In this document: positions 1-64,000 of the stretch, in pieces
How the letters are laid out: every line of letters begins with the position of its first letter
Position numbering within the stretch: position 1 is the first letter of the stretch
The notes under the pieces: generated by a model
The model's input: the letters and a program-made list of their open reading frames with translations, nothing else
What the model was told of the DNA's origin: nothing
Database searches by the model: none
Made by a program: the position numbers and the translations under genes
DNA from: Scenedesmus sp. PABB004
Lineage: Eukaryota
Length of the DNA: 64,000 nt
Direction of reading: 5' to 3'
Assembly: GCA_014905635.1 (NCBI GenBank)
Contig: JABVCE010000008.1
Span: 496,001 to 560,000, forward strand

Positions 1-82
1 TCAACAAGCTGGCCGAGGCGATGCAGGTGCTGGGGCTCAAGCCGGACGTGCACCTGCAGCTGAGCGAGGGCCAGCGGCCGCC

Positions 83-160
<78 letters not shown>

Positions 161-1041
161 ACCGCCGGGCGCGCGGCGCTGGGCCATCGACGTGGGCGCC
201 TGCCCCGGCGGCTGGTCAACGTACCTCGCCAGCTGCGGCTTCCACGTCGCAGCGATCGACCCGGGTGCGGCGGGCAGCCGCGGCGGGGCCCGCCGACCGA
301 CACGCAGGGGCAGCCGCTGCGCCCGGCGCGCCGACGCCGACGCCGCCGCGCCGCGCCGCCCGCCGCGCCGCCGCCCGCAGCGCCGCTGCACCCCGACGTC
401 GCGGCGATGCCAGGCGTCACGCAGATCCTCGGCCGCGCGCAGGACGCGGGCCCGGCGCTGGACCAGCTGCTGGGGCCTGGCGAGCAGGTGCGCGCCGCCG
501 CCCGCCGCGCCGGCGCGCGCCGCCGCCGCGCCAGGCCGGCTGACCTGCCGCGCGCTGCGCCGCGCTGCGCCGCTGCCCCGGGCCAGGCGGAGCTTCTGGT
601 GTGTGACATGAATGAGAACCCCCGGCGCATCGGCGACGTCCTCGCGCCCCTCCTGCCCCGCCTGCTCCCGGGTGCGGCGATGCCAAAGCACGCGCTGGGG
701 AGGGCTGGCGGGCGGGCGCGCCCCGCGCGCCGCCGCGCGCCGCCACGCGGCCTGAACCCTGGGCCGGCGCGCAGGCGGGACGCTTGTGCTGACGGCCAAG
801 TTCTACGGGCGCGGGCGTGACAAGTCGGGCTTCAAAGACCACCTGGACGCGCTGCCCGCGTTTGCGGTGAGGCCGCGCCCGCGCGGCGGCGCAGCGTGCG
901 GGCGGGGCCGCATGCGGCCGACGCCGCCGCGCATGGCGCCCCGCCTGCGCGCAGGGCGTGTTTGAGCCGGGCCGGGCGCTGTGGCTGCTGGCCAATACGC
1001 TGTGCGAACGGACCTACGCTGCGCGGAAGCGCTTGGCGTGA
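1..1041 (+). CDS. FtsJ/RlmM-like SAM-dependent RNA methyltransferase (5' partial, 5 visible exons, internal polyQ)
   Basis: Spliced translation contains NKLAEA, AIDVGACPGGWS (SAM motif I), AIDP, LVCDMN, LVLTAKF and WLLANTLCERT. GT-AG introns start at about 265, 488, 672 and 867. TGA at 1039-1041. Confidence 0.8.
87..158 (+). repeat. (CAG)24 microsatellite encoding polyQ
   Basis: Perfect CAG run in frame within the methyltransferase exon. Confidence 0.95.
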
Positions 1042-1261
1042 CCGCGGCACGGTGCGGCGCGCCGCGGCGGCTCGAGCCCTGAAACCGCGTCACACGCTGC
1101 GCGCGACATGCGCCGCCGCCCCGCGTGCGCGCCAGCAGCGACCGGCACGAGCCCCGCGCGCGCGCCAGCAACACCGACGCCGCCGGCTGGCCCAGCAGCT
1201 GCCGCCCGGCTGCCGGCCCGCCAGCCCCCGCCTGCCAGCTGGCGCGCTCAGCGGGGGGCCC

Positions 1262-3291
1262 TCACAGGAAGTAGTCGGGCGCGGCGCGCTTGGACTGCGC
1301 GCCGCGCGCCTCCTGCGGCGCCGCCTCAAACACCTGCGCAGCGGGGCGACGGCGGCCGCGCGCTCAGGGAGGGGTGGGCTCGTGCCGCGAACGCGCGCAC
1401 GCGGAGCGCCCGCGCCAGCGCGCCGCGCCTTGAAGTTCTTGCTGAGGTGCTCGTCCAGCTCCAGGATGGCCGCGATGTTCCCGCACCTGCGCGCGCCGGC
1501 CAGCCCCGCGCGCGTGAGCGCCGACCGACAGCGAACGCGCGCTCGCACTACGCCGCCGGCATGCGCCCGCGCGGCGCCGCGCGCGCGCCGCGCTGCTCGC
1601 CTGTAGCAGTAGTTTGGCGCGCTCCACACGGTCACGAGCGCGTCGTGGAACATCCACTTGTAGCCGTCCATGACGAGCTGGTGCGCGCGGGCGATCATGG
1701 TGATCTTGTTCGCCGCCGCAAAGCTGCCCGCGACGTCGCCGCCAAACAGGTACCCCGCGCCGCGCGGCGAGAGGCCCCAGCCCTCGATGTCCTCCGGGTC
1801 GGACCAGAGCAGGTCGCACATCGCGCCGTCGTGCGGGACCTCCTGCTTGCGGTCGATCGTGCGGATCTGCGGCGCCGCGCGGGGTGCGGGGGAGCGAGGG
1901 AGCGGGCCTCGGCGGCGGGCCGAGCCGCGGCGGCGGGCGCGCACGCGGCGCCGTGGGGCGGTCGTTGCGTGCGCGGCGCGCGCCTGGTCGAGCGTGTTGA
2001 TGGTCGGCGAGAGGCCGCCGTGCACGCAGAAGATCTGGTTGTCAATCACAGCCGACAGACTGCCGGGTCGGGGCGGGGCGGGGCGGGGGCGTCGGACGCC
2101 CGCCCGCTCCCGTGCAGGGCCGCGCCGCGGCGCAGGGGCGCGCTGCGTGCAGTGCGCTGCGCGCGCCTGAGGTAGTCAAAGACGTCGGTGCAGTAGCGCC
2201 ACACGTTGACCGAGCCGTACTTGCGCAGGCACTCGTCGTAGAAGCCATAAACCTGCGCGCGCAGACGGCGGCGAGGCGGGGTCGGGACGGGCCGCGGGCG
2301 GCGGGCCGGGCGGCGCGCCGGGCGGCGCGCCGGGCGGCGCGCCGGGCGGCGCGCCGGGGCGGTGGCGCGCGCCCCCGCTGCCGCGGCGGGCGCGGCCGCG
2401 CCTGCGTGATCTGCCGGCTCTCGTGGTTGCCGCGTATCAAAGTGATGCGGTCCGGGTAGCGCACCTGCGCGCGAATGCAGGGCCGCGGCGGCGTCGGCCG
2501 CCGCGCGCCGCAGCACACCTCTGCGCCCCGCCGCTGTGCCCCCGCCGCGCCGCAGCTCGCTGCCGCCGCCGCCGCCGCGCCTTGAGCGCGAGCAGCAGCA
2601 GGAACGTCTCCACGCTGTAGAAGCCGCGGTCCACAAAGTCGCCCATGAACAGGTAGTTGGTCTGCGGGCAGTCGCCGCCGACCTGCGCGCAGCGGCAGCA
2701 CGCACGGCACGTGCGGCGCGGGCAGGCGGGCGGTGAGCGCGGCGGCGGTCGGGAGGGCGCGCGCGTGCGCGCGTCCTGCAAGCGCGTCCTGCAAGCGCGT
2801 CCTGCAAGCGCGTCCTGCAAAGCGCGGCGCGCCTGGAAGAGCTCCATGAGGTCATAAAACTGGCCGTGGATGTCGCCGCCTGCGCGCGGCGGGGCGCGGC
2901 GCACGGCGGCGCGCGCGAGCGCCGGGTCGGGCGCGGGCGCGGGCGGCGCGGCGCGCATGCGCGCGCGCGCGGCGCGCCTGCCGCGGCCGCTGCTCGCTGC
3001 CCGCGGCGCCCCCGCCGCTGCTCGCGCCGCCGCTGCTCGCGCCGCCGCTGCTCGCGACGCCGCTGCTCGCGCCGCCGCTCGCGCCGCCGCCGCCCCCTGC
3101 CCGTCCCCAGGGGTGAGGCGCTCCCCCGCCCACTCACACACGGTGACGGGCGCGTCGACGCGCTGCACGTTGCTCTCCTCGACCAGCACCTCGAGCGCCT
3201 TTTGGCACAGCGACTTGACCTCGTTCTCCTTGAGCGGCTCGCAGCGCTTGAGCTGCTCTATCCACCGGTCCAGCTCGCTCTGGCCCGCCAT
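1262..3291 (-). CDS. PPP4C: Serine/threonine protein phosphatase PP4 (PPX) catalytic subunit, 9 exons
   Basis: [20 protein letters not shown]...[10 protein letters not shown]...[14 protein letters not shown]...[25 protein letters not shown]...[21 protein letters not shown]...[11 protein letters not shown], with C-terminal PDYFL. Eight introns, seven with GC donors. Confidence 0.95.
2769..2820. repeat. 4 x 13-bp tandem repeat GCGCGTCCTGCAA in PP4 intron 2
   Basis: Four consecutive exact copies read directly. Confidence 0.9.
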
Positions 3292-3704
3292 GGCGCGCCG
3301 GCGGCAGCCGCGCGCCGCGCACGCAGCGGCGCGGCGCGGCGGCGCCGCTGATGTGCTGTCCCCCGGCGCAGCCGCGGGCCTGCGCCGCCCCGGCGCCGCG
3401 GGAGGGGCTGGCCCCCGGTCGATCGGCCGCGGGGGCACGCCCTGGAGGGCGCTGTTTGCACGGGCGCGCGGGCGGGGCGGGGGCTTCCGCTGTCTGCGCG
3501 GGCTGCGGCGCGAGAGCACGGACGGAGGGACTGGGGGAGCACGCAGGCGCGCGCCCTGGGCCCTGCAAGTGATGCTGTTCTGCCCCGGGGCCGAGGGCTC
3601 TGCTGCCGTCGAGCCCGCTGCCGCCGTCCTGCGCCCACGGCGCGCGCCGTGAGCGAGTCCACTCTCCCGGCGCGCCGCACCCGGCCCGCCACCCAGCCGC
3701 CGCC

Positions 3705-5114
3705 ATGCTGCAGGCGCGCCTGCCCCAGACCGCCGCGCGGGCGGGCGCCCGCCCCGCCGCGCCGGCGCTGCCCGGCGCCGGCGCGGCGGCCGCGCGCTGC
3801 GGCTGCTCCGTCGGCGCCGCCCGCCCCGCGGGCCGCCAGCAGGCGCGCGTGGTGTGCCAAGCAGGTGCGGCCGGCGCGGCGATGCGGGCCGGAATTCGGC
3901 GGCCGCGGCGCGCTGCGCGGGCGGCGGAGGCGCGCCGCGATGCCGGGCGGCCGGGCAGCGCGTCCCGGCATTGGCGGGGCGGCCAATGAGTGGCCGGCGC
4001 GCGCGCGCCGCCGCGGCGGCCGCTGCTGTGGCCGCCGGCGCCCGCCGCCGACGCGCCGCGCCGCCGCGCGCCCGCAGCTGCCGCGGTGGAGGAGGCCGCC
4101 CCCGCGGCGGCGCCGGCGCGGCCGTCGCTGCACAGCATGGCGCCGCCCGAGACGTACGCGATCGTGGAGGTCGGCGGCAAGCAGATGTTTGTCGAGCCGG
4201 GCAAGTGGTACACCTGCAACCGGCTCCAGGTGTGTGCGTGTGTGCGCGCAGCGTGGCGGCGCTGGAGCCAGAGGGCGCCGGAGGCGCACGCGGCGGGCGC
4301 CGGCGGCCTGCCAGCCGGCCTGGCGAGCGAGGAGCGACGGCAGGCGCTGCGGCCGGCGCCGCGCTCAGCCCGTGCGGGCAGCGCCGCCGGCAGAAATGGC
4401 AGCAGCGCTCGGCCCGTGCGGGCAGCGCCGCCGGCAGAAATGGCAGCAGCGCTCGGCTCGTGCGGGCAGCGCCGCCGGCAAAAATGGCAGCAGCGCTGCT
4501 GCCATTTCTGCCGTCGCCGCTGCCTGCACGAGCCGAGCGGCAGCAGGAGCAGCAGCAGCAGCCCGCAGCAGCAGCAGCAGCCGCAGGAGCAGCAGCAGCA
4601 GCAGGAACAGCAGCGGCCACGGGCGCGGCGCGCCGGCAGCAGCGGCCCCGGCGCAGCGCGCCGGGCCGCACGACGGCCACCCAGCTCGCCCGCGCCCCGC
4701 CGCCCCGCCCGCCCGCGCGCCAGGTCGCGGTCGGCGACAAGATCCGTCTGGGCCGCGTGCTGGCGCTGAAGCAGGGCGACAGCTTCACCGTGGGCAAGCC
4801 CTACCTCGAGGGCGTCACGGTCGAGGCGGAGGTGCTGGAGGAGCTGCGCGGCCCCAAGGTGCGCGGCGCGGCGCGGCGCGGCGCGTACCCTCGCCCGGAC
4901 GCCACGAACGCCGCGGCGCGCGCCCGCGCTCGGCGCGCCGCCGCGCTCGGCGCGCCGCCGGGCGGCTGCCCGCTGCTGCTGACCGCCGCCGCGGCGCGCG
5001 CCTGGCGCCGTGCAGATCATCGTGTACAAGATGAAGCCGAAGAAGCACTACCGCCGCAAGAACGGGCACAGGCAGGAGCTCACCAAGTTCATGGTGACAA
5101 AGGTCGCCGCCTGA
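3705..5114 (+). CDS. RPL21: Plastid 50S ribosomal protein bL21 with transit peptide, 4 exons
   Basis: Ala/Arg-rich N-terminus ending VVCQA, then [70 protein letters not shown] at 5112-5114. Confidence 0.95.
4363..4538. repeat. 44-bp unit: three direct copies plus one abutting inverted copy (intronic)
   Basis: Copies at 4363-4406, 4407-4450 and 4451-4494. 4495-4538 is the reverse complement of copy 3 at 40/44 positions. Confidence 0.9.
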
Positions 5115-5524
5115 TGCGGGCGGCGGCGCGCCGTCGGGGCGCCGGCGGGGCGGCGCGCGGCGCGGCTGCAGCGGCAGCCGCCGCGGGGCGGCGGGGTCGA
5201 CGGGCGGGCTGGAAAGGAGGGCCTGGGAGGGGCTGGGGGGCGTGCACGACGACGCAGCGGGCAACTGACTTGTGTTTGTCGAGGCGCCCTTGTCGCTCGA
5301 GCGGTCAGCGAGCCGCTACAGCCGCGGCGCCGCCCCGGCTCGCCCCACACGCGCGCCGCCCCAGCATACCGCGCGGAGAGACGCGCAGGGGTGGAGGAAC
5401 CGCGAGAGCCAGACCGCGGCGCGAGCGCAGCGCCAGGCGACAGCGGCCGCGCGAGCGCAGCGCGTGCCGACAGCGGCCGCCGCCGCTCTCGCCCCTCAGC
5501 CGCTCGCCGACGGGCGGCGAGAGC

Positions 5525-6452
5525 ATGGGCCGGGCCCGGGGGCCGGCAGCCGTGCTGCCGGCCAGCCCGGCCTACTCGTTCAGCCGCTCGCCGACGGGCG
5601 CCGCGTCTCCCCCGCCGCGCGGCGGCAGCCCAGGCCCCGGCGACAGCGGGAAGCTCGACGCCAGCTCCACGCACGAGAGCTCTCGCGGGACCGGCTTCGG
5701 CACCAGCGGACGCCTGGCACGCTACGGTGTGCGCGACGGGGGAAGGCGCGCTGCCGCAGCGCCCGGGCCCGCACCGAGCTCTCGCCGCTGGCGCCGCCGA
5801 CGGCCACACTCACGCGCAGGCAACGACAACCCCGGCCCGGGCGAGTACAACGCGGACAGCTCCATCACGCACCGCCGCGTCCTGGCGGCGAGCCTCACAG
5901 GCCGCGGCAGCCACGGTGCGGCGCCGGTCAAGCGGCCGGTCGCCGCGATCGCGGCGCGCCCTCGCGAGCCCTCGAGGCGAGGAGCGAGGTGCCCCTCGCG
6001 AGGGGCACCTCACCCGCCCGCTGCGCGCCGCAGACCCGCTGAAGCCGCAGAGCCCCGCGCCAGGGCAGTACAAGCAGGTCGCGGCGGAGCTCACGCACCC
6101 GGCCGCGCCGGCGGCGAGCGTGGGGCAGCGGCACGCGCCGCCGGCCAGCCACGCCCGCAGCCCGGCGGTGGGAGCCTATAGCCCAGAGAGCTTCAGCTCC
6201 AAGTCGCCACTCCCGGTCACGATCAAGCACCGCCGCGGCCTCGCCGCGAGCGACCGGCCCGACTCAGGCCACTCCGTGCCCGGGCCGGGCGCGTATCGGC
6301 CGCAGGACGTGACGCTCGCGCGGCGCACGGCGCCGGCGCACACGCTCGCGCAGCGCCTCGACAGCAGGGGCCTGGTCGTGCGGCCGCCCAGCCCCGGGCC
6401 GGGCGCGTACGACGTGCACGGCTCGACGCTCGGCGTTGCGGGCCAGCCCTGA
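5525..6452 (+). CDS. SHIPPO/ODF3-like (sperm-tail PG-rich repeat) protein, 3 exons
   Basis: Repeated motifs PGPGEY, PAPGQY, PAVGAY and PGPGAY (x2). Two GT-AG introns give one continuous frame. Confidence 0.7.
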
Positions 6453-6552
6453 GCTGGGGGTGCGCGCGGCGGAGGCGGCCGAGGCAGGGCTGGGGCAGGG
6501 CGGCGGGCGGCGCGCGGCGCGCGGCGGCTCGCGCACTCGAGCTCTCAGTCAG

Positions 6553-6557
6553 TTACA
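6553..6557 (-). promoter_or_regulatory. TGTAA polyadenylation signal (fasciclin gene 3' UTR)
   Basis: TTACA on the + strand about 350 bp downstream of the minus-strand stop at 6907. TGTAA is the chlorophyte poly(A) signal. Confidence 0.55.
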
Positions 6558-6906
6558 GCGCCAGGGCGTCTTGACAGCACGTCACTGGGGGGTTGGGTTC
6601 ATGCGACAGGCGCGCCGCCGGCTCGCGCACGCGCCGCTGCTCAGATCAGTCCGCCTCGTTCAGCCCGGCACGCGCGCGCGCGCGCGCCTGGGGGGCTCGT
6701 TTCACCAATCGATCACGCTCTCGCACCGGCGACATGTGCAAAGGAAGGGGTGAGGAGGGTGGCAACAGGTGCTGGGTGCGGCTGTCGCCGGCGCGCGCAG
6801 CGCCGCCGCCGCCGGCGGGCGACTGCGCAGCCCCGGCCCGGCGCCGCGCACGAAATGCCCGCGCGCGCCAGCAGGAATCCCACGCCCCCGGTCAGCCGCC
6901 CGCCAG

Positions 6907-8118
6907 CTAGCCGCGGCGCAGCAGGCGCAGCAGGCGGCGCCCGTCCGGGCCGCGCCGCTCGCCCGTCAGCAGCGCGAGCGGGCTCTTGTTGTGCATGCGA
7001 TCGCGCTTGCGCCGCTGCGGCGGCGGCTCCTCGTCGGCGGCGTCGATCAGGTCGAGGCGGGTGACCATGTTGGTCGTCGCGGTCGCGACCGCGCGCACCG
7101 CCGCGGCCGACGCGCCGCGCGCCTGGTTGGGCAGGTTGGCCGGCGGGACGATGAGGTCACTGATGTCGTGCACCGTGTGCTGCGCGGCGGCGCGCGGCGG
7201 CGGGCGCGGGCGCGGCGGCGCGCGCGTCAGCAGCCCGCGTAGCAACAGGCGGCGGCGGGGCGCCTGTTGGCCCGCACGCCCGGCCCGCAGCCCCGCGCAG
7301 CCACGCAGCCCCGCGCCGCCACGCAGCCCTGCGCAGCCACGCAGCCCCGCGCTGCCGCAGCGTGCGGCCGCACCACGGGCGTGGTGATGTCTGGCATCAC
7401 GATCGTGGCGTTCTCAACGGTCAGGTTGCTGGGGTAGGTCCCGCCCGCGTAGTTGATCCTGCGGGCGGCGGAGAGCGCAGGGCGGGCGCGCGCGCGGTCG
7501 GCGGCGGCTCGGCGCCCCGGCCGCGACCGCGCGCGCAGCGGGCGCGCCGGCGCAGTGCGTCGTCGCGCACGCGCGCACACGAGCGCGCGTCAGCCTCGGC
7601 GCGCGCGCGCGCGCACCACATCTTTGGGCGCTCCAGCAGGCCGCGCGTCTGGTAGTTCCAGAGCAGCCCATACTCCAGCTTGTACGCGCGCGAGAGAATG
7701 GTGAGGCACGGGTTCTTGCCCGGCTTGCCGTTGTACGGCGTGTACTGCGCCCGGCGGCGGCGCGCGGCGGGCGGCCAGCGGCGGTGTCGCGGCGGCGGTC
7801 GCGGCGCAGGCGCGGCGGCGCGCAGAGCGGCGGGCGCGGGCGCGGGCGCAGCGAGCAGCGGGCAGCGGGCAGCGAGCAGCAGCGGCAGGGGCGGGGGGCG
7901 CACCAGCAGGCGGTAGGCGCGCTTGAAGGCGCAGAAGTGGTAGGCCACGGTGTTGAGCAGCTGCGACACGGGCACCGAGTTGATGTCGATGCCGGCAAAC
8001 GCCTGCGCGGCAGCGGCCGGCGGCCAGCGGGCGTGGGCGGCCAGCGGGCGCAGCGCTGCGACGCCGCGGGCGCGGCGGCGCGCGCGGCGGCGGGCGCGGG
8101 CGCGGCGGCGCGCGCTGC

Positions 8119-8179
<61 letters not shown>

Positions 8180-9015
8180 CCACACGTCGTTGTTGGGCGC
8201 CGCGAGCGTGCCGGGGATCTCCTCGAGCGTCGGCAGGAGGCTGAAGTTGCCCTCGGTCTGGATGCGGTTCAGCGCGGCGCGCAGGTCGCTGAAGTCGTCG
8301 CCCGCGATCGCGGCCTCGAGGCTGGGGAAGATGTCGTTGGGCTGCAGCACCTGCGGCGGCGGTGGCGGTGGCGTTGGCGCGGCGGCCGCGGCGCGGGGCG
8401 GACGCACGCGCGCGCGCGAGGAACGGCGCGCGGGGCGGCGAGCAGCGCGCGCGCGCGCAGGCGGTGCCGGCGCTGGACGCCGCGCCGCGGCGCGCGTCTG
8501 GCCGGCCCGCGCGCCGCGGCGCGGCCGGGCGCACCCCGGTGAGCGTGTGAATGACGCCGCCGCCGTAGACGAACTTGTCGACCAAGTCCAGCGCGATCTG
8601 GTCGCCCTGCTCGTCGAGGGCGTAATAAATCGGGCGCGTGCAGTTGGCCCGGCAGCTGCCGCCGCGGTCGTGCCTCCCATAGAACGAGTGGTGGTGCCAG
8701 TGCGCCAGCCGCCGCCGGCCGTAGCCGTAGCGGTCGCCGTCGCGGCCGCCGTAGCGGTCGTCGTCGCCGCCGCCGCAGTCGCAGCTCCCGTGGCGGCAGC
8801 CGTCGCCGTAGCCGCAGCTGCTGCCGGGGGCGTTGGTGGCAAACGCGACCTTGTGGGGGAAGCCGTTGAGGTTCATGTGCACCGTCGACCAGTTGCCGTT
8901 GCCGCCGCCGCCGGTGAGGCGGCACGCGTAGACCCTGCGCGGCCAAGCGGCGCGCGGCGGCGCGCGTGAGCGGCGCGGCAGGGCGCGGCGGCGCGGCGCG
9001 GCGGCGGACGGCCGG

Positions 9016-9046
<31 letters not shown>

Positions 9047-10238
9047 GCTGCGCCGCTGCGCTCGCGTGGCCCCGGCGGCGCACCGCGCGAGCAGGGTGTG
9101 GTACTGCAGCAGGCGGATGAAAAAGTTTGTGTAAAACTCCTCGGCGCGCGTGTTGTTGGCGATGATGGGCACCTTCCAGCGCGCGAGGTACGCCGCAAAC
9201 GCCTGCGCAGGTGGCGCCGCGCGAGGTGGAGCGCCGCGCCCCCGCGTGCCGCGCGTCCGCGTGCCGCGCTGCCGCGTGCCGCGCCGCCGCGCGTGCCACG
9301 CGTGCCGCGCCGCGCGCGCGGTGTCATCGCGCGCGCACCGTGTCGTCGGGGAGCAGCAGCGTGCCGGTGAAGGGTCCCTTGAACACATCCTCGCCGATGA
9401 GCTTCATGATCTCAGTCGCAATGGTCATGTTTGGGTTGTTGCTCGTCCACTCCCAGATGGTCGGGAAGTAGGGCGCCGGGTTGGGCGCGGGGCGCGGGCA
9501 GCCGTAGTGCTTGCCGCAGCGCTGCAGCGCCGTCCACGGCTCTGCGGCGCGCGCGCGCGCACGCGGGCGGCGACGCGGTGGTGACGCACCGCCGCGCGGC
9601 TCCTCCTCTCTCGCGCCGGCGGCGGCGGCGGCCGCCGGCGCGCGCGCAGCCCCCGGAGAGGCACCGCGGGCGGCCCCGCGCTGCGGCCCGGCGCTGCGTG
9701 CGGCCGCGCACCGTAGCCCAGGCCCTGCACCACGTGCGCCGGCACGCCGTACTCGGCGCCCGCGCCCGACGGCACGTAGCTGCCGCTGTAGGAGGACGCC
9801 ACGCTGCGGGCGTCCATGCGCTGGGGGCCGCCAAAGTTGGCCACAAACGCGGCGAGGAGCGGCGCGTCGACGTCGGCGAGCTGCGCCAGGCGCGGCATCG
9901 CCTCCTCATCCCCGCCGGCGCGACATGCTGCGGGGGGCGGCAGAGCAGCGTGGGGCGCGGGCCGCGCCCGCCCCGACACGCTGTGCGGCCGGGCCGGCAC
10001 CCCGGGGCGCTGCTGCTGCTGCCGCCCCGCGCGGCCGCGGCGGGCTGCTGCCGGCATCGCTTCGGCCAGGCGTGACTATTGGCTGTGTCACTGAGCGGCG
10101 CCAGCGCGAACCGTGACCCCGGCGCGCCGCGCCAGGCCAGGCGCCGGGATGCATCGCGCGCCAGGCTGCATCGCCCGGGCTGCATCGCGCACCTATTCCC
10201 ACCGCCAGCAGTAGCAGCGCCACCAGTGCTCCCCGCAT
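6907..10238 (-). CDS. Secreted fasciclin (FAS1) domain protein, two FAS1 repeats, multi-exon
   Basis: Signal peptide MRGALVALLLLAVGI. FAS1 motifs TLLLPDDT|AF...LLQYH...GVIHTLTG|VLQP and TLAAPNND|AF...TVAYH...ATIVMPDI...VHDISDLIVP. TAG at 6907-6909. Confidence 0.75.
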
Positions 10239-10975
10239 TGCGCCCGGCACGGGCGCTCCAGGCGGCGCGCTGGTCGAGAGGCTCGCTCCCTGGCGCCTCC
10301 GCGATGCCTGCGAGCACGCGGTTGGGCTCACGCTGTATCACGCGGGGCACGGGACTGGGCCGGCCGGCGCGGCGCGGTCGCCTGGTCGCCCCAGCAGCGG
10401 CGGCGAAGTGACGCGCGTTTGTCATGCGCCGGCGCCTGCTCAGGGCCGCTGCTCCAGGGCGCCGGGGCTGCAGTGACGGTGGCGGCACGCAAGACGCGGG
10501 GCTGTGGACGGCCGACGCTCGGCGCGGCACTGCGCGGCGCGGCGCGCGACGCGTGCGGCGTGCCGCCGATTGCAGCGCGCGTCCTGCCCGGGGCCAACAC
10601 AGGGCCCCACCGCCCCCACGATACGTCAAATGAATGGAGCCCGCCAGCGCGCGCCCTAGTGCGCGCGGCGCCCCAAGCGAGAAGGCACGCGCGTCCCCGG
10701 GCGCCGCCGGCCGCCGATGAGGCGGCGGCGCGCGCCCGGTTCATTCCAGCTGGACCGCCAGGCCCCAGCTGCGCTCCATGTCGCAGGAGCTAATCCACTG
10801 CTGCCCTGCCCTGCCGCCGCCGCCCGCCGCCCCACCCGCCCGCCCGCGCAAACGCGGGCGACAAAAACGGGCGCGGGCCGGGGCCGCCGCCGGCCCCGCC
10901 CCGGCCGCTGTCGCATGGCCCGCTGCCGCCAATGGCCTGGCCGTCATGTGCGTCAGCTGCTGATGGTCTCGTGTG

Positions 10976-11665
10976 TCAGGTGCTGATGGCCTTGACGCGG
11001 TAGCGCGCCATGGTCGCGTCCGGCGCCGCGACGCCCGCGGGCGTGCGCGGCGCGACGCCCTCAAACAGCGTGTCCAGCAGCTCGACCTCCACCGCGGCGT
11101 CCGGGACGTAGGGCTTGCCCCAGCGGAAGCCGCCGTCCAGGGAGTGCACGCCGAGTACGCTGTGGATGCAGATGCGCGTGCCGCCGCTGCTGCCGCCGTC
11201 GGCGGCGCTCGCGCTCGCGCCACCGTCGCCGGTGGGCGCGCAGGCGCCGCCGCTGCGCTGGAGCAGCGCGAGGCGGGCCGTGTACTCGTGGCCGACCTCG
11301 AGCATCTGTCGCAGCCCCCCGAGCTGCACGATGGCGTAGCTCGGGGCGGCCGACGCGCCGCGCGCCGCCGTGTGTGGCTGCGCCAGCGCAGCCGCCGTGG
11401 CGCCGCCGCTGCTGCGCAGCGGCTGCGGCGCGGTCCGGCGGGACGGGGCGCGGCCGCCTGCGGCGGAGGCGGGCGCGGGCCGTTCAGGCGGCGCGGAAAG
11501 AGGCGGCTGCGGCGCGTGTGCGTGGAGCAGCGGCGGCGCCTGCTGCCGGCGCCCGGCCGGCGTGCCGTGGGCCCCGCGCGCTCTCCCGACGCGCTGCTTA
11601 AGCCGGTGATCACGCCCAGCCGCACCTTGCGGGGCCGCGCGCGTCCGCGAGAGCGCGGCGGCCAT
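10976..11665 (-). CDS. Divergent intronless bL21-like protein with putative organellar transit peptide
   Basis: YAIVQLGGLRQMLEVGHEY and VLGVHSLDGGFRWGKPYVPDAAVEVELLD align by eye with bL21 at 3705-5114. The basic [14 protein letters not shown] loop is absent. ATG at 11665. Confidence 0.7.
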   Translation of the reverse strand: MAAALSRTRAAPQGAAGRDHRLKQRVGRARGAHGTPAGRRQQAPPLLHAHAPQPPLSAPPERPAPASAAGGRAPSRRTAPQPLRSSGGATAAALAQPHTAARGASAAPSYAIVQLGGLRQMLEVGHEYTARLALLQRSGGACAPTGDGGASASAADGGSSGGTRICIHSVLGVHSLDGGFRWGKPYVPDAAVEVELLDTLFEGVAPRTPAGVAAPDATMARYRVKAIST

Positions 11666-12164
11666 GTTCCGCGGCGCTCGAGGGAGGCCGCGCACGACAA
11701 GCGCCTGGGTGTGTGGCTAACGTTACCGGCGGTGTACGGAACGGGCGCCCGCGGCGCGGAATGGGGCGCAGCGCGGCCGCGCCGTGGCCTTCATGTCGCA
11801 GGCCCTTGCGCCCCGGCCCGCCAGCTGCCGCGCGCCGCGCCCCGCCCCGCCGCGCCAAGGCGTCGCGGGCACTGCGCCCGAACCGACGCGCCGGCAGCAG
11901 AGACCGCACCGCGACCGCAGGCGCCGCGCGCCCGCCGCCGGCGCAGCCGCCGCCGACGCGCAGCCGTCGCCGCGGGCGGCGCCCGCGCTCCGCGCCCAGG
12001 CGCGCCAGGCGGGTGGCGCGCCGGCCGGCGCGGCGCAGGAGCGGCGCGCCAGGGCCGCAGCGCGCGTGGCGGCGGCGGCGCGGCGCGCCGACGGCGGCCG
12101 CCGCTGCTCGCGCGCCCCCGCGCCCGCAGGCGCCCCACGGACGCCCGCGCGGCGGCGGGGCACC

Positions 12165-14272
12165 ATGGTGAAGAAGGCCAAGGGAAAGCACCGGCTGGAC
12201 AAGTTTTACCACCTCGCCAAGGAGCAGGGGTGAGCGGCAGCGGCGGCCGGCGGCAGCGGGGCTGGCGCGCGCGGCGCGCGGCGCCCGAGCCCGAGCCCGC
12301 GGCCGCGCGCCGCCCGCCCGCAGCTACCGCTCGCGCGCGGCGTTCAAGCTCATCCAGCTGAACCGCAAGCACAACTTCCTGGCCAACTGCAAGGCGCTGC
12401 TGGACCTATGCGCCGCGCCAGGCGCGGCCGCGGGCGGCGGCGGCCGGGGGGCGCGGCGAGGGCGCGCAGGGCGCCGCCGCGGCCGCGCGCGCGCGCGGCG
12501 CCGCCGCCCAGCGCCCGGCGCGCCGCGTGCCCCGCCCCGCAGGCGGGTGGATGCAGGTCGCGGCCAAGAGCATGCCGCTCGGCAGCCTCATCATCGGCGT
12601 GGACCTCATGCCCATCAAACCCATCCGCGGCACCAAGTGTGGTTCAGCGCGCTGAACCGCAGCGCGCGCCCCCGCCGCCGGCGCTGCGAGCGCCGGCAGC
12701 TGCTGCCGCTGCTGCCGTCGCTGGCGCTGGCGCCGCCGCCGCGGCCGGCCCACCCCGCCGGTGGTCGCTCCGCCTCCGTCGCCCGCCAGGTCGTTCATCA
12801 GCGATATCACGAGCCAGCAGTGCCGCCAGCTGCTTAAGCGCGAGGCGGGCGGCAGCATGTTTGACGTCGTCGTCCACGACGGCGCGCCCAACGTCGGCGG
12901 CGCGTGGAGCAGCGAGGCGTACACCCAGAGCGCGCTCGTCGTCGACGCGCTCGCGCTCGCGGTCGAGTTCCTCGCCCCCGGCGGCACCTTTGTCACCAAG
13001 GCGCGCACCACCAGCACCCGCCACCCGCCACCCGCCGCCGCCGCGCGCTGCGCTGCGGAACAGCTGCGGAACAACAGCGCTGCGCGGCGCGGCGCGGCGC
13101 CGCCGCCGGCCCGGCCGCTGGCAGCAGCCCAGCACCACCCGCCGCCCGCCTCGACCCCGCTCGCCTCGCGCCGCCGCCGCTTCCTAAACCCAAACCCTGG
13201 CCCCAGGTCTTCCGGTCCAAGGACTACAACGCGCTGCTCTACGCCTTTGGGCAGCTCTTTGCCAAGGTCGACGCGACCAAGCCGGCGGCGAGCCGCAACG
13301 CGTCGGCCGAGATCTTTGTGGTCTGCCTCGGCTACAAGGCGCCCGCCAAGGTCGACCCGCGCCTGCTCGACCCCAAGCACCTCTTCGCCGAGGTCGCAGA
13401 GGCGCCCAAGGTGCGGCGGGGGCTTGGCCGAGGACGCGCCGGCGCGCGGCGCGGCGCGTGTGGCGTGCGGCGCGCGCTGGGCAGGGGGACGGCGCGCGGG
13501 CGCGGCGCGCCGGCCGAGGCCGCCGCCGCCGCCGCCACCGCCGCCGCGGTCGGCGCCGCCGCGCAGATCATGGGCCCCGAGGCGCTGCTCAAGGCCAAGA
13601 TCAAGCAGAAGCGCCACAGGGAGGGCTACGAGGAGGGCCTCTCCTCGTCGCACAAGGCGCTGCCGGCGACCGCCTTCCTGCTCTCGGACGACCCAGTGGG
13701 CATGCTCGGCGCGGCGACGCAGCTCGTGCTCGCGGGCGCGGGCGCCGAGGCGCCCGTCGCGCAGGGTGCGCGCCGGCGGCGCGGCGCGGCGCGGCGGCGG
13801 CCGCCGGCGGACCGGGTGGCGCGGGAGGTGCGGTGCGCGCCCTGAGTGCCGCCGCGCGCGCCCGCACGCGCGGCCCGCAGGCGGCGAGGGCGAGGGCGAC
13901 GACGCCGAGGCGCTGGACTGGGCGGCGCTGGCGGCGGGCATCCGCGACCACGCCGCCACCGACGGCGAGGTCACGGCGCTGTGCAAGGACCTGCAGGTGC
14001 GGCGCCGGGGCGGAGCAGGGGGCGGGGCGGGGCGGGGCCGCGCCGCGCCGTGCCGTGCCGCGCCGGGCCGGGCCGCGCCGCGCGCCACCCGACCGCGCGC
14101 CGCCCGGCCGCGCGCCCCGCCAGGTGCTGGGTCGCTCCGAGTTCAAGCAGCTCCTGCGCTGGCGCCTCACGCTGCGCAAGGCGCTCAAGCCGCTGCTCGG
14201 CGGCGCGGGCGGCGAGGACGGCGGGCCGCGCGGCAGCCACAAGAAGGCGCGCCCCGCCGCGGACGGCGGCGA

Positions 14273-14314
<42 letters not shown>

Positions 14315-15051
14315 CGCCGACCCCGAGGCGCGGCTGCTGGCAGAGATGTCGTCGATCAAGGACGCGGCGGAGCAGCGGTGCGCGCCGCACTGCGCACGTC
14401 CTGCGTGTGCCGCGCGGCGGCCGGGCGCCGCACGCCCGGCCGCGCGGCGCGGAATGCGGCGTGGGATGCCGCGTGCCTCACGCCCTGCCTGCACGCCCCG
14501 CCGCGCGCGCCGCCCGGATCAGGCTGCGTCGTGAGAAGCGCAAGCGGCGCGAGCTCAAGAAAAAGGCCAAGGTCCGCGCCGCGCAGCTGCTGCAGGCCGA
14601 GGGCGGCGAGGACGGCAACGCCGCCGCGCCGGACGAGGAGCAGCTGTTCAGCCTCGACGCGCTCACGCCGGGCGAGGGCGCGCCGCGCGGCGCCGCGCGG
14701 CGCGCGGCCGCCGCGGCGCTGCGCCGCGTCGTGAGCGCGGCCGCGCCGGGCGCGGAGGAGCTCGAGGCGCTGGAGGAGGAGGAGGACGACATGGAGGTGA
14801 GCCGGTTGCTGCCGCCGCGCGGCGCGGGCCGGCCAGGCGTCGGGCCGGCGGCCTGCTTGCGCGCTCGCCCGGCCGCCACGCCACCGACGCGCCGCTGCCG
14901 CCGCCGCCGCCGCGCCAGTCGCTGTCGAGCGACGAAAGCGACGCGAGCAGCCTGGACAGCGAGGAGGAGGCGCTGGACTACGAGGCCCAGCTCGAGGAGG
15001 CGCTGGAGGACTCTTACCAGCAGTACCTCGAGCGCAAGGGTGCGCCGCCGC

Positions 15052-15147
<96 letters not shown>

Positions 15148-17106
15148 TGCTGCCGCTGCTGTCGCCCCAACTGCTGCCTCCGCCACCTGGCGCGCGGCGC
15201 TCGGCGCTGCTGGCAAGCGTGCGCGGCGCGCCCACAGCCGCCCCCGCCCTGCCGCCGCGCCGCCGCCGCCGCCGCCGCGGCCCCGGGCGCGCAGGCGTGC
15301 GCGACGCGGTGCTGAAGGAGAAGCGGCGCCGCCTGGGCAAGGGCGGCGAGCTGGGCAGCGACGACGACGAGGACGGCGCCGCGCCCGCGCCGGGCGGCGC
15401 GTCGTCGGGCGAGGAGGAGGAGGAGCAGGACGGCCAGGTGCGGGCGGCGGCGGCGGCGTCTCACGGCGCAGCAGCGCTCCGCGCGCGCGCAGCCGCGCGC
15501 CGCCCGCGCCGCCGTCGCACGCCGACCCGCCGTGTGCCACGCCGCGCCGCGGCGCCCCCAGGCGGCGTACGCCGCCAAGCTGCGCGAGCTGGCGGAGGAG
15601 AGCGAGGACGACGTCGCCGCGGCGGCGGGCGGCGGCCTGCTGGTGCGCCTGGACGAGAGCCGCGCGGGCGTGGCCAAGGGCGGCGCTGCAGCGGCAGCGC
15701 AGTGGTTTGGCCAGGACCTGTTTGACGACCCCAACGTCGAGGCGAGTAGCGACGAGGACGAGGACGCGCCGGCGGCGCCGGCGGCGCCGGCGGCGCCGGC
15801 GGCCAAGCGCGCACGCCGCGGCGACGCCGCGCCGGCGCCCACGCCGGCGAGCGGCGGCAGCGACGGCAGCAGCGACGAGGAGCAGGAGGAGGAGGACGAC
15901 GACGGCGCTGCGGCGGCGCAGCCGGCGGCCAAGAAGCGCAAGGCTGGCGCAGCCGGCGGCGCGGGCGCCGCGGGCGCCGCGGCGCCGGGCGGCTACGACA
16001 GCGGCAGCGACAGCGGCGGCAGCGGCAGCGGCGGCGGCGGCGGCAGCAGCAGCGATGGCGACAGCGACGCCGAGGAGTTTGATGCGCTCGACGACGCGGG
16101 CAAGGCGGAGGTGCTGGCGCTGGCCAAGCGCATGCTGCGGCGCAAGGACAAGGAGTCCATCCTGGACGCGGCTTACAACCGGTGCGCCGCCGCGCGCACG
16201 CTGCGCGCGCTGGGTGGCGCGCGCGCGCGCGCGCGCTCGGCGGCGGCGGGCCGGGAGAGGTGGGGGCGCGCGCCGCTTGCATGCGCTGAGCGCCATCCGC
16301 CCTGCGCCGCCCCGCCGCCCCGCCGCCCCGCCGCCGCAGGTACGCCTTCCACGACGACCGACTGCCGCGCTGGTTTGCCGAGGACGAGCGGCGCCACATG
16401 CGCCCCATCCCGCAGGTCCGCGGCGCGCCCGGCTGCGCGGCGCTCGGCCGCCCGCTGGGCCGAGGGCCCGCGCCCCGCACGCCCCCCCCCCCCCTCTTCT
16501 TCCTGTGCTCTCACGGTCTCACGATTCCACACTCATCTCACAATCTCGCGCGTCGCCCGCCAGGTCAGCAAGGCGGAGGTGGAGGAGGAGAAGGCGCGGC
16601 TCGCGGCCATCGACGCGCGGCCGATCAAAAAGGTCGCGGAGGCCAAGGCCCGCAAGCACAAGCGCATGCAGGCGCGGCGCCGCACGCACCCGGGCCGCCG
16701 CCGCCGGTCGCGCTTGGGCCGCCGCCGCCGCGCGCGTGCCCTCACCGCCGCCCCGCGCCGCGCCGCCCCGCGCGCGCTTCGCCCCGCCCCGCCGCAGGCG
16801 CGCCTCGACGCGGCGCGCGCCAAGGCGACGTCGGTGGCGGCGCAGGAGGACGTGCCGATGGCGAGCAAGATGCGGGAGATTGAAAAGATCTACTCCAAGG
16901 CGCGCGCCGCCAACGGCGTCAAGGGCGCCAAGGGCGGCAAGGGCGCCAAGGGCAAGGGCGGCAAGGGCGGCAAGGGCAAGGGCCCGCCGCTCGACAAGCG
17001 CATGCGCGCCGATAAGCGCGGCATGCTCAAGGCGGCGCGGCGCGCGGGCGGCAAAAAGGGCCGCGGCGGCGGCGGCAAGCGCGGCGGCAAGGGCGGGCGG
17101 CGCTGA
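12165..17106 (+). CDS. SPB1: rRNA 2'-O-methyltransferase SPB1/FTSJ3, about 15 exons
   Basis: [37 protein letters not shown]...[14 protein letters not shown]...[11 protein letters not shown]...VFRSKDY...[16 protein letters not shown], and C-terminal [14 protein letters not shown]...[10 protein letters not shown]. Confidence 0.95.
15057..15146. repeat. (GCC)n microsatellite, about 30 units, in an SPB1 intron
   Basis: Direct reading. Confidence 0.9.
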
Positions 17107-17405
17107 TGGCGCTGCGGCGCGGGCGGCGCGTGCGCACGTGGAACGGCAGAGCGCTTTCGGTGGGCTGGCGGCCGCGTCGCGCGCTCGGCTGTGCCACGAC
17201 CGCCGCCGCTGCAAGCTGCCGGCCACAGTGTGGCGCACGCCCATCTCGGGCCAGCGACCTCGGTTGCACGCCGACGCGCGCGCTGCGCACGTTCAGCCGC
17301 CCCCACCGCCCCACGCCGCCAGCTTCGCCGCTGCGCCCTGCTGCAGCTCCAGAGCCAGGCCCCAGAGCGCCTGGAACAGGTCCAGTGCATCGCCGGCACA
17401 GGCAA

Positions 17406-20400
17406 TCAGTCGCGCGCCAGCTCCGGGGGGGTGCTGACGCCCGGGCTGGCTGGCGCGCCACGGCTGCGCCGCTTGCGACCGCGCCCTCCCCCTGCCTCGA
17501 CCACGGGCGCCGCGGCCGGCAGCGCCAGCAGCGAGCCCGCGGCCACCAGCGCCTCCTCGTCGCCCTGGCCGGCGCCGCGCTGCGCACGCTGCCGGCCGCC
17601 GCCACGAGCGCGCTGCGCCTGCTGCGCCTGCTGCGCCTCCCTGAGCAGCGCGCTGAACTTGCCCAGCGTCACGCCGCCGTGCCCCGCCAGCCGGATCTCG
17701 CGCGTGGCGTCGTGCTTGTGGCCCTGGCCGCCGTGCTTCATGAACGCAGTCTTGTTGAGCCACACCTCTGCCGCCTGCTCGCCAGCCGGCGCATCGCCCG
17801 GTGCCTCGCCCGGCGCCTCGCCCGGCGGCTGCGCGCCGCCGTGCAGCAGCAGGACGTCGCCCCTGGCGGGATCAAACATGCCCCGCGCGGTGCCCACCAC
17901 CACCAGCACGCGCCGCCCGCTGCTGCGCGCGCACTCGGCGGCCAGCGCCGCGGCGTCTGCGCCGCCGCCGCTGCCTGCTGCCTGGCGCGCCTTGCCAGAG
18001 GGGGCGGCGGCGCGCGCGCTCTCGCTGCTGGTGGCTGTCGCAGCCGCGGGCTCCTCTGCGGCCGTCGGTGGCGACAGGGGCGCTGCAACCAGCCTGGCGC
18101 GCTTGGGCATTGGCACCTCGGCCGTCGCCGCGGCTGCCGGCTCCTCGGCTGTGAGCGCTGCAGCCGACTCCGGAGCTGCAGGCGCTGCGACCAGCTCTGC
18201 TGCTGCAGGGGCTGCGCCCGGCAGCGCCAGCAGCGAGCTCGCGGCCACCAGCGCCTCCTCGTCGTTGTCCCCGCCGCGCGCCGCAGCGGCTGCCGCCAGC
18301 GCGTCCAGAGCTGGTGCGCCGCCGCCAGCTGCGCTCTGGCCCTGGCCGGCGCCGCGCGGCGCACGCTGCCGGCCGCCGCCACGAGCGCGCTGCGCCTGCT
18401 GCGCCTGCTGCGCCTGCTGCGCCTCCCTGAGCAGCGCGCTGAACTTGCCCAGCGTCACGCCGCCGTGCCCCGCCAGCCGGATCTCGCGCGCGGCGTCGTG
18501 CTTGTGGCCCTGGCCGCCGTGCTTCATGAACGCAGTCTTGTTGAGCCACACCTCTGCCGCCCGCTCGCCGGCCCGCGCCTCTCCCGGCGCCTCGCCCGGT
18601 GGCTGCGCGCCGGCAGGCAGCAGCAGGACGTCGCCCCTGGCGGGATCAAACATGCCCCGCGCGGTGCCCAACACCACCAGCACGCGCCGCCCGCTGCGCG
18701 CGCACTCTGCGGCCAGCGCCGCGGCGTCTGCGCCGCCGCCGCTGCCTGCTGCCTGGCGCGCCTTGCCAGAGGCGGCAGCGGCGCGCGCGCTCTCGCTGCT
18801 GGTGGCTGTCGCAGCCGCGGGCTCCTCTGCGGCCGCCGGCGGCGACAGGGGCGCTGCAGCGGCCAGCCTGGCGCGCTTGGCCACCGGCCCCTCGGCCGCC
18901 GCGGCTGCCGCCTCCTCGGCTGTGAGCGCTAGCTCCATGGCTGCGGGGGCTGCGCCCTGCTCCTTGGTTGCCTTGGGCGCCACCGTCAGCACCGCTGCTG
19001 GCTCCTTGGGCGCGGGCGCTGCCGCCGGCTCCGCCGCGGCCACTGACGGCGGCTCCGCCGCGGCCACCGCCGGCGGCTCCGCCGCTGCTGCCGGCGGCTC
19101 TGCCGCTGCCGCCGCCGGCGGCTCTGCCGCTGCCGCTGCCGGCGGCTCTGCCGCCGCCGCTGCAGCCGCAAGCTTGCGCTTGGCGGCACGCGGCGCCGCG
19201 AGCGCCTCCTTGGGCGGCGCGGGGGCGGCGGCCGCCGTGCCGCGCGCGCCCCCGGCGCCGGCGCCCCTGGTGGCGCGCGCGCCCGCCGCACGCGGCTGCG
19301 CTGCGGCCGCGGCCGCCTGTCGCTCGCGCCGCTGGGCCTCGGTCTGCGCGGCCGCGTCCGCCGCCTTGGCGCCGCGCATGCCTCGGCCGTACGTGCTCAG
19401 GTCCTCCTTGGCCCGCGGCGCGGCCGCCTGGCGCGCCGCCGCGATGAGCTCCGCACACTCGGCCACGCCCGCGACGCGGCTCAGCGGCAGCTCCCACGGC
19501 GGCGGGCACGCCGCCGCGCCGGCGCCCGCGAGCCGCTCCTCGCGCGCCTGCAGCAGCGCCAGCTCCCCCTTGCCGCGCGCGAGGAGCGCGTTGAGCGCCG
19601 CCGCGGTGAGGCCGCCACGCGCGCCGCTGGCGGCGCCGGCGCTGGCTGGTTCGCTGCCGCTGGCCCCGCCGCCGCCGGCGGGCTCCTTGCCCTCGAGGAT
19701 GGCCAGCAGGTACTGCCGGCGCACCTCGGCCGAGGTCGTGCCGTCAAAGAAGCCGCCTGGCCGCGGCGCGGCGCGGCGCGTGAGCTGGCGGGCGCGCGGC
19801 GCGGCGGGCGCTGGCGCGCACGGCCGCGCGGCAGGCGCACCCGTGATGCTGCTGTCGGCGAACTTTCGCTTCTGCTGCGCGACAGCGAGCACGTGCTCCT
19901 CAATGCTCGACTCGACCAGCAGGCGCACGACCAGCACGTCGCGCTGCTGCCCGATGCGGTGCGCGCGCGCCTGCGCCTGCGCGGCGCGGCGCGGCGGCGG
20001 AGGGCGGGCTCGTCGGGTCAGCGCGGGCGCGCCCGCACGCCCGCGCGCACGTTGCCGCTGCCGCAGCCATCCAGCTCGCCTGCAGATCAATCTGTGGGTT
20101 CCCTGCGGGCCGAGGGGCGGACGGGGCGGGGCGGCGGTCAGCATCACGACGCGTCGCCGGTGCGTTGCGGCGGCGGCGGCAGCAGGCGCGGCGCGGCGGC
20201 GCCGCACAGTCGCTGTCGAGCATGACGACCGTGTCGGCGGCCTGCAGGTTAAGGCCCACGCCGCCGGCGCGGAGGCTCAGCATGAACATGAACACGCCCG
20301 AGGCTGCCGGCGGCGGGCGAGCGGGTGCAGTGAGTGCGTGCTTGGTGGAGACAGAGGCTGAGCGCGGGCGGTCGTGGAGCGGCATGCGGCAGCCAGCGGG

Positions 20401-20997
20401 CGGCGGCCGGCCGCGCAGCGCGCACCGGGGTCGTTGAAGCGCGACACCGCCTCGGCGCGCTCCGGGCCGCTCGTGGCGCCGTCGAGGCGCAGCCAGGTCC
20501 AGCCGCGCCAGGCCGCGTACTCCTCTACCAGGTCGAGCGCGCGCGTCATCGTGCAGAAGAGCAGCACCTTGTGCCCGCACGCCGCGAGCCGCACCAGCAC
20601 CTGCGCGCGCGGCGCGGCGCGGCGCGGCGGCTGCACGTGGCGCGGCAGGCGCGCTGACGGCTGGCAGCGCACAGCGTGCGGCGGCCGGCACCTGGTCGAG
20701 CAAGTCCAGCTTGGCCGAGAGCCGCAGCACCGCGGGCAGCTTGGCGGGCCCCGCCGCGCCGTCGCCGCCGCTGCCGCCGCCGGCATCGAGCAGCAGGTCC
20801 TCCCCAAACTCGGGGTGCAGCTTGCTGCGCGGCGGGGCGCGCGGGCGGCGCGGCGCAGTCTGCGCCGCCGCGGCGCGCGGCGCGCGGCGCGCGCGCGGCG
20901 CGCCCGAGCCTCGCCGCGCGCCGCGGCCGTGCCTCAGGGCCGGGTGGTTGCAGATGTTGCGCAGCTCCATCACCGTGTTGTTCACGCCCCGCGCGCC

Positions 20998-21029
<32 letters not shown>

Positions 21030-24000
21030 GCGCGCCGCCGTCGCGGAACTTGGTGCGCACCAGGTCATACAGCGCGGCCTGGTAGGGCGAGATTGGCACG
21101 CGCAGCACCACCTCGCGCTGCGGGCGCGGCGCGGCGTGCAGGTGGCGGCGGCCGTCGGCGCGCGCGTGCGTCGCGCGGGCCGTGCGCGCGAGCGAGGCCG
21201 GCCGCTGCCGCTTGGAGGGGCGGAGGGGCGGGCGGCGGCGCGGGGGCGTTCGACCTTGGGCGGCAGCTCGGTCGCGACGGCCTCCTTGAGCCGGCGCAGC
21301 ATGAAGGGCCGCAGCACCGCGTGCAGCCGCCCCGAGACGAGCAGATACTCCTCCTGGCTCAGCAGGTCCGCCTCCGCGGACGACCCAGCGACCGCGGCCG
21401 CCGCCGCGCCGCCGGCGTCCCTGCGCGCACGCGCGCCAGCGAGCGCGCAGGGCGCTCGGCGCGCGCGCCGGCGGCGCGCGGGGCGGCCGACGCGGGCGCG
21501 CCGGCGGCGCCGCACCTGATCGCCTGCAGCGGCGCGCCGAACCAGGCGTCAAAGTCGTCGGCGCTGCTGAAGACCTCGGGCATGAGAAAGTTGAGCAGGC
21601 TCCACAGCTCGGCCAGCTTGTTCTGCAGCGGCGTGCCCGTGAGCAGCAGGCGGCTGGTGCTGGTGTAACCGCGCAGCTCCTGCGCGAGCTTGCACTCGGC
21701 GTTCTTGAGCCTGCGCGCCACGGCCGCGGCGGCGGCGCCGCGTGGGCCGGCGGCGCGCGGTCGGCGGCGGCGCGGCAGCATCAACGCCCGCCCTCAACCC
21801 CCGCCATGAGCACCTGTGCCCCTCGTCGACCACGATGCCGGCCCACTTGATGCGCACGAGGCGCGCGCGGTCGGCCGGCGCCATGAGCAGCTCATACGTT
21901 GTGAGCACCACGTCCACGCGCCGCCCCGCCACCTGCGCAGCACGGGCGCGGCGGCGGCGGCGGCGGCGGCGGCGTTCACAGTGAGGCGCCAGCCCGTGCG
22001 CGCAGCCGTTCGCCCGGCCGCGGCTGGCGAGCGGCCGGGCGGCGGCGCCGCCGCGCCCGGGCCTCGCCGGCGCGGCGCACCTGGCGCGCCCAGACCTCGC
22101 CGCGCGCCTCGGCGCTGCCCTTGTACTGCACCACGGCCAGCCCCGGCGCCCAGCGCGCGCACTCGGCTGCCCAGTTGCTGAGCACGGACGCGGGGCAGAC
22201 CACCAGGAAGGGCGGCGACGCGCGCGCGCCCGGCGGCCGCGCCTCGACGCAGTGGCACACCAGCGCGATGACCTGGCGGCGGCGGGCGGCGGGGCGAGTG
22301 AGCGCGCGCGCGCACGCGAGCCGGCCCGCAGCCGACGAGGCGGGCGCGCCGCGTGCTGCCGGCGCACCTGCACCGTCTTGCCCAGGCCCATGTCGTCCGC
22401 CAGAATGCCGTTGAGCCCGCGCTGCGACAGGCCCACCAGCCAGCACAGGCCCTGCGCGCGCGGCGCGGCGCCGTGGGTGGGCCCCGGCGCGGCGCGGCCC
22501 CCAATGCTGCGGACGAGCAGCGCGGCGCGGACGACGCAGCGCGGCGCGCCGCGCCTGCATCTGGTAGTCTCGCAGCTGCCCGCCCGTGAGCATGGCCGGC
22601 TGCGCCGGCACGTCCGCCGGCAGCTGCGCGGCGAGCCGGCCCCACGCGGCGGTGGCGTCCAGCACGCCCGCGCCGCCGCCATCGAGCGCGCCTGCGGGCG
22701 CACGAGCGTGGTGACGCGGCGCGATCCGGCGGGCCCGTGGCCTTGCGGCGGCGCGCCGGCGCGCCGCCGCGCACCCGCGGCGTCCGGGGCGTCCATGCCC
22801 AGCTTGGCGGCGAGCTGGCGCAGGCAGTCATCAGTCTGCCGCAGCACCTCGGCCAGGCGGCTGTTCTTGGCCTCGGCGAGCAGGGCCAGATACTCGCCCA
22901 TGCTCGCGCCGCGCAGCGCCGCGACGCGCGCCGCCGCGGCCGCCTCGCGCCGGCGCTGCGCCTCGGCCGCCTCGCGCTGCGGCGCGGGCGGCCGGGCGGC
23001 CGGCGCGCGCGCGTCGGCGCGGGCGGCGCGCGCGGGCGGCAAGGCAGCGGCCGCGGCGCGGCGGCGGCGCGGCGGGCGCCGCGCACACCTTGTGCCACTC
23101 GCGCACGGCCGCGTTGCGCGTGGCGCGCGCCGCCGCCAGCGCGTGCCGCGCCTGCAGGACCTGCGCGGGCCGGCGCGCGCACGTTGTTTGAGCCGCAGCG
23201 GCATGCAGGACGGCGCTTCGCGCCCGCGGCGCGCCCGCCCGCGCCCGCGCGCCTGCGGGCCGCGGCGCTCGGCTTCCGCCGCCAGGCCGCGCATGGCCGC
23301 GCGCAGGCGCGCGCGCTCGCCGGCGCCCTCCTCGCCGGCGGCGGCCGCCTCGACCTCCACCGCCACGTCGTCCGCGCCCGTGTGCGCCAGCGCCAGGCGC
23401 TCGCGCGCCGCGCGCTGGTGGGGCGCCAGCTTGAGCTGCTTGATGCGCAGCAGCTGCTGCAGCGCCAGCGCGTGCGCGGCGGCGTCGCCCCCGCCGGCGG
23501 CGCCGCGCGCTGCGATGGCCGCCTGGGTTGCCTGCAGGTGCCTGCGCGGCACGTCAGCGGCGCGCGTCAGCAGGGGTGGCGTGCGATCCCCGCGCCTGGA
23601 CCCCCGCCTCACCGCCTCATCGCCACCAGCGCCTCGGTAGCCGCCCCGCCACAGGCACCGCCGCTGGGCGCGTCGGCAACCGCCGCGCTGCAGCGGCCCA
23701 GCCGCGCCTGCACGAGCGCGGGCGGCTCCGCGGCGCCCGGAGGCGCGCCAGCTGCGCGGCGCGCAAGGATATCGCCGCCATCGCTGGTGCGCTCGCGCCA
23801 GCTGCTGCCGTCGCCGTCAGGCTTTGCCGCCGCGTGTGCAGCCGCCGCGACCGCGGCTGCCGCCGCGGTCGGCGGCGGCGCCGGGCCGCTGCACGGCGCG
23901 GAGGCCTCTGCCACCGCCGTTGGCGCCGCCGACAGCTGCAGGTCCAGCTCGCTGGGCCCGGCCGCCTGCGCCGCCGGCGCCACCTGCGCCAGCAGCCATC

Positions 24001-24392
24001 TGCGCGCAGCGTGCGGCGGCGGGCCGAGTTTGCTTGCGCGCAGGTGCGGAGGTGCCGGCGCGCAGCGCACCTGAGCAGCTCGTCCGGCGTGGGCAGCCCC
24101 GGCACGCGGCAGACGGCGCTGCCGCCGGCGGCGTCCCAGCCGCCGTGACAGTGCGCGAGCGCCTGCGCGCGGCGCCCTCACGCGGCGGTTGGCGCAAGCG
24201 CGGCCGGCAGCGCGCGGGCGGCGGCCGCGCTCCCAGGGAGCCACTCACGGTCTCCAGGTGGGGCCTCAGCGCGGCGGACGTGCGGGCGATGCCCGCGGCG
24301 CGCAGAGCGCTGCGCAAGTCGAGCAGCAGCGCCGCGCCCGCGCCGGCGCAGCCGGGCGGCAGGCGCGGAGGCTGCGGGGCGACCGCCTCCAT
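17406..24392 (-). CDS. SNF2/BRM-type chromatin-remodelling ATPase with duplicated C-terminal SAND-like domains, about 19 exons
   Basis: Post-HSA-like [22 protein letters not shown]. Helicase motifs [89 protein letters not shown] and GGFFD. ATG at 24392 is inferred. Confidence 0.9.
17518..18930 (-). repeat. Recent in-frame tandem duplication (about 0.65-0.7 kb units, offset about 780 bp) in the SNF2 last exon
   Basis: About 17518-18160 and about 18220-18930 are near-identical at DNA level. Both encode [20 protein letters not shown]. Confidence 0.9.
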
Positions 24393-24836
24393 GGCGGCTA
24401 CGGCCGCGGAGCAGCAGATCGGGCCGTGGCGGCAGCGGCGCGGCGCAGCGAGCAGCGCATCGCTCGCTGAGCTTGCCGCGGCCTGGCGGCGCCTGTGCAC
24501 GCGCTGGCGCTCCGCTGGCGCGCGCGGGGAGTGCAAGGTAGTTCAGGGAGCCGCGAGCTCCGTCCGCGCGGGCTGCTGGGGGCGGAGCTGCCGCCGAGCG
24601 CCGGCGCGCGCTCGCGCTGCTGCCCACGGCGCGCGGCTGCGGCGGCAGCCTCGCCTGACCGCGCGGTCGCTGCGCTGAGCTGCGACTGCGACTGCGGTGC
24701 GGCCGCAGGAGGCCGCGAGGCGCGCGCACGCGCACGCCATTCGAAAGCCGCTGCGGTTCAGACTCGGAGCCGTTACGCCACGTGCCGCCGCCGCCCCCGC
24801 GCAGTGCTGCCGCCGCCCCCGGTCGTGCCGCCGCGC

Positions 24837-25768
24837 TCAGGGGAGGGTGCGCTGGTACGGCGCGGGCGCGCCCAGCTGCGCGCGCTCGGTGCGCTCCGCC
24901 TTGATCTCGTCCAGGGTGTCCTGCGAGGTGCGCGCGCGTGGGCCCCCCGCGATCACAGCGCCGCCGCTGGGCGGTCCCTCGCCGCCGCCGCCACAAGCGG
25001 GCTGCCCGCGCCCCGCCGCCGCACCTGCAGGTACGAGGCGAACGGCGTCTGCTTGGCCTGCAGGTCCTCCGGCAGCGTGGTGCCCTTGAGGCTGAGGTCC
25101 ATCGCGCGCTTGAGCCGCGCGTTGCGCGCGACCACGACGTCCGCCGGCAGCCGGCGCAGCGCCTCCGCCACGTCCTGCGCCAGGCGCGCGCGGGCGCGGT
25201 GAGCCCGCGCCGCCGCCGCGCAGCACCTCCTGCCGCCGTTTCCGCGGCCGCCGGCCCGTCGCAGCCGCCTGCCCTGTTCTCGCTCCCGTCCTGTGCTCCC
25301 TCGCTGTGCCGCGCGCGCGCCCCTCGCTGCCTCCCCCTCTGCCCCCCCCCCCCCCGCCCCCCTCCCACCCCCCCCCCCCCCCTGCCGCCACCGCGACGCG
25401 CGGGGGCGCGCACCAGGTCCATCATGGGGTCGTACAGGTCGTCGTAGCGCAGGCCATACTGCTTGAGGTTGGAGGCCAGGCTCGCGCGGTAGCGCGTCGC
25501 CGCCCACTCCACAAACGGCGAGAACATGCGCGCCAGGGCCTGCGGTGCGCAGCGCCGGCGGCAACGGTGGGCGCTGCTGCTGCTGCTGCTGTCGCGGCGC
25601 CCGCCCGCGCGCGGATGCGGCGGCCTGCTCGGCCTGCCGCGCGCTCCGGGCCGGTGCCTGGCACGGCCTGCACCCGCCGGCGCCGCCAGGCACGCCCGCG
25701 GCTGCTGGAATTGGCGCCAGCGGGCGCGAGCAATCTGGCAGCAGCAGCACGCCCCGCCCGCGCACCAT
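24837..25768 (-). CDS. QCR7: Cytochrome b-c1 complex subunit 7 (14 kDa), 4 exons
   Basis: M|ALARMFSPF...LKQYGLRYDDLYDPMMDL|DVAEALRRLP...RNARLKRAMDLSLK...QTPFASYLQ|DTLDEIKAERTERAQLG...YQRTLP. Confidence 0.92.
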
Positions 25769-26322
25769 GGTGGCGCCCCTGCTGCTGCACGCCGCCGACC
25801 AAGCGTCCTGCAGGCGTGCGAGGCGCCAGCGCGCGTGAGGCGCGCGGGCGCGCCGCGCGGGCGAGGGCAGCGTGCGCGGGTCGGCCCGCCGCGCGCGCTG
25901 GCCCGGCGCTCGCGCATCCTGGCACGGCGTCAGCCGTGAGACCACCACCAACGCACCCTGGGCTGGACCGAGCGCGGGGGGCTGCGGCGTGCGCGGCGTG
26001 GGCGCGCGATCGACCCTCGTCCGGCTCCGTCACGCTGCTCCTGGCGCGTGGTGCGGACGGGTGTGCCGCGGACGACGGGGGCGGCGCTGGCGGGCACGCC
26101 GGCAGGGGCCCCCTGAGCCGCCGCGGCGCGCCGCGCCCGAGCCCTGCGCCGCTGCTGGCGCTGCCGCCGCTCTCCGCAGGCGCCGCTCGCCAGCCGCCCG
26201 CTATTTCCGCAGCAGCACCGACCGCGCAGTCTCCAGCTGGAGAGGTCGTGCCTTTTGTCGACACACCGCGGGCGCCGCAACCGCTGCTGCCGTCCGCTCG
26301 CCGCGGGCGCGGCGGCGGCCCG

Positions 26323-28563
26323 ATGCTGCGCCGCGCCCCGCAGATCGGCGCTGCCCTGGCGCCGCTCCTGGGACCGCTGGGCGCGGCGCGCGCGCTCGCG
26401 GCGAGCGCGGCGCCGCCGCCGAAGCGGTGCGTGCTGCTCGCGGGGCGGCGGCGGCCGCGCCTCACACGCCGCCGCCGCCGCTGCCGCCGTCAGCCGCCGC
26501 CGCCTCACACGCAGCCGCCGCCGCCTCACACGCCGCCGCGCACGCGGCCGCACGCCCAGGTACGACGTGATCGTGGCGGGCCTCGGCGCGCACGGCTCGG
26601 CGTGCCTGTTTCACCTCGCGCGCTGGGGCTCGCGCGTGCTCGGGCTCGAGCGCTTCAATTCGCTCAGCAACGCCCGCGCGTCGCACCACGGCGAGAGCCG
26701 CATTACGCGCATGGCCTACATGGAAGGCCCCGCGTACGTCCCGCTGCTGCGCAAGGCGTTCGAGTGCGTGAGCGCGCTGGAGCGCGAGACGCAACAGGCG
26801 CGGCGGCGGCCCGCGGCGGCGGCGCCGGGCAGCACGCGGACAGCCTTCGGGCGGCGGGCGGGCCTGCGCCGTGCCGGTGCGCCGCGCGCCTGCGAGCGCG
26901 GGCGCCGCCACCGCCGCCGCCGCCGCCGCCGCGGGGCAGACGCTGTACCACCAGACGGGCTGCCTCAACATCGGCGACCCCATCGCCGCCGCGGCGCGCG
27001 CGACGGCGGTGGACCAGCAGCTGCCGCACGAGATGCTCACGGGCGCGCAGGCGCAGCGGCGCTGGCCAGGTGGGCGGCCGGGCGCGGGCGCGCGGCACGG
27101 CCGGCGCCGCGGGCGCCGAGTGCGCCGGCCGCCCGCACCCTCACAGGGCTGCAGCTGCGGCCAGACACGTCCGTGCTGTTCGAAGAGGTGCGGCGGCAGC
27201 GCCGGCGGCGGCACCAGCGCGGTGCTCGCACGCGCGCGCGCCGCGCGTGAGCGAGCCGGCCGTGCCGCGCGCCGCGCGCACAGACCGCGGGCATTCTGGA
27301 GCCAGAGAAGATGATCCAGGCGCACCTGCTGCGTGCGTGGTACCACGGCGCGCACGTCAAGACCGGCGAGGCGGTGCGGCGCGGCCGCCGGGCGCGCCGC
27401 GCGGGCCGCGGCCGGCGCGCGGGGCTCGTGCGACGAGCCACGCGCTTGACGTGGCCGCGCGCCGCGTGCCGCGCAGGTGCTGGCCTGGGAGCCGCTGCCG
27501 GACGGCGGCGTCGCGGTGGCCACCGAGTCGGGCACGTACCACGCGGACCGCCTCGTCCTGGCGGGCGGGGCGTGGATGGCGCAGCTGGTGCCGGAGCTCG
27601 AGGTGCGCGGCTGGCCACGGCGCCCAACCGCGGCGGCGGCGGCAGCGCGCGGCGGCGGCGGCGCGGCGCGCAGCCCACAGCCCACGCGCGCATCCCCGCC
27701 GCCGCCGCCGCAGGGCCTCTGCGTGCCCGGCCGCGCAACGGTGGGGTGGTTTGCCCCCACCACCGCGCCGGGGTCGTACGCCGGCCTCCCGGTCTACCTG
27801 CTGCAGGCCGACGGCGTGGCGGAGCCATTCTACGGCTTCCCTGAGTTTGGCAAGACCCCGGGTGCGCGCGCGGCCTAAACCCTAAAGGCCGGCCCGCGTG
27901 GGGGCGCGCGGCGCACCTCTCGGCCGCCACTCGCTCAGCCCCCGCCCAGCCGCCGCTCGGCCCCCGCTCAGCCGCCGCTCGGCCGTCGCCCAGCCGTCGC
28001 TCGGCCGCCGCGCGCCGCGCCGCGCGCCGCCGCGGCAGGCGTGAAGATCGGCAAGTTCTGCGTCTCGGCCGCGTGCGACCCCGACGCGCTCGACCGCGAG
28101 CAGCGGCCGGACGACGTCGCGCCGCTGCGCGCCGCGCTCGCCGCGCACCTGCCCGGCGCGGCCGGCGCGCTGCTGGGCTTTGCGGCGTGCATGTTCACGA
28201 TGACGCCCGACGGTCATTTCATCATCGACGCCCACCCGCGCCACCCGCAGGCGCGCGCGGCGCGGGCCGCGCGGCCGGCGGGCCTCGCCGCGCCGCGCCG
28301 CGTGCGCGGTGACGCACGGCGCGCCTCCGCGGCGCGGCGCCAACGCCGCCCGCCTCCGCGCCGCGCGCGCGCAGGTCTTAATTGCGTCGGCCTGCAGCGG
28401 GCACGGCTTCAAGCTGTCGCCGGCAGTCGGCCTCATCCTGGCAGACATGGCTCGCAACGGCGGCGCAGCCGCCGAGTTCTCGGACGCGCTGCAGCTCTTC
28501 CGGCTGCGCCGCGACCGCCCGGGGCACGCGGCGGCGCTCGACCGCTTCGCCGCCGCGGCGTGA
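26323..28563 (+). CDS. Monomeric sarcosine oxidase / N-methyl-L-tryptophan oxidase-like flavoprotein (DAO family), multi-exon
   Basis: YDVIVAGLGAHGSA, SHHGESRITRMAY, FYGFP, ACMFTMTPDGHFIID and SACSGHGFK. N-terminus resembles an organellar presequence. Confidence 0.9.
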
Positions 28564-28960
28564 GCGGCCGCCGGCGCGCCGCCGCGGCGGGCGGCGCGAT
28601 AGGCCAGGAGCGCGAGCAGCGGGCATGGAGCAGAGGGCCTCGAGGCTGGGGGAGGGGAGCAACGGGCCGGGCGGCGGCGGGGGCCGGCGGAGCACTGCGC
28701 TGGCCCACGGCAGGCGCGGGCGGGGGACTGCAGCAAACGCTGTGTGGGACTGCGCGGCCCCTTGATCGGCGGGGCAGCCACACGTCTGTCGGTCTCGTTC
28801 ACTGAGAGCGTTCTGAAGCCCAAGCAATCTCCATGCATCACCGCAATCGAGTGCGCGCGCGCCCTAACGCACGCGCCTGCCAAACATTGGAACGACCGGC
28901 CGAGCGCGGCCGCCGCGCGAGCCGGCGCCGCAGCCGCCAGGGCCCGGCCGACCGCCCGCG

Positions 28961-31627
28961 TCACAGGGTGCCAAACGCGCACGTCGCGCTGGGCTCGCGC
29001 TGCAGCGCCGCCCAGCCGGCGCGGCTGAAGAGCACGGCGCCGCTGTCCAGCGTGTTGGCCGCGACGCTGCCAGCCGCTGGACCGCTGCCCCGCGCCGCCG
29101 CCACCGTGGCCGCCACCGCCGCCATGGCCGAGCCAGCGGGCGGGGTGGTGACTGCGGCGCTTGCCTGGTCCCACGAGCCCACACGCTCCGCGCCCCAGTC
29201 CCTGCCAAACGCATCACCGCCGGCGTCGATGGCCGGCTGCGTGTTCACGCCACTCAGGCTGGCGCCAAGCAGGGCGGGGTTGGCGCCCTCGCTGGCGCTC
29301 CCCGCGCTGGCGCTGCTCGTCAGCTGGCTCCGCAGCACGCCGCCGCAGGGCCCCGGCGGCCTGTTGCCGGCCGCGGCGCGCGCGCTGTCTGCCATCTGGT
29401 CGCTGCTGCCGCCAGCGCTGGCGCGCGTGCACACCACGAGCCCGGCGCGCATGCTCGGGCCGCCCGCACCGCCGGCGCCACCGCCGCCGGCACCGCCCGC
29501 CGCAGCGCTGCCTGCGCCCGCCTCCGAGGGCAGCGGGGAGCCGCCGCTGCTGCGCGCCGCCGCCTGGGCCCGGCGCAGGCGCGGCCCCAGCCCGGCGCCG
29601 CCGCCGACGTCGTCCCCAGACGCAGGCGGCGGGCGCGCGCGCGGCGTGCCCCCCGCCGCCGCCTGCCAGGCGTCGCCGCTGCCGCCGAACGAGCCGCGCA
29701 GCGTGCACGCGACCACCGGCGGCATGTCCAGGTCCTGCACGCACTGCGCGCGCGCGCGGCGCGCCCGGGCGCTGCTGATCGCCCCGCCGCGGCCCGCGTC
29801 GTCGTTGTCGTCGTCTCCCGCCTCCAGCAGCGGCACGCCGTCCTCCGAGAGCAGGTTGTCAATGACGCTGTGGCTCATGTGCATCGCAGCCGACGCGCGC
29901 GGGCTCGGGGGCGTGTCGTCGCCGAGCGCGCGCGAGCGCGCGCGCGGCACGCGCAGCGGCGACAGCATCACGGGCAGCACCTCCCAGCCAGCGTCGCGCG
30001 CGCCCGCCGCGGCGTCGTCAGCGCCCGGCGGCGGCGCCAGGCCCTCCAGCCCCGCCAGGCGGCCCTCGCGCAGCTGCCGCTCAAAGGGACTGCCGCTGCC
30101 AGCAGCGCTGTCGCCCGAGTCGAGCCCGGGCCACCCGCCCGCGCCGGCGCTGGCGCCTGCGCCGAGCAGGGCCCAGCCCTCGGCCGCGCCGGCGGCGGCC
30201 TCGCCGGCGGCGGCCGGCCCTGGCATGATGGCCGCCAGGCGCCCGCCGCGGCCGTCGCGGCCCGTACGCGCCGACGCAAAGCTGCTGCTGCCGGTGGACG
30301 CGGCGCCGCCGTCGTCGCTGAGGCCGCCGCCGGTGACCCAGGCGCCGCCCGAGGAGCTGCTGGTGGGCTCAATGACCAGACCGCTGCTGGTGTCCGCGCT
30401 GCAGCTGGCGGCGCCGGCCGCGCTGCCCTGGCTGCGGCAGGCGCCGCCGGCGCCGGGGCCGGTGGCCGCGCCCGCGGCGGCGACGTAGTCAGCGACCGTC
30501 GCCTCTGAGAAGCTCACCCGCCGGGCGCCGCGCTCACCGGCGGCGGGCGGCGCCGGCCTGCCAGCGCCGGCAGCACCGCCAGGCGGGCGCGGCGCGCGCG
30601 GCTGCTGCTCCGCGTGCGGCGCCGCCTGCTCGCGCGCGGGCGCGCCGCCGGCGGCCAGCTGGTCGCGGTGGACGCGCGCGCCTCCCGGCGCGTCGGCGCC
30701 GCCACTGCCTGCCGCGCGCAGCTGCTGCTGCGGGCCCTTGGCCGGCAGCCGCAGTCCCGGCAGCGGCTTCAGCTGGCTCGGGTCCAGCAGCGGCCCGGCC
30801 ACCGCCGCCAGCGGCTCGTCGCCAGTGGCGTGCCGCGCCTCGTCCGGCCGGCGCACCGCGCCATCCCTGCCGCCGCCGGGCGCCGCGTCGCCGGGGTCGA
30901 GCAGGCGCGGCAGCAGCTCCAGCGCCGCTGCCGGCCGGGGCTCGGGCTCGCCGGGCGGCTGCGGGCTGCGGCGCGTGAGCTCCGCGACGACGAGGCGCTG
31001 GTGCAGGCTGCTGGTGAAGGGGCTGCTGCGCAGGCTCGGCGGCGGGCTGGGGCTCGCGCCGCGCGCCGCCGGCCGGCGCTCCGGCGCGGGCGAGGGCGGC
31101 GCGCTGCCGGTGTGCGCGCGGCGCCGCAGTGCGAGCCCCGCGTCCGCCGCCGGGGGCGCGCCGCTGCCGCGCAGCGGGCTCCGCGGCGGCAGCGGCCGCA
31201 CCGGCGCCACGACGACGACGGCTGGCGCCGCTGGCGCCGCTGGCGCCAGCTGCCGTGGCGCTGGCGGCGCGCGCAGCGGCGGCGCGTCCTCCTCGTCGTC
31301 CAGCAGGCTCGTTGCGGGGCCGGCCGCCGTCGGCGGCCCGGCCGCGGCGCCGGCGTCCGCGCCCGGCGCGAGCGCGGGCGGCGCTGCCTCCGCTGCGGGC
31401 GCGCCGGCGCCGCCGGGGCGCGCAGGCGGCGGCGCCGCGACGGCGCCCGCCGCCGACTCGCCGCCGCTGCCCGGCGGCTCGAAGCGGTCGTCCACGTCCG
31501 CCGGCGTCGACGCGCCGGCGAGGCAGCAGAGCAGCAGCCGCGGCGGCCACCGCGCGCGCTGGCCGGGCGCGGCGCCGCCGGGCGAGCCCGCGCGGCGCGG
31601 CGCGCCCGGGCGCGGCGCGGCCTGCAT
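28961..31627 (-). CDS. Hypothetical low-complexity protein (about 888 aa), apparently intronless
   Basis: Long open frame with plausible content (acidic tracts, LLLCCL, RRVSF). It fills the gap between the sarcosine oxidase and DCN1 genes. No domain recognised, and the start codon is uncertain. Confidence 0.55.
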   Translation of the reverse strand: MQAAPRPGAPRRAGSPGGAAPGQRARWPPRLLLCCLAGASTPADVDDRFEPPGSGGESAAGAVAAPPPARPGGAGAPAAEAAPPALAPGADAGAAAGPPTAAGPATSLLDDEEDAPPLRAPPAPRQLAPAAPAAPAVVVVAPVRPLPPRSPLRGSGAPPAADAGLALRRRAHTGSAPPSPAPERRPAARGASPSPPPSLRSSPFTSSLHQRLVVAELTRRSPQPPGEPEPRPAAALELLPRLLDPGDAAPGGGRDGAVRRPDEARHATGDEPLAAVAGPLLDPSQLKPLPGLRLPAKGPQQQLRAAGSGGADAPGGARVHRDQLAAGGAPAREQAAPHAEQQPRAPRPPGGAAGAGRPAPPAAGERGARRVSFSEATVADYVAAAGAATGPGAGGACRSQGSAAGAASCSADTSSGLVIEPTSSSSGGAWVTGGGLSDDGGAASTGSSSFASARTGRDGRGGRLAAIMPGPAAAGEAAAGAAEGWALLGAGASAGAGGWPGLDSGDSAAGSGSPFERQLREGRLAGLEGLAPPPGADDAAAGARDAGWEVLPVMLSPLRVPRARSRALGDDTPPSPRASAAMHMSHSVIDNLLSEDGVPLLEAGDDDNDDAGRGGAISSARARRARAQCVQDLDMPPVVACTLRGSFGGSGDAWQAAAGGTPRARPPPASGDDVGGGAGLGPRLRRAQAAARSSGGSPLPSEAGAGSAAAGGAGGGGAGGAGGPSMRAGLVVCTRASAGGSSDQMADSARAAAGNRPPGPCGGVLRSQLTSSASAGSASEGANPALLGASLSGVNTQPAIDAGGDAFGRDWGAERVGSWDQASAAVTTPPAGSAMAAVAATVAAARGSGPAAGSVAANTLDSGAVLFSRAGWAALQREPSATCAFGTL

Positions 31628-32085
31628 CGCGCGCCGCCACCTGCCGTGGGAGACCGACAGCAGGTAATCGCTCTCTTTGCCGCGCGAGGGCGCTCGCGGA
31701 GCGGCGGGGGCTGCGACGGCGCAGGGAGCTGCGAGCGACGACGCGTGCGTCGGCGGCGCGGCGCCCGGCTCTGCCAGATCGCTGCCGTGCTCGCGGACGG
31801 GGCGGGAGTCCGGCGCGATCGACGGGGGGCGCAGGCGCGGCGCCGGTGCGGCGGTTTGCGTTTTTGGCTTTGACGGTTGACGGTCGGGCCGGGGGGCAAC
31901 GCGCGTGTCAACTTCGCCTGCCTGGCCCCGCCCCGCCCCGCCCTGCCCTGCCCTGTGCCAGCCGGCGGCCGCGCGCGCGCGCGCGCGCTGCGCCTGCAGC
32001 GCGCCGCCGCGACCGCGGCCGCCGCGGCCCCGCCCCGCCCCGCCCGCCGCGCCGCGCCGCTCCGCGCCGCCGCCGCGCCGCCGGC

Positions 32086-33501
32086 TCAGGCGTCGACGGC
32101 CATGCCGCCCTTCTCCTTCATGAAGTCCACGAACTCGTCCATGAGGTAGGGCCACGCGCCGGCCTCGTCAAAGTTTGAAAAGTCGGGCTTGATTTGCCGC
32201 GCAAACTCAAACAGCTGCACCCACGTGTCGCGGCTGATCGCGCGGTTGTGGTGCTCGGTGAGGAACTCGCACCACTCGTCGATGTACTGCCAGCGCCGCT
32301 CGTCGGCGTACAGCAGCTGCCACATCGCGAGCGCCGTGTCTATCTGCAAGCACTTCTGGCCCTTCTGCGCGGCGCGCCGCGCGGCGCGGGGCGGCGCGGG
32401 GCGGCGCGGGGCGGGCTCAGCGGGCTCAGCACGCGCGCCCGCGCGCCCGCGCGTCCTGCAAGCCCCCCGCTCGCAGGACGCGCCGCCGCGCCGCCGCGCG
32501 CCGCGCCGGACCGCACCTCGCGCGCCCAGGCAAAGGCAAAGTTGTAGACCTCCTGGAAGCGCGCGGGGTCGCGCAGCTCGGCGCGCAGCTCCGGCAGCTT
32601 CGCGCGCAGCTTGTCGACGCTGTCGACGCCCAGCCGCGACAGCCCGCCGACCCACTCGTCGCGTGTGTACTCGCACATTATGTTGGCGTTGAGGTGGCAC
32701 GACAGCACCAGCTGCGCCGCGGCCGCGGCGGCGCGCGTGAGGGCGGCCCGGCGGCGCAGCGTGCGGCGCGGCGCGCGGTGGCTGGGGCGGCGCGGCGCGG
32801 CGGCGCGCGGCCCGGCGCGCACCAGCACGATGTCAGTCGGCTCCACGCCGAGGTCGTCACACAGCCGGCTGATGCCGTCGGCCATGATCAGGTCGTGGTG
32901 CGCGTCTGCGCCGCGGCGGCAACCGGGCGGCGCGCGGGTCAGCCGGGGGCGCCGCCCGCCGCCCGCCGCCCGCCGCGCCTGCCCTCCCGCAGGGGGCTGC
33001 CGCCGCGCGCACTGCCTGCCGCCGCGGCGCGGCGCGGCGGCGCGTGCGGGCGGCGCGCGGCCGGGCCGTGCGGGCGTCGCGGGGCCGGGCCGCACCCTTG
33101 TACTTGGCGTACAGCGCCTCGATGTTGCGCGTGTCGGCCGCCGCGGGGCCGCTGCCCTGCATGCCGAGCGCGAAGAACACCTCGATGCCGCCCTCCACGC
33201 TCCATGCCGCCTGCTTGAGGCACTCGATGGCCTGCTTGTCGCTGCGCGGCGGCCGGCGCGCCGCGGCGCGCGCAGCGTGGGCGCAGCGCGGCGGCGCCGG
33301 CGGGCGGCGCGGCCGCAGCCGGGGCGCGGCGCGCGCACGCGGGCCCCGCCCGCACGTGGAGCCGGTGATGGACCGGAACTGCGTGACCTTGTCCTTCTGC
33401 TGCCGGTTGAGCCGGTTCTGGGGGCGCGGGCGGGCGCGGGTGGGCGCGCGCCGCCGCTGCTGCGGCGCGCGCGGCGCCCCCGCGCCGCGCCGGCGCACCA
33501 T
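32086..33501 (-). CDS. DCN1: DCN1-like protein (UBA-like + PONY cullin-neddylation domain), 6 exons
   Basis: M|NRLNRQQKDKVTQFRSITGS...AIECLKQAAWSVEGGIEVFF...DGISRLCDDLGVEP...VYNFAFAWARE|KGQKCL...AISRDTWVQLFEF...DEAGAWPYLMDEFV. Confidence 0.93.
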
Positions 33502-34319
33502 GGTGCCGCGCGCAGCGGCCCGGCCGGGCGCCCGGAATGGCCTGACCGCGCTCGCGGCCAATCAAGGCGCGCGGGGGCCCGGGGCGCGGGGGCGGGCGCG
33601 GGCGAAGCTGCTGATGGCGCGGCGTGGCGAGGCTGGGGCGCTGGGCGGCCGGGCGGCGCGTCGGGGCGGCAGTGATCGGCGGCCGGGCGGCGGGTGTGGC
33701 GCGCGGGGGCCCAGGGGTGGGGGGAGCGCCAGCGTGGGCGCGCCAGGGCTCGGGAGGCCCGCGGTGCAGCGAGGGCCGCTGGGGCGGCCGTCATCCCGTG
33801 CGTCCCCCGACGCCAGCACACAGCTCCGCCAGCGACGCGCGGTCGCCCCTGCCTGCCCAGCAGCAGCAGCTGCTTCAGGCCTCCACCGGCTGCAGGCAGC
33901 GCCGCGCCGGCCGCCCGCCCAGCCCGGAGCGACCAGGCGCCTACGACGCTGCGTTTCGCGTGCGTGCGGCCCCTGATCTGAGCAGGTGCGGCCGCGAGGG
34001 CCATCGCCCGCCCCCCTGCACCCGCCCCCGCGCGCTGGGGCGGCCAGGGCCCCACCTGACCGGCTCGGTCGCGGGAAAGCAGCACCAGCCCGCAGATCGG
34101 GACGCGGGCGGCGCCGGATTGCGCCGCGGCGCGCGGCAGCACCACAGAGCAGCAGGAGGCCATCTGCGCCCCGCGCGCGCCACATGCGCGCCGCCGCGCC
34201 CCGCGCCGCCGCCCCCGCCCATGCCCGCCGCCGCCGCCGGCCAATGGCGCCGCCCGCAGGCGCCGGCGTCGGCCTCCGGCGCCGCGCGACTCGTCGGCAG
34301 CAGCGCGGCAGCAGCGACG

Positions 34320-35133
34320 ATGAGCGGCGGCAGCGGCGCGCTGCTCGCCGCGGCGCGGCGCGTCGGCGCGCTGCCGGCGTCGTCCCTCTGCGGCGCCGCT
34401 GCCGCGCCCGCGGCGGCGGGCGCGCTGCAGCGCGGTGCGGGCCTGTCGAGCTCGGCCGCGCCGGCCGCGGCGCAGCCCGCGCCGTCGGCGCCGCCGGCGG
34501 GCGGCGCCAAGGGCAACGCGCTCGACTACGTCGTGTCGGGCGTGGACACGATCATCAACTGGGCCCGCATGGGCTCGCTCTGGCCCATGACGTTTGGCCT
34601 CGCGTGCTGCGCGGTCGAGATGATGCACACCGGCGCCGCGCGCTACGACCTCGACCGCTTCGGCATCATCTTCCGCCCCAGCCCGCGCCAGAGCGACGCG
34701 ATGATCGTCGCGGGCACGCTGACCAACAAGATGGCGCCCGCGCTGCGCAAGGTCTACGACCAGGTGCGCGCGTCGCGGGGGGCCAGCGGGGGCCCTGCGG
34801 CGGCGGGCGCGGGCGACCGCGTGCGACGCCGCGCGGCGGCGGCCGCCCCTGCAGGCGGCGGCGGCGGCGGCGCCGACGCACTCCCCCGCGCGCGCGCGCG
34901 CGCGCGCGCAGATGCCCGACCCGCGCTGGGTCATCTCCATGGGCAGCTGCGCCAACGGCGGCGGCTACTACCACTACAGCTACGCCGTTGTGCGCGGCTG
35001 CGACCGCGTGGTGCCGGTGGACATCTACGTCCCCGGCTGCCCGCCCACGGCCGAGGGGCTGCTCTTCGGCATCATGCAGCTGCAGAAGAAGATCGCGCGC
35101 ACGCAGACGACCAAGCTGTGGTTTGAGAAGTGA
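34320..35133 (+). CDS. NDUFS7: NADH:ubiquinone oxidoreductase PSST/20 kDa subunit, 2 exons
   Basis: [24 protein letters not shown]...RPSPRQSD...[27 protein letters not shown]...[10 protein letters not shown], with a mitochondrial presequence. Confidence 0.97.
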
Positions 35134-35529
35134 TCACTTCTCATGAGGGGCCGGGCGGCGCGGCGCGGGGCGGGGCGGGGCGGGCGGGGGGCCACGCGCG
35201 GCGGCAGCAGGCCGCCGCGCGGCGGGCGCGGCGCGCACGGGGCGCCCGCGAGCAGCTTGCCGACTTGGACCGACGCGCGCGCGCGCGGGTGCAGCAGCCG
35301 CCTGCCCCACAGCTGCTGCTGCTTCTGTAGTAGAGCACTCGCTAGTACGCGGCGGGGCGGGGTGCATCGGGCACGGTAACCCCGCTTTGTCGCCCCCGCC
35401 TCGCCCTCCCCCAGCCGCCCCGCGCGCACGTATGATGAAATGCCCAACCCGCCGCACACGCGCCGCGCCTCGACGCTCCCTCACGCCGCCCCGCCGCCCG
35501 CTTGCCTTGCCCGCCGCCTCGCGGCGGCC

Positions 35530-38033
35530 TCACAGCAGCGTCTGCCTGCTGCTGCCAGGCAGCCAGCCGCCGAGCTGCTGCTCGTCGCCGGCGTCGCCGG
35601 CGGCCGCCGCGGCGGGCGCCGCGCCGCCGCGCTGCCGCCGCGGCGCGCCGGCCGCCACGTCGCCGCGCGTGCCGAGGAGCTCAGCCTCGAAGGTCTGACT
35701 AAATCCGGTCGCGATGATCGTGACCTGCGAGCGCGCGGCGGCCGTGGGGTGTCGGGCTCGCAGGGCACACGGCGGGCGCGCACAGCGCGCCGGGCACAGC
35801 GCGGCGCGGCGGCGCGCGCCCGGCCGCCCCGCCAGTGCGCGCTGAGCGGGGCGCGCCTGGACGTCGTCGGGCGGGCAGCTCTCGTCGACGACGGCGCCGA
35901 AGATGATGTTGGAGCTCGGGTCGCCCGCGAGGCCGGTGACGACCTCCGAGATCGTGTTGACCTCGGCGAGCGTGAGGTTGGCGGGGCCTGCGCCGCGCGC
36001 CGCGGCCGTCGGCGCGCGCTCGCGCTCTGCAGCCAGACGCGGCGGGCGCAGCAGCTGTGCGGCGGCGCGGGCGGGCAGGGCGGTGCGGCGGCGCGCCTGT
36101 GATGTTGAAGACGATGCCGGTCGCGCGCTCGATCGTGGACTGGATGAGCGGCGCGTTGGTCGCGCCGTACGCCGCCTGGCCGCGCAGCGTTGTGTTGCCG
36201 GTTGGTGGGCGGCGGCGGCGGCGGCAGGCCCCGCTGTGTGAGGCAGAAGGCGGCGTGCCGGCGGCGCCGCGCGCCGCACGCGCCGCGCGTGCCGCGCGCG
36301 GGCGCGCGCCTGCAGCGCGCGGTCGGGGCCGGAGCCGTAGCCGACGCCGAGCATGGCGGTGCCGCTGTTGCGCATGACCGCCTTGATGTCTGAACGCCGC
36401 CGCGGCCGGGGGCGGGGGCCGGAGGCGGGTCGTCCGCACGCCCCGGGGCCACGCCCGCGCCGCGCGCGCGCGCGCGGCGGTGGCGCGCGAGCGCTTGTGG
36501 CGCGGGCGCGGGCGTGGTCCGCAGGCGGCGCGCGCCGCCGGCGCACCCGCAAAGTCCACGTTGATGAGGCCGGGGATGGTGATCATGTCGCTGATGCCGC
36601 CCACGCCCTGGCGGGCACGGCGCGACGAGCGGCGCGACGCGGCGCGTGTGGGCGCATGCGCGTGGGCGGGCGAGCGCGGCGGCGCCGCCCGGCCGGCCCC
36701 CTGGGCCCAGCGCGCCTGGCGCAGCACGGTGTCGGCGAGGGCAAAGGCGTCGGTGAGGCTCGTGGAGGTGCCGGACACGGCGTCGAGCAGCTTGTCGTTG
36801 GGGATGACGATCAGCGTGTCGACGTTGCTGCGTGTGCGTGCGTGAATGCGCGCGTTTGAATTGGTTTGAGCGCCGCGACGCGGCGAGACGGCGCGTGAGC
36901 AGCCAGCCGGCGCCGCTGCCAGGGCGCGCGCGCTGCCCGGCGACGCGGCGCGGCGCGGCGCGCCCACCGGCGCAGCGTCTCGATGCCCTCCACCGCCTGG
37001 CCCGCGCGGCGGCGGCCCTCAAAGCTGAAGGGGTAGGTCACGACGCCCTGGGCAGCAGGGGGCGGCAGGGGCGCGGCGGAGGGTCGGGGCCGCCGCACGG
37101 CCGCCGCGCGCGCAGCGCGCGCCGCGCCCACGCCCACGCCCTCGCCGCCGCCCCGGGCGCGCGCGCGCGACCGCGCCGCTCCCCGCGCGCACCACGGTGA
37201 GGATGCCCGCGTCCTTGGCGAGGCGCGCGATGACAGGCGCGGCGCCCGTGCCGGTGCCGCCGCCCATGCCGGCCGTCACGAACAGCATGTCGGCGCCCGC
37301 CGCGACGCCCGCGAGCTCGGCCGCGCTCTCCTGCGCCGCCTGCTCGCCGAGCGCGGGCTTGCCGCCCGTGCCGAGGCCGCGCGTGAGCGCGGTGCCGATC
37401 TGGAGCTTGTTGGGGCAGATGTTGGCGTCGAGGGACTGCTTGTCGGTGTTGACCGCCCAAAACTCGACGTTCTGCAGCCCCGTCGCGATCATGCGCGCGA
37501 TGGCGTTGCCGCCGCCGCCGCCGCAGCCGACGACCTTGATGAGCGCGTGGCCGTTGCGGTTGGCCTCCGCCTGCGCGAGGTACGCGGCCGCCGCGGCCGC
37601 CGAGATGGCCGACGCGCCGGCCGGCGCCGGCGGCGCGCCGGCGACGTCGGCCGGCGGCGCCGCGGGCGCGGGCGCGGGCGCCGCCGCGAGCGGCTCCTCC
37701 TCGCGCGGCGCGAGCTCCTCGCCGTCGCCGCCGCCCCCGTGCACCATGCGGCAGAGCACCGACAGGCTGCGCTTGAGCGCGACCGGCAGGCCGCCGCCGG
37801 GTGGCGCGGCGCAGAGGCAGGGGCGCGCGGTGCGCTGCCGCACGGAGCTGTGCGCCGCGGGGTGCCGGGCGCCGCCGGCGCTCAGGGAGCGGGAGGCCTG
37901 CGGGGAGGGGGCAGCCATCAGGTCGGGGAGCAGCCATCAGGCCGCCATGGCACGGCAGCGGCGGGGCGGTTGGCGGCGCTCCGCTGCTGCGGGCGACCGG
38001 CGCGCGCCACGCCCGCAGAGCCCCCACCTGCAT
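35530..38033 (-). CDS. FTSZ1: Plastid division protein FtsZ (FtsZ1-type), 9 exons
   Basis: [64 protein letters not shown] and VTIIATGF. No FtsZ2-type C-terminal core motif seen. Confidence 0.92.
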
Positions 38034-38328
38034 GGCTGTTGGACTGCGCGCGAGCCGGAGACGGGCTGCCGCGGTGCCGAAAGCGGCGGTGTGCGCGGCG
38101 CGGGGCGGGGCGGCGAGTGTTGTGCGGCGCCTGCTCGGCGCGGCGCTGGCGCGAGCTGCGGGCGGCGTGCGAGATTGCACGGAGGCGGGCCTTGGGCGGG
38201 AGGCCGGCACGGCAGGCCGGGGAAGGCTCGGGGCGCGAGCTGTCACGGCGGCGCGGCGGCCCTTCGAAAACCGGCTCGACCGATTGTGACGCCTCCATCT
38301 TCACCGGCCGCACCGCAAAAAAAGCGCG

Positions 38329-38544
38329 ATCAACCATTCGGGCCTCGACTCGGCCCTGCTCGACGCGGTGACGCTCAAGGCGCTGCCGCTGCGCGCGAGC
38401 GCGGCGCACCACGACGCGCACCACCGCTACTGCAACCACGCGCTGCGCGCGACAAACTACGGCGAGAGCTTCTGGGTGTGGGACTGGCTGTTCAGCACGC
38501 GCTGCAAGCTCGAGGGCGCCGCCGCCGCCGCCAAGGCCGAGTGA
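38329..38544 (+). pseudogene. Orphan 3' fragment of a sterol desaturase / fatty-acid hydroxylase family gene
   Basis: Reads INHSG...HHDAHH...NYGESFWVWDWLFST...*, the C-terminal His-box region of this family. In-frame TGA upstream at 38287, no ATG, and absent from the ORF track. Confidence 0.75.
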
Positions 38545-39154
38545 TGATGCGGGAGGGGAGCGCCGTGCGCGAGGAGCGCACGCCGGGGCGCGCCGCGGCG
38601 GCGAGGCGTGCAGCGGCGCGCGTCGGTGACGCCGGTGACGCTCGTGATATTTCACCGTGCCGGCGCGTGCGACACTGCCGCAGCCCAGCTCGCCGCCTGC
38701 TCGCCCCGCCGGCGACATGCGGGCCCCGTGTGCTGCTGACGTCGAGGGCAGAGCCACCTGGCCGAGTGCCGCCGACCACGCGCCCCACGCGTGACACGCG
38801 GCCGTGGCCCCCGACGCGTCGCAGCCCGGCGCCAGGCACTGCGCCAGGGGCGGCGGCGAGCGCTCCGGTCCGCAGCGCGGACTTCAGTGACCACGTGTGA
38901 CCGCGCCGCCTGGAGCAGGGTTCGGCAGGGTTCTGCCCTGCACGCGACGCTGGCGGACCAGACCCGCCGCCAGGCTGCGCTGCGAGCAGTCGGCCTCGGC
39001 GCCGCCGCTGCCGACCAACGCAGGCCCGCCGCGCACGCGCCAGCCGCAGCCGCCCAGCGCCCGCCGCTGCTGCCGCCGCCAGCGCCCGCCGTCCGGCCGC
39101 CGTCCGGCCGCCGCGCAGCGCAGAGCGGGGGGCGGGCGGCTCATCACCGCAGCG

Positions 39155-42059
39155 ATGGCGGGGACGGAGGAGGCGGAGGAGCAGGTGCCGCAGCAGGCGG
39201 GCGCGGCAGAGCCCGCGGAGCTTGGCAGCGCGACTGAGGAGGACACGGAGACCGACGAGGGCGCGACGGAGGAGGAGGACGTCTCTGAGGGAGGCGAGGG
39301 AGGCAAGAAGAAGAAAAAGAAGAAGAAGGTGCGCGCCGCGGCGGGGCCTGGCGCATCCGGCGCAGCAGCAGCGCCCGCCGCGCGCGCCTGGGGCGCGCTC
39401 ACGCCGCGGCGCCGCGTGCTGCAGAAGAAGAAGAAGAAGGCCGGCGCGTCTGGCGAGCCTGGGAGCTCCAGCGATGAGGCGGGCAGCGGGCAGCAGGCGC
39501 CGGCGGGCGCCTCGCAGCAGGAGAAGCAGGAGAAGCAGGAGGCGGAGCGCAGGTGTGACCCGGCGCGCAGGGCGGCGTGACAGCCACCCGGCTCGCTGCT
39601 GGGAGCGAGCGGCGGTGCCGTGCGCAGCGGGCCGTCGGGCGCGGGCAGCGGCGGCGCGCGGCCGCGGCGGCCGAGCGTGCGCCGCGGCGCCGATCGCAGG
39701 TTCCAGAAGGCCCTGGAGGCGGCCAAGCACAGCGAGGACATGTGGGTCCTCCTGGGCAACGCCAACATCCACGACGCCAAGGCCCGCAAGGTGCGCCGCC
39801 GCCAGGAAGCGGCGGCCGGCGGCGCCGCGGCCGCCCTCTGCCGGCGCGCGGTGCGACGGCCGCGCCCGCGACGCGCGCCCGCAGCTCTTTGACGCGCTGC
39901 GGGCCAACGCCAGCATCACCAGCGTCAACCTGTCGGCCAACCACATCGGCGACGAGGGCGTGCAGGTGCGCGCCGCCGGCGGGGCCCGCGGCCGTGGCCG
40001 GCGGCGCCGCGCAGGCAGGCGCCGACGCCGGCTGCGCGCCGCCCCGCGCGTGCCCGCAGGCGCTCGTGGACGTCCTGCAGGACGGAGGCTGCGCCGAGCT
40101 GATCAACCTGGACCTGCGGGGCAACGAGCTGTCAGAGCAGGCGCAGTCGCTGCTGGTGCGCGCGCCGTGCCGCGCCCGGGCAGCAGCCACGCGGCCGGCT
40201 GCGCGCCCCGCCGGCGGCCCCGTCGCAACGCCCCACCGCCGCCGCTGCCGCCGCTGCCGCCGCTGCCACTGCTGCCGCCGCCGCCGCCACCCAGCGTGAG
40301 CTGCGCAAGAAGCGCCGGCAGCTGGTGATCGAGGTCGGGCCCCTGCCCGACGAGAACGCGGAGGCGAGCAGCAGCGGCGCCGGCCCCGGCGCCGGCGGCA
40401 AGCACGGCGCGCGCGGGCGCGGCGCGGCGCGCGGCGCGGCCAAGGGCGCCGCGGCGGGCGCGGGCGGCCCGGCCGCCGAGAAGCAGTGGGACGGGCAGTC
40501 GCTGAAGGAGCTCGCAAAGTGAGTCGGCGGACCCAGCGCCGCACTGACGGGCACAGCCGCGCGGCCGCGGCGGCCGCCGCGTGCGCGCGCCGGGCCGGCT
40601 GCGGGGGGCGGGGCGGGGCGCCGCCGGCCCAGCCTGCGCGCCTCCCGCCCAGCCTGCGTGCCTCCGGCCGCGCCGCGCCGCGCCGCGCCGCGCCGCGCCG
40701 CGCCGCGCAGGCACAGCCCCATGTTCCGGCGGTACTTCCAAACGGAGGAGGAGGAGGGCGCCGCGGGGAGCAGCAGCAGCGACGGCGAGCCGGAGGGCGC
40801 CGAGGCGCTGCCGCCGCCGCAGGAGCTGTGGGACCAGGTGGGCGGCCGCGCGCAGCACCGCACCGCGCGGCGGGGCGGCCCGCCGGGGGTCGCCGCGCAC
40901 TGCGGGGCTGCCCGCCGCTGAGCGCCGCGCGTCGCGCAGGTGCTGGCGCTGCTGCCGGTCGGGCTCGCCGCGATCCCTCAGCTGAGCGAGGCGCTGCTGG
41001 CGGTCAGCCGCGCGCTCGACGCCGAGATGGCCAACATGCCTGCGCCGGAGGAGCGCGCGCAGCTGCCCAACTTCCGGCCGCACCACCAGGCGGTGCTGCA
41101 GCACCTTGGCCTGCTGCAGCAGGTGCTGGCGCTCACGCCGCAGCCGCAGCTGACGCAGTCGAGCGCCAGCGAAGCCCAGGTGCGCGGGGGCGCGCCGGGG
41201 CGCAGGGGTGGCCCGCCGTCGCTGGCCGCTCACGCGCCGCCGCTCGCTCATGCCGCCGCCGTTGCTCGCTCACGCCGCCGCCGCCGCCGCCGCGGCGCGC
41301 GCAGCCGGCGGTGGGCAGCCACCGCGTGTGGGCGTGCGCCATCCTGCACATGCTGCTGCTGCACAGCCATCCTGCGATCGACCGCGCCGTCGCTGACGCG
41401 GGGCTGCTGCCGGCCGCGCTCGCGCTCGCGCTCGCGCGCACGACCGCTGCAGCGCGGTGCAGTGCCGCGCCGTGGAGATGCTGCGCTGCAGCCTGCAGAG
41501 CAGCGTGCACGAGCTCTGGCGCGGCCTCTTCTTGCCGGGCTTTGGCTGCGGGCTCGCGCAGCGCGGCGGCGAGCCGCTGCCGCCGCTGCACGACGAGCTC
41601 ATCCGCCTAGGTGCGCGCCGCGCCCGCGCCCGGCGGGGGGCCTGCATGCGCGCGCGTGCGCGCCGCCGGGCGGGCGCGGGCGCCGACCCGCCGACCCGCC
41701 CCGCCGCCGCAGCGAGCGCCGCGGGCAAGCAGGCGATGGGGCAGCGGCCCTGCGTGATGGGCTTTGTCGCGGAGGTCGCCAACGCGCTGCTGCAGGCCAG
41801 CGACGCGGCGGCGCCCGACTACTACTGCGCCGAGCTCGCGGCGCTGCTGGCGGGCAGCGACGCGTGGCAGCGCAGCACGGAGCCGTCGGGCGCGCTGCAC
41901 GCGCTGCTCGCGGAGCAGGACGGCCAGCTGTGCGGCCCGCCGCCGCCGCGGCCGGCGCAGTCGGTGGACGAGGAGGAGAGCGCGGATCAGGGGCTGGGCA
42001 TCATCAACGGCAGCCAGCTCATGGCGCTGCTCTCGCGCATGGGCGACCTCACGACCTAG
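39155..42059 (+). CDS. Protein with N-terminal RNI-like LRRs and C-terminal SAPS(SIT4/PP6 regulator)-like region; apparent frameshift near 41435
   Basis: LRANASITSVNLSANHIGDEGVQ|ALVDVL and LINLDLRGNELS (RI-like LRR), then VGSHRVWACAILHMLL and RPCVMGFVAEVANAL (SAPS-like by eye). TAG at 42057-42059. Confidence 0.7.
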
Positions 42060-42315
42060 AGCAGCAGCGGCGCGCGGGTGACGTGATCGCTGCCGCGGCG
42101 GCTGCAGCGGCGACGCTCTCCCCACGAGTTCCCACACGCCTGCACGCCTGCAGCATGGCATTCATTCGGGCAACCTTGGCTGGCGCAGGAGGGGGGGCAA
42201 GCCGGGGCTGGCTGCTGGCCCGCCCACCCGCGAGATCGGGCCGCGGCGCGTGTCATCACTTCGCATGCGCACCGTGAGCGCGGCGCGCCACGCATCGCGG
42301 CACTGCGAGCTGCCT

Positions 42316-42320
42316 TGTAA
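42316..42320 (+). promoter_or_regulatory. TGTAA polyadenylation signal (LRR-SAPS gene)
   Basis: TGTAA about 260 bp downstream of the stop codon in a context where AT-rich 5-mers are rare. Confidence 0.55.
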
Positions 42321-42561
42321 ATGGCTGGTCGTCGGCAGTCGCTAAACAGAAACGGCGCTTCAACCACCGCCCGCCCGGTGGCCAGCCCCGAGCCCAGCTC
42401 GTGTCGTGCCGGCGTGCGTTCAGCCACCGTCGGTCGAGCCACCGCAGCGCAGCGCCCGCCCCAGCGCCCGCCAGCGGCCCGCCTCCGGCGCCCAAGCTCG
42501 CCTGCCGCCTGCTGGACCGGTCGGAGCCGTCCGGGTGCTTGCCTTGAGCTCGCACGAAGCC

Positions 42562-42930
42562 ATGGCGCGCGCAGTGATGGCGCTGCTGGCGCTGGGCGCG
42601 CTGTGCAGCGGTGAGCGCTGCGAGCCATCGGGGCGACAGTTGCGGCCGCCTGGCGCCGCACTGGCGGCGGGATTATGCGGGACGTGCTGGGGCTGGGCCA
42701 TACGCCAGCCACGCGCGCTGGGCGGGCCTGGCAGTCGCGCGGCGGCCTGGCAGTTGCTCCCCTCGCCCATCGCCGGTCACCCGGCGCTGCGGGCCGCTGG
42801 GCCCGCGCCGCGAGCCGGCGGGACCGGCGTCGCGGCGGACGGTGGCGGGCCGGCCCTGGGCCGCGCCGCGGCGCCATTGGTGCCTGCGCCGGCGCGGGCG
42901 CTGCCGCCGCTGCTCGCTGCCGGTGACGCT

Positions 42931-42964
<34 letters not shown>

Positions 42965-44953
42965 AGCCGCCCACGCGCAGCTGCTGCAGGCCGCGCCGGG
43001 CGCGACCATCGCGCCCGCGGCCGCCGCGCCGGGCGCGGCGGCGGCGCCCAACCCGTGCGCGCTCGGGATCAACTTTTTCCCCGTCGGCGGCGATAACCGC
43101 CCGACCGGCTGGACGGCGCCGGTGCAGCAGAACGCGGGCAACACGGCGTCGGACCAGATGCTGAAGATCGCGCTCGCGGGGTACCCCATCCCCATGCTCT
43201 TCATGGCCCCGCTCTCGGTCTTCACGCAGGTCAACGGACAGATCCCGGGCGCGTGCATCGGCAGCGCGGCCAACGGCGTGCTCACGCGCCCCGCCGCGTT
43301 CACCATCACCTACGCCCTCGCCGGCACCGGCGGCGTGCTTGGGCCATACACCAAGGGCTCCAAGCAGGACCCGCCCGCCAACGTCACGCTCAACGTCGTC
43401 CCGCAGCTGCCCGACGTGCGGCCGCCGCGCCGCGCCGCGGCTGCCGCGTGCGCGCCCCGCCCCTCCGCGCGCGCCCCGCCCCTCCGCGCGCGCCCCGCCG
43501 CTGCGCGGGCCCCGGCTGACCCCGCTCTCCGCCGCCCCGCTACCGCGCCGGCCCCCCAGGGTGACTACTGCCTGCAGGTCAAGATGGATATCATTCCCGG
43601 CAGCGGCGTCGCCGCGGTCGGCGCGCAGACGGTGCAGGTGCCGTCCGCGCCGCAGTCCGTCTCGCGCCAGGTGCGGCGCGGCGCGCGCCGGCGGCGGCGG
43701 GGCTGGCGGCGCCGGCGCCAGCGCCGGGGGGCGGGGAGCACGCGTGTGCACGGCACGCAGCACGCGTGGCACGCGTGGCACGCGTGGCACGCGCGGCACG
43801 CGCCCGCCCGCCCACCGCCCGCCGCGCGGCCTTGCAACCCTAACCCCAGGTGTGCTTTGTGAAGCTCGCGACGCGGCCGACGGCCAACGTGACGTTCCAC
43901 TCGTGCAACACCTCATTCGCGGTCGACCTCAGCGGCATCGCGCCCAAGCCGACCTACAGCAAGTACCCCGACCTGCAGCTCTTCTCGACCGTGTTCCACG
44001 TCTGGGGCAAGCTCAACCGCACGTTTGACCGCAACCCCCAGGGCGACAACCTGCTCGACTATTTTGACCAGTACGTCAAGTGGACCGACCCGGCCAAGCC
44101 CAACTTCCTGCAGGTCTACATGGACTCCCCCGGCCTCGTCAACGGCTATTACAACGTCTGGATCGAGGGCTCCCTCGCGACGAGCTCGCCCGACCTCGTC
44201 TCGCTGTTCGGTCTCGACCAGTACGACGACGGCAGCGCCAAGTACATGGGCGTTAGCCTGCGCAACAACTCCAACAAGCCCGTCCCGATCCAGACCGTGC
44301 GCTCCAAGATCGTCGACCTCGCCGGCCCCGACGTCCCGGTGCAGCTCGGCACCGCCGCGACGTTCATCTGGGAGACACAGGGCTACGGCGAGCAGTTTTG
44401 CTACGTGGACGGCCAGAAGGTCGCCAACACCGCCGACCTGGTGCGGGGGGCGCGGGGCGCGGGCTGGGGCGGCGGCCGGCGGCAGCAGCGAGCGGCGGCC
44501 GGCGGCAGCAGCGAGCGGCAGGGGGCGGCAGCGAGCGGCGGCAGCAGCGGTGGCAGCAGCGGCAGCAGCAGCAGTCCCAGTGGGTGGCGGCGCGCTCACC
44601 CACCCCCCGCCGCCGCCGCCGCCGCTGCGCGGCAGGTGCACTGCGAGTCGCCGCTGAACCTGAAGGTCGTCGACAACGCCAACCACACGCTCGAGGTCGT
44701 GCTCGCGGACGTGTGCGGCGAGGTCGTGGCCAACGGCATCTACTTTGGCGCGTGGGGCTGGAGGCAAAACATGAAGTTCCAGCCGCCCGCGCCGCCGCCG
44801 CCGGCGCCGGAGCCGGTGTACAACGACAGCGGCATGCCTTCGATGCCGCTGCGCGCGCCGATCAAGCGCGACCGCTCGGGCGCCGCCGCGGCCGCGAGCA
44901 GCGCCGCGGCGCTGCTCGGCGCGGCGCTGCTCGGCCTCGCGCTCGCGCTGTGA
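42562..44953 (+). CDS. Uncharacterised secreted, probably GPI-anchored surface protein (paralogue A)
   Basis: Signal peptide MARAVMALLALGALCS, RRT|LLQ motif, Cys/aromatic-rich beta-type core, Pro-rich linker, and C-terminal [25 protein letters not shown]. Confidence 0.8.
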
Positions 44954-45323
44954 GCGCGCCGCCGCGGCGCGCGCGGCCGCCGCGGCGCGCGCGGCCGGCG
45001 CGGCGGCCCGGCACGGCCGGCGCGCCGTGTACATATTGTGCAGGCGAGCGAGGCGGCGGCGGCGGCGCTGGCCGGCCCCGGCCGCAGCGCGGCCCCGAGG
45101 CGGCGGGGGCGGCTGCGGCCGCCGCCCCCGCTGCCTTGGCGCGCTGATTGCAGCCCCAATCGCTTGGCACGAGCGCCGGGGCACTGGGATCGGAGTAGCT
45201 AGGCGCGGTGATGATGCGGGCGGGCGGGCGGGCGGGACGGCTGGACGGAAACGCCACTCTTCGAGCATGGTCAGTGGCAGCAGCGCGCGGGGCGCACCGC
45301 AAGGTTTGCACTCGCAGCACCGT

Positions 45324-45328
45324 TGTAA
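45324..45328 (+). promoter_or_regulatory. TGTAA polyadenylation signal (paralogue A)
   Basis: TGTAA about 370 bp after the stop at 44953. Confidence 0.5.
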
Positions 45329-46236
45329 GGGCGCCGGCGGCTGCGCAGCCCGCCGGCTCCTCGCACCCACAACGCACGATGCGCGCGGCGGGTGACTGGC
45401 GCGGGTAATGTGCTCGCACACCGGCAGCGCAAGCGCTGCAGCGGGAGAGCTCTCCAGCCGCAGGGCCCCCCCGGCCAGCGGGCGGCTGGGCCTGGGCCGC
45501 GGCGCACAGCCGCGCTCGCGCCGCCGCCCCCGGCGGGCTCAGTCCCCCCGCCTCGCAGCCTGCTCCGCATCGCCCGCCGCCTATCCCTGAGCTCAAAACG
45601 CAACTCGCACAGCCACCCGCACGCCCAGACGCCCAGGCGCTCGCCCCGAAGGCCGCGCCTGCTGCCGCGCGCGCGCCAACCGCTTGAGGCTCAGCGTCCT
45701 GCGGCGTCGGCGGTCGGCGGCGGCGGCGGCGCCGGTCGAGCGTGGGCAGCGGCGTGGCGGCAGCCCGCACTCCGCGACGCACCAGGGTGCCGCCGGCGCC
45801 GACGACGAGGCCACGCACTCCTTCTGCTCGAAGAACTCGCCGGCGCGGGCCTTGATGGCCGCAGCGATGCGGCGCTCGTCCGCCGCCATCGCTCGAACGC
45901 GCCGGCGCCGGCGCGGCCGGGGCGTGGGCGTGCGCTGCGTGTGCGTGCGCGGAGAGTGCGTGCGCGGTGAGTGCGTGCCGCACGGCGCGTCGCGGGACGC
46001 ACCAGCGGCGCTGCCGGCGCCGCCGAACACCACCGCCATGCTGCTCGCCGCGCGCCGCCTGCGAGCCGCCGCTGGCACCGCGGCGCGGCGGCAGCGGCGC
46101 GGCAGCAGCAGCGGCGGCGCCACGGCCATGGCGCAGCCCATCACGCAGCTCAGTCAGTTCAGTGATAGACTTCTTCCCAGCTCGACGCGACGGCGCGTTG
46201 CCGGAGCGTGGCCAGCCCTGGGGTCGCCCGACGCAC

Positions 46237-46387
46237 CTGGCTTGATGCGTTCGCGGGAGAGCTGCGTGACCTGGGCAAGGAAGGCGTCATCCACGTGCGT
46301 GACCAGGCGCGGCTGCGGGTAAAACTGTTGGTCGCTGCCGGCGTCCAGCTTGGTGCGCTGCTGCCGCGTCAGCACCTCGCGCACGGG
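46237..46387 (-). pseudogene. Isolated exon of a cyanobacterial/plastid-type SAM methyltransferase (N-terminal part)
   Basis: PVREVLTRQQRTKLDAGSDQQFYPQPRLVTHVDDAFLAQVTQLSRERIKP between CAG and GT. The expected downstream VLDLMSSWVSHLP-type exon was not found. Confidence 0.6.
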
Positions 46388-47101
46388 CTGCGCCGCGCGG
46401 CGGCGGTGGTGAGCGCCGCGCGCGCGGCGGCGGTGACGTGTGCTCCCAGCTGCGGCCGCCGCTGAGCAGGCGCTGAGCAGGCACGCCGGCGGCGAGCGGG
46501 CAGCGGCAGCGGCAGCAGCGCTGCGCGTGCACCTCCGGCTGCTGCCGGCTCGACCACGGGGTTGAACATGAGCTCAGAGAGCTGCGCCGCGCGGGGGCGC
46601 GGGCGGCGCGGCGCGCGGGGCGTCGGCCGCGGCGGCGGCGGCGGCCACAAAAGTGTCGGAAAAAGGCACTGGGCGGCACTGGGCGGCACCGGGCGGGCAA
46701 AACCTGCCGCTGCACCGCAGCGGCCCCGCCGCCGCTACACCCGCGGCTTGTTCGTTACACCGCAGCGTCCCGAAGGGCGTCCCTGGAGGCGGAGTGAGCT
46801 CCCCAGATGAGCGCGGCCTCCAGCGGCGGCGACGCGTGCACGAGCGGCGCGCGCAGGAGTTTGGGCGAAGCTCCCAAACCCCACGCGCGCCTGGGCCGCG
46901 CACGAGGCCAGCAGCGCCCAGTCGTCCGGCAGCGCGGCCGCCTCGCCGCGGCCGGCCACGGAGCGGTAGAGCAGTGCGGGCAGCTCCGCCTGCGCCGCCA
47001 GCCAGCCAGCACCGCCGCGCCTGACCAGGGCCACCTCCGCTTGGAAAGCGGGGCGCCGCCGGGGCCAGTTGCAGTGCGAGCGCGGCGGGCGCGCGGGGCA
47101 G

Positions 47102-47203
47102 TGTGAGCAAGTGAGCGAGTGAGCGAGGGAGTGAGTGAGTGAGCGAGTGAGTGAGCGAGTGAGTGAGCGAGGGAGTGAGCGAGGGAGCGAGGGAGGGAGG
47201 GAG
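47102..47203. repeat. Compound tetranucleotide microsatellite (GAGT/GAGC/GAGG)n
   Basis: Direct reading. Confidence 0.85.
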
Positions 47204-47816
47204 TCGCGGGCACTGTGGGGCGGCGGCGCGCGCGGGGCGGGCGACGGGGCGTCGTTGGCGCTGCGGCGCCCCGCCGCTCAGGGCCGCAGCTGCCGCGGGC
47301 GCCGCCGCGGCCACAGGCCGGCGCCGGGGCCGGGAGCGCTGGGCGCGCCGCGCTCCGCCGCCGCCGCCGCCGCGCCGCGCCGAGTGGGGCGCCGGCTGGC
47401 CTCGAAGATCTCTGGCACGCTCGCGGCCTCGAGGCCGGTGCACTTGGCGCAGCGCCCCGCCCTCGATCTGCGGCGGCGCGCCGCGAGGCGGCGGCGGCGG
47501 CGGGCGTGTGAGCGGCGAGCGCGCGGCGTGCGCGCGGCGGAGGGAGGGAGGGAGGGAGCGCGGCGCCGCCAAGCACGCGCGCTGCGGGCGGGGCGCGCGG
47601 CCCGCGGCCCCCCCTCTGTGAGGCGCTGCGCGACTGTGTGTGCGCAACACACGGTCGTGCAGCGCCCCGCAGGGGGGAGGCCGCGCCCGGCGCCCGGCGC
47701 GCCGGCCCCCCTCTTCAAAGGCAAACAGTCAAAGCACACAAAAACCGCGGCGCACGCCCCTTAATTGGCGGGCCTCAGGCTGTTGCCGCTGAGCACGTTG
47801 CCGCTGATGGCGACCG

Positions 47817-49449
47817 CTATGGGCGGCAGCAGGCCCCTGAGCCCCGCGTCTGCGGGTTGCTCGCCACGAGGCGCGAGCGGCCGAGCAGCAGCGCCTTCAT
47901 GGGCCACCAGCACTCCTCGTCCACCGGCGGCGGCGGCTCCTCAGGGGGGTCGTCGGCCGGCTCCACAGGCGGGTCGTCGGCCGGCTCCACAGGCGGGTCG
48001 TCGGCCGGCGGCGTCGGCTGCGCGGGCGCCAGCGGCAGCGGCGGCGCGAGCGCGGGCGTCGACGGCGAGGGCGTCGGCGGCGCGGGCGTCGGCGGCAGCG
48101 GCACGGGCGGCGAGGGAGTGCCCGGCGAGGGCGTCGGCGGCGTCTCCACGCTGCGGCGCGTGGCGGGCGCGTGAGCCGTGCGCGCGGCGCAGCGGCGCGG
48201 CAGCGGGGCGGGCACGTGAGCAGCGACAGCTGGCCCTCGCTCACCTGATGAGGTACTCCACGTCGCTCTCGCTCAGGTCCACCCGCACGAAGCCGTCGCT
48301 GCGCGGCCACGGGCACGACACGGCGCGCGGCTCAGGGCGAGGGCGCGGCTGCGGCGGCCGCCGCCGCGCGCGCTCGGCGCCACGCGGCCGCGCGGGCCGC
48401 TCGCACCCCGAGTCGCCGTCGCTCTCCTCCTCCTCCTCCTCCTCCTCCTCCTCCTCCGCCGGCGCCTGCTGGCCGCCGCGCGCCAGCGGCGCGCCGCGCG
48501 CCCCCGGCGTGCTGCGACGCGCGGGAGCGCAAGCGCGGCGCGGCGTTGTAAAACTCTAAACCCCCCCGGCGCAGCGCGATCGAAGCGCATGGCGCTGCGG
48601 GCGCGGTGCGCGGCGCCGCGCACATCTTGATGCGGCGCCGCCCGGCCCAGGGCGCCAGCTCGATGGCGAGGCCCTCTGCGTTCTTCGCGACGACGACCGG
48701 GGACCTGTGGCTGAACTTGTCCCACGAGCCGGCCGCCTCGCTGAACTCGAGGCCGATGTTGCGCGAGGCCCTGCGCGCGCGCGCGGGTGTGTGCGCGCGC
48801 GCGTGTGCGGGCGTTGAGCGCTTGGCAGTGCGCCCGGCAGCGCGCCCGGCAGTGCGTGCGCGCGCGCCGCCCCGCGCCGCGCACGGCGTGTCAACGACGT
48901 CGAACTTGTGCGTGTAGAAGAGCAGGTCGAAGACGACCTTCTCGTCGTCCCCGACGTCCCGCTCCAGCACGTTGATGGGGCTGGGGAGGGCATGATGAGA
49001 AGGGGGGGGGGGAGTGGGGCCTGCTGCGCCGACATGCGCGGCGCGGCGCGGCGCGGCGCGCGCGCGCGGGCCCGGCGCGCCACCCACAAGCCGTGCACGA
49101 ACGCGGCGGGCAGCGTGAGCACGCCGTGCCCCAGGTGCTCGGGCTTGCGCATCGCCTCCATGACCTGGCGGCGCGCGGGCGGGGCGCGGGCGTGAGCGGC
49201 ACGGGTCGGCGGCGGGTCGGCGGCGGCGCGCGCGCCGAGCGCCCCCGCGGCACGCACGAGGCCGCGGATGTAGAGGCTGCCCTGCCCTGCCCTGCCCTGC
49301 AAACCACACACACTCGATGCGCACACACGCGGCAGCTGACCCCAGCTGTCCAGTTCAGACCGCACCCGCTGGCTGTAGCGCTTGCGCGCAGCTACCAGCC
49401 CCGAGCGCTGCGGCCAGTGCGGGGTTCCGCACCAAGCGCATTTAGGCAT
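47817..49449 (-). CDS. Hypothetical multi-exon protein with acidic tract and Pro-rich C-terminus
   Basis: Exons splice in consistent phases: GSLYIRGL|VMEAMRKPEHLG...GF|PINVLERD...DTP|ASRNIGLEF...RIKI|TPG...poly-E SDGDSG|DGFVRVDL...YLIS|VETPPTPSP...*. The 5' end is uncertain and no family is recognised. Confidence 0.5.
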
Positions 49450-50105
49450 CCGCTATGCGCAGGGCTCCCGACGCATCCGCTTCGCGCCCTGGGCGCGCAG
49501 CGAGGGCCCGCTCCTCAACCGTTGCACGCCGCGCCACAGCCCGCGCGCCTGCGCGGGGCTCAAGCGCGCCGCCGCGTCGTGGCGCCAGGCGCGCCCGCCG
49601 GGCCGCGTGCGCACACGCGGCGACGCACGCGCCCGGCGAGCAGCACGCACCCCCAACTGCCACAAGTGCAGCAGCTGCACACTCGCGCGGCGCACGCACG
49701 CACGCAGCAGCCGGTGGCGCAGCCCAGTGCGCGCTCACCCCGCCGCCGAACCGGGCCGCCCGTCATGTCTCCTCCTCCAGCACCTTCAGATCCACCTTCG
49801 CGGTTGGTAGGCCAGCCGCGTCCGCCGCCGACACCGCCGCACGCCACTCGTTGTCCTCGTCCTCGGTCGCAACGCCCAGCCAGAGATACGTCAGAAACGA
49901 CAGCCCGCACAGCACCGCGCGCGCGTCCGCCCAGGCCAGCTGCATCAGAGCCTGCGACAGTGAGCGGGCGTGGTTGAGGGGCCGGGGCGCCGTGGCGGCG
50001 CAACTTCTGCTGTTTTAGCGGCGCGCGCGCCACTGCGTCTGTCCCGCCCGGCGCTGGACTCACGCGCGTGACTGCGCGTCGGCCGCGCGCGCGTCGAGCG
50101 CCGAC

Positions 50106-52972
50106 ATGGCACCGGGAGCGCCCGTCGCGGCTCGACGTACTGGCCCGCGGGTGCTGCTGCTCTGCCTCGCTGGTGGGCCCCCTGCCGTGCGCGCGGGCGC
50201 GACGAGCGCCCCAGCTCGCGGCCAGGCCGCTGGGAGCTCGGCGGCCGCACCGCCGCCGACCGCGCCGCCGCCGCCGCCGCAGCGTGGGCGGCCGTCGGCG
50301 CGGCGCGCGCCGCCGCGGGCGCGCCGCCGGCCGGCGGCGCCGCGGTGTCGGGCTCGCCCTGCGGACCGACGGTGACCTTCTTCCCGCCGGGCAGCGAGGA
50401 CCGCAACGTGCCGACCGCGTGGGGGCGCTCCGCGCAGCTCGCCGCCGGCAACGACGACCCCGCGCGCATGTTCACGGTCGTCACGCCCAGCGAGCTGCAC
50501 GTCCCCGGCAGCGACCGGCGCGCGCCGCCGACGCTGCAGGTGTTCCCGGTGCACGACCTGCTGCGCATCAACGCGACCGGCCTCGCGCCCGAGTGCCTCG
50601 GCGACGCCGGCCGCGCCGGGCGGCGGCTCGCCGGCGCGCCCGACCCGGCGACGCTGAGCGTGCTGTCGCCGCCGCGCGTGCGGGTGGGCTACCAGCTCAA
50701 CTCGAGCGCGCCGGTCGACCTCGGCGAGTTTGCGAGCCTCAGCCCGCCGCCAACGATCGTGCTCAACGAGCTCCAGGGCATGCCCGACGTGCGCGGCCGC
50801 GCCCCCGGGGCTCGACGCAGGGGGTTAAGGGGCCCCGCCACACGCGTACACACCCCAGCGCACACCGAGACGCCGTGCGGCGCCCGACGGCCCCCGCCCG
50901 CCGCCGCGGCCGCGCTCGCTCGCAGGGCTACTACTGCCTTTCAATCAAGGTCACGCTGCTCGCCTGGACGGGGCTGATGATGCCCGAGTGGGCGGCCATG
51001 CCCGCCACGGACCTGCACACGACCTCGCAGGCGCGGCGCGGCGCGCTGGCGGCGCGAGCGCGGCTGTGCGCCCGCAGCAGCCGGCGTGCGCTGCACCACA
51101 GCATGCCCACGCTGGCCCTGCTGCTCCCCTTGGCCGCCGGTCTGCAGGTGTGCTTCTACAAGCTGGACAGCCTGCCCAAGGCGACCGCGGACTTCACCAC
51201 CTGCAGCGATACATGTGAGCCTAGGCAGCGCGGCGTGCGTGCCTGCCACGCGCGCCCCTGAGCCGCGGCGCCAACGCCGCGCTGCGCTCCGCGCAGTCGG
51301 CATCAAAGTGGACGGCGTGACCCCCGAGCCCGTGCCGCTCTTCCCCGGCAGCCCCACGCCGCTGTTCCACACCGTCGCGCACCTCTGGAGCGAGCTCAAC
51401 CGCACCAAGGACTGGAGCTGGCCGCCCAATGACGCCAAGACGAGCTTTGACCAGTGGCTTGTCTTCTCCTCCCCCGCCGAGCTCGCAAAACCGGTCAGCT
51501 GGACGCCCGACTTCCTGCCCCACGAGGGCTGGTACAACCTGCACGTGCGCGCGCACGCCGGCCCCGGCGCCGCCTCGCACGCGCGGCAGGCGCGTCGAGC
51601 GCCCGAGGCTGCTGCGCGCCGACCGCCGCCGCCGCCGCCGCCGCCGCCTGTGCCGCCTGTGCCGCCGCGCGGCGCGCAGCTCGACGTGAGCGTGACGAGC
51701 CGCTTCCCAACGCTCATGGCGGCGGGGCTGGAGGAGGTGGAGGTCTACGCCGAGGCGACCGCGCCCGAGGCGCTGCGTGAGGGGGGCTTCTACAAGCTCC
51801 TGTCCACCAGCCAGTACCCGCCCGGCACCGTGGTGCGCCACGCGCGGCCGCGCCCCGCGGCTCGCGGGCCGCGCGCGAAAAAAGAGAGAGGCCGCGACGC
51901 CCAGCCACACGGGAAGCCGGGCCCGCGCCCTGAGTCAGCCCCGCCCCGCCGCCCGCCGCCCGCCGCCCGCCGCCCGCCGCCCGCCGCCCGCCGCCCGCCG
52001 CCCGCCGCCCGCCGCCCGCCGCCCGCCGCCCGCCGCCCGCCGCCCGCCGCCCGCCGCCCGCCGCCCGCCGCCCGCCGCCCGCCGCCCGCCGCCCGCCGCC
52101 CGCCGCCCGCCGCCCGCCGCCCGCCGCCCGCCGCCCGCCGCCCGCCGCCCGCCGCCCGCCGCCCGCCGCCCGCCGCCCGCCGCCCGCCGCCCGCCGCCCG
52201 CCCGCCGCCCGCCGCCCGCCGCCCGCCGCCCGCCGCCCGCCGCCCGCTCGCCTGCCGCGCGCAGCTGGGCGTGCAGCACGGCCCGACCGCGTTCAGGTCG
52301 CTCGAGGCGCCGTCGGAGGAGGAGCTGCCGACGCACACGGACGTGCCGTTCAGCTGGGAGTTTGAGGGCTTTGGCGACCAGTACTGCTTCGTGGACGGCG
52401 AGCTGTCGGAGAACACGGGCGAGCACCAGTGCCGCAGCCCGCTCAACGTCGTGCTGCCCGACCGGCGCAACCACACCCTGCGCGTCGTGCTGCTGGTGCG
52501 CCGCCGCGGCGCCCGCGGCGCGGCTGCGCGCCCTCCCCAGCGCGCGGCCGGGCGCGCGGCGCACTGAGTCACTGGCCGCCGCCGCCGCCGCACGCACCTG
52601 CAGGACGTGTGCGGGCTCAACCACACGGTGCAGGCGGAGTACGGGCCCTGGGGCGTCGCGGTCACGCGGCGGCCGGCGCCGCTGCGCTCCGCGCTCGCCG
52701 CCGAGGACGGGAGCCAGCTGCAGCTGGAGATGGGCGGCCTGCCCGGCGGGCTGAGCTTTGGCGCCGCCGGCGGCGGCACCGGCGGCGGCGGCGGCGTGTT
52801 TGAGGTCGCGCCGGCCGACGCGCCGCCGGGGGTGCTGCGCGCGGCGCGCGCCGCGGCGGGGGCGTCCGCGCGGCAGCGCAGCGCGGTCGGCGGCGAGCGG
52901 CGCTCGCTGGGCGTGCGCGCGTGTGGGCTGGCGCTCGCGCTCGTGCTGCTGGCCATGGCGCTGGCGCCGTGA
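50106..52972 (+). CDS. Uncharacterised secreted, probably GPI-anchored surface protein (paralogue B)
   Basis: Spliced signal peptide MAPG...VLLLCLA|AWAAVGAARA. Collinear similarity to paralogue A. Hydrophobic tail ACGLALALVLLAMALAP*. Confidence 0.8.
51946..52247. repeat. 7-bp tandem repeat (CGCCGCC)n, about 43 units, intronic
   Basis: Direct reading. It lies in the intron from about 51833 to 52264 and explains the RRPPPAA ORF repeats. Confidence 0.92.
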
Positions 52973-53539
52973 GGGAGCGGGGTGCCGAGTGCGGACAGGT
53001 GCTGGCAGTCTGGACGCTGGGTCATTTTCACGCGACCCGGGCGCAGGGGCAGTCGATCGGTGTCGGGGGCTGGTCGGCGGTGTCGGGACGCGCGGTCGGC
53101 TGAGGACTGCCTGACTAGGCTCTGTCGGTCGGCAGGCGGGCCGGGGCATGCGGAGCGTGCAGTAACAGGCGGGCCGGCCCGCCGAGACCGCCGCCGCGGG
53201 TGAACAGCCCCGGCGGACCAGCTCCCAGCCCTGCCCGTGCCGCGATCTCCCAAGACCTCTCTACCTAACGCCCCACTCTCTCTGACCGCGCCCGGCGGCG
53301 GGCCGCGCGTCGGTGGCGCCGCGCGGCCCGCCGCCCCCGGGCCTAGTGCCTGCACCTACTCGTCACCGGATGCGTGTGCACATCAATCGTCGCCTCGTGC
53401 TGCCAGCCGCGGCGCAGTCGTCGCCTCGTGCACGGCCGCCCGGCCCCCGCGCCGCGCGGCGCGTGCGGCGCGTGCGGCGCGTGCGGCGCGTGCTGCGCGC
53501 GCTGCGCGCGCTGCGCGCGCTGCGCGTGCCGCCCGGAGC

Positions 53540-55495
53540 TCAGCGGCTGCGCCGGCGGTGCATGGGGAAGCCGAGCGCGTCGTCGCACTCCACGACGCTC
53601 ACGTTGTCGATGCCCCACGCGAGGTAGTAGACGGTCGTGGAGTAGCGAAAGGCGACCATGACCTTCTTGCCGAGGTAGGGCGCGAGCGGGATGTAGCTGC
53701 CGACCGACTGGAGGTTGGGCAGCGCGATGATGTCGTCGACGGTCAGCGCGGTGCCGAGGTACGCGGGGCCGGCGGTCGCGTTGAAGGGGTCGAAGAGCTG
53801 CTGCGCGAGGTCGGTGATGTTGCCCGGCGGCACGAGCGCGTCGTAGTCGTACAGGTCGACGCGCGCGGCATGGAGCGTGATGTTGGAGGCGTTGGCGTTG
53901 ATCGACATCGTGTCGGGCACGAGCCAGTACTCAAAGCCGTTGTCCATGTACCTGCGGACGTGCGGTGACGGCGCGGCGGCGTGGGCAGCGAGCGGCGCAG
54001 AGCCGCACGCTGCTGGGCGCGGCGGCGCTGGGCGTGGCACGGCGGTCGCTGAGACCCCGGCGCGCGCGCTGTGCGCTGTGCGCGGTCACCAGTCAAAGTA
54101 GAGGAGCTGCTTGGTGTTGTTGACCTCGATCGCGTACTCGTTGACCAGCGCAAAACCGACGTTGCCAAAGGCCTGGCTGCGGAAGTACTTGTTGGGGTTG
54201 TCAAAGGGGTAGCTCGGCCACCCCGTCGCGCCGGGGTCGCTGCCGTTGCCGATGATGCCGCCGCCCTGCGGGGGCGCGTCGGCGCGGGAACGCGTCGGCA
54301 GTGGGGCTGGCGTGCCGCGCGCGCCGCCGCGCCGCCGCCCGCGTGGCAGCCCGCGAAGAACGCGGCCGAGGCGGCGGGCGCGGCGCACCTGGCTGCCGTA
54401 CTCCTTGACCTTGATCCAGTTCTTGATCTTGTAGTCCTCGTGCTCGTTCTGCTCAAAGTCGCCGTTGGGCAGCATCGTCGACACGCACGTGTCTGCAAGC
54501 GCGCGCTCGCGCGCGGGGGCGGCGGTCAGCCGCTCCGCGCTGGCGGCGGCGGCGACAGTGCTCGGGCACGCCGTGCGTCCCGCTGCTGCCGGCCGGCCCT
54601 CCACGTGCGCTGCTGCTGCTGCTGCTGCTTACCGTTCTTGATCCACTCCTCCATCACGGTCATCGCCGGCGGCGGGGGCGGCGGCGGCGGCGGGCTGGGC
54701 GGGCTCGGCGGCGGGCTCGGGCTGCGGCGGCGGCAGCGGTGAGCGACCGACGCACGGGGCAGCGGGTGAGCACGGCGCGGCGCGGAGCCGCCGCGGCCGC
54801 GGGCCGCGGGCCGGCCGCCCACGCGCACCTGCTCGGGGGCTCGACGGCAGCGATGGCGACCGTCGGCGCCGCCGGCTTCGCGGCCGCGGCGGCGGGCTCC
54901 GCGGGCTTCGCGGCCGCCACCGCCGGCTCCGCGGGCTTGGCGGCAGCGACGGCGGGCTCCGCGGGCTTGGTGGGGATGCTGCTGGCGAGCGCCCCCAGGC
55001 CCTTGAGCAGCTGCATGAAGGCGCCGGAACTGGAGGGGCTGGGCGCCGCGGCGGGCGCCGGCGCCTGCGCTGCTGCTGCGGCTGCGTCGGTCGCCAGGAG
55101 CGAGCGGCCCTCCCTGTGAGGTGGGGGGCGGGGCGGGCGTGCGGGGCTGTGAGAGGGGCGCGTGCGGGGGCAGCTGGGAGCTGGGCCAAGGGCTGGCGGC
55201 GCAGCGGGACGCGCAGCTGGCTGGCCCGCCGCTGCGACGCCCGCCAGCTGCCGCGCTGGTGCGCATGGACCTCTGGTAGCCTATGGGAGCTCAGATCGCG
55301 CTCGCGCGCTGGGCGCGCTGGCCTGGGCGGGGCGCCTCGGGGCGAAACAGCTTCCCGCGCGTTGGCGGCAACCGAAGCTCCCCGCGCCCCCACGCACCGC
55401 GCGGTGATGGCGGGCATCCCGCTGAACAGGACCAGCAGCGTCAGCGCCGCGCCGCAGGCGCAGCGGGCCGCCCGGCGCGGCGGGGCGCGCGCCAT
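53540..55495 (-). CDS. Secreted protein: signal peptide, Ala/Pro and Ser-Pro stalk, C-terminal beta-sandwich (cleaved-adhesin/CBM-like) domain
   Basis: ALTLLVLFSGMPAITAR|EGRSLLA, (KPAEPAVAAA)n, [21 protein letters not shown]...NW, and IPLAPYLGKKVMVAFRY...WGIDNVSV. Confidence 0.7.
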
Positions 55496-55871
55496 GGCTG
55501 GGCGCGTCTTGCGGGCGCGAGGGACCCTGCGGCGCTGATGGGAGGTGCCTGGTGTGTAGATGGGACGATTGGGACGTGGGATCGAGCAGCGGTGAAGCTG
55601 GCGGGGCTCGCGCGGGACCTGGGGCGCGGGGCTGGCACTCTCGGGCTCAGGCCCCGGCAACAGCAGATGCGCGGGACGCGGCCGCGGAAAGTGTGAAAGC
55701 GGCCTTTCAGGCTGCAGGCAGCCTGCTCTGCAGCGTAGCGCGACTGGAGGCCTCACCGGCGGCGGGCGGCCAGCGCTTGCAGTCGTCGCTGCTGCTCGGC
55801 CGCCGCCCCGGGCCCGAACCAGCAAACTACGTGCAGTGCTCATTCCCGCTCACCATCACAGATGCTGCTGT

Positions 55872-56584
55872 TTACTGCTTGCTGCCGGCGCCGCGGGCGC
55901 CGCCCTGGCCGCCCTCGTGGCCGGCAGCGGCGGCTGCCTCGGCATCGAACGAGTCGAGCACCGCTGCCAGCGAGCGCTTGTTCGCCCAGCTGTCCTGCCG
56001 GGGCGACAGCAGCGCCCGCGCGTGCCCACCGTCGTCGCCGGCGCCGCGCGGCAAGGATGGCGCGCCACCGCCGCCGCTGGCGGTGCGCCGGCGCGGCGCG
56101 GCGCTGGTCGAGCCGGCACTGATTGAGCCGGCGCTGCCCTCCCAGGCGGCGTCCAGGCTCGCCGCCGCGGCGTCCCCCTCCTCTGCCAGCGCCACGCTGC
56201 CGGCGCGGCTGCTGGCGGGGCTGCTGTGCCCCGACGCGGCCGCCGCGCCGTGCAGCTGCGCGGCGGACGTCACGCCCAGCCGCGACGCCTGCTGCCGCCG
56301 CCGGCGCTCCATGCTGCTGGCCTGCATCCCCTCGAGGTGCCTCGACGCAAAGCCGAGGGAGTGGGAGATGCAGGCGGCCTCCTCCTCCGCCGCCGCCATG
56401 GGGACGCCGCCGCCGGGGCTCGTCGGCCGCTGCAGCAGGCCGCCGCTGGCAGGGCTGCCCCACGCAGCGGCGGCGGCGTCCTGCTCTGCCTGCCGCCTGA
56501 AGAGCGCCTCGGCCGCCTGCTGCTCCAGCAGCCGGCGCGACGCCGCGGCGCGCGCGGCGTCGCCCCCGCCCGCGACCCACGCGC

Positions 56585-56649
<65 letters not shown>

Positions 56650-59600
56650 CCGCCGCCGCCGCCGCCGCTGCCCGCCCGCGCGGCGCTCGCGCCATCGCCG
56701 GGCCGGCCGCGCGCGTCGGGGTGCGCCCTGGCGACCGTGTGGAACACGGCCCAGTCGACCAGGGCGTGGCCGGTCGGCGAGCGCTTGGGCGGCACGACGC
56801 AGGGCGCAAAGTTGTGGCCCCACCGGATGCTCGACAGCACGCCGTACACCTTGCTGCGCATCGCGAGGTGGCTGCTGAGGTACTGCGTCGCCGACGCGAC
56901 CACCACGATCTCGGCGTCCGCGTCCTGCGCCGCGGCGGCGGCAGCGTGCGGCCCGCGGCGCCAGGGTGTGTCAGGCGCGGCCGGCCGCGGCGGGCGGCGC
57001 CCCGGCGGCGTGCCCTTGGCGCCGCAGCCGCAACCAGCGAGCCGCGCCGCAGCGCGCGGCGCGCGCCGCGCCTTGAGCATGCCATCGTGCGTGACCCAGT
57101 CGCGCAGCGGGCTGTCGGGGCCGACCTCGTGCCCGACCACCACCGGGTAGCGCAGGAGAACGTCCACGCCGCCGACGCGCGCGGGCGCGATGCCGCCGCC
57201 GCCGGGGTCGTCCGCGCACCAGAGGTGCCGCGTGAGCGGCAGCTCCTGGTGCACGTACGTCGCCTCGGCCACACCCGCGCCGCCGGGCGTCGCCGCGCCG
57301 TAGCGGTAGATGAACATCGCCACGCGCGCGCTCGCCATCTGGGAGGGGTACGCGTCGCCCACCCTGCGGCGCGCGCAGGCAGCGCACGTGGCAGCAGGGG
57401 TGTGCGTGGGCATGCGTGGGCGCGAGCGGGCGGGGGCGCAGACAGGTGCAGACTGGCAGGCGCGCCGCGAGCGGTGCGTGCGGTGTGTGCGGCGCGCGCG
57501 CGTGCGCGCGCACCTGACGGCCACAAACCAGCGTCCCGCGGGCGTGCGCGTGACGACGAGCTCGTCGGCCAGCAGCAGCGTGTTCTCGCCCAGCCGCGGC
57601 CACGGCACGCGCCGCGCACCGCCGAGCACGACCGCGCGGCTCACGCGCGCCGGCGGCATCGCCGCGAGGCTCGGCTGAGGCTCGACGTCGTGGAAGCTGC
57701 CGGGCGCGGACGGCGACGGCGCGGCAGGCGGCGCGGCGGCGGCGCGGGGTCAGTGCGGCGCCGCGCGCAGCCGCGTGCACACGTGGAAGGAAGCAGGGCC
57801 TGCGCCGGCGCGCACCGGCTGAGGTCGACGGCGTGCTGCGTGTCGCGCCCGTGCTCCGCCTGCTGGATAATGCCAACAAACACGCACCCCCTGCGCGCGG
57901 CGCCGCCCGCGGCCGGGCGCGGCGGCTCGACTCGACGCGGCTCGGCTCGACGCGCGCCGCCGCCGCCGGCGCCCGCGCGGCGCGGCGACGCGCGCGGGGC
58001 AGCTCCCCGGGGCCGGCGCGGGCGCGCCGCGCCGCGCTCACCAGTGGACCTCGCTGGGCAGGAAGGACTGCCGGGTCATGAATGTGTCGCCCAGCTCGCT
58101 GGTCCCCTCAAACGTGACGACAATCTCGGCGCCCAGAGCCTCCAGCGACTCCGCGGTGTGCCCTGCGTCGTCGTGGCGGCGCGTGAGTGTGCGCGGCGCG
58201 CGGCGCGTGGCGCGTGGCGCGTGAGCGTGCGCGGCGGCGGGTTGGGGTCGCGGCCGCCCCCGCGCCGCGCACGCGCGCGCGCGCGGGGCTCACCGTAGAG
58301 GGGCGAGCGCTCGTCGATCGTGTGCTCCACCACGACCGGCAGCAGCAGCGTGGCGTCGAGGTAGTGCAGCGGCAGCTCCTGCACCAGCACCGGCACGACC
58401 TGCGGCGCGGCAAGCGGCGGGCCGCTCGCGCGCGGGCGGGCGCGCGCGCGGCTGCGCAGTCGCCGCCGGGCGCGCACGGCGCCCGCACCTCGCCCTCCGC
58501 GGTGGTGTGGCCGCCCCACGCGTAGAGCGTGGCGCGGATGCGCGGCGCGATGGCGGTGCGCTTGCGGATGTCGGCGACGCGGAACATGCTGCGCCGGTGG
58601 TGGAGGCACCGTGGCGCGGCGCGGTGTGAGATGCGCCTGCCTCGGGCCGTGGGCCCGCCGCGGAGGCTGCCGGGGGCGGCCGCCGCCCACGCGTCGAGCC
58701 AGGCGCCGCGCGCGCGCGCGCGCGCGACGCGGCCGCGGCGCGGCCGCACTCACAACTTGAGCACGCCGTCGCGGCGCGCGATGCAGGCGCACTCGCTGAT
58801 CAGGATGGTGCGGGAGCGGCCCTTGGGGTGGCTGATCTTGGCAAAGATTATACCCTGCGCGGCGGCGGGGTCGCGGGGCAGCCGGGCGCTGTGGGCGGGC
58901 GCAGCGCGCGCCGCGCCCGCCCCGCCGCTGCGCTGCGCCCCGCCGCCGGCGGCTCACGATGAAGACGGCCTCGAGCAGCACCGCAAAGATGCACTGAATG
59001 CCCACCAGCCACGCGGGCAGCCAGCAGTCGCCGATCGCGTGCGAGCCGTAGCCTGGCGCGGCGCGGCGCGGCGGGCTCGGCCGCCGCAGAGCGCTGCGCG
59101 GCGCGCACGCGCGGCTGCTGAGCAGGGGTGGGACGGGGCGGCGGCGGCGGCGGCGGCGCACCGATGGTGTTCTGTGTCTCGATGGAGAAGAGAAAGGCTG
59201 AGAGGAAGGAGTGGAAGCCGAGGAAGCAGGTCTCATCCAGCCTGCGGGCACAAGCACACGGTGCGTTGTGTGGGCGGGCACGGGCGGCGCCGCCTGCTCA
59301 CGGCCCTCAGCGCCAGCGGGGGCGGGCGCCGGGCGCCGGCGGGGGCGTGCAGCGCTGCACTACAAAAGTCACCTCCAGATGACGTAATAGATGCATGCCC
59401 ACACGGTGAACGAGGTGATGAAGGCGGCCAGCATCGCGGCGACGACGTACTGGAACCGCGCGTGCACCGCGGTCGTGAAAAAGTCTGGGCGGCGGCGGCG
59501 GCGCGGCGGCGGCGCGTGAGCCGGAGGCGCGGCCGGCGCGGGGCGCGCGCGCCGCGCGGCGCGCGGCGCCCGGCGCGGCGGCGGCGGCGGCGCGCGCGCG

Positions 59601-59992
59601 CACACGCGCAGACACACACCTCGGCGCCAGACGTGCTTGAGGATGCGCGCCCACTCGACGCCGTGGTAGCGCACCTTGCTCTTGCCGATGTCGCGGCCGC
59701 TGCCGAGCAGGCTCGCCTTGCGCTTCGCGACGCGCTCGGCCTGGTAGAAGCCGGTGCCGCGGTCGAGCGTCCACATGGGGTTGTGCTTGATGCGGCGCAG
59801 CACGTAGCGCTGCTCCTCGGTCGACGCCGAGAGCGAGCCGGCCGCCCAGTCGGCGTGCGGGCCGTGCCCGAGCCGGCCGACCGGGATCGCGAGCGAGTCG
59901 CCGAGCAGGCTGCCGGCCAGGTCCTCGCTGCAGGCCGCCGACAGCGCCTCGGCGCTGTCGGCGGCCGGGCGCAGCCACCCCAGCCAGCGCAT
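55872..59992 (-). CDS. Inward-rectifier K+ channel (Kir/IRK) with two tandem cytoplasmic IRK_C domains, multi-exon
   Basis: DFFTTAVHARF, TM1, SFLSAFLFSIETQNTI|GYG, TM2, GIIFAKISHPKGRSRTILIS, MFRVADIRK, EHTIDERSPLY, EIVVTFEGT...RQSFLPSEVHWG...VDLSRFH, followed by a second copy of the cytoplasmic domain and a polyQ tail. Confidence 0.9.
56586..56648 (-). repeat. (CAG)21 encoding polyQ in the Kir tail
   Basis: CTG run on the + strand, in frame on the - strand. Confidence 0.92.
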
Positions 59993-60441
59993 GGCGACCG
60001 CCCGGCGGACGCCGCTGCTGCTGCCGGGCCCACGTGGCCGACCACGCGCTCGCCGTGACCAGCACGCCCCCTCAGGCGGTGTAGCTCGCGCCGGTACACA
60101 CTCGCCGTGGGCCCCTGCTCGCCGCGCGGCGGCGCAGTGTGAGCCGGCGCGCGGCGGCGGCGCTGTCGTTTGTCGCGCCGCGCCGCCTGGGCGCAGCCTG
60201 CTCGGCGCGGGCGCGACGCGGGCTGGCTGTGCACTGCCGCGGCGGATGGGCGAGCTGCAGACCGACAGGGTCGGGAGGGCTTGCTCTGCGCCCGCCCGAC
60301 TGCTGCGCTTTCGCCGCCGCCTCCCTGCCCAGCGGCGGCCCGGCGCGCCACAGCGCTGCTCCCGGCCCGCCGAGACGCGTCCCCGCCACCCACCCGAGGC
60401 GCAGCAGCAGCCGCACAGGCGCAGGGCGGCGCCGCGGCGCG

Positions 60442-61438
60442 ATGGCAGCGCCGGCGGCCGCCGGCGACGGCGCGCTGCAGGCGGAGGCCTACAAGAAGCT
60501 CTACGCCGAGGCGTACTTCGAGAACTTCATCAAAGACGGCATCCGGCCCGACGGGCGAGGGCTGTCGGTCGCGCGGCCGGTCACGGTCGGGCTCGGCGCC
60601 GTCAGCAGCGCCGACGGCTCGGCCATCGTCAAGGTGCGCCGGCGCACGGCGGCGGCGCAGGCGCCGGCGGCGGCGCGGCGGGGCGCCGGGGCAGCTCAGG
60701 CCCCTCGCGCCGGCCCGCCGCACACGCCGCCGGGCGCCTACGCAGGTCGGCGCGACCACGGTGCTGGCGGGCGTGAGGCTGGAGGTCATGCTCCCCCGCA
60801 CCGACGCGCCGGGCGCGGGGCAGCTGGTCGTGGGCGTGGACATGACGGCGCTGTCGAGCCCCGACTGGCGCCCCGGCAAGCAGCCGGGGCTGGTCGCCGC
60901 GGTGCAGCAGCGGCTGGCCGACGTGCTGCTCGGCTGCGGCGTGCTGCGCCCCGCCGCGCTCTGCATCGCGGAGGGCCAGGCGGCGTGGGTGGTCTACCTG
61001 GACCTGTATGTGCTCAACGCCGCCGGCTCCCTGCTCGACGCGTGCCTGCTCGCCGCGGTCGCCGCGCTGCGCGACACGCGCCTGCCGGCCGTGCACGTGA
61101 CTGACGAGGGCAACGTCGAGCGCGACGCGGCGTCGCCGGGCGCGCGCGGCGGGCCGCGCGCGCGCGGCGCGCCGCTGCCGCTGCGCGGCGCGCCGCTGTG
61201 CCTCAGCTGCGGCGTGTACAAGGGCGGCCAGCTCGTGGCGGACCCTGACCACGAGGAGGAGGCACTCATGGTTGCCAGCATCAGCGTCGTGCTCGACGGC
61301 GACGCGGCGCTGCTGGGCGTGTACAGCGTCGGCCCCGCGACGCACAAGCAGGTGCTGGCCGCCGCGGAGCTCGCGGCGGGGCGGCACGCCGAGCTGCTCG
61401 CGCAGCTGGAGGCGGCGGGCGGTGCGATGGAGGCCTGA
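60442..61438 (+). CDS. RRP43: Exosome complex RNase PH-like subunit RRP43 (EXOSC8), 2 exons
   Basis: AEAYKKLY...FIKDGIRPDGR...AVSSADGSAIVK|VGATTVLAGV...LCIAEGQAAWVVYLDLYVLNAAGSLLDA...LVADPDHEEE. Confidence 0.88.
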
Positions 61439-61709
61439 GCCCGCTGCAGGCGCAGCGGCCGGGCGGGGGCGGGAACTCAACCAGCAGCGGCGCAGGGGTT
61501 TGCGGGTCGATCTGTCGTGTCGGCGCCGTGCAGCGAGCGCGGTTTTTGCGGGCTTGGCCGGGCCAACGGGCAACCACCGGCATGAGCTGCGGCAGCTCCT
61601 CACAGCGCGCGCTCCGCCGGCGCCGCTCGCCCGGCGCCGCCCGCCAGCGCCGCCGCTGCCTCTCCGCGCGCGCACGCATCTCCAGCCATGCCGTGACGCG
61701 CGCGCAGCG

Positions 61710-62447
61710 ATGGTCCCGCGCAGCCGCGGAGCGGGGCCGGGCGTCGCGCTGCTGCTGCTCGCCGGCGCCGCGGCGCTCGCTGCCGGCGCGCCCGCGCCTG
61801 GCGAGCAGCCCCACGTGTGCGTGGTGATCCGGACCTACTGGGCGCACGGCACCTTCGGCGACGCCTCGCTCATGGGGCTGCTGGCGTCGCTGAAGCGGCA
61901 GACGCACGAGAGGCGCGCCGCTGCCGGCGCGCGCGCCGCCGCCCAGCCGCCGCGGCAGCCCGCCGCCCGGCGCCGGGCGCCGCTCACCGGCGGCTGCGCC
62001 GCCGCCCGCAGCTGGAGCGCGCTGCTGCTGGTGCTCGACAACCGGCCCTTCCCCGACCTGCGCCACATCGTGCGCGACGCGGCGGACGAGCGCATCGACG
62101 TCTTCGCCGAGTGGGCGCGTGCCGGGGCTGCCGGGAGCCGCTGCTGCGCGCGCGCTCGCCGGACGCGCGCCGCCGCGACGACGCCACGCCAGCGGCCAGC
62201 CAGCCGCGCGCTGGCGGGGGAGTGCCGCCGCGGCCACCCGCCAACCGCCGCCGCCAACCGCCGCCGCCAACCGCCGCCGCGGCGGGCGCAGATCTCGGCG
62301 CGCTACGCGCCCAAGACGCCCGACGGCCGCCAGTGGGCGCACGACTACCACGCGAAGCTCTACAACCTCACAGACGAGGCCATCCGCGGTGAGGCCCGGC
62401 CGGCCGGCGCGAGCGTTGGCGCTCGCTGCGCGGGGGTGAGGGGCAGG

Positions 62448-62500
<53 letters not shown>

Positions 62501-63625
62501 GGCCCACGCGGGCACGCGCACGCGCGCGGCGCAGCCTGCCCGCGGCGCACGCGGTGGGTGGTCGTGACCAACGGCGACAACGACTATGACGCCCGCTTCA
62601 TGGCGGCGCTGGTCAAACATGACGGCGCCGAGGCGGTGGCGTTTGACTACTACAGCCGCTACCAGCGCCCCACCGGTGCGGCCCCCGCCCCCCGCACCTG
62701 CAGCGCGCCGCGCCCGCCAGCAGCAGCCCCGGCCGGCGGGGCCCACCCACGCCGGCGCCCACCAACGCCGGCGCCCGCGGCCGCGCGCGCAGGCACACCG
62801 TGCGCGCGCTTTGCCGCGGGGCGCGGGCTGCCGCCGTGCAAGGCCAACGGGCTCACCTGGTGCCAGACCGACCTCGCGGCCGTCGCGTACAGCTGGCCGC
62901 GCTTCGTGGCCGACGACATGCGCTTCGGGGTGCTGGAGAGCGGGCAGGGCGCCAACCACGACGGCATCATGGCCGACGTCGTGCGCACGCGGCGCTGGAA
63001 GGCGCGGCGCGGGCACGGGCGCGGCGCGGCACGAGCGCGGCGCGGGGGCCGCGCCGCGCGGCTGGCCGCCGCGGGTGACCGGGCGGCCGCTGCCGCCGCT
63101 GCCGCCGCAGGTCGCGCACGTCGCGGGGCGCTGCCTGGTGGAGCACGCGCCGTCGCCGCAGCGCTGCGCGGCGGAGGGCGGCGTGTGGGACGACACCGCC
63201 GCCGCGACCGACGCGGGCAGCGGCGGCGCCTGCCTCGGGCCCGACCGCGCGGCGGCGCGGCTCGCGGCGCTGGGGCCGGCCGCGGAGCTGGTGGAGGTCG
63301 CGGTCTCACACGACCCCGACAGTGAGCGGCCGCCGCGCAGCGGGCGGGGGGCGGCGGCGCGCGCCCGCGCGCGGCAGGCAGCAGCGCCACCCGCGGCTGC
63401 GCCACCTGCGGCGCCCGCCCCGCAGGCTTTGGGTTTGGCGCGCTGCGCGGCGCGCCGCTCCGGCTGGGCTGCATCCGCGCGGCCGACCCCGCCGCGTGGG
63501 CGCTGGCCCGCTACTTCCCGCGCCAGTGCGCGGCCGAGGTGGACCTGGACGCCAGCGACGGCGGCGCGCGGCAGCCGGCGGCGGTCGAGGCGGCGGCGAG
63601 AGCGGCGGCGGCGGCGGCGGCGTGA
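61710..63625 (+). CDS. Putative GT-A-fold glycosyltransferase-like secretory-pathway protein, about 7 exons
   Basis: N-terminal hydrophobic signal, VCVVIRTY, LLVLDNRPF, WVVTNGDNDY (DxD-like), TDLAAV and HDG. The spliced frame ends at TGA 63623-63625. Confidence 0.65.
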
Positions 63626-63779
63626 GCGGCGGCGTGAGCCGCCGAGGTTCAGGCGCGCGTGTGCGTGTCAGCGGCCTGTGTGGCCTGTGAGCTTGTGTTA
63701 CCTCCCTGACCCGCTCGAGCCAGGCCTGTGCCAGCGCGCCGCGCGCCGCCAGTGCCACGACCGCCGCTCGCTCCCTGCC

Positions 63780-64000
63780 TCAACTGCCGCGCCGCAGCGG
63801 CACCACCGGCGACGACGGCTCCGCGCGTTCAGTAGTGACGAGAGTGCCCACGCGCAGCTGCGCGAGCCCCACGGCCGCCGAGCGCGTGGCAGCGGTCGCG
63901 CTGCGCATCTGCGCTGCCGCGTCGTCGGGCGCGCCCGCCAGCCTCAGTGGGGGTCGCATCCTGACTTTCAAGGTGTGGGTAGTCTTCGAAACGCGCAGCG
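63780..64000 (-). CDS. Possible 3' end of a gene running off the window
   Basis: Open frame to TGA at 63780 with no recognisable motif. Confidence 0.2.
   Translation of the reverse strand, partial: LRVSKTTHTLKVRMRPPLRLAGAPDDAAAQMRSATAATRSAAVGLAQLRVGTLVTTERAEPSSPVVPLRRGS

Follow-up and report, generated by a model that had tools for sequence, protein, structure and literature searches.

How far can a nuclear gene depend on GC donors, and is such dependence a peculiarity of one gene or a property of the whole genome? GC-AG introns average 1.2% over 121 plant and algal genomes (PMC6310983). A sequence-only reading of the PP4 locus of Scenedesmus sp. PABB004 nevertheless proposed that seven of its eight introns start with GC, that such introns form a major class in this DNA and that the spliceosome may be adapted to extreme GC content. 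The window, i.e. the whole stretch of 64,000 nucleotides analysed, has a GC content of 75-84% in each 2 kb bin and belongs to an assembly (G000) of 40 Mb in 80 contigs. The gene is composed as follows (window positions; a slash marks the exon-intron border):

1262..3291, minus strand: PP4 (PPX) catalytic subunit gene, 9 exons, 924 nt, 307 aa
3291-3138, 2879-2833, 2682-2581, 2464-2402, 2252-2167, minus strand: PP4 exons 1-5
2059-1984, 1866-1601, 1486-1429, 1333-1262, minus strand: PP4 exons 6-9
2880..3137, minus strand: intron 1, GT-AG, donor GT/GTGAGT, phase 1, 258 nt
2683..2832, minus strand: intron 2, GC-AG, donor CAG/GCGCGC, phase 0
2465..2580, minus strand: intron 3, GC-AG, donor AAG/GCGCGG, phase 0; a GT intron at that position in locus L012
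2253..2401, minus strand: intron 4, GC-AG, donor CAG/GCGCGG, phase 0; a GT intron at that position in L078, GC introns in two G000 paralogues
2060..2166, minus strand: intron 5, GC-AG, donor CAG/GCGCGC, phase 2
1867..1983, minus strand: intron 6, GC-AG, donor CAG/GCGCGC, phase 0; position common to the PP6 paralogue, where it is GC too
1487..1600, minus strand: intron 7, GC-AG, donor CAG/GCGAGC, phase 2; the PP2A-like paralogue has CG/GT there
1334..1428, minus strand: intron 8, GC-AG, donor AAG/GCGCGG, phase 0

Splicing at GC sites was inferred from protein conservation, using a profile-to-genome aligner written for this work, which contains no splice-context model, requires AG at the acceptor and leaves the donor dinucleotide free at no cost. 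The free-donor alignment chose one GT and seven GC donors (573.8 bits), the same eight that had been proposed, with GT at intron 1 and GC after exonic AG at introns 2-8. The resulting protein of 307 aa aligns without gaps to the green-algal orthologues P0055 (90%) and P0012 (92%). When only GT donors were allowed, the score dropped to 377.9 bits (196 bits lost) and long junk insertions were needed, in agreement with the earlier claim that the protein is restored only with GC donors. Taking one intron at a time, moving the acceptor or using any GT donor available in frame lowers the score by 15 bits or more, and the frame shifts if intron 3, 4, 5 or 8 is retained. Removal of the segments with GC at the 5´ end and AG at the 3´ end restores the reading frame, as in U2-type GC-AG introns. 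Since G000 shows a single PP4 locus, a pseudogene standing beside an intact copy is unlikely. Four of the seven GC introns occupy positions common to paralogues or distant taxa, and three of these four have a GT counterpart, which fits GT-to-GC conversion at old intron positions.

Three further conserved genes of the window contain GC-AG introns:

12165..17106, plus strand: SPB1, 14 introns; GC-AG introns at 12422-12542, 13001-13206 and 16672-16797
17406..24392, minus strand: SNF2-family gene, 18 introns; GC-AG introns at 22452-22554 and 19977-20079 by homology
23161-23252 and 20825-20932, minus strand: GC-AG introns of the SNF2-family gene by gene model only
35530..38033, minus strand: FtsZ1, 8 introns; GC-AG introns at 36608-36715, 36176-36309, 35988-36096 and 35725-35856

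GC donors thus number 3/14 in SPB1, 4/18 in the SNF2-family gene (two by homology and two by the gene model only, the model having missed one homology-based donor) and 4/8 in FtsZ, where seven introns were aligned by homology and the eighth, a GT intron, comes from the gene model. Together with PP4, this reproduces the count of 18/48 given before. The SNF2 model contains two near-identical coding-like stretches at its 3´ end (window 17654-17765 and 18440-18551), which lie about 790 nt apart and represent an internal duplication or a repeat. The closest named relatives by protein are chlorophytes: Gonium and Chlamydomonas for PP4, Monoraphidium and Tetradesmus for SPB1, and the Scenedesmus-labelled record P0121 for FtsZ.

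Homologous genes on other contigs give a similar picture. Introns were counted as confident when the score drop was at least 7 bits and they were also chosen with free donors; weaker ones were dropped. Outside the four genes, 18 of 53 confident introns have GC donors, 17 of these 18 after AG. Within the PPP family, GC donors account for 2/4 introns in PP2A, 2/7 in PP6, 2/6 in a second PP2A-like gene, 1/4 in a BSU1-like gene and 0/4 in a PP5-like gene, and for one clear and one doubtful case out of five in PP1. SNF2 paralogues have GC at 11 of 30 confident introns, and PRP8 at 11 of 32 predicted ones. With donors left free, only GT or GC was selected in 57/58 confident introns outside PP4 and in 8/8 within it. 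We put the GC share of conserved genes near one third; exons ending in AG are more frequent in them, which raises it to this level. A metagenome scan for comparable genes yielded 80 PPP-family loci, 19 of them with introns and none from an intron-rich chlorophyte, and two scans of viral contigs for such genes gave no match.

For a genome-wide estimate, a gene model was self-trained on 460 kb from 20 contigs, with three window genes as seeds and GA and GG as decoy donor classes. One probably organellar stretch of 29% GC was left out of the training set; it belongs to L142 (G000:C79), a 154 kb contig which is probably the plastid genome. Of 55 confident homology donors, among them those of the seed genes, the model found 54, and of 30 in SNF2 paralogues outside training it found 28. 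G+C makes up 95% of third codon positions in its predicted genes and 85% of intron interiors, where T stands at 7.5%. GC donors make up 218 of 930 predicted donors (23%, CI 21-26), those after exonic AG 159 of 930 (17%), and the decoys were called in 30 of 947 cases. When decoy calls are scaled by dinucleotide abundance, about 41 of 52 GC calls after non-AG ends and 10 of 158 after AG would be false, which brings the share to about 18%. The 52 non-AG calls resemble the GA and GG decoys (branch motif 0.33, G at +3/+5 0.60), and the 158 AG/GC calls resemble GT introns (branch motif 0.50 and G at +3/+5 0.87, where GT introns have 0.56 and 0.87). Among the predicted introns of the 460 kb sample there is no real GA or GG donor class, the decoy calls looking spurious.

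We put the predicted GC-AG share of the genome at 17-23%, and some GC introns may still be missed. The count of 18/48 overstates this share, and PP4 is a tail case: seven GC donors out of seven after AG have a probability of about 0.002 under the context rates. What had been called a major class is therefore a genome-wide trait, but at a lower level than in the four genes, "major" meaning about one intron in five (17-23%). The window in its entirety has GC at 32 of its 142 predicted donors. In the sample, multi-exon genes contain 5.7 introns on average, and 71 of 141 have a GC-AG intron. No gene-to-gene overdispersion of GC donors was detected in 88 genes (p 0.42), which leaves gene-specific regulation of these donors unsupported, and their use was unrelated to GC3, exon length or where in the gene the intron lies. 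A bias towards stop-producing retention is likewise unsupported (frames 53/55/51).

Several other features of the window were recorded along the way. A long CAG repeat at 85-160 codes for polyglutamine in the first gene. The gene for ribosomal protein L21 (4131-5105, plus strand, Pfam match) has an intron with a tandem repeat of about 39 nt (4370-4500), in which the gene model placed probable false exons. A second L21-like gene, recognized by eye, lies about 6 kb from it (around 11054-11338, minus strand).

The context of GC donors is distinctive. Among gene-model introns, GT donors have A at -2 in 42%, G at -1 in 86%, G at +3 in 96%, C at +4 in 67% and G at +5 in 96%; the corresponding values for GC donors are 79% (likely false calls included), 89%, 90%, 88% and 89%. 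GC donors are thus complementary to the U1 5´ end except at +2, with stronger flanks. That they follow exonic AG, as the sequence-only reading stated, holds for 25 of 26 homology-confident donors outside PP4 and for 7 of 7 in PP4. The consensus GYGCGC, read first from a few genes, reappears in the genome-wide donor logo. This logo differs from the U12-type donor consensus, which is unlike GYGCGC. U12-type introns are reported to be absent in Chlorophyta (PMC11347168).

The frequency of GC depends strongly on this context: it is 38% after AG (159/416), 51% in CAG/GYGCG (91/180) and 57% in CAG/GYGCGC (64/112). In intron interiors, which serve as a neutral reference, GCG exceeds GTG 8.6-fold and GCGCG exceeds GTGCG 12-fold. 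Measured against these odds, GC donors fall short of the neutral level by a factor of 9-16 after AG and by at least 65-fold elsewhere; T at +2 keeps an advantage over neutral of about 9-16-fold. Predicted U1 duplexes are weaker for GC donors (median -4.5 against -5.85 kcal/mol for GT donors), so the compensation is partial. Predicted exons contain 112 in-frame look-alikes of the form xAG-GCG-CG, and synonymous avoidance of GC look-alikes before CG is absent from exons (0.918 against 0.917 in the control) and so adds no independent evidence for the GC donors. The motif alone therefore does not define a donor; either intron definition sorts the look-alikes, or some of them are missed introns.

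The remaining intron signals are common to both classes. A U-rich polypyrimidine tract, already noted as missing, is absent genome-wide (6-9% T between -14 and -6), and this applies to all introns here, GT introns included; acceptors have about 54% C, G at -4 in 77% and end in GCAG. The proposed branch-like motifs CTCAC and CTGAC are enriched genome-wide 4.1-fold and 2.3-fold over shuffles, although in PP4, where they had been described, CTCAC occurs in only two of eight introns and CTGAC in none. CCGAC, enriched 1.6-fold, is commoner than either in PP4 introns; all three peak at -50 to -30, and in the genome sample CCGAC acts like a branch motif beside the other two, with CTAAC almost absent. 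Judging by their position, CTCAC, CTGAC and CCGAC are a putative branch motif, 20-50 nt upstream of the acceptor, that would pair with U2, and CCGAC at the branch site would be a T-to-C relaxation parallel to that at donor +2. The motif is found in 50% of AG/GC and 56% of AG/GT introns. The median length is 126 nt for GC and GT introns alike, and intron GC is 0.88 with GC donors against 0.86 with GT donors (p 0.08).

We then looked at the splicing machinery. G000 contains two U1 genes (L001 and L002 on C46), near-identical, inverted and 5.5 kb apart, both with a canonical 5´ end. Their first loop is a few bases off the Rfam consensus, at bases which we take to be the binding site of U1-70K. 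Two U2 genes are also inverted on C46, with U5 nearby. U6 has a canonical ACAGAGA box, and U5 loop 1 and the branch-pairing sequence of U2 are canonical as well. About 3 kb from the intact U6 gene, a copy of its 3´ half only, lacking the box (L004:1501-1557, G000:C77), is probably a pseudogene. A DNA search of the genome for further U1 copies found only the two canonical ones, and a pattern for a variant U1 with G opposite the +2 C had these same two as its only exact matches. Altered U1/U6 pairing, one of two adaptations suggested before, thus finds no support, the U1 5´ end and ACAGAGA box being canonical. The other, reliance on the exonic -2/-1 bases, gains support from the AG that precedes nearly all GC donors. 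GC donors are, however, known to be compensated in just this way, and no adapted spliceosome is needed to account for it. Genes for U1-C, LUC7 (one locus found), SNRNP27K, METTL16 and PRP8 are present. U1 snRNP is reported to bind a +2C site better than a +2A site (PMC4383343).

Taken together, these observations make it probable that we are dealing with ordinary U2-type introns, in which T at +2 has drifted to C under strong GC bias and is tolerated where the context compensates. The genome-wide G+C bias, whether mutational or due to biased gene conversion, would keep pushing the +2 T to C. A C there would be tolerated only where exonic A at -2 and G at -1, pairing with U1 and U5 loop 1, are joined by G at +3 and +5. 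With unchanged snRNAs and a preference for +2 T, a mutation-selection balance would result, in which GC reaches about 40-55% in CAG/GYGCG, stays near zero outside the permissive context and makes up about one intron in five overall. In mammals, GT-to-GC conversions accumulate (PMC3488318), and human GT>GC changes keep splicing where U1 complementarity is stronger (10.1101/479493). In green algae of 64-67% GC, the annotated GC-AG share ranges from 0.03 to 7%; the level may depend on more than composition, or the annotations may be unreliable. Also less easily reconciled with this drift are the weaker U1 duplexes of GC donors, the lack of avoidance of exonic look-alikes, the near-equal GC of introns with GC and GT donors, and the seven of seven in PP4.

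Other origins of the GC donors were weighed against this drift under GC bias. A systematic T-to-C assembly error at AGGTG contexts might be suspected in a genome so GC-rich and repetitive, but exonic AG+GYG codons for which homologues predict Val read GTG in 30 of 31 cases, whereas about 40% of such codons would have to be affected if an error were to account for the donors. Moreover, a 4 kb region with the U1-C gene, assembled twice (L143 at the end of C1 and L161 on C61; a haplotig or recent duplicate), agrees at 99.7% between its copies, and the dependence of GC on A at -2 and G at +3/+5 is a biological pattern. We therefore find such an error scarcely credible. Recent insertion of transposon-derived introners is suggested by Pelagomonas, whose introners carry GT and GC donors (10.1101/2021.10.25.465678). 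The 933 introns of the 460 kb sample, however, contain no near-identical families, the pairs listed sharing about 70-74% low-complexity identity; GC introns are not over-represented in these pairs (27/101 against 220/933), terminal inverted repeats are absent (end complementarity 5.88 against 5.80 in shuffled sequences), lengths are equal in both classes, and some PP4 GC introns sit at positions common to old paralogues, all of which renders this origin very improbable. Splicing by an unchanged core would also be explained if C-to-U editing of the pre-mRNA restored GU, or if an undetected variant U1 paired with the +2 C, and the U1 family search did score only 41 of 245 first-look candidates. 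Against this stand the two U1 searches described above and the fact that an edited site would not need an extra exonic AG. We know of no precedent for either kind of rescue of a +2 C and give this solution next to no credence.

A more serious contender is a spliceosome whose proteins (U1-C, LUC7, PRP8 or others) have changed so as to lower the importance of +2 beyond the effect of GC pressure. U1-C differs from the human protein by T11A, K22S and R28Y (gene L143:2141-2370), at positions that contact or adjoin the RNA backbone (PMC4383343). Only one LUC7 locus was found, and the GC-AG share amounts to 2-3 times the top values found among green algae. On the other hand, single alanine changes at these U1-C positions are reported to have no effect on yeast growth (PMC4383343), and the differences, which refer to a comparison with human only, may be lineage-wide. 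In PRP8, the two catalytic-core exons compared, out of 33, are near-identical to Chlamydomonas and human (1/83 and 2/71 residues differ from Chlamydomonas 8xi2_A). The snRNA motifs are canonical and T is still strongly preferred at +2. We consider such protein changes rather unlikely to be the cause. The same doubt attaches to the fuller proposal that co-adapted proteins (candidates being U1-C T11A/K22S/R28Y and the single LUC7) in this chlorophyte of about 79% GC choose donors by exonic AG and G-only contacts. If true, T would have given way to C at donor +2, +4 and +6 and at branch -2, leaving an intron code nearly free of U which would still tell AG/GCGCG donors from about as many exonic look-alikes.

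Comparison with other organisms places these introns among known cases. Like those of U2 type in plants and animals (about 1%), the GC-AG introns described here have GC at +1/+2, an AG acceptor and stronger donor flanks. They differ in making up about 17-23% of introns and touching half of multi-exon genes, and in being compensated by exonic AG and G at +3/+5 only, because +4 and +6 are mostly C. The pelagophytes Aureococcus anophagefferens and Pelagomonas calceolata have 14-17% GC-AG introns, ascribed to high genomic GC (10.1101/2024.10.30.620910); unlike this intron-rich chlorophyte, which has no introner signal, they are intron-poor stramenopiles with introner elements. Among green algae, annotation counts give 5.7% in Chlorella sorokiniana, 7.0% in Micractinium conductrix, 5.8% in Micromonas pusilla and 8.5% in Ostreococcus tauri (PMC6310983), and the share here is 2-4 times higher than in these four. 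In the same source, annotated Chlorophyceae (Volvox, Gonium, Monoraphidium) have 0.03-0.3%, Volvox itself 0.24%, and Arabidopsis 1.0% (PMC6310983).

For 5´ splice sites, two classes have been described, AG//GU, recognized through U5 loop 1, and //GURAG, recognized through the U6 ACAGA (PMC11732430). Donors of this alga resemble the scheme in that A at +4 is common only after non-AG ends (about 123/455 against about 8/257 GT donors, among the motifs listed). They depart from it in that a large part of the AG class starts with GC and C is the commonest base at +4. Donors of the GC, GA and GG types are common in dinoflagellates and in the copepod Eurytemora affinis, where they impair gene prediction (PMC12584245, PMC5714493). 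No real GA or GG class accompanies the GC donors here, in contrast to these organisms. The GC-rich haptophyte Emiliania huxleyi is said to have a majority of GC donors; if so, the level described here is not a eukaryote record.

The GC-AG introns of this alga are thus a real, genome-wide trait, of a kind known from other GC-rich algae and at a level that we have not found reported for green algae. Our literature search, in which subscription papers were thinly covered and which is no proof of absence, found no report of it in Scenedesmus-like algae. One practical consequence is apparent from the FtsZ record P0121, which is 100% identical over the FtsZ exon queried and has 572 aa with junk inserts. 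It mishandles all four FtsZ GC introns, reading through two and dropping an exon at the other two. As GC donors occur in half of the multi-exon genes, public protein models for such genomes are likely often wrong. We found no higher GC-AG share in any green alga (one comparative table, PMC6310983, gives values 2-4 times lower), and this genome offers a natural experiment on what the "invariant" U at +2 is worth in each context, the question that also lies behind the interpretation of human +2T>C variants.

Follow-up and report, generated by a model that had tools for sequence, protein, structure and literature searches.

On the minus strand between positions 59992 and 55872 of the window (the whole 64,000-nucleotide stretch of Scenedesmus sp. 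PABB004 DNA that was analysed), a 12-exon model encodes a Kir-family subunit of 896 residues. The product consists, in order, of an N-terminal segment, the transmembrane helix TM1, a pore loop with the TIGYG filter, TM2, two cytoplasmic domains (CTDs), D1 and D2, separated by a linker of 29 residues, and a low-complexity tail of about 290 residues. The limits given in the initial annotation, 55872..59992, are the same as the outer ends of the stop codon and the start codon of this model. The host is a very GC-rich green alga, and the product is nearest to Scenedesmaceae proteins. The features of the locus are as follows.

59620..59992, minus strand: exon 1, opens with the start codon (59992) and codes for the cytoplasmic N-terminal segment (aa 1-124)
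59373..59484, minus strand: exon 2, region of the slide helix and the outer helix, TM1; Pfam IRK positions 24-59, 20.7 bits
59162..59241, minus strand: exon 3, pore helix and T-I-G of the filter; Pfam IRK positions 74-99, 23.4 bits
58958..59052, minus strand: exon 4, Y-G of the filter and TM2 (inner helix)
58754..58854, minus strand: exon 5, linker from TM2 to the CTD, containing basic residues, and first D1 strands
58489..58588, minus strand: exon 6, part of D1 that carries the TAEGE motif
58294..58399, minus strand: exon 7, part of D1; Pfam IRK_C profile positions 69-89
58042..58162, minus strand: exon 8, part of D1 with the FEG / G-loop stretch; Pfam IRK_C positions 91-130, 17.4 bits
57816..57890, minus strand: exon 9, penultimate strands of D1
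57514..57696, minus strand: exon 10, last D1 strand (to 57681), linker (57680-57594) and first D2 strands
57072..57363, minus strand: exon 11, middle of D2 and a lineage-specific Gly/Ala-rich loop
55872..56924, minus strand: exon 12, D2 end (to 56733), low-complexity tail and stop codon (55874-55872)
57681..58818, minus strand: D1, cytoplasmic domain of canonical Kir type, assembled from exons 5-10 (aa 233-393)
56733..57593, minus strand: D2, second cytoplasmic domain of Kir type, diverged, assembled from exons 10-12 (aa 423-610)
56586..56648, minus strand: perfect (CAG)21 array, a polyglutamine run in the tail (period 3, 21 copies, 100% matches)
55947..55988, minus strand: short C-terminal motif of the W-x3-4-R-S/A-L type, residues 859-872 (coordinates calculated from the exon 12 start)

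The splice sites of the PABB004 model were inferred from sequence and homology. AG acceptors are present in all 11 introns and GT donors in 10 of them; the boundary of exon 11 is tentative because its donor is GC rather than GT. By reading of the sequence, a candidate GT donor for intron 11 at CTG/GTTGCG was rejected, as it breaks the frame with the sole nearby CAG acceptor. All 12 exons have GC3 values of 0.85-1.00, and in most introns GC is flat over codon positions. Exon 1 begins at the first ATG of its open frame, has a GT donor and a GC3 of 0.99, and aligns with the N-termini of relatives; exon 2 matches their TM1 by alignment, and the spliced product aligns with relatives from end to end. 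The TIGYG filter is created by the splicing of exons 3 and 4 over intron 3 (59161-53), D1 starts at 58818 according to the profile match, and its end is assembled over intron 9 (57815-57697). A single open frame runs from 57749 to 55872, and within it introns 10 (57513-57364, 150 nt) and 11 (57071-56925, 147 nt) are in frame; the translations of both are missing from all 19 aligned relatives. Retention of either intron would still leave the frame open, and D2 would merely gain a loop.

The D1 part of the protein is that of a canonical Kir channel, with 262 bits against the profile of the relatives' D1. The PABB004 pore is recognized by Pfam IRK on two exon pieces (23.4 and 20.7 bits; cut-off 22.7), and the relatives score 37-72 bits with IRK (16 full-length or nearly full-length proteins) and 113-204 bits with IRK_C. 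Lone D1 exons of PABB004 stay below the IRK_C threshold (17.4 and 14.1 bits), because introns divide its coding sequence among six exons. TM1, pore loop, TM2 and the beta-sandwich CTD are common to the algal protein and Kir2.1/Kir2.2 (PDB 5KUK, 3JYC, 1U4F), which are also alike in the TIGYG filter and in an acidic residue at the aligned TM2 position; D1 bears TAEGE and FEG motifs as putative counterparts of Kir2.1 residues. Kir2.2 matches the relative P0003 over residues 74-342 (E 2.7e-38) and the structural model of the relative P0031 with 304 of 326 residues aligned (Z 20.6). KirBac1.1/KirBac3.1 (PDB 2WLL, 1XL4, 1P7B) have the same two-module plan, but by sequence they are much more distant from P0003 than animal Kir is (E about 1e-18) and lack the second CTD and the tail of the algal protein. 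The linker, D2 and the tail are likewise extra to the algal protein in comparison with Kir2.1/Kir2.2, and all 59 solved Kir sequences match the TM region and D1 only, in one stretch each, none of them having a second CTD. In the alignment with P0003, a glutamate that is also present in PABB004 sits at the position of the Kir2.2 TM2 aspartate, and Kir2.2 K183, R186, K188, K189 and R190 correspond to K, H, K, G and R in the algal sequence, so that the basic cluster is partly kept.

The TM2 aspartate (D172/173) is presumably the 'rectification controller' of Kir channels, and we take the basic cluster between TM2 and the CTD to be their PIP2-binding region. In Kir2.1, the acidic residues D172, E224 and E299 give rise to block by Mg2+ and polyamines; the TAEGE, FEG and D-R-L-type motifs of D1 are assumed here to be the equivalents of the E224, E299 and D259 acidic rings of Kir2.1 and of the G-loop. 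By analogy with the Kir family, four subunits would form the pore and D1 would be the usual cytoplasmic ring, and from the TM2 glutamate and the TAEGE and FEG motifs, taken as rings of acidic residues for Mg2+ and polyamine binding, the PABB004 channel would be expected to select for K+ and to rectify inwardly.

Downstream of D1, the second copy had been placed at about 56730-57600, and the profile gives 57593-56733; the domain is located there, but the stretch is not uniformly exonic, as it includes the two in-frame introns described above. The D1/D2 motif pairs listed at that time are all found in the translated exons. On 56721-57368 (minus strand), D2 scores 25.5 bits with Pfam IRK_C, 3 bits over the gathering score of 22.5, which bears out the proposed IRK_C similarity of the second region. 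Local alignment of PABB004 D1 with D2 scores 88, against a mean of 30.0 (sd 4.7, maximum 49) in 300 shuffles (z 12.5), and z values of 7.7-40 are obtained for all 13 proteins tested. The relatives' D1 profile detects PABB004 D2 at E 2e-12 (Z set to 1e6), and profile-profile comparison supports D2 as a Kir CTD (probability 99.87%, E 9e-32, 158 columns). Against the D2 profile, PABB004 D2 reaches 203 bits, compared with 37 plus 7 bits against that of D1. A search of solved structures with the D2 sequence alone gave no significant match, the best being the Kir2.1 CTD (E 0.17). The AF2 model of D2, with pLDDT 82-94 for the exon parts, matches Kir/KirBac CTDs (Foldseek E 2.9e-10); its best structural match is KirBac1.1 (2wll_B; Z 16.5, rmsd 2.1 over 148 residues), and the Kir2.1 CTD is matched with Z 16.4 (168 residues, 22% identity).

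Every Kir or KirBac structure and mechanism so far has, to our knowledge, one cytoplasmic domain per subunit. The PABB004 protein does not follow this canonical rule, as two predicted IRK_C-type domains lie in one frame. At 78% GC, long ORFs are common, and the channel transcript might stop after D1, the downstream frame being a separate gene or a chance ORF; in another alga, the transcriptome ORF P0143 (386 aa) does stop at the D1 end. However, exon 10 joins the last conserved D1 strand to the linker and the first D2 strands in one frame, GC3 periodicity runs on through exons 10-12 (0.93-0.99 along the length of exon 12), and in 73 of 77 relatives a single protein contains both domains, with D2 following D1 after about 30 residues. 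These relatives are mostly automatic gene predictions; one is transcript-derived, as a single transcriptome contig of Flechtneria rotunda encodes the whole layout. The D1-D2 linker is conserved among the relatives, and in the P0031 model it contains an ordered helix (pLDDT about 88-90) next to a D2 with pLDDT 87-94. In two Pfam scans, at least two IRK_C stretches were found in 4 of 5 and 18 of 20 relatives, the former full-length and with the one IRK and two IRK_C hits that had been anticipated. Two genes, or an untranslated relic behind D1, are thus highly improbable in view of the shared exon and the relatives. The proposal of a single Kir gene with a TM-less, diverged second IRK_C domain stands, and both domains probably share one transcript, for which the evidence is the contig of the related alga Flechtneria.

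The survey of algal relatives shows that the layout is not special to this locus. Named carriers belong to five classes of core Chlorophyta (Chlorophyceae, Trebouxiophyceae, Ulvophyceae, Chlorodendrophyceae and Pedinophyceae), and orthologues are present in Chlamydomonas and Volvox species. The same D1-linker-D2-tail layout is found in the orthologues of Tetradesmus obliquus (965 aa), Volvox carteri (XP_002947019, 709 aa) and Chlamydomonas incerta (KAG2426246, 936 aa) and in Auxenochlorella 'IRK1B' (943 aa); Scenedesmaceae orthologues are 41-47% identical to the PABB004 D2 piece. These proteins do not differ in kind from the product of the PABB004 gene, which is one more member, and the tree places them in the same family. 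Judged from predicted proteins, core Chlorophyta normally have this gene in its tandem-CTD form, which is already present, unremarked, in public protein databases. By its sequence features (D1, a linker of about 30 residues, and a D2 that groups with other D2s), the PABB004 gene belongs to the chlorophyte tandem-CTD Kir subfamily defined here.

In the tree, D1 and D2 form separate clades with 100/100 support each. Within the D2 clade, PABB004 D2 groups with its counterparts from Tetradesmus and Flechtneria in a trio supported at 100/100, and PABB004 D1 is sister to the D1s of the same two algae (99/93). The two clean clades are therefore consistent with a single old duplication. A word-index search with Tetraselmis D2, aimed beyond core chlorophytes, returned just 2 of 573 candidates at E <=0.001, within a reach limited by the word index.

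D2 is more diverged than D1 and lies on longer branches. Of the positions conserved at 80% or more, 14 are shared by the two domains, 38 are confined to D1 and 2 to D2; the TAEGE, FEG and G-loop stretches are among the D1-conserved positions that are not conserved in D2. The loss of 'FEG' seen in the alignments agrees with the earlier remark that copy 2 has lost the G-loop EG motif. In the PABB004 lineage, Gly/Ala/Gln-rich insertions are located in D2 at the region of the lost motifs. The divergence, the loss of most D1-specific conserved positions and the low-complexity insertions would all suit a functionless leftover of the duplication that is drifting to loss. Against such decay, D2 has been kept in five green-algal classes and has invariant residues of its own and a confident predicted fold, and its mean pairwise identity among 57 proteins equals that of the TM/pore region (0.43 versus 0.42; D1, 0.61); a decaying duplicate is scarcely credible on these grounds. 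The locus is instead, with little doubt, one 12-exon Kir K+ channel gene, ordered N-terminus, TM1, TIGYG, TM2, D1, linker, D2 and disordered tail, in which D2 would have arisen by one internal CTD duplication before the core Chlorophyta classes split and would have been kept under purifying selection.

The ring formed by the Kir cytoplasmic domain lengthens the pore and contains the G-loop gate. In D2, most D1-specific conserved positions are lost, including TAEGE and the FEG/G-loop stretch, and because of this loss D2 may be an accessory regulatory or assembly layer rather than a second conducting vestibule or gate, a reading whose chances appear evenly balanced. A stacked double pore would have four D2 domains as a second coaxial ring under D1, with a longer ion pathway and an extra site for blocker binding or gating. 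Solved Kir CTDs do form rings, the whole Kir CTD fold is kept by D2, and the full-length monomer model of P0031 is confident on domain placement (pTM 0.72). In addition, the D-R-L stretch is retained in D2 and a TAEGE-like motif survives in the D2 of some lineages (Chlamydomonas, Myrmecia); both are equated here, by assumption, with acidic-ring positions of Kir2.1, and since they are kept, D2 may have a residual pore-lining role. The 38 positions conserved only in D1 nevertheless weaken the double pore, as do the insertions of the PABB004 lineage in the same region of D2, and it is an unlikely arrangement.

An accessory D2 would retain the core of the fold and its own conserved patches, and four such extra domains could form a layer under or beside the D1 ring. 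This layer might serve in assembly, or in the relay of a cytosolic signal to the D1 and TM gates; the signal could be a ligand, a partner protein or tail phosphorylation. As a whole, a tandem-CTD Kir gene with D2 as an accessory, non-conducting layer is the best explanation and a rather likely one. The W-x3-4-R-S/A-L motif occurs in 25 of 58 family proteins, the PABB004 model included.

A comparable doubling is known in BK/Slo channels (RCK1-RCK2) and in the octameric gating ring of MthK, where two copies of a cytoplasmic regulatory fold give eight domains per tetramer. The likeness of the algal Kir to these channels in the number of domains is by analogy only, as RCK domains are Rossmann-like and the algal ones are Ig-like beta-sandwiches. 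No RCK family was detected in Pfam scans of the whole reading frame and of whole relatives, in which just IRK, IRK_C and generic ion-channel families were found. A more novel reading, tentative and on the doubtful side, is an eight-domain 'double-decker' Kir in which a fourfold D2 ring stacked under D1 would sense a cytosolic signal, with the C-terminal motif as phospho-switch or docking site, and would relay it to the G-loop and bundle-crossing gates; such a channel would be the Kir counterpart of BK RCK1-RCK2, invented once in the core chlorophyte ancestor.

In the literature search, which covered the main texts of openly accessible articles, no description of a Kir with two cytoplasmic domains was found. 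In the accessible portions of the relevant sources, 25 K+ channel genes are counted in Chlamydomonas with no architecture given (PMC2234077), the K+ channels of Chlorella variabilis are listed and their pore modules alone analysed (PMC3369850), green algae are left out of one survey (PMC12749960), and 'Kir-like' is used for plant KCO3 (PMC8619664). In the corresponding portions of three further sources, 'Kir' is absent (PMC3410407) and a two-CTD Kir is likewise undescribed (PMC13715775, PMC4436894).

What appears to be new here is the two-CTD Kir layout, the orthologues of the gene being already in databases as uncharacterised proteins; they are entered as hypothetical protein or 'IRK_C domain-containing', and two domains are mentioned in no source name. 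If the interpretation is true, a lineage that always has a second CTD, conserved about as well as the pore, would be a natural experiment on the uses of this fold beyond pore lining. The tandem-CTD Kir also offers a tangible starting point for work on K+ physiology in green algae, a subject that has hardly been studied. For annotation, chlorophyte gene models that stop after the first IRK_C domain are probably truncated.

The minus-strand gene at 59992-55872 encodes a Kir-family K+ channel subunit in which the canonical cytoplasmic domain that follows TM2 (D1) is succeeded, after a linker, by a second, diverged Kir cytoplasmic domain (D2). The region is extremely GC-rich (0.67-0.85 in 300-base windows), and all six frames carry long open frames. 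The gene model was obtained by joining pieces of the minus-strand three-frame translation by their coordinates, which resulted in 12 exons.

Exons of the gene model
59992-59620, minus strand, exon 1
59484-59373, minus strand, exon 2
59241-59162, minus strand, exon 3
59052-58958, minus strand, exon 4
58854-58754, minus strand, exon 5
58588-58489, minus strand, exon 6
58399-58294, minus strand, exon 7
58162-58042, minus strand, exon 8
57890-57816, minus strand, exon 9
57696-57514, minus strand, exon 10
57363-57072, minus strand, exon 11
56924-55872, minus strand, exon 12

All 11 introns end in CAG, and 10 of the 11 begin with GT (intron 11 begins with GC). The predicted product has 896 residues; 59992 is the first ATG in its frame and the stop codon lies at 55874-55872, so that the limits set in the initial annotation coincide exactly with the start and stop codons of the model. 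The Kir pieces named there are likewise visible in the three-frame reading. GC at the third codon position is 0.85-1.00 in all 12 exons (second position, 0.26-0.63), whereas GC is nearly flat over the three positions in most introns (the largest departure is in intron 10, 0.84/0.68/0.88), a contrast that favours the exon assignments as well as a coding 3′ half.

D1 and D2 are joined in one frame. The selectivity filter TIGYG arises from the exon 3-exon 4 splice and the final conserved strand of D1 from the exon 9-exon 10 splice, after which exon 10 stays open across a 29-residue linker and goes on to encode the initial strands of D2. Exon 10 therefore spans the end of D1 and the start of D2, which bears out the earlier proposal that the spliced Kir frame runs on into a second copy. 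From 57749 down to 55872 there is a single open frame of 625 codons. Introns 10 (57364-57513, minus strand, 150 nt) and 11 (56925-57071, minus strand, 147 nt) are in frame and free of stops, and thus D2 is in frame with the channel, spliced or not. Their translations are insertions absent in 19/19 aligned relatives, and retention of either would add only about 50 residues in D2 loops.

Several lines of evidence identify D2 as a Kir cytoplasmic domain, as had been proposed from its similarity to IRK_C. Pfam IRK_C matches it with 25.5 bits (E 1.2e-5; cut-off 22.5; window:56721-57368:-), with 24.3 bits on a longer D2 piece and with 22.2 bits in the first scan of raw ORFs. The D1-D2 alignment score in the window's product is 88, against a mean of 30.0 (sd 4.7, maximum 49) in 300 shuffles (z 12.5), and the same test in 12 relatives gave z values of 7.7 to 40. 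All 15 D2s tested are recovered by a D1 profile made from 14 relatives, the window's D2 at E 2e-12 (database size nominally set at one million); searching the other way, a D2 profile recovers 15/15 D1s, and the two profiles align to each other over 158 columns (99.87% probability, E 9e-32). A language-model look-up with the D2 of one relative returned IRK_C clusters (0.92). By sequence alone, D2 matches no solved structure significantly (best E 0.17). An AlphaFold2 model of window:56721-57698:-, based on an alignment of 19 relatives, has a mean pLDDT of 71.5 and a pTM of 0.69; pLDDT is 82-94 in the exon-encoded strands and mostly under about 55 in the translations of the two introns. In a Foldseek search of the PDB with this model, Kir and KirBac chains occupy the listed top ranks throughout (best 7mit_A, E 2.9e-10), and VIA-align matches it over the whole domain to KirBac1.1 (Z 16.5, rmsd 2.1, 148 residues) and to the Kir2.1 cytoplasmic domain (Z 16.4, 168 residues, 22% identity).

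The layout is shared by many green algal proteins. When longer proteins were queried with the D2 piece by word index, five emerged: Tetradesmus obliquus contributed two (965 and 612 aa), and the others are a Flechtneria rotunda protein (Scenedesmaceae; 872 aa, the ORF of a transcriptome contig), a Chlamydomonas schloesseri protein (946 aa) and a fragment of 468 aa. Pfam places IRK and IRK_C in two stretches in four of these. The Flechtneria contig is direct evidence that both domains are encoded by one transcript of a related alga. Two further records hold a whole ORF on a contig barely longer than it (608 aa in 1878 bases; 829 aa in 2682 bases), as would fit intron-free transcripts. An exhaustive phmmer search of 1.84 billion representatives with the D2 piece yielded only 67 proteins at E ≤ 0.001; IRK_C was present in all 20 matches scanned by Pfam, in two or more stretches in 18. 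Named sources include Volvox carteri, Chlamydomonas incerta, Apatococcus fuscideae, Myrmecia bisecta, Prototheca wickerhamii, Chlorella sp. A99 and Pedinophyceae sp. YPF-701. A search with the Myrmecia D1 found 77 proteins, all named ones being from chlorophytes, and added Ostreobium (Ulvophyceae) and Tetraselmis (Chlorodendrophyceae). With profiles of the two domains, D1 is followed about 30 residues later by D2 in 73 of the 77; the other four are three fragments and a 386-aa transcriptome ORF ending with D1. This last protein (P0143; GHRQ01016088.1) is labelled complete and stops exactly at the end of D1, and may represent a truncated contig or a short D2-less isoform in its alga. In the 1051-aa Asterochloris protein P0113, a TPR family match (PF00515) precedes the channel and D1 starts only at residue 517, which would reflect either a merged gene model or an additional fusion.

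The window's gene is thus one more member of a tandem-domain Kir subfamily, apparently the usual Kir type in core chlorophytes. Public databases already list proteins of this subfamily under the labels hypothetical or 'IRK_C domain-containing'; the sequences themselves were thus available, and the two-domain architecture appears to have gone unremarked. A Kir carrying two cytoplasmic domains was not described in the portions of the full-text literature searched, and a 2025 survey of channel repertoires states that green algae were excluded from it (PMC12749960).

In an unrooted maximum-likelihood tree of 15 D1s and 15 D2s, built without a single-domain outgroup, a branch supported at 100/100 divides the two sets. 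The window's D1 groups as sister to those of Tetradesmus and Flechtneria (99/93), and the three D2s form a 100/100 group that is unresolved inside. This topology is consistent with a single duplication predating the divergence of these lineages. Mean pairwise identity among 57 proteins is 0.61 for D1, 0.43 for D2, 0.43 for the linker and 0.42 for the TM/pore region, and the constraint on D2 is therefore comparable to that on the pore.

The Kir part resembles known channels closely. Kir2.2 matches the relative P0003 at E 2.7e-38 over P0003 residues 74-342, and the matches of all 59 solved sequences found with this protein are confined to that part, each as a single stretch. The residue aligned with the TM2 aspartate of Kir2.2 is glutamate in P0003, and the basic cluster after TM2 aligns as K, H, K, G, R. 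For the 608-aa relative P0031, a full-length model (57-sequence alignment) has a mean pLDDT of 82.4 and a pTM of 0.72, with D2 at 87-94 and a linker helix at residues 380-389. Kir2.2 aligns with it over 304/326 residues (Z 20.6; model residues 69-391, chain residues 41-363), so the linker helix falls inside the region paired with the C-terminal end of the Kir2.2 chain. Of the 50 structural matches listed, 45 have ranges that stop short of D2 or barely enter it (model residue ≤413); five reach 427 or 535, and none has more than 313 aligned residues, which is not enough to include D2 in addition.

By analogy with the Kir family, the protein would form a tetramer with a K+-selective pore and a D1 ring, subject to Mg2+/polyamine block. 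In a single-profile alignment, 14 positions keep the same residue in D1 and D2, 38 are conserved in D1 only and 2 in D2 only. The D1-only stretches include RRDG..LKFMF, TAEGE.IPV and TFE...E.G..FM, the latter two of which would correspond to the E224 / E299 acidic rings and the G-loop (Kir2.1 numbering). Because of this pattern of lost and kept positions, D2 has, in our estimate, about an even chance of forming, as four additional beta-sandwiches off the ion path, an accessory layer for assembly or regulation. The same pattern weighs against a coaxial second ring forming part of the ion pathway, which we regard as rather unlikely; in favour of such a ring are the intact D2 fold, the confident placement of the domains in the monomer model of P0031, and the traces of D-R-L and TAEGE-like motifs that some D2s retain. 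If D2 is an accessory layer, the C-terminal tail could be an input to it.

The tail of the window's product contains a polyglutamine run encoded by a (CAG)21 array (56586-56648; period 3, 100% matches), and relatives likewise have Gln-rich tails, as well as Gln-rich insertions within D2. At 55947-55988 (minus strand; model residues 859-872), close to the C-terminus, is a short motif of Trp, three or four residues, Arg-Ser/Ala-Leu and then hydrophobics. It occurs in 25/58 family proteins (Chlorophyceae, Trebouxiophyceae, Tetraselmis), within tails that are otherwise unalignable, and may serve for phosphorylation or docking. Truncated gene models may account for many of the proteins that lack it.

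Downstream, a non-repetitive, protein-like ORF piece (54086-54628, minus strand) matches no Pfam family at E ≤ 0.01. The gene on the other side (60143-61438, plus strand) encodes an RNase PH-type protein (Pfam RNase_PH, 56.8 bits; RNase_PH_C, 31.7 bits), probably an exosome subunit; it is directed away from the channel gene, the two starts lying within about 500 bases of each other.
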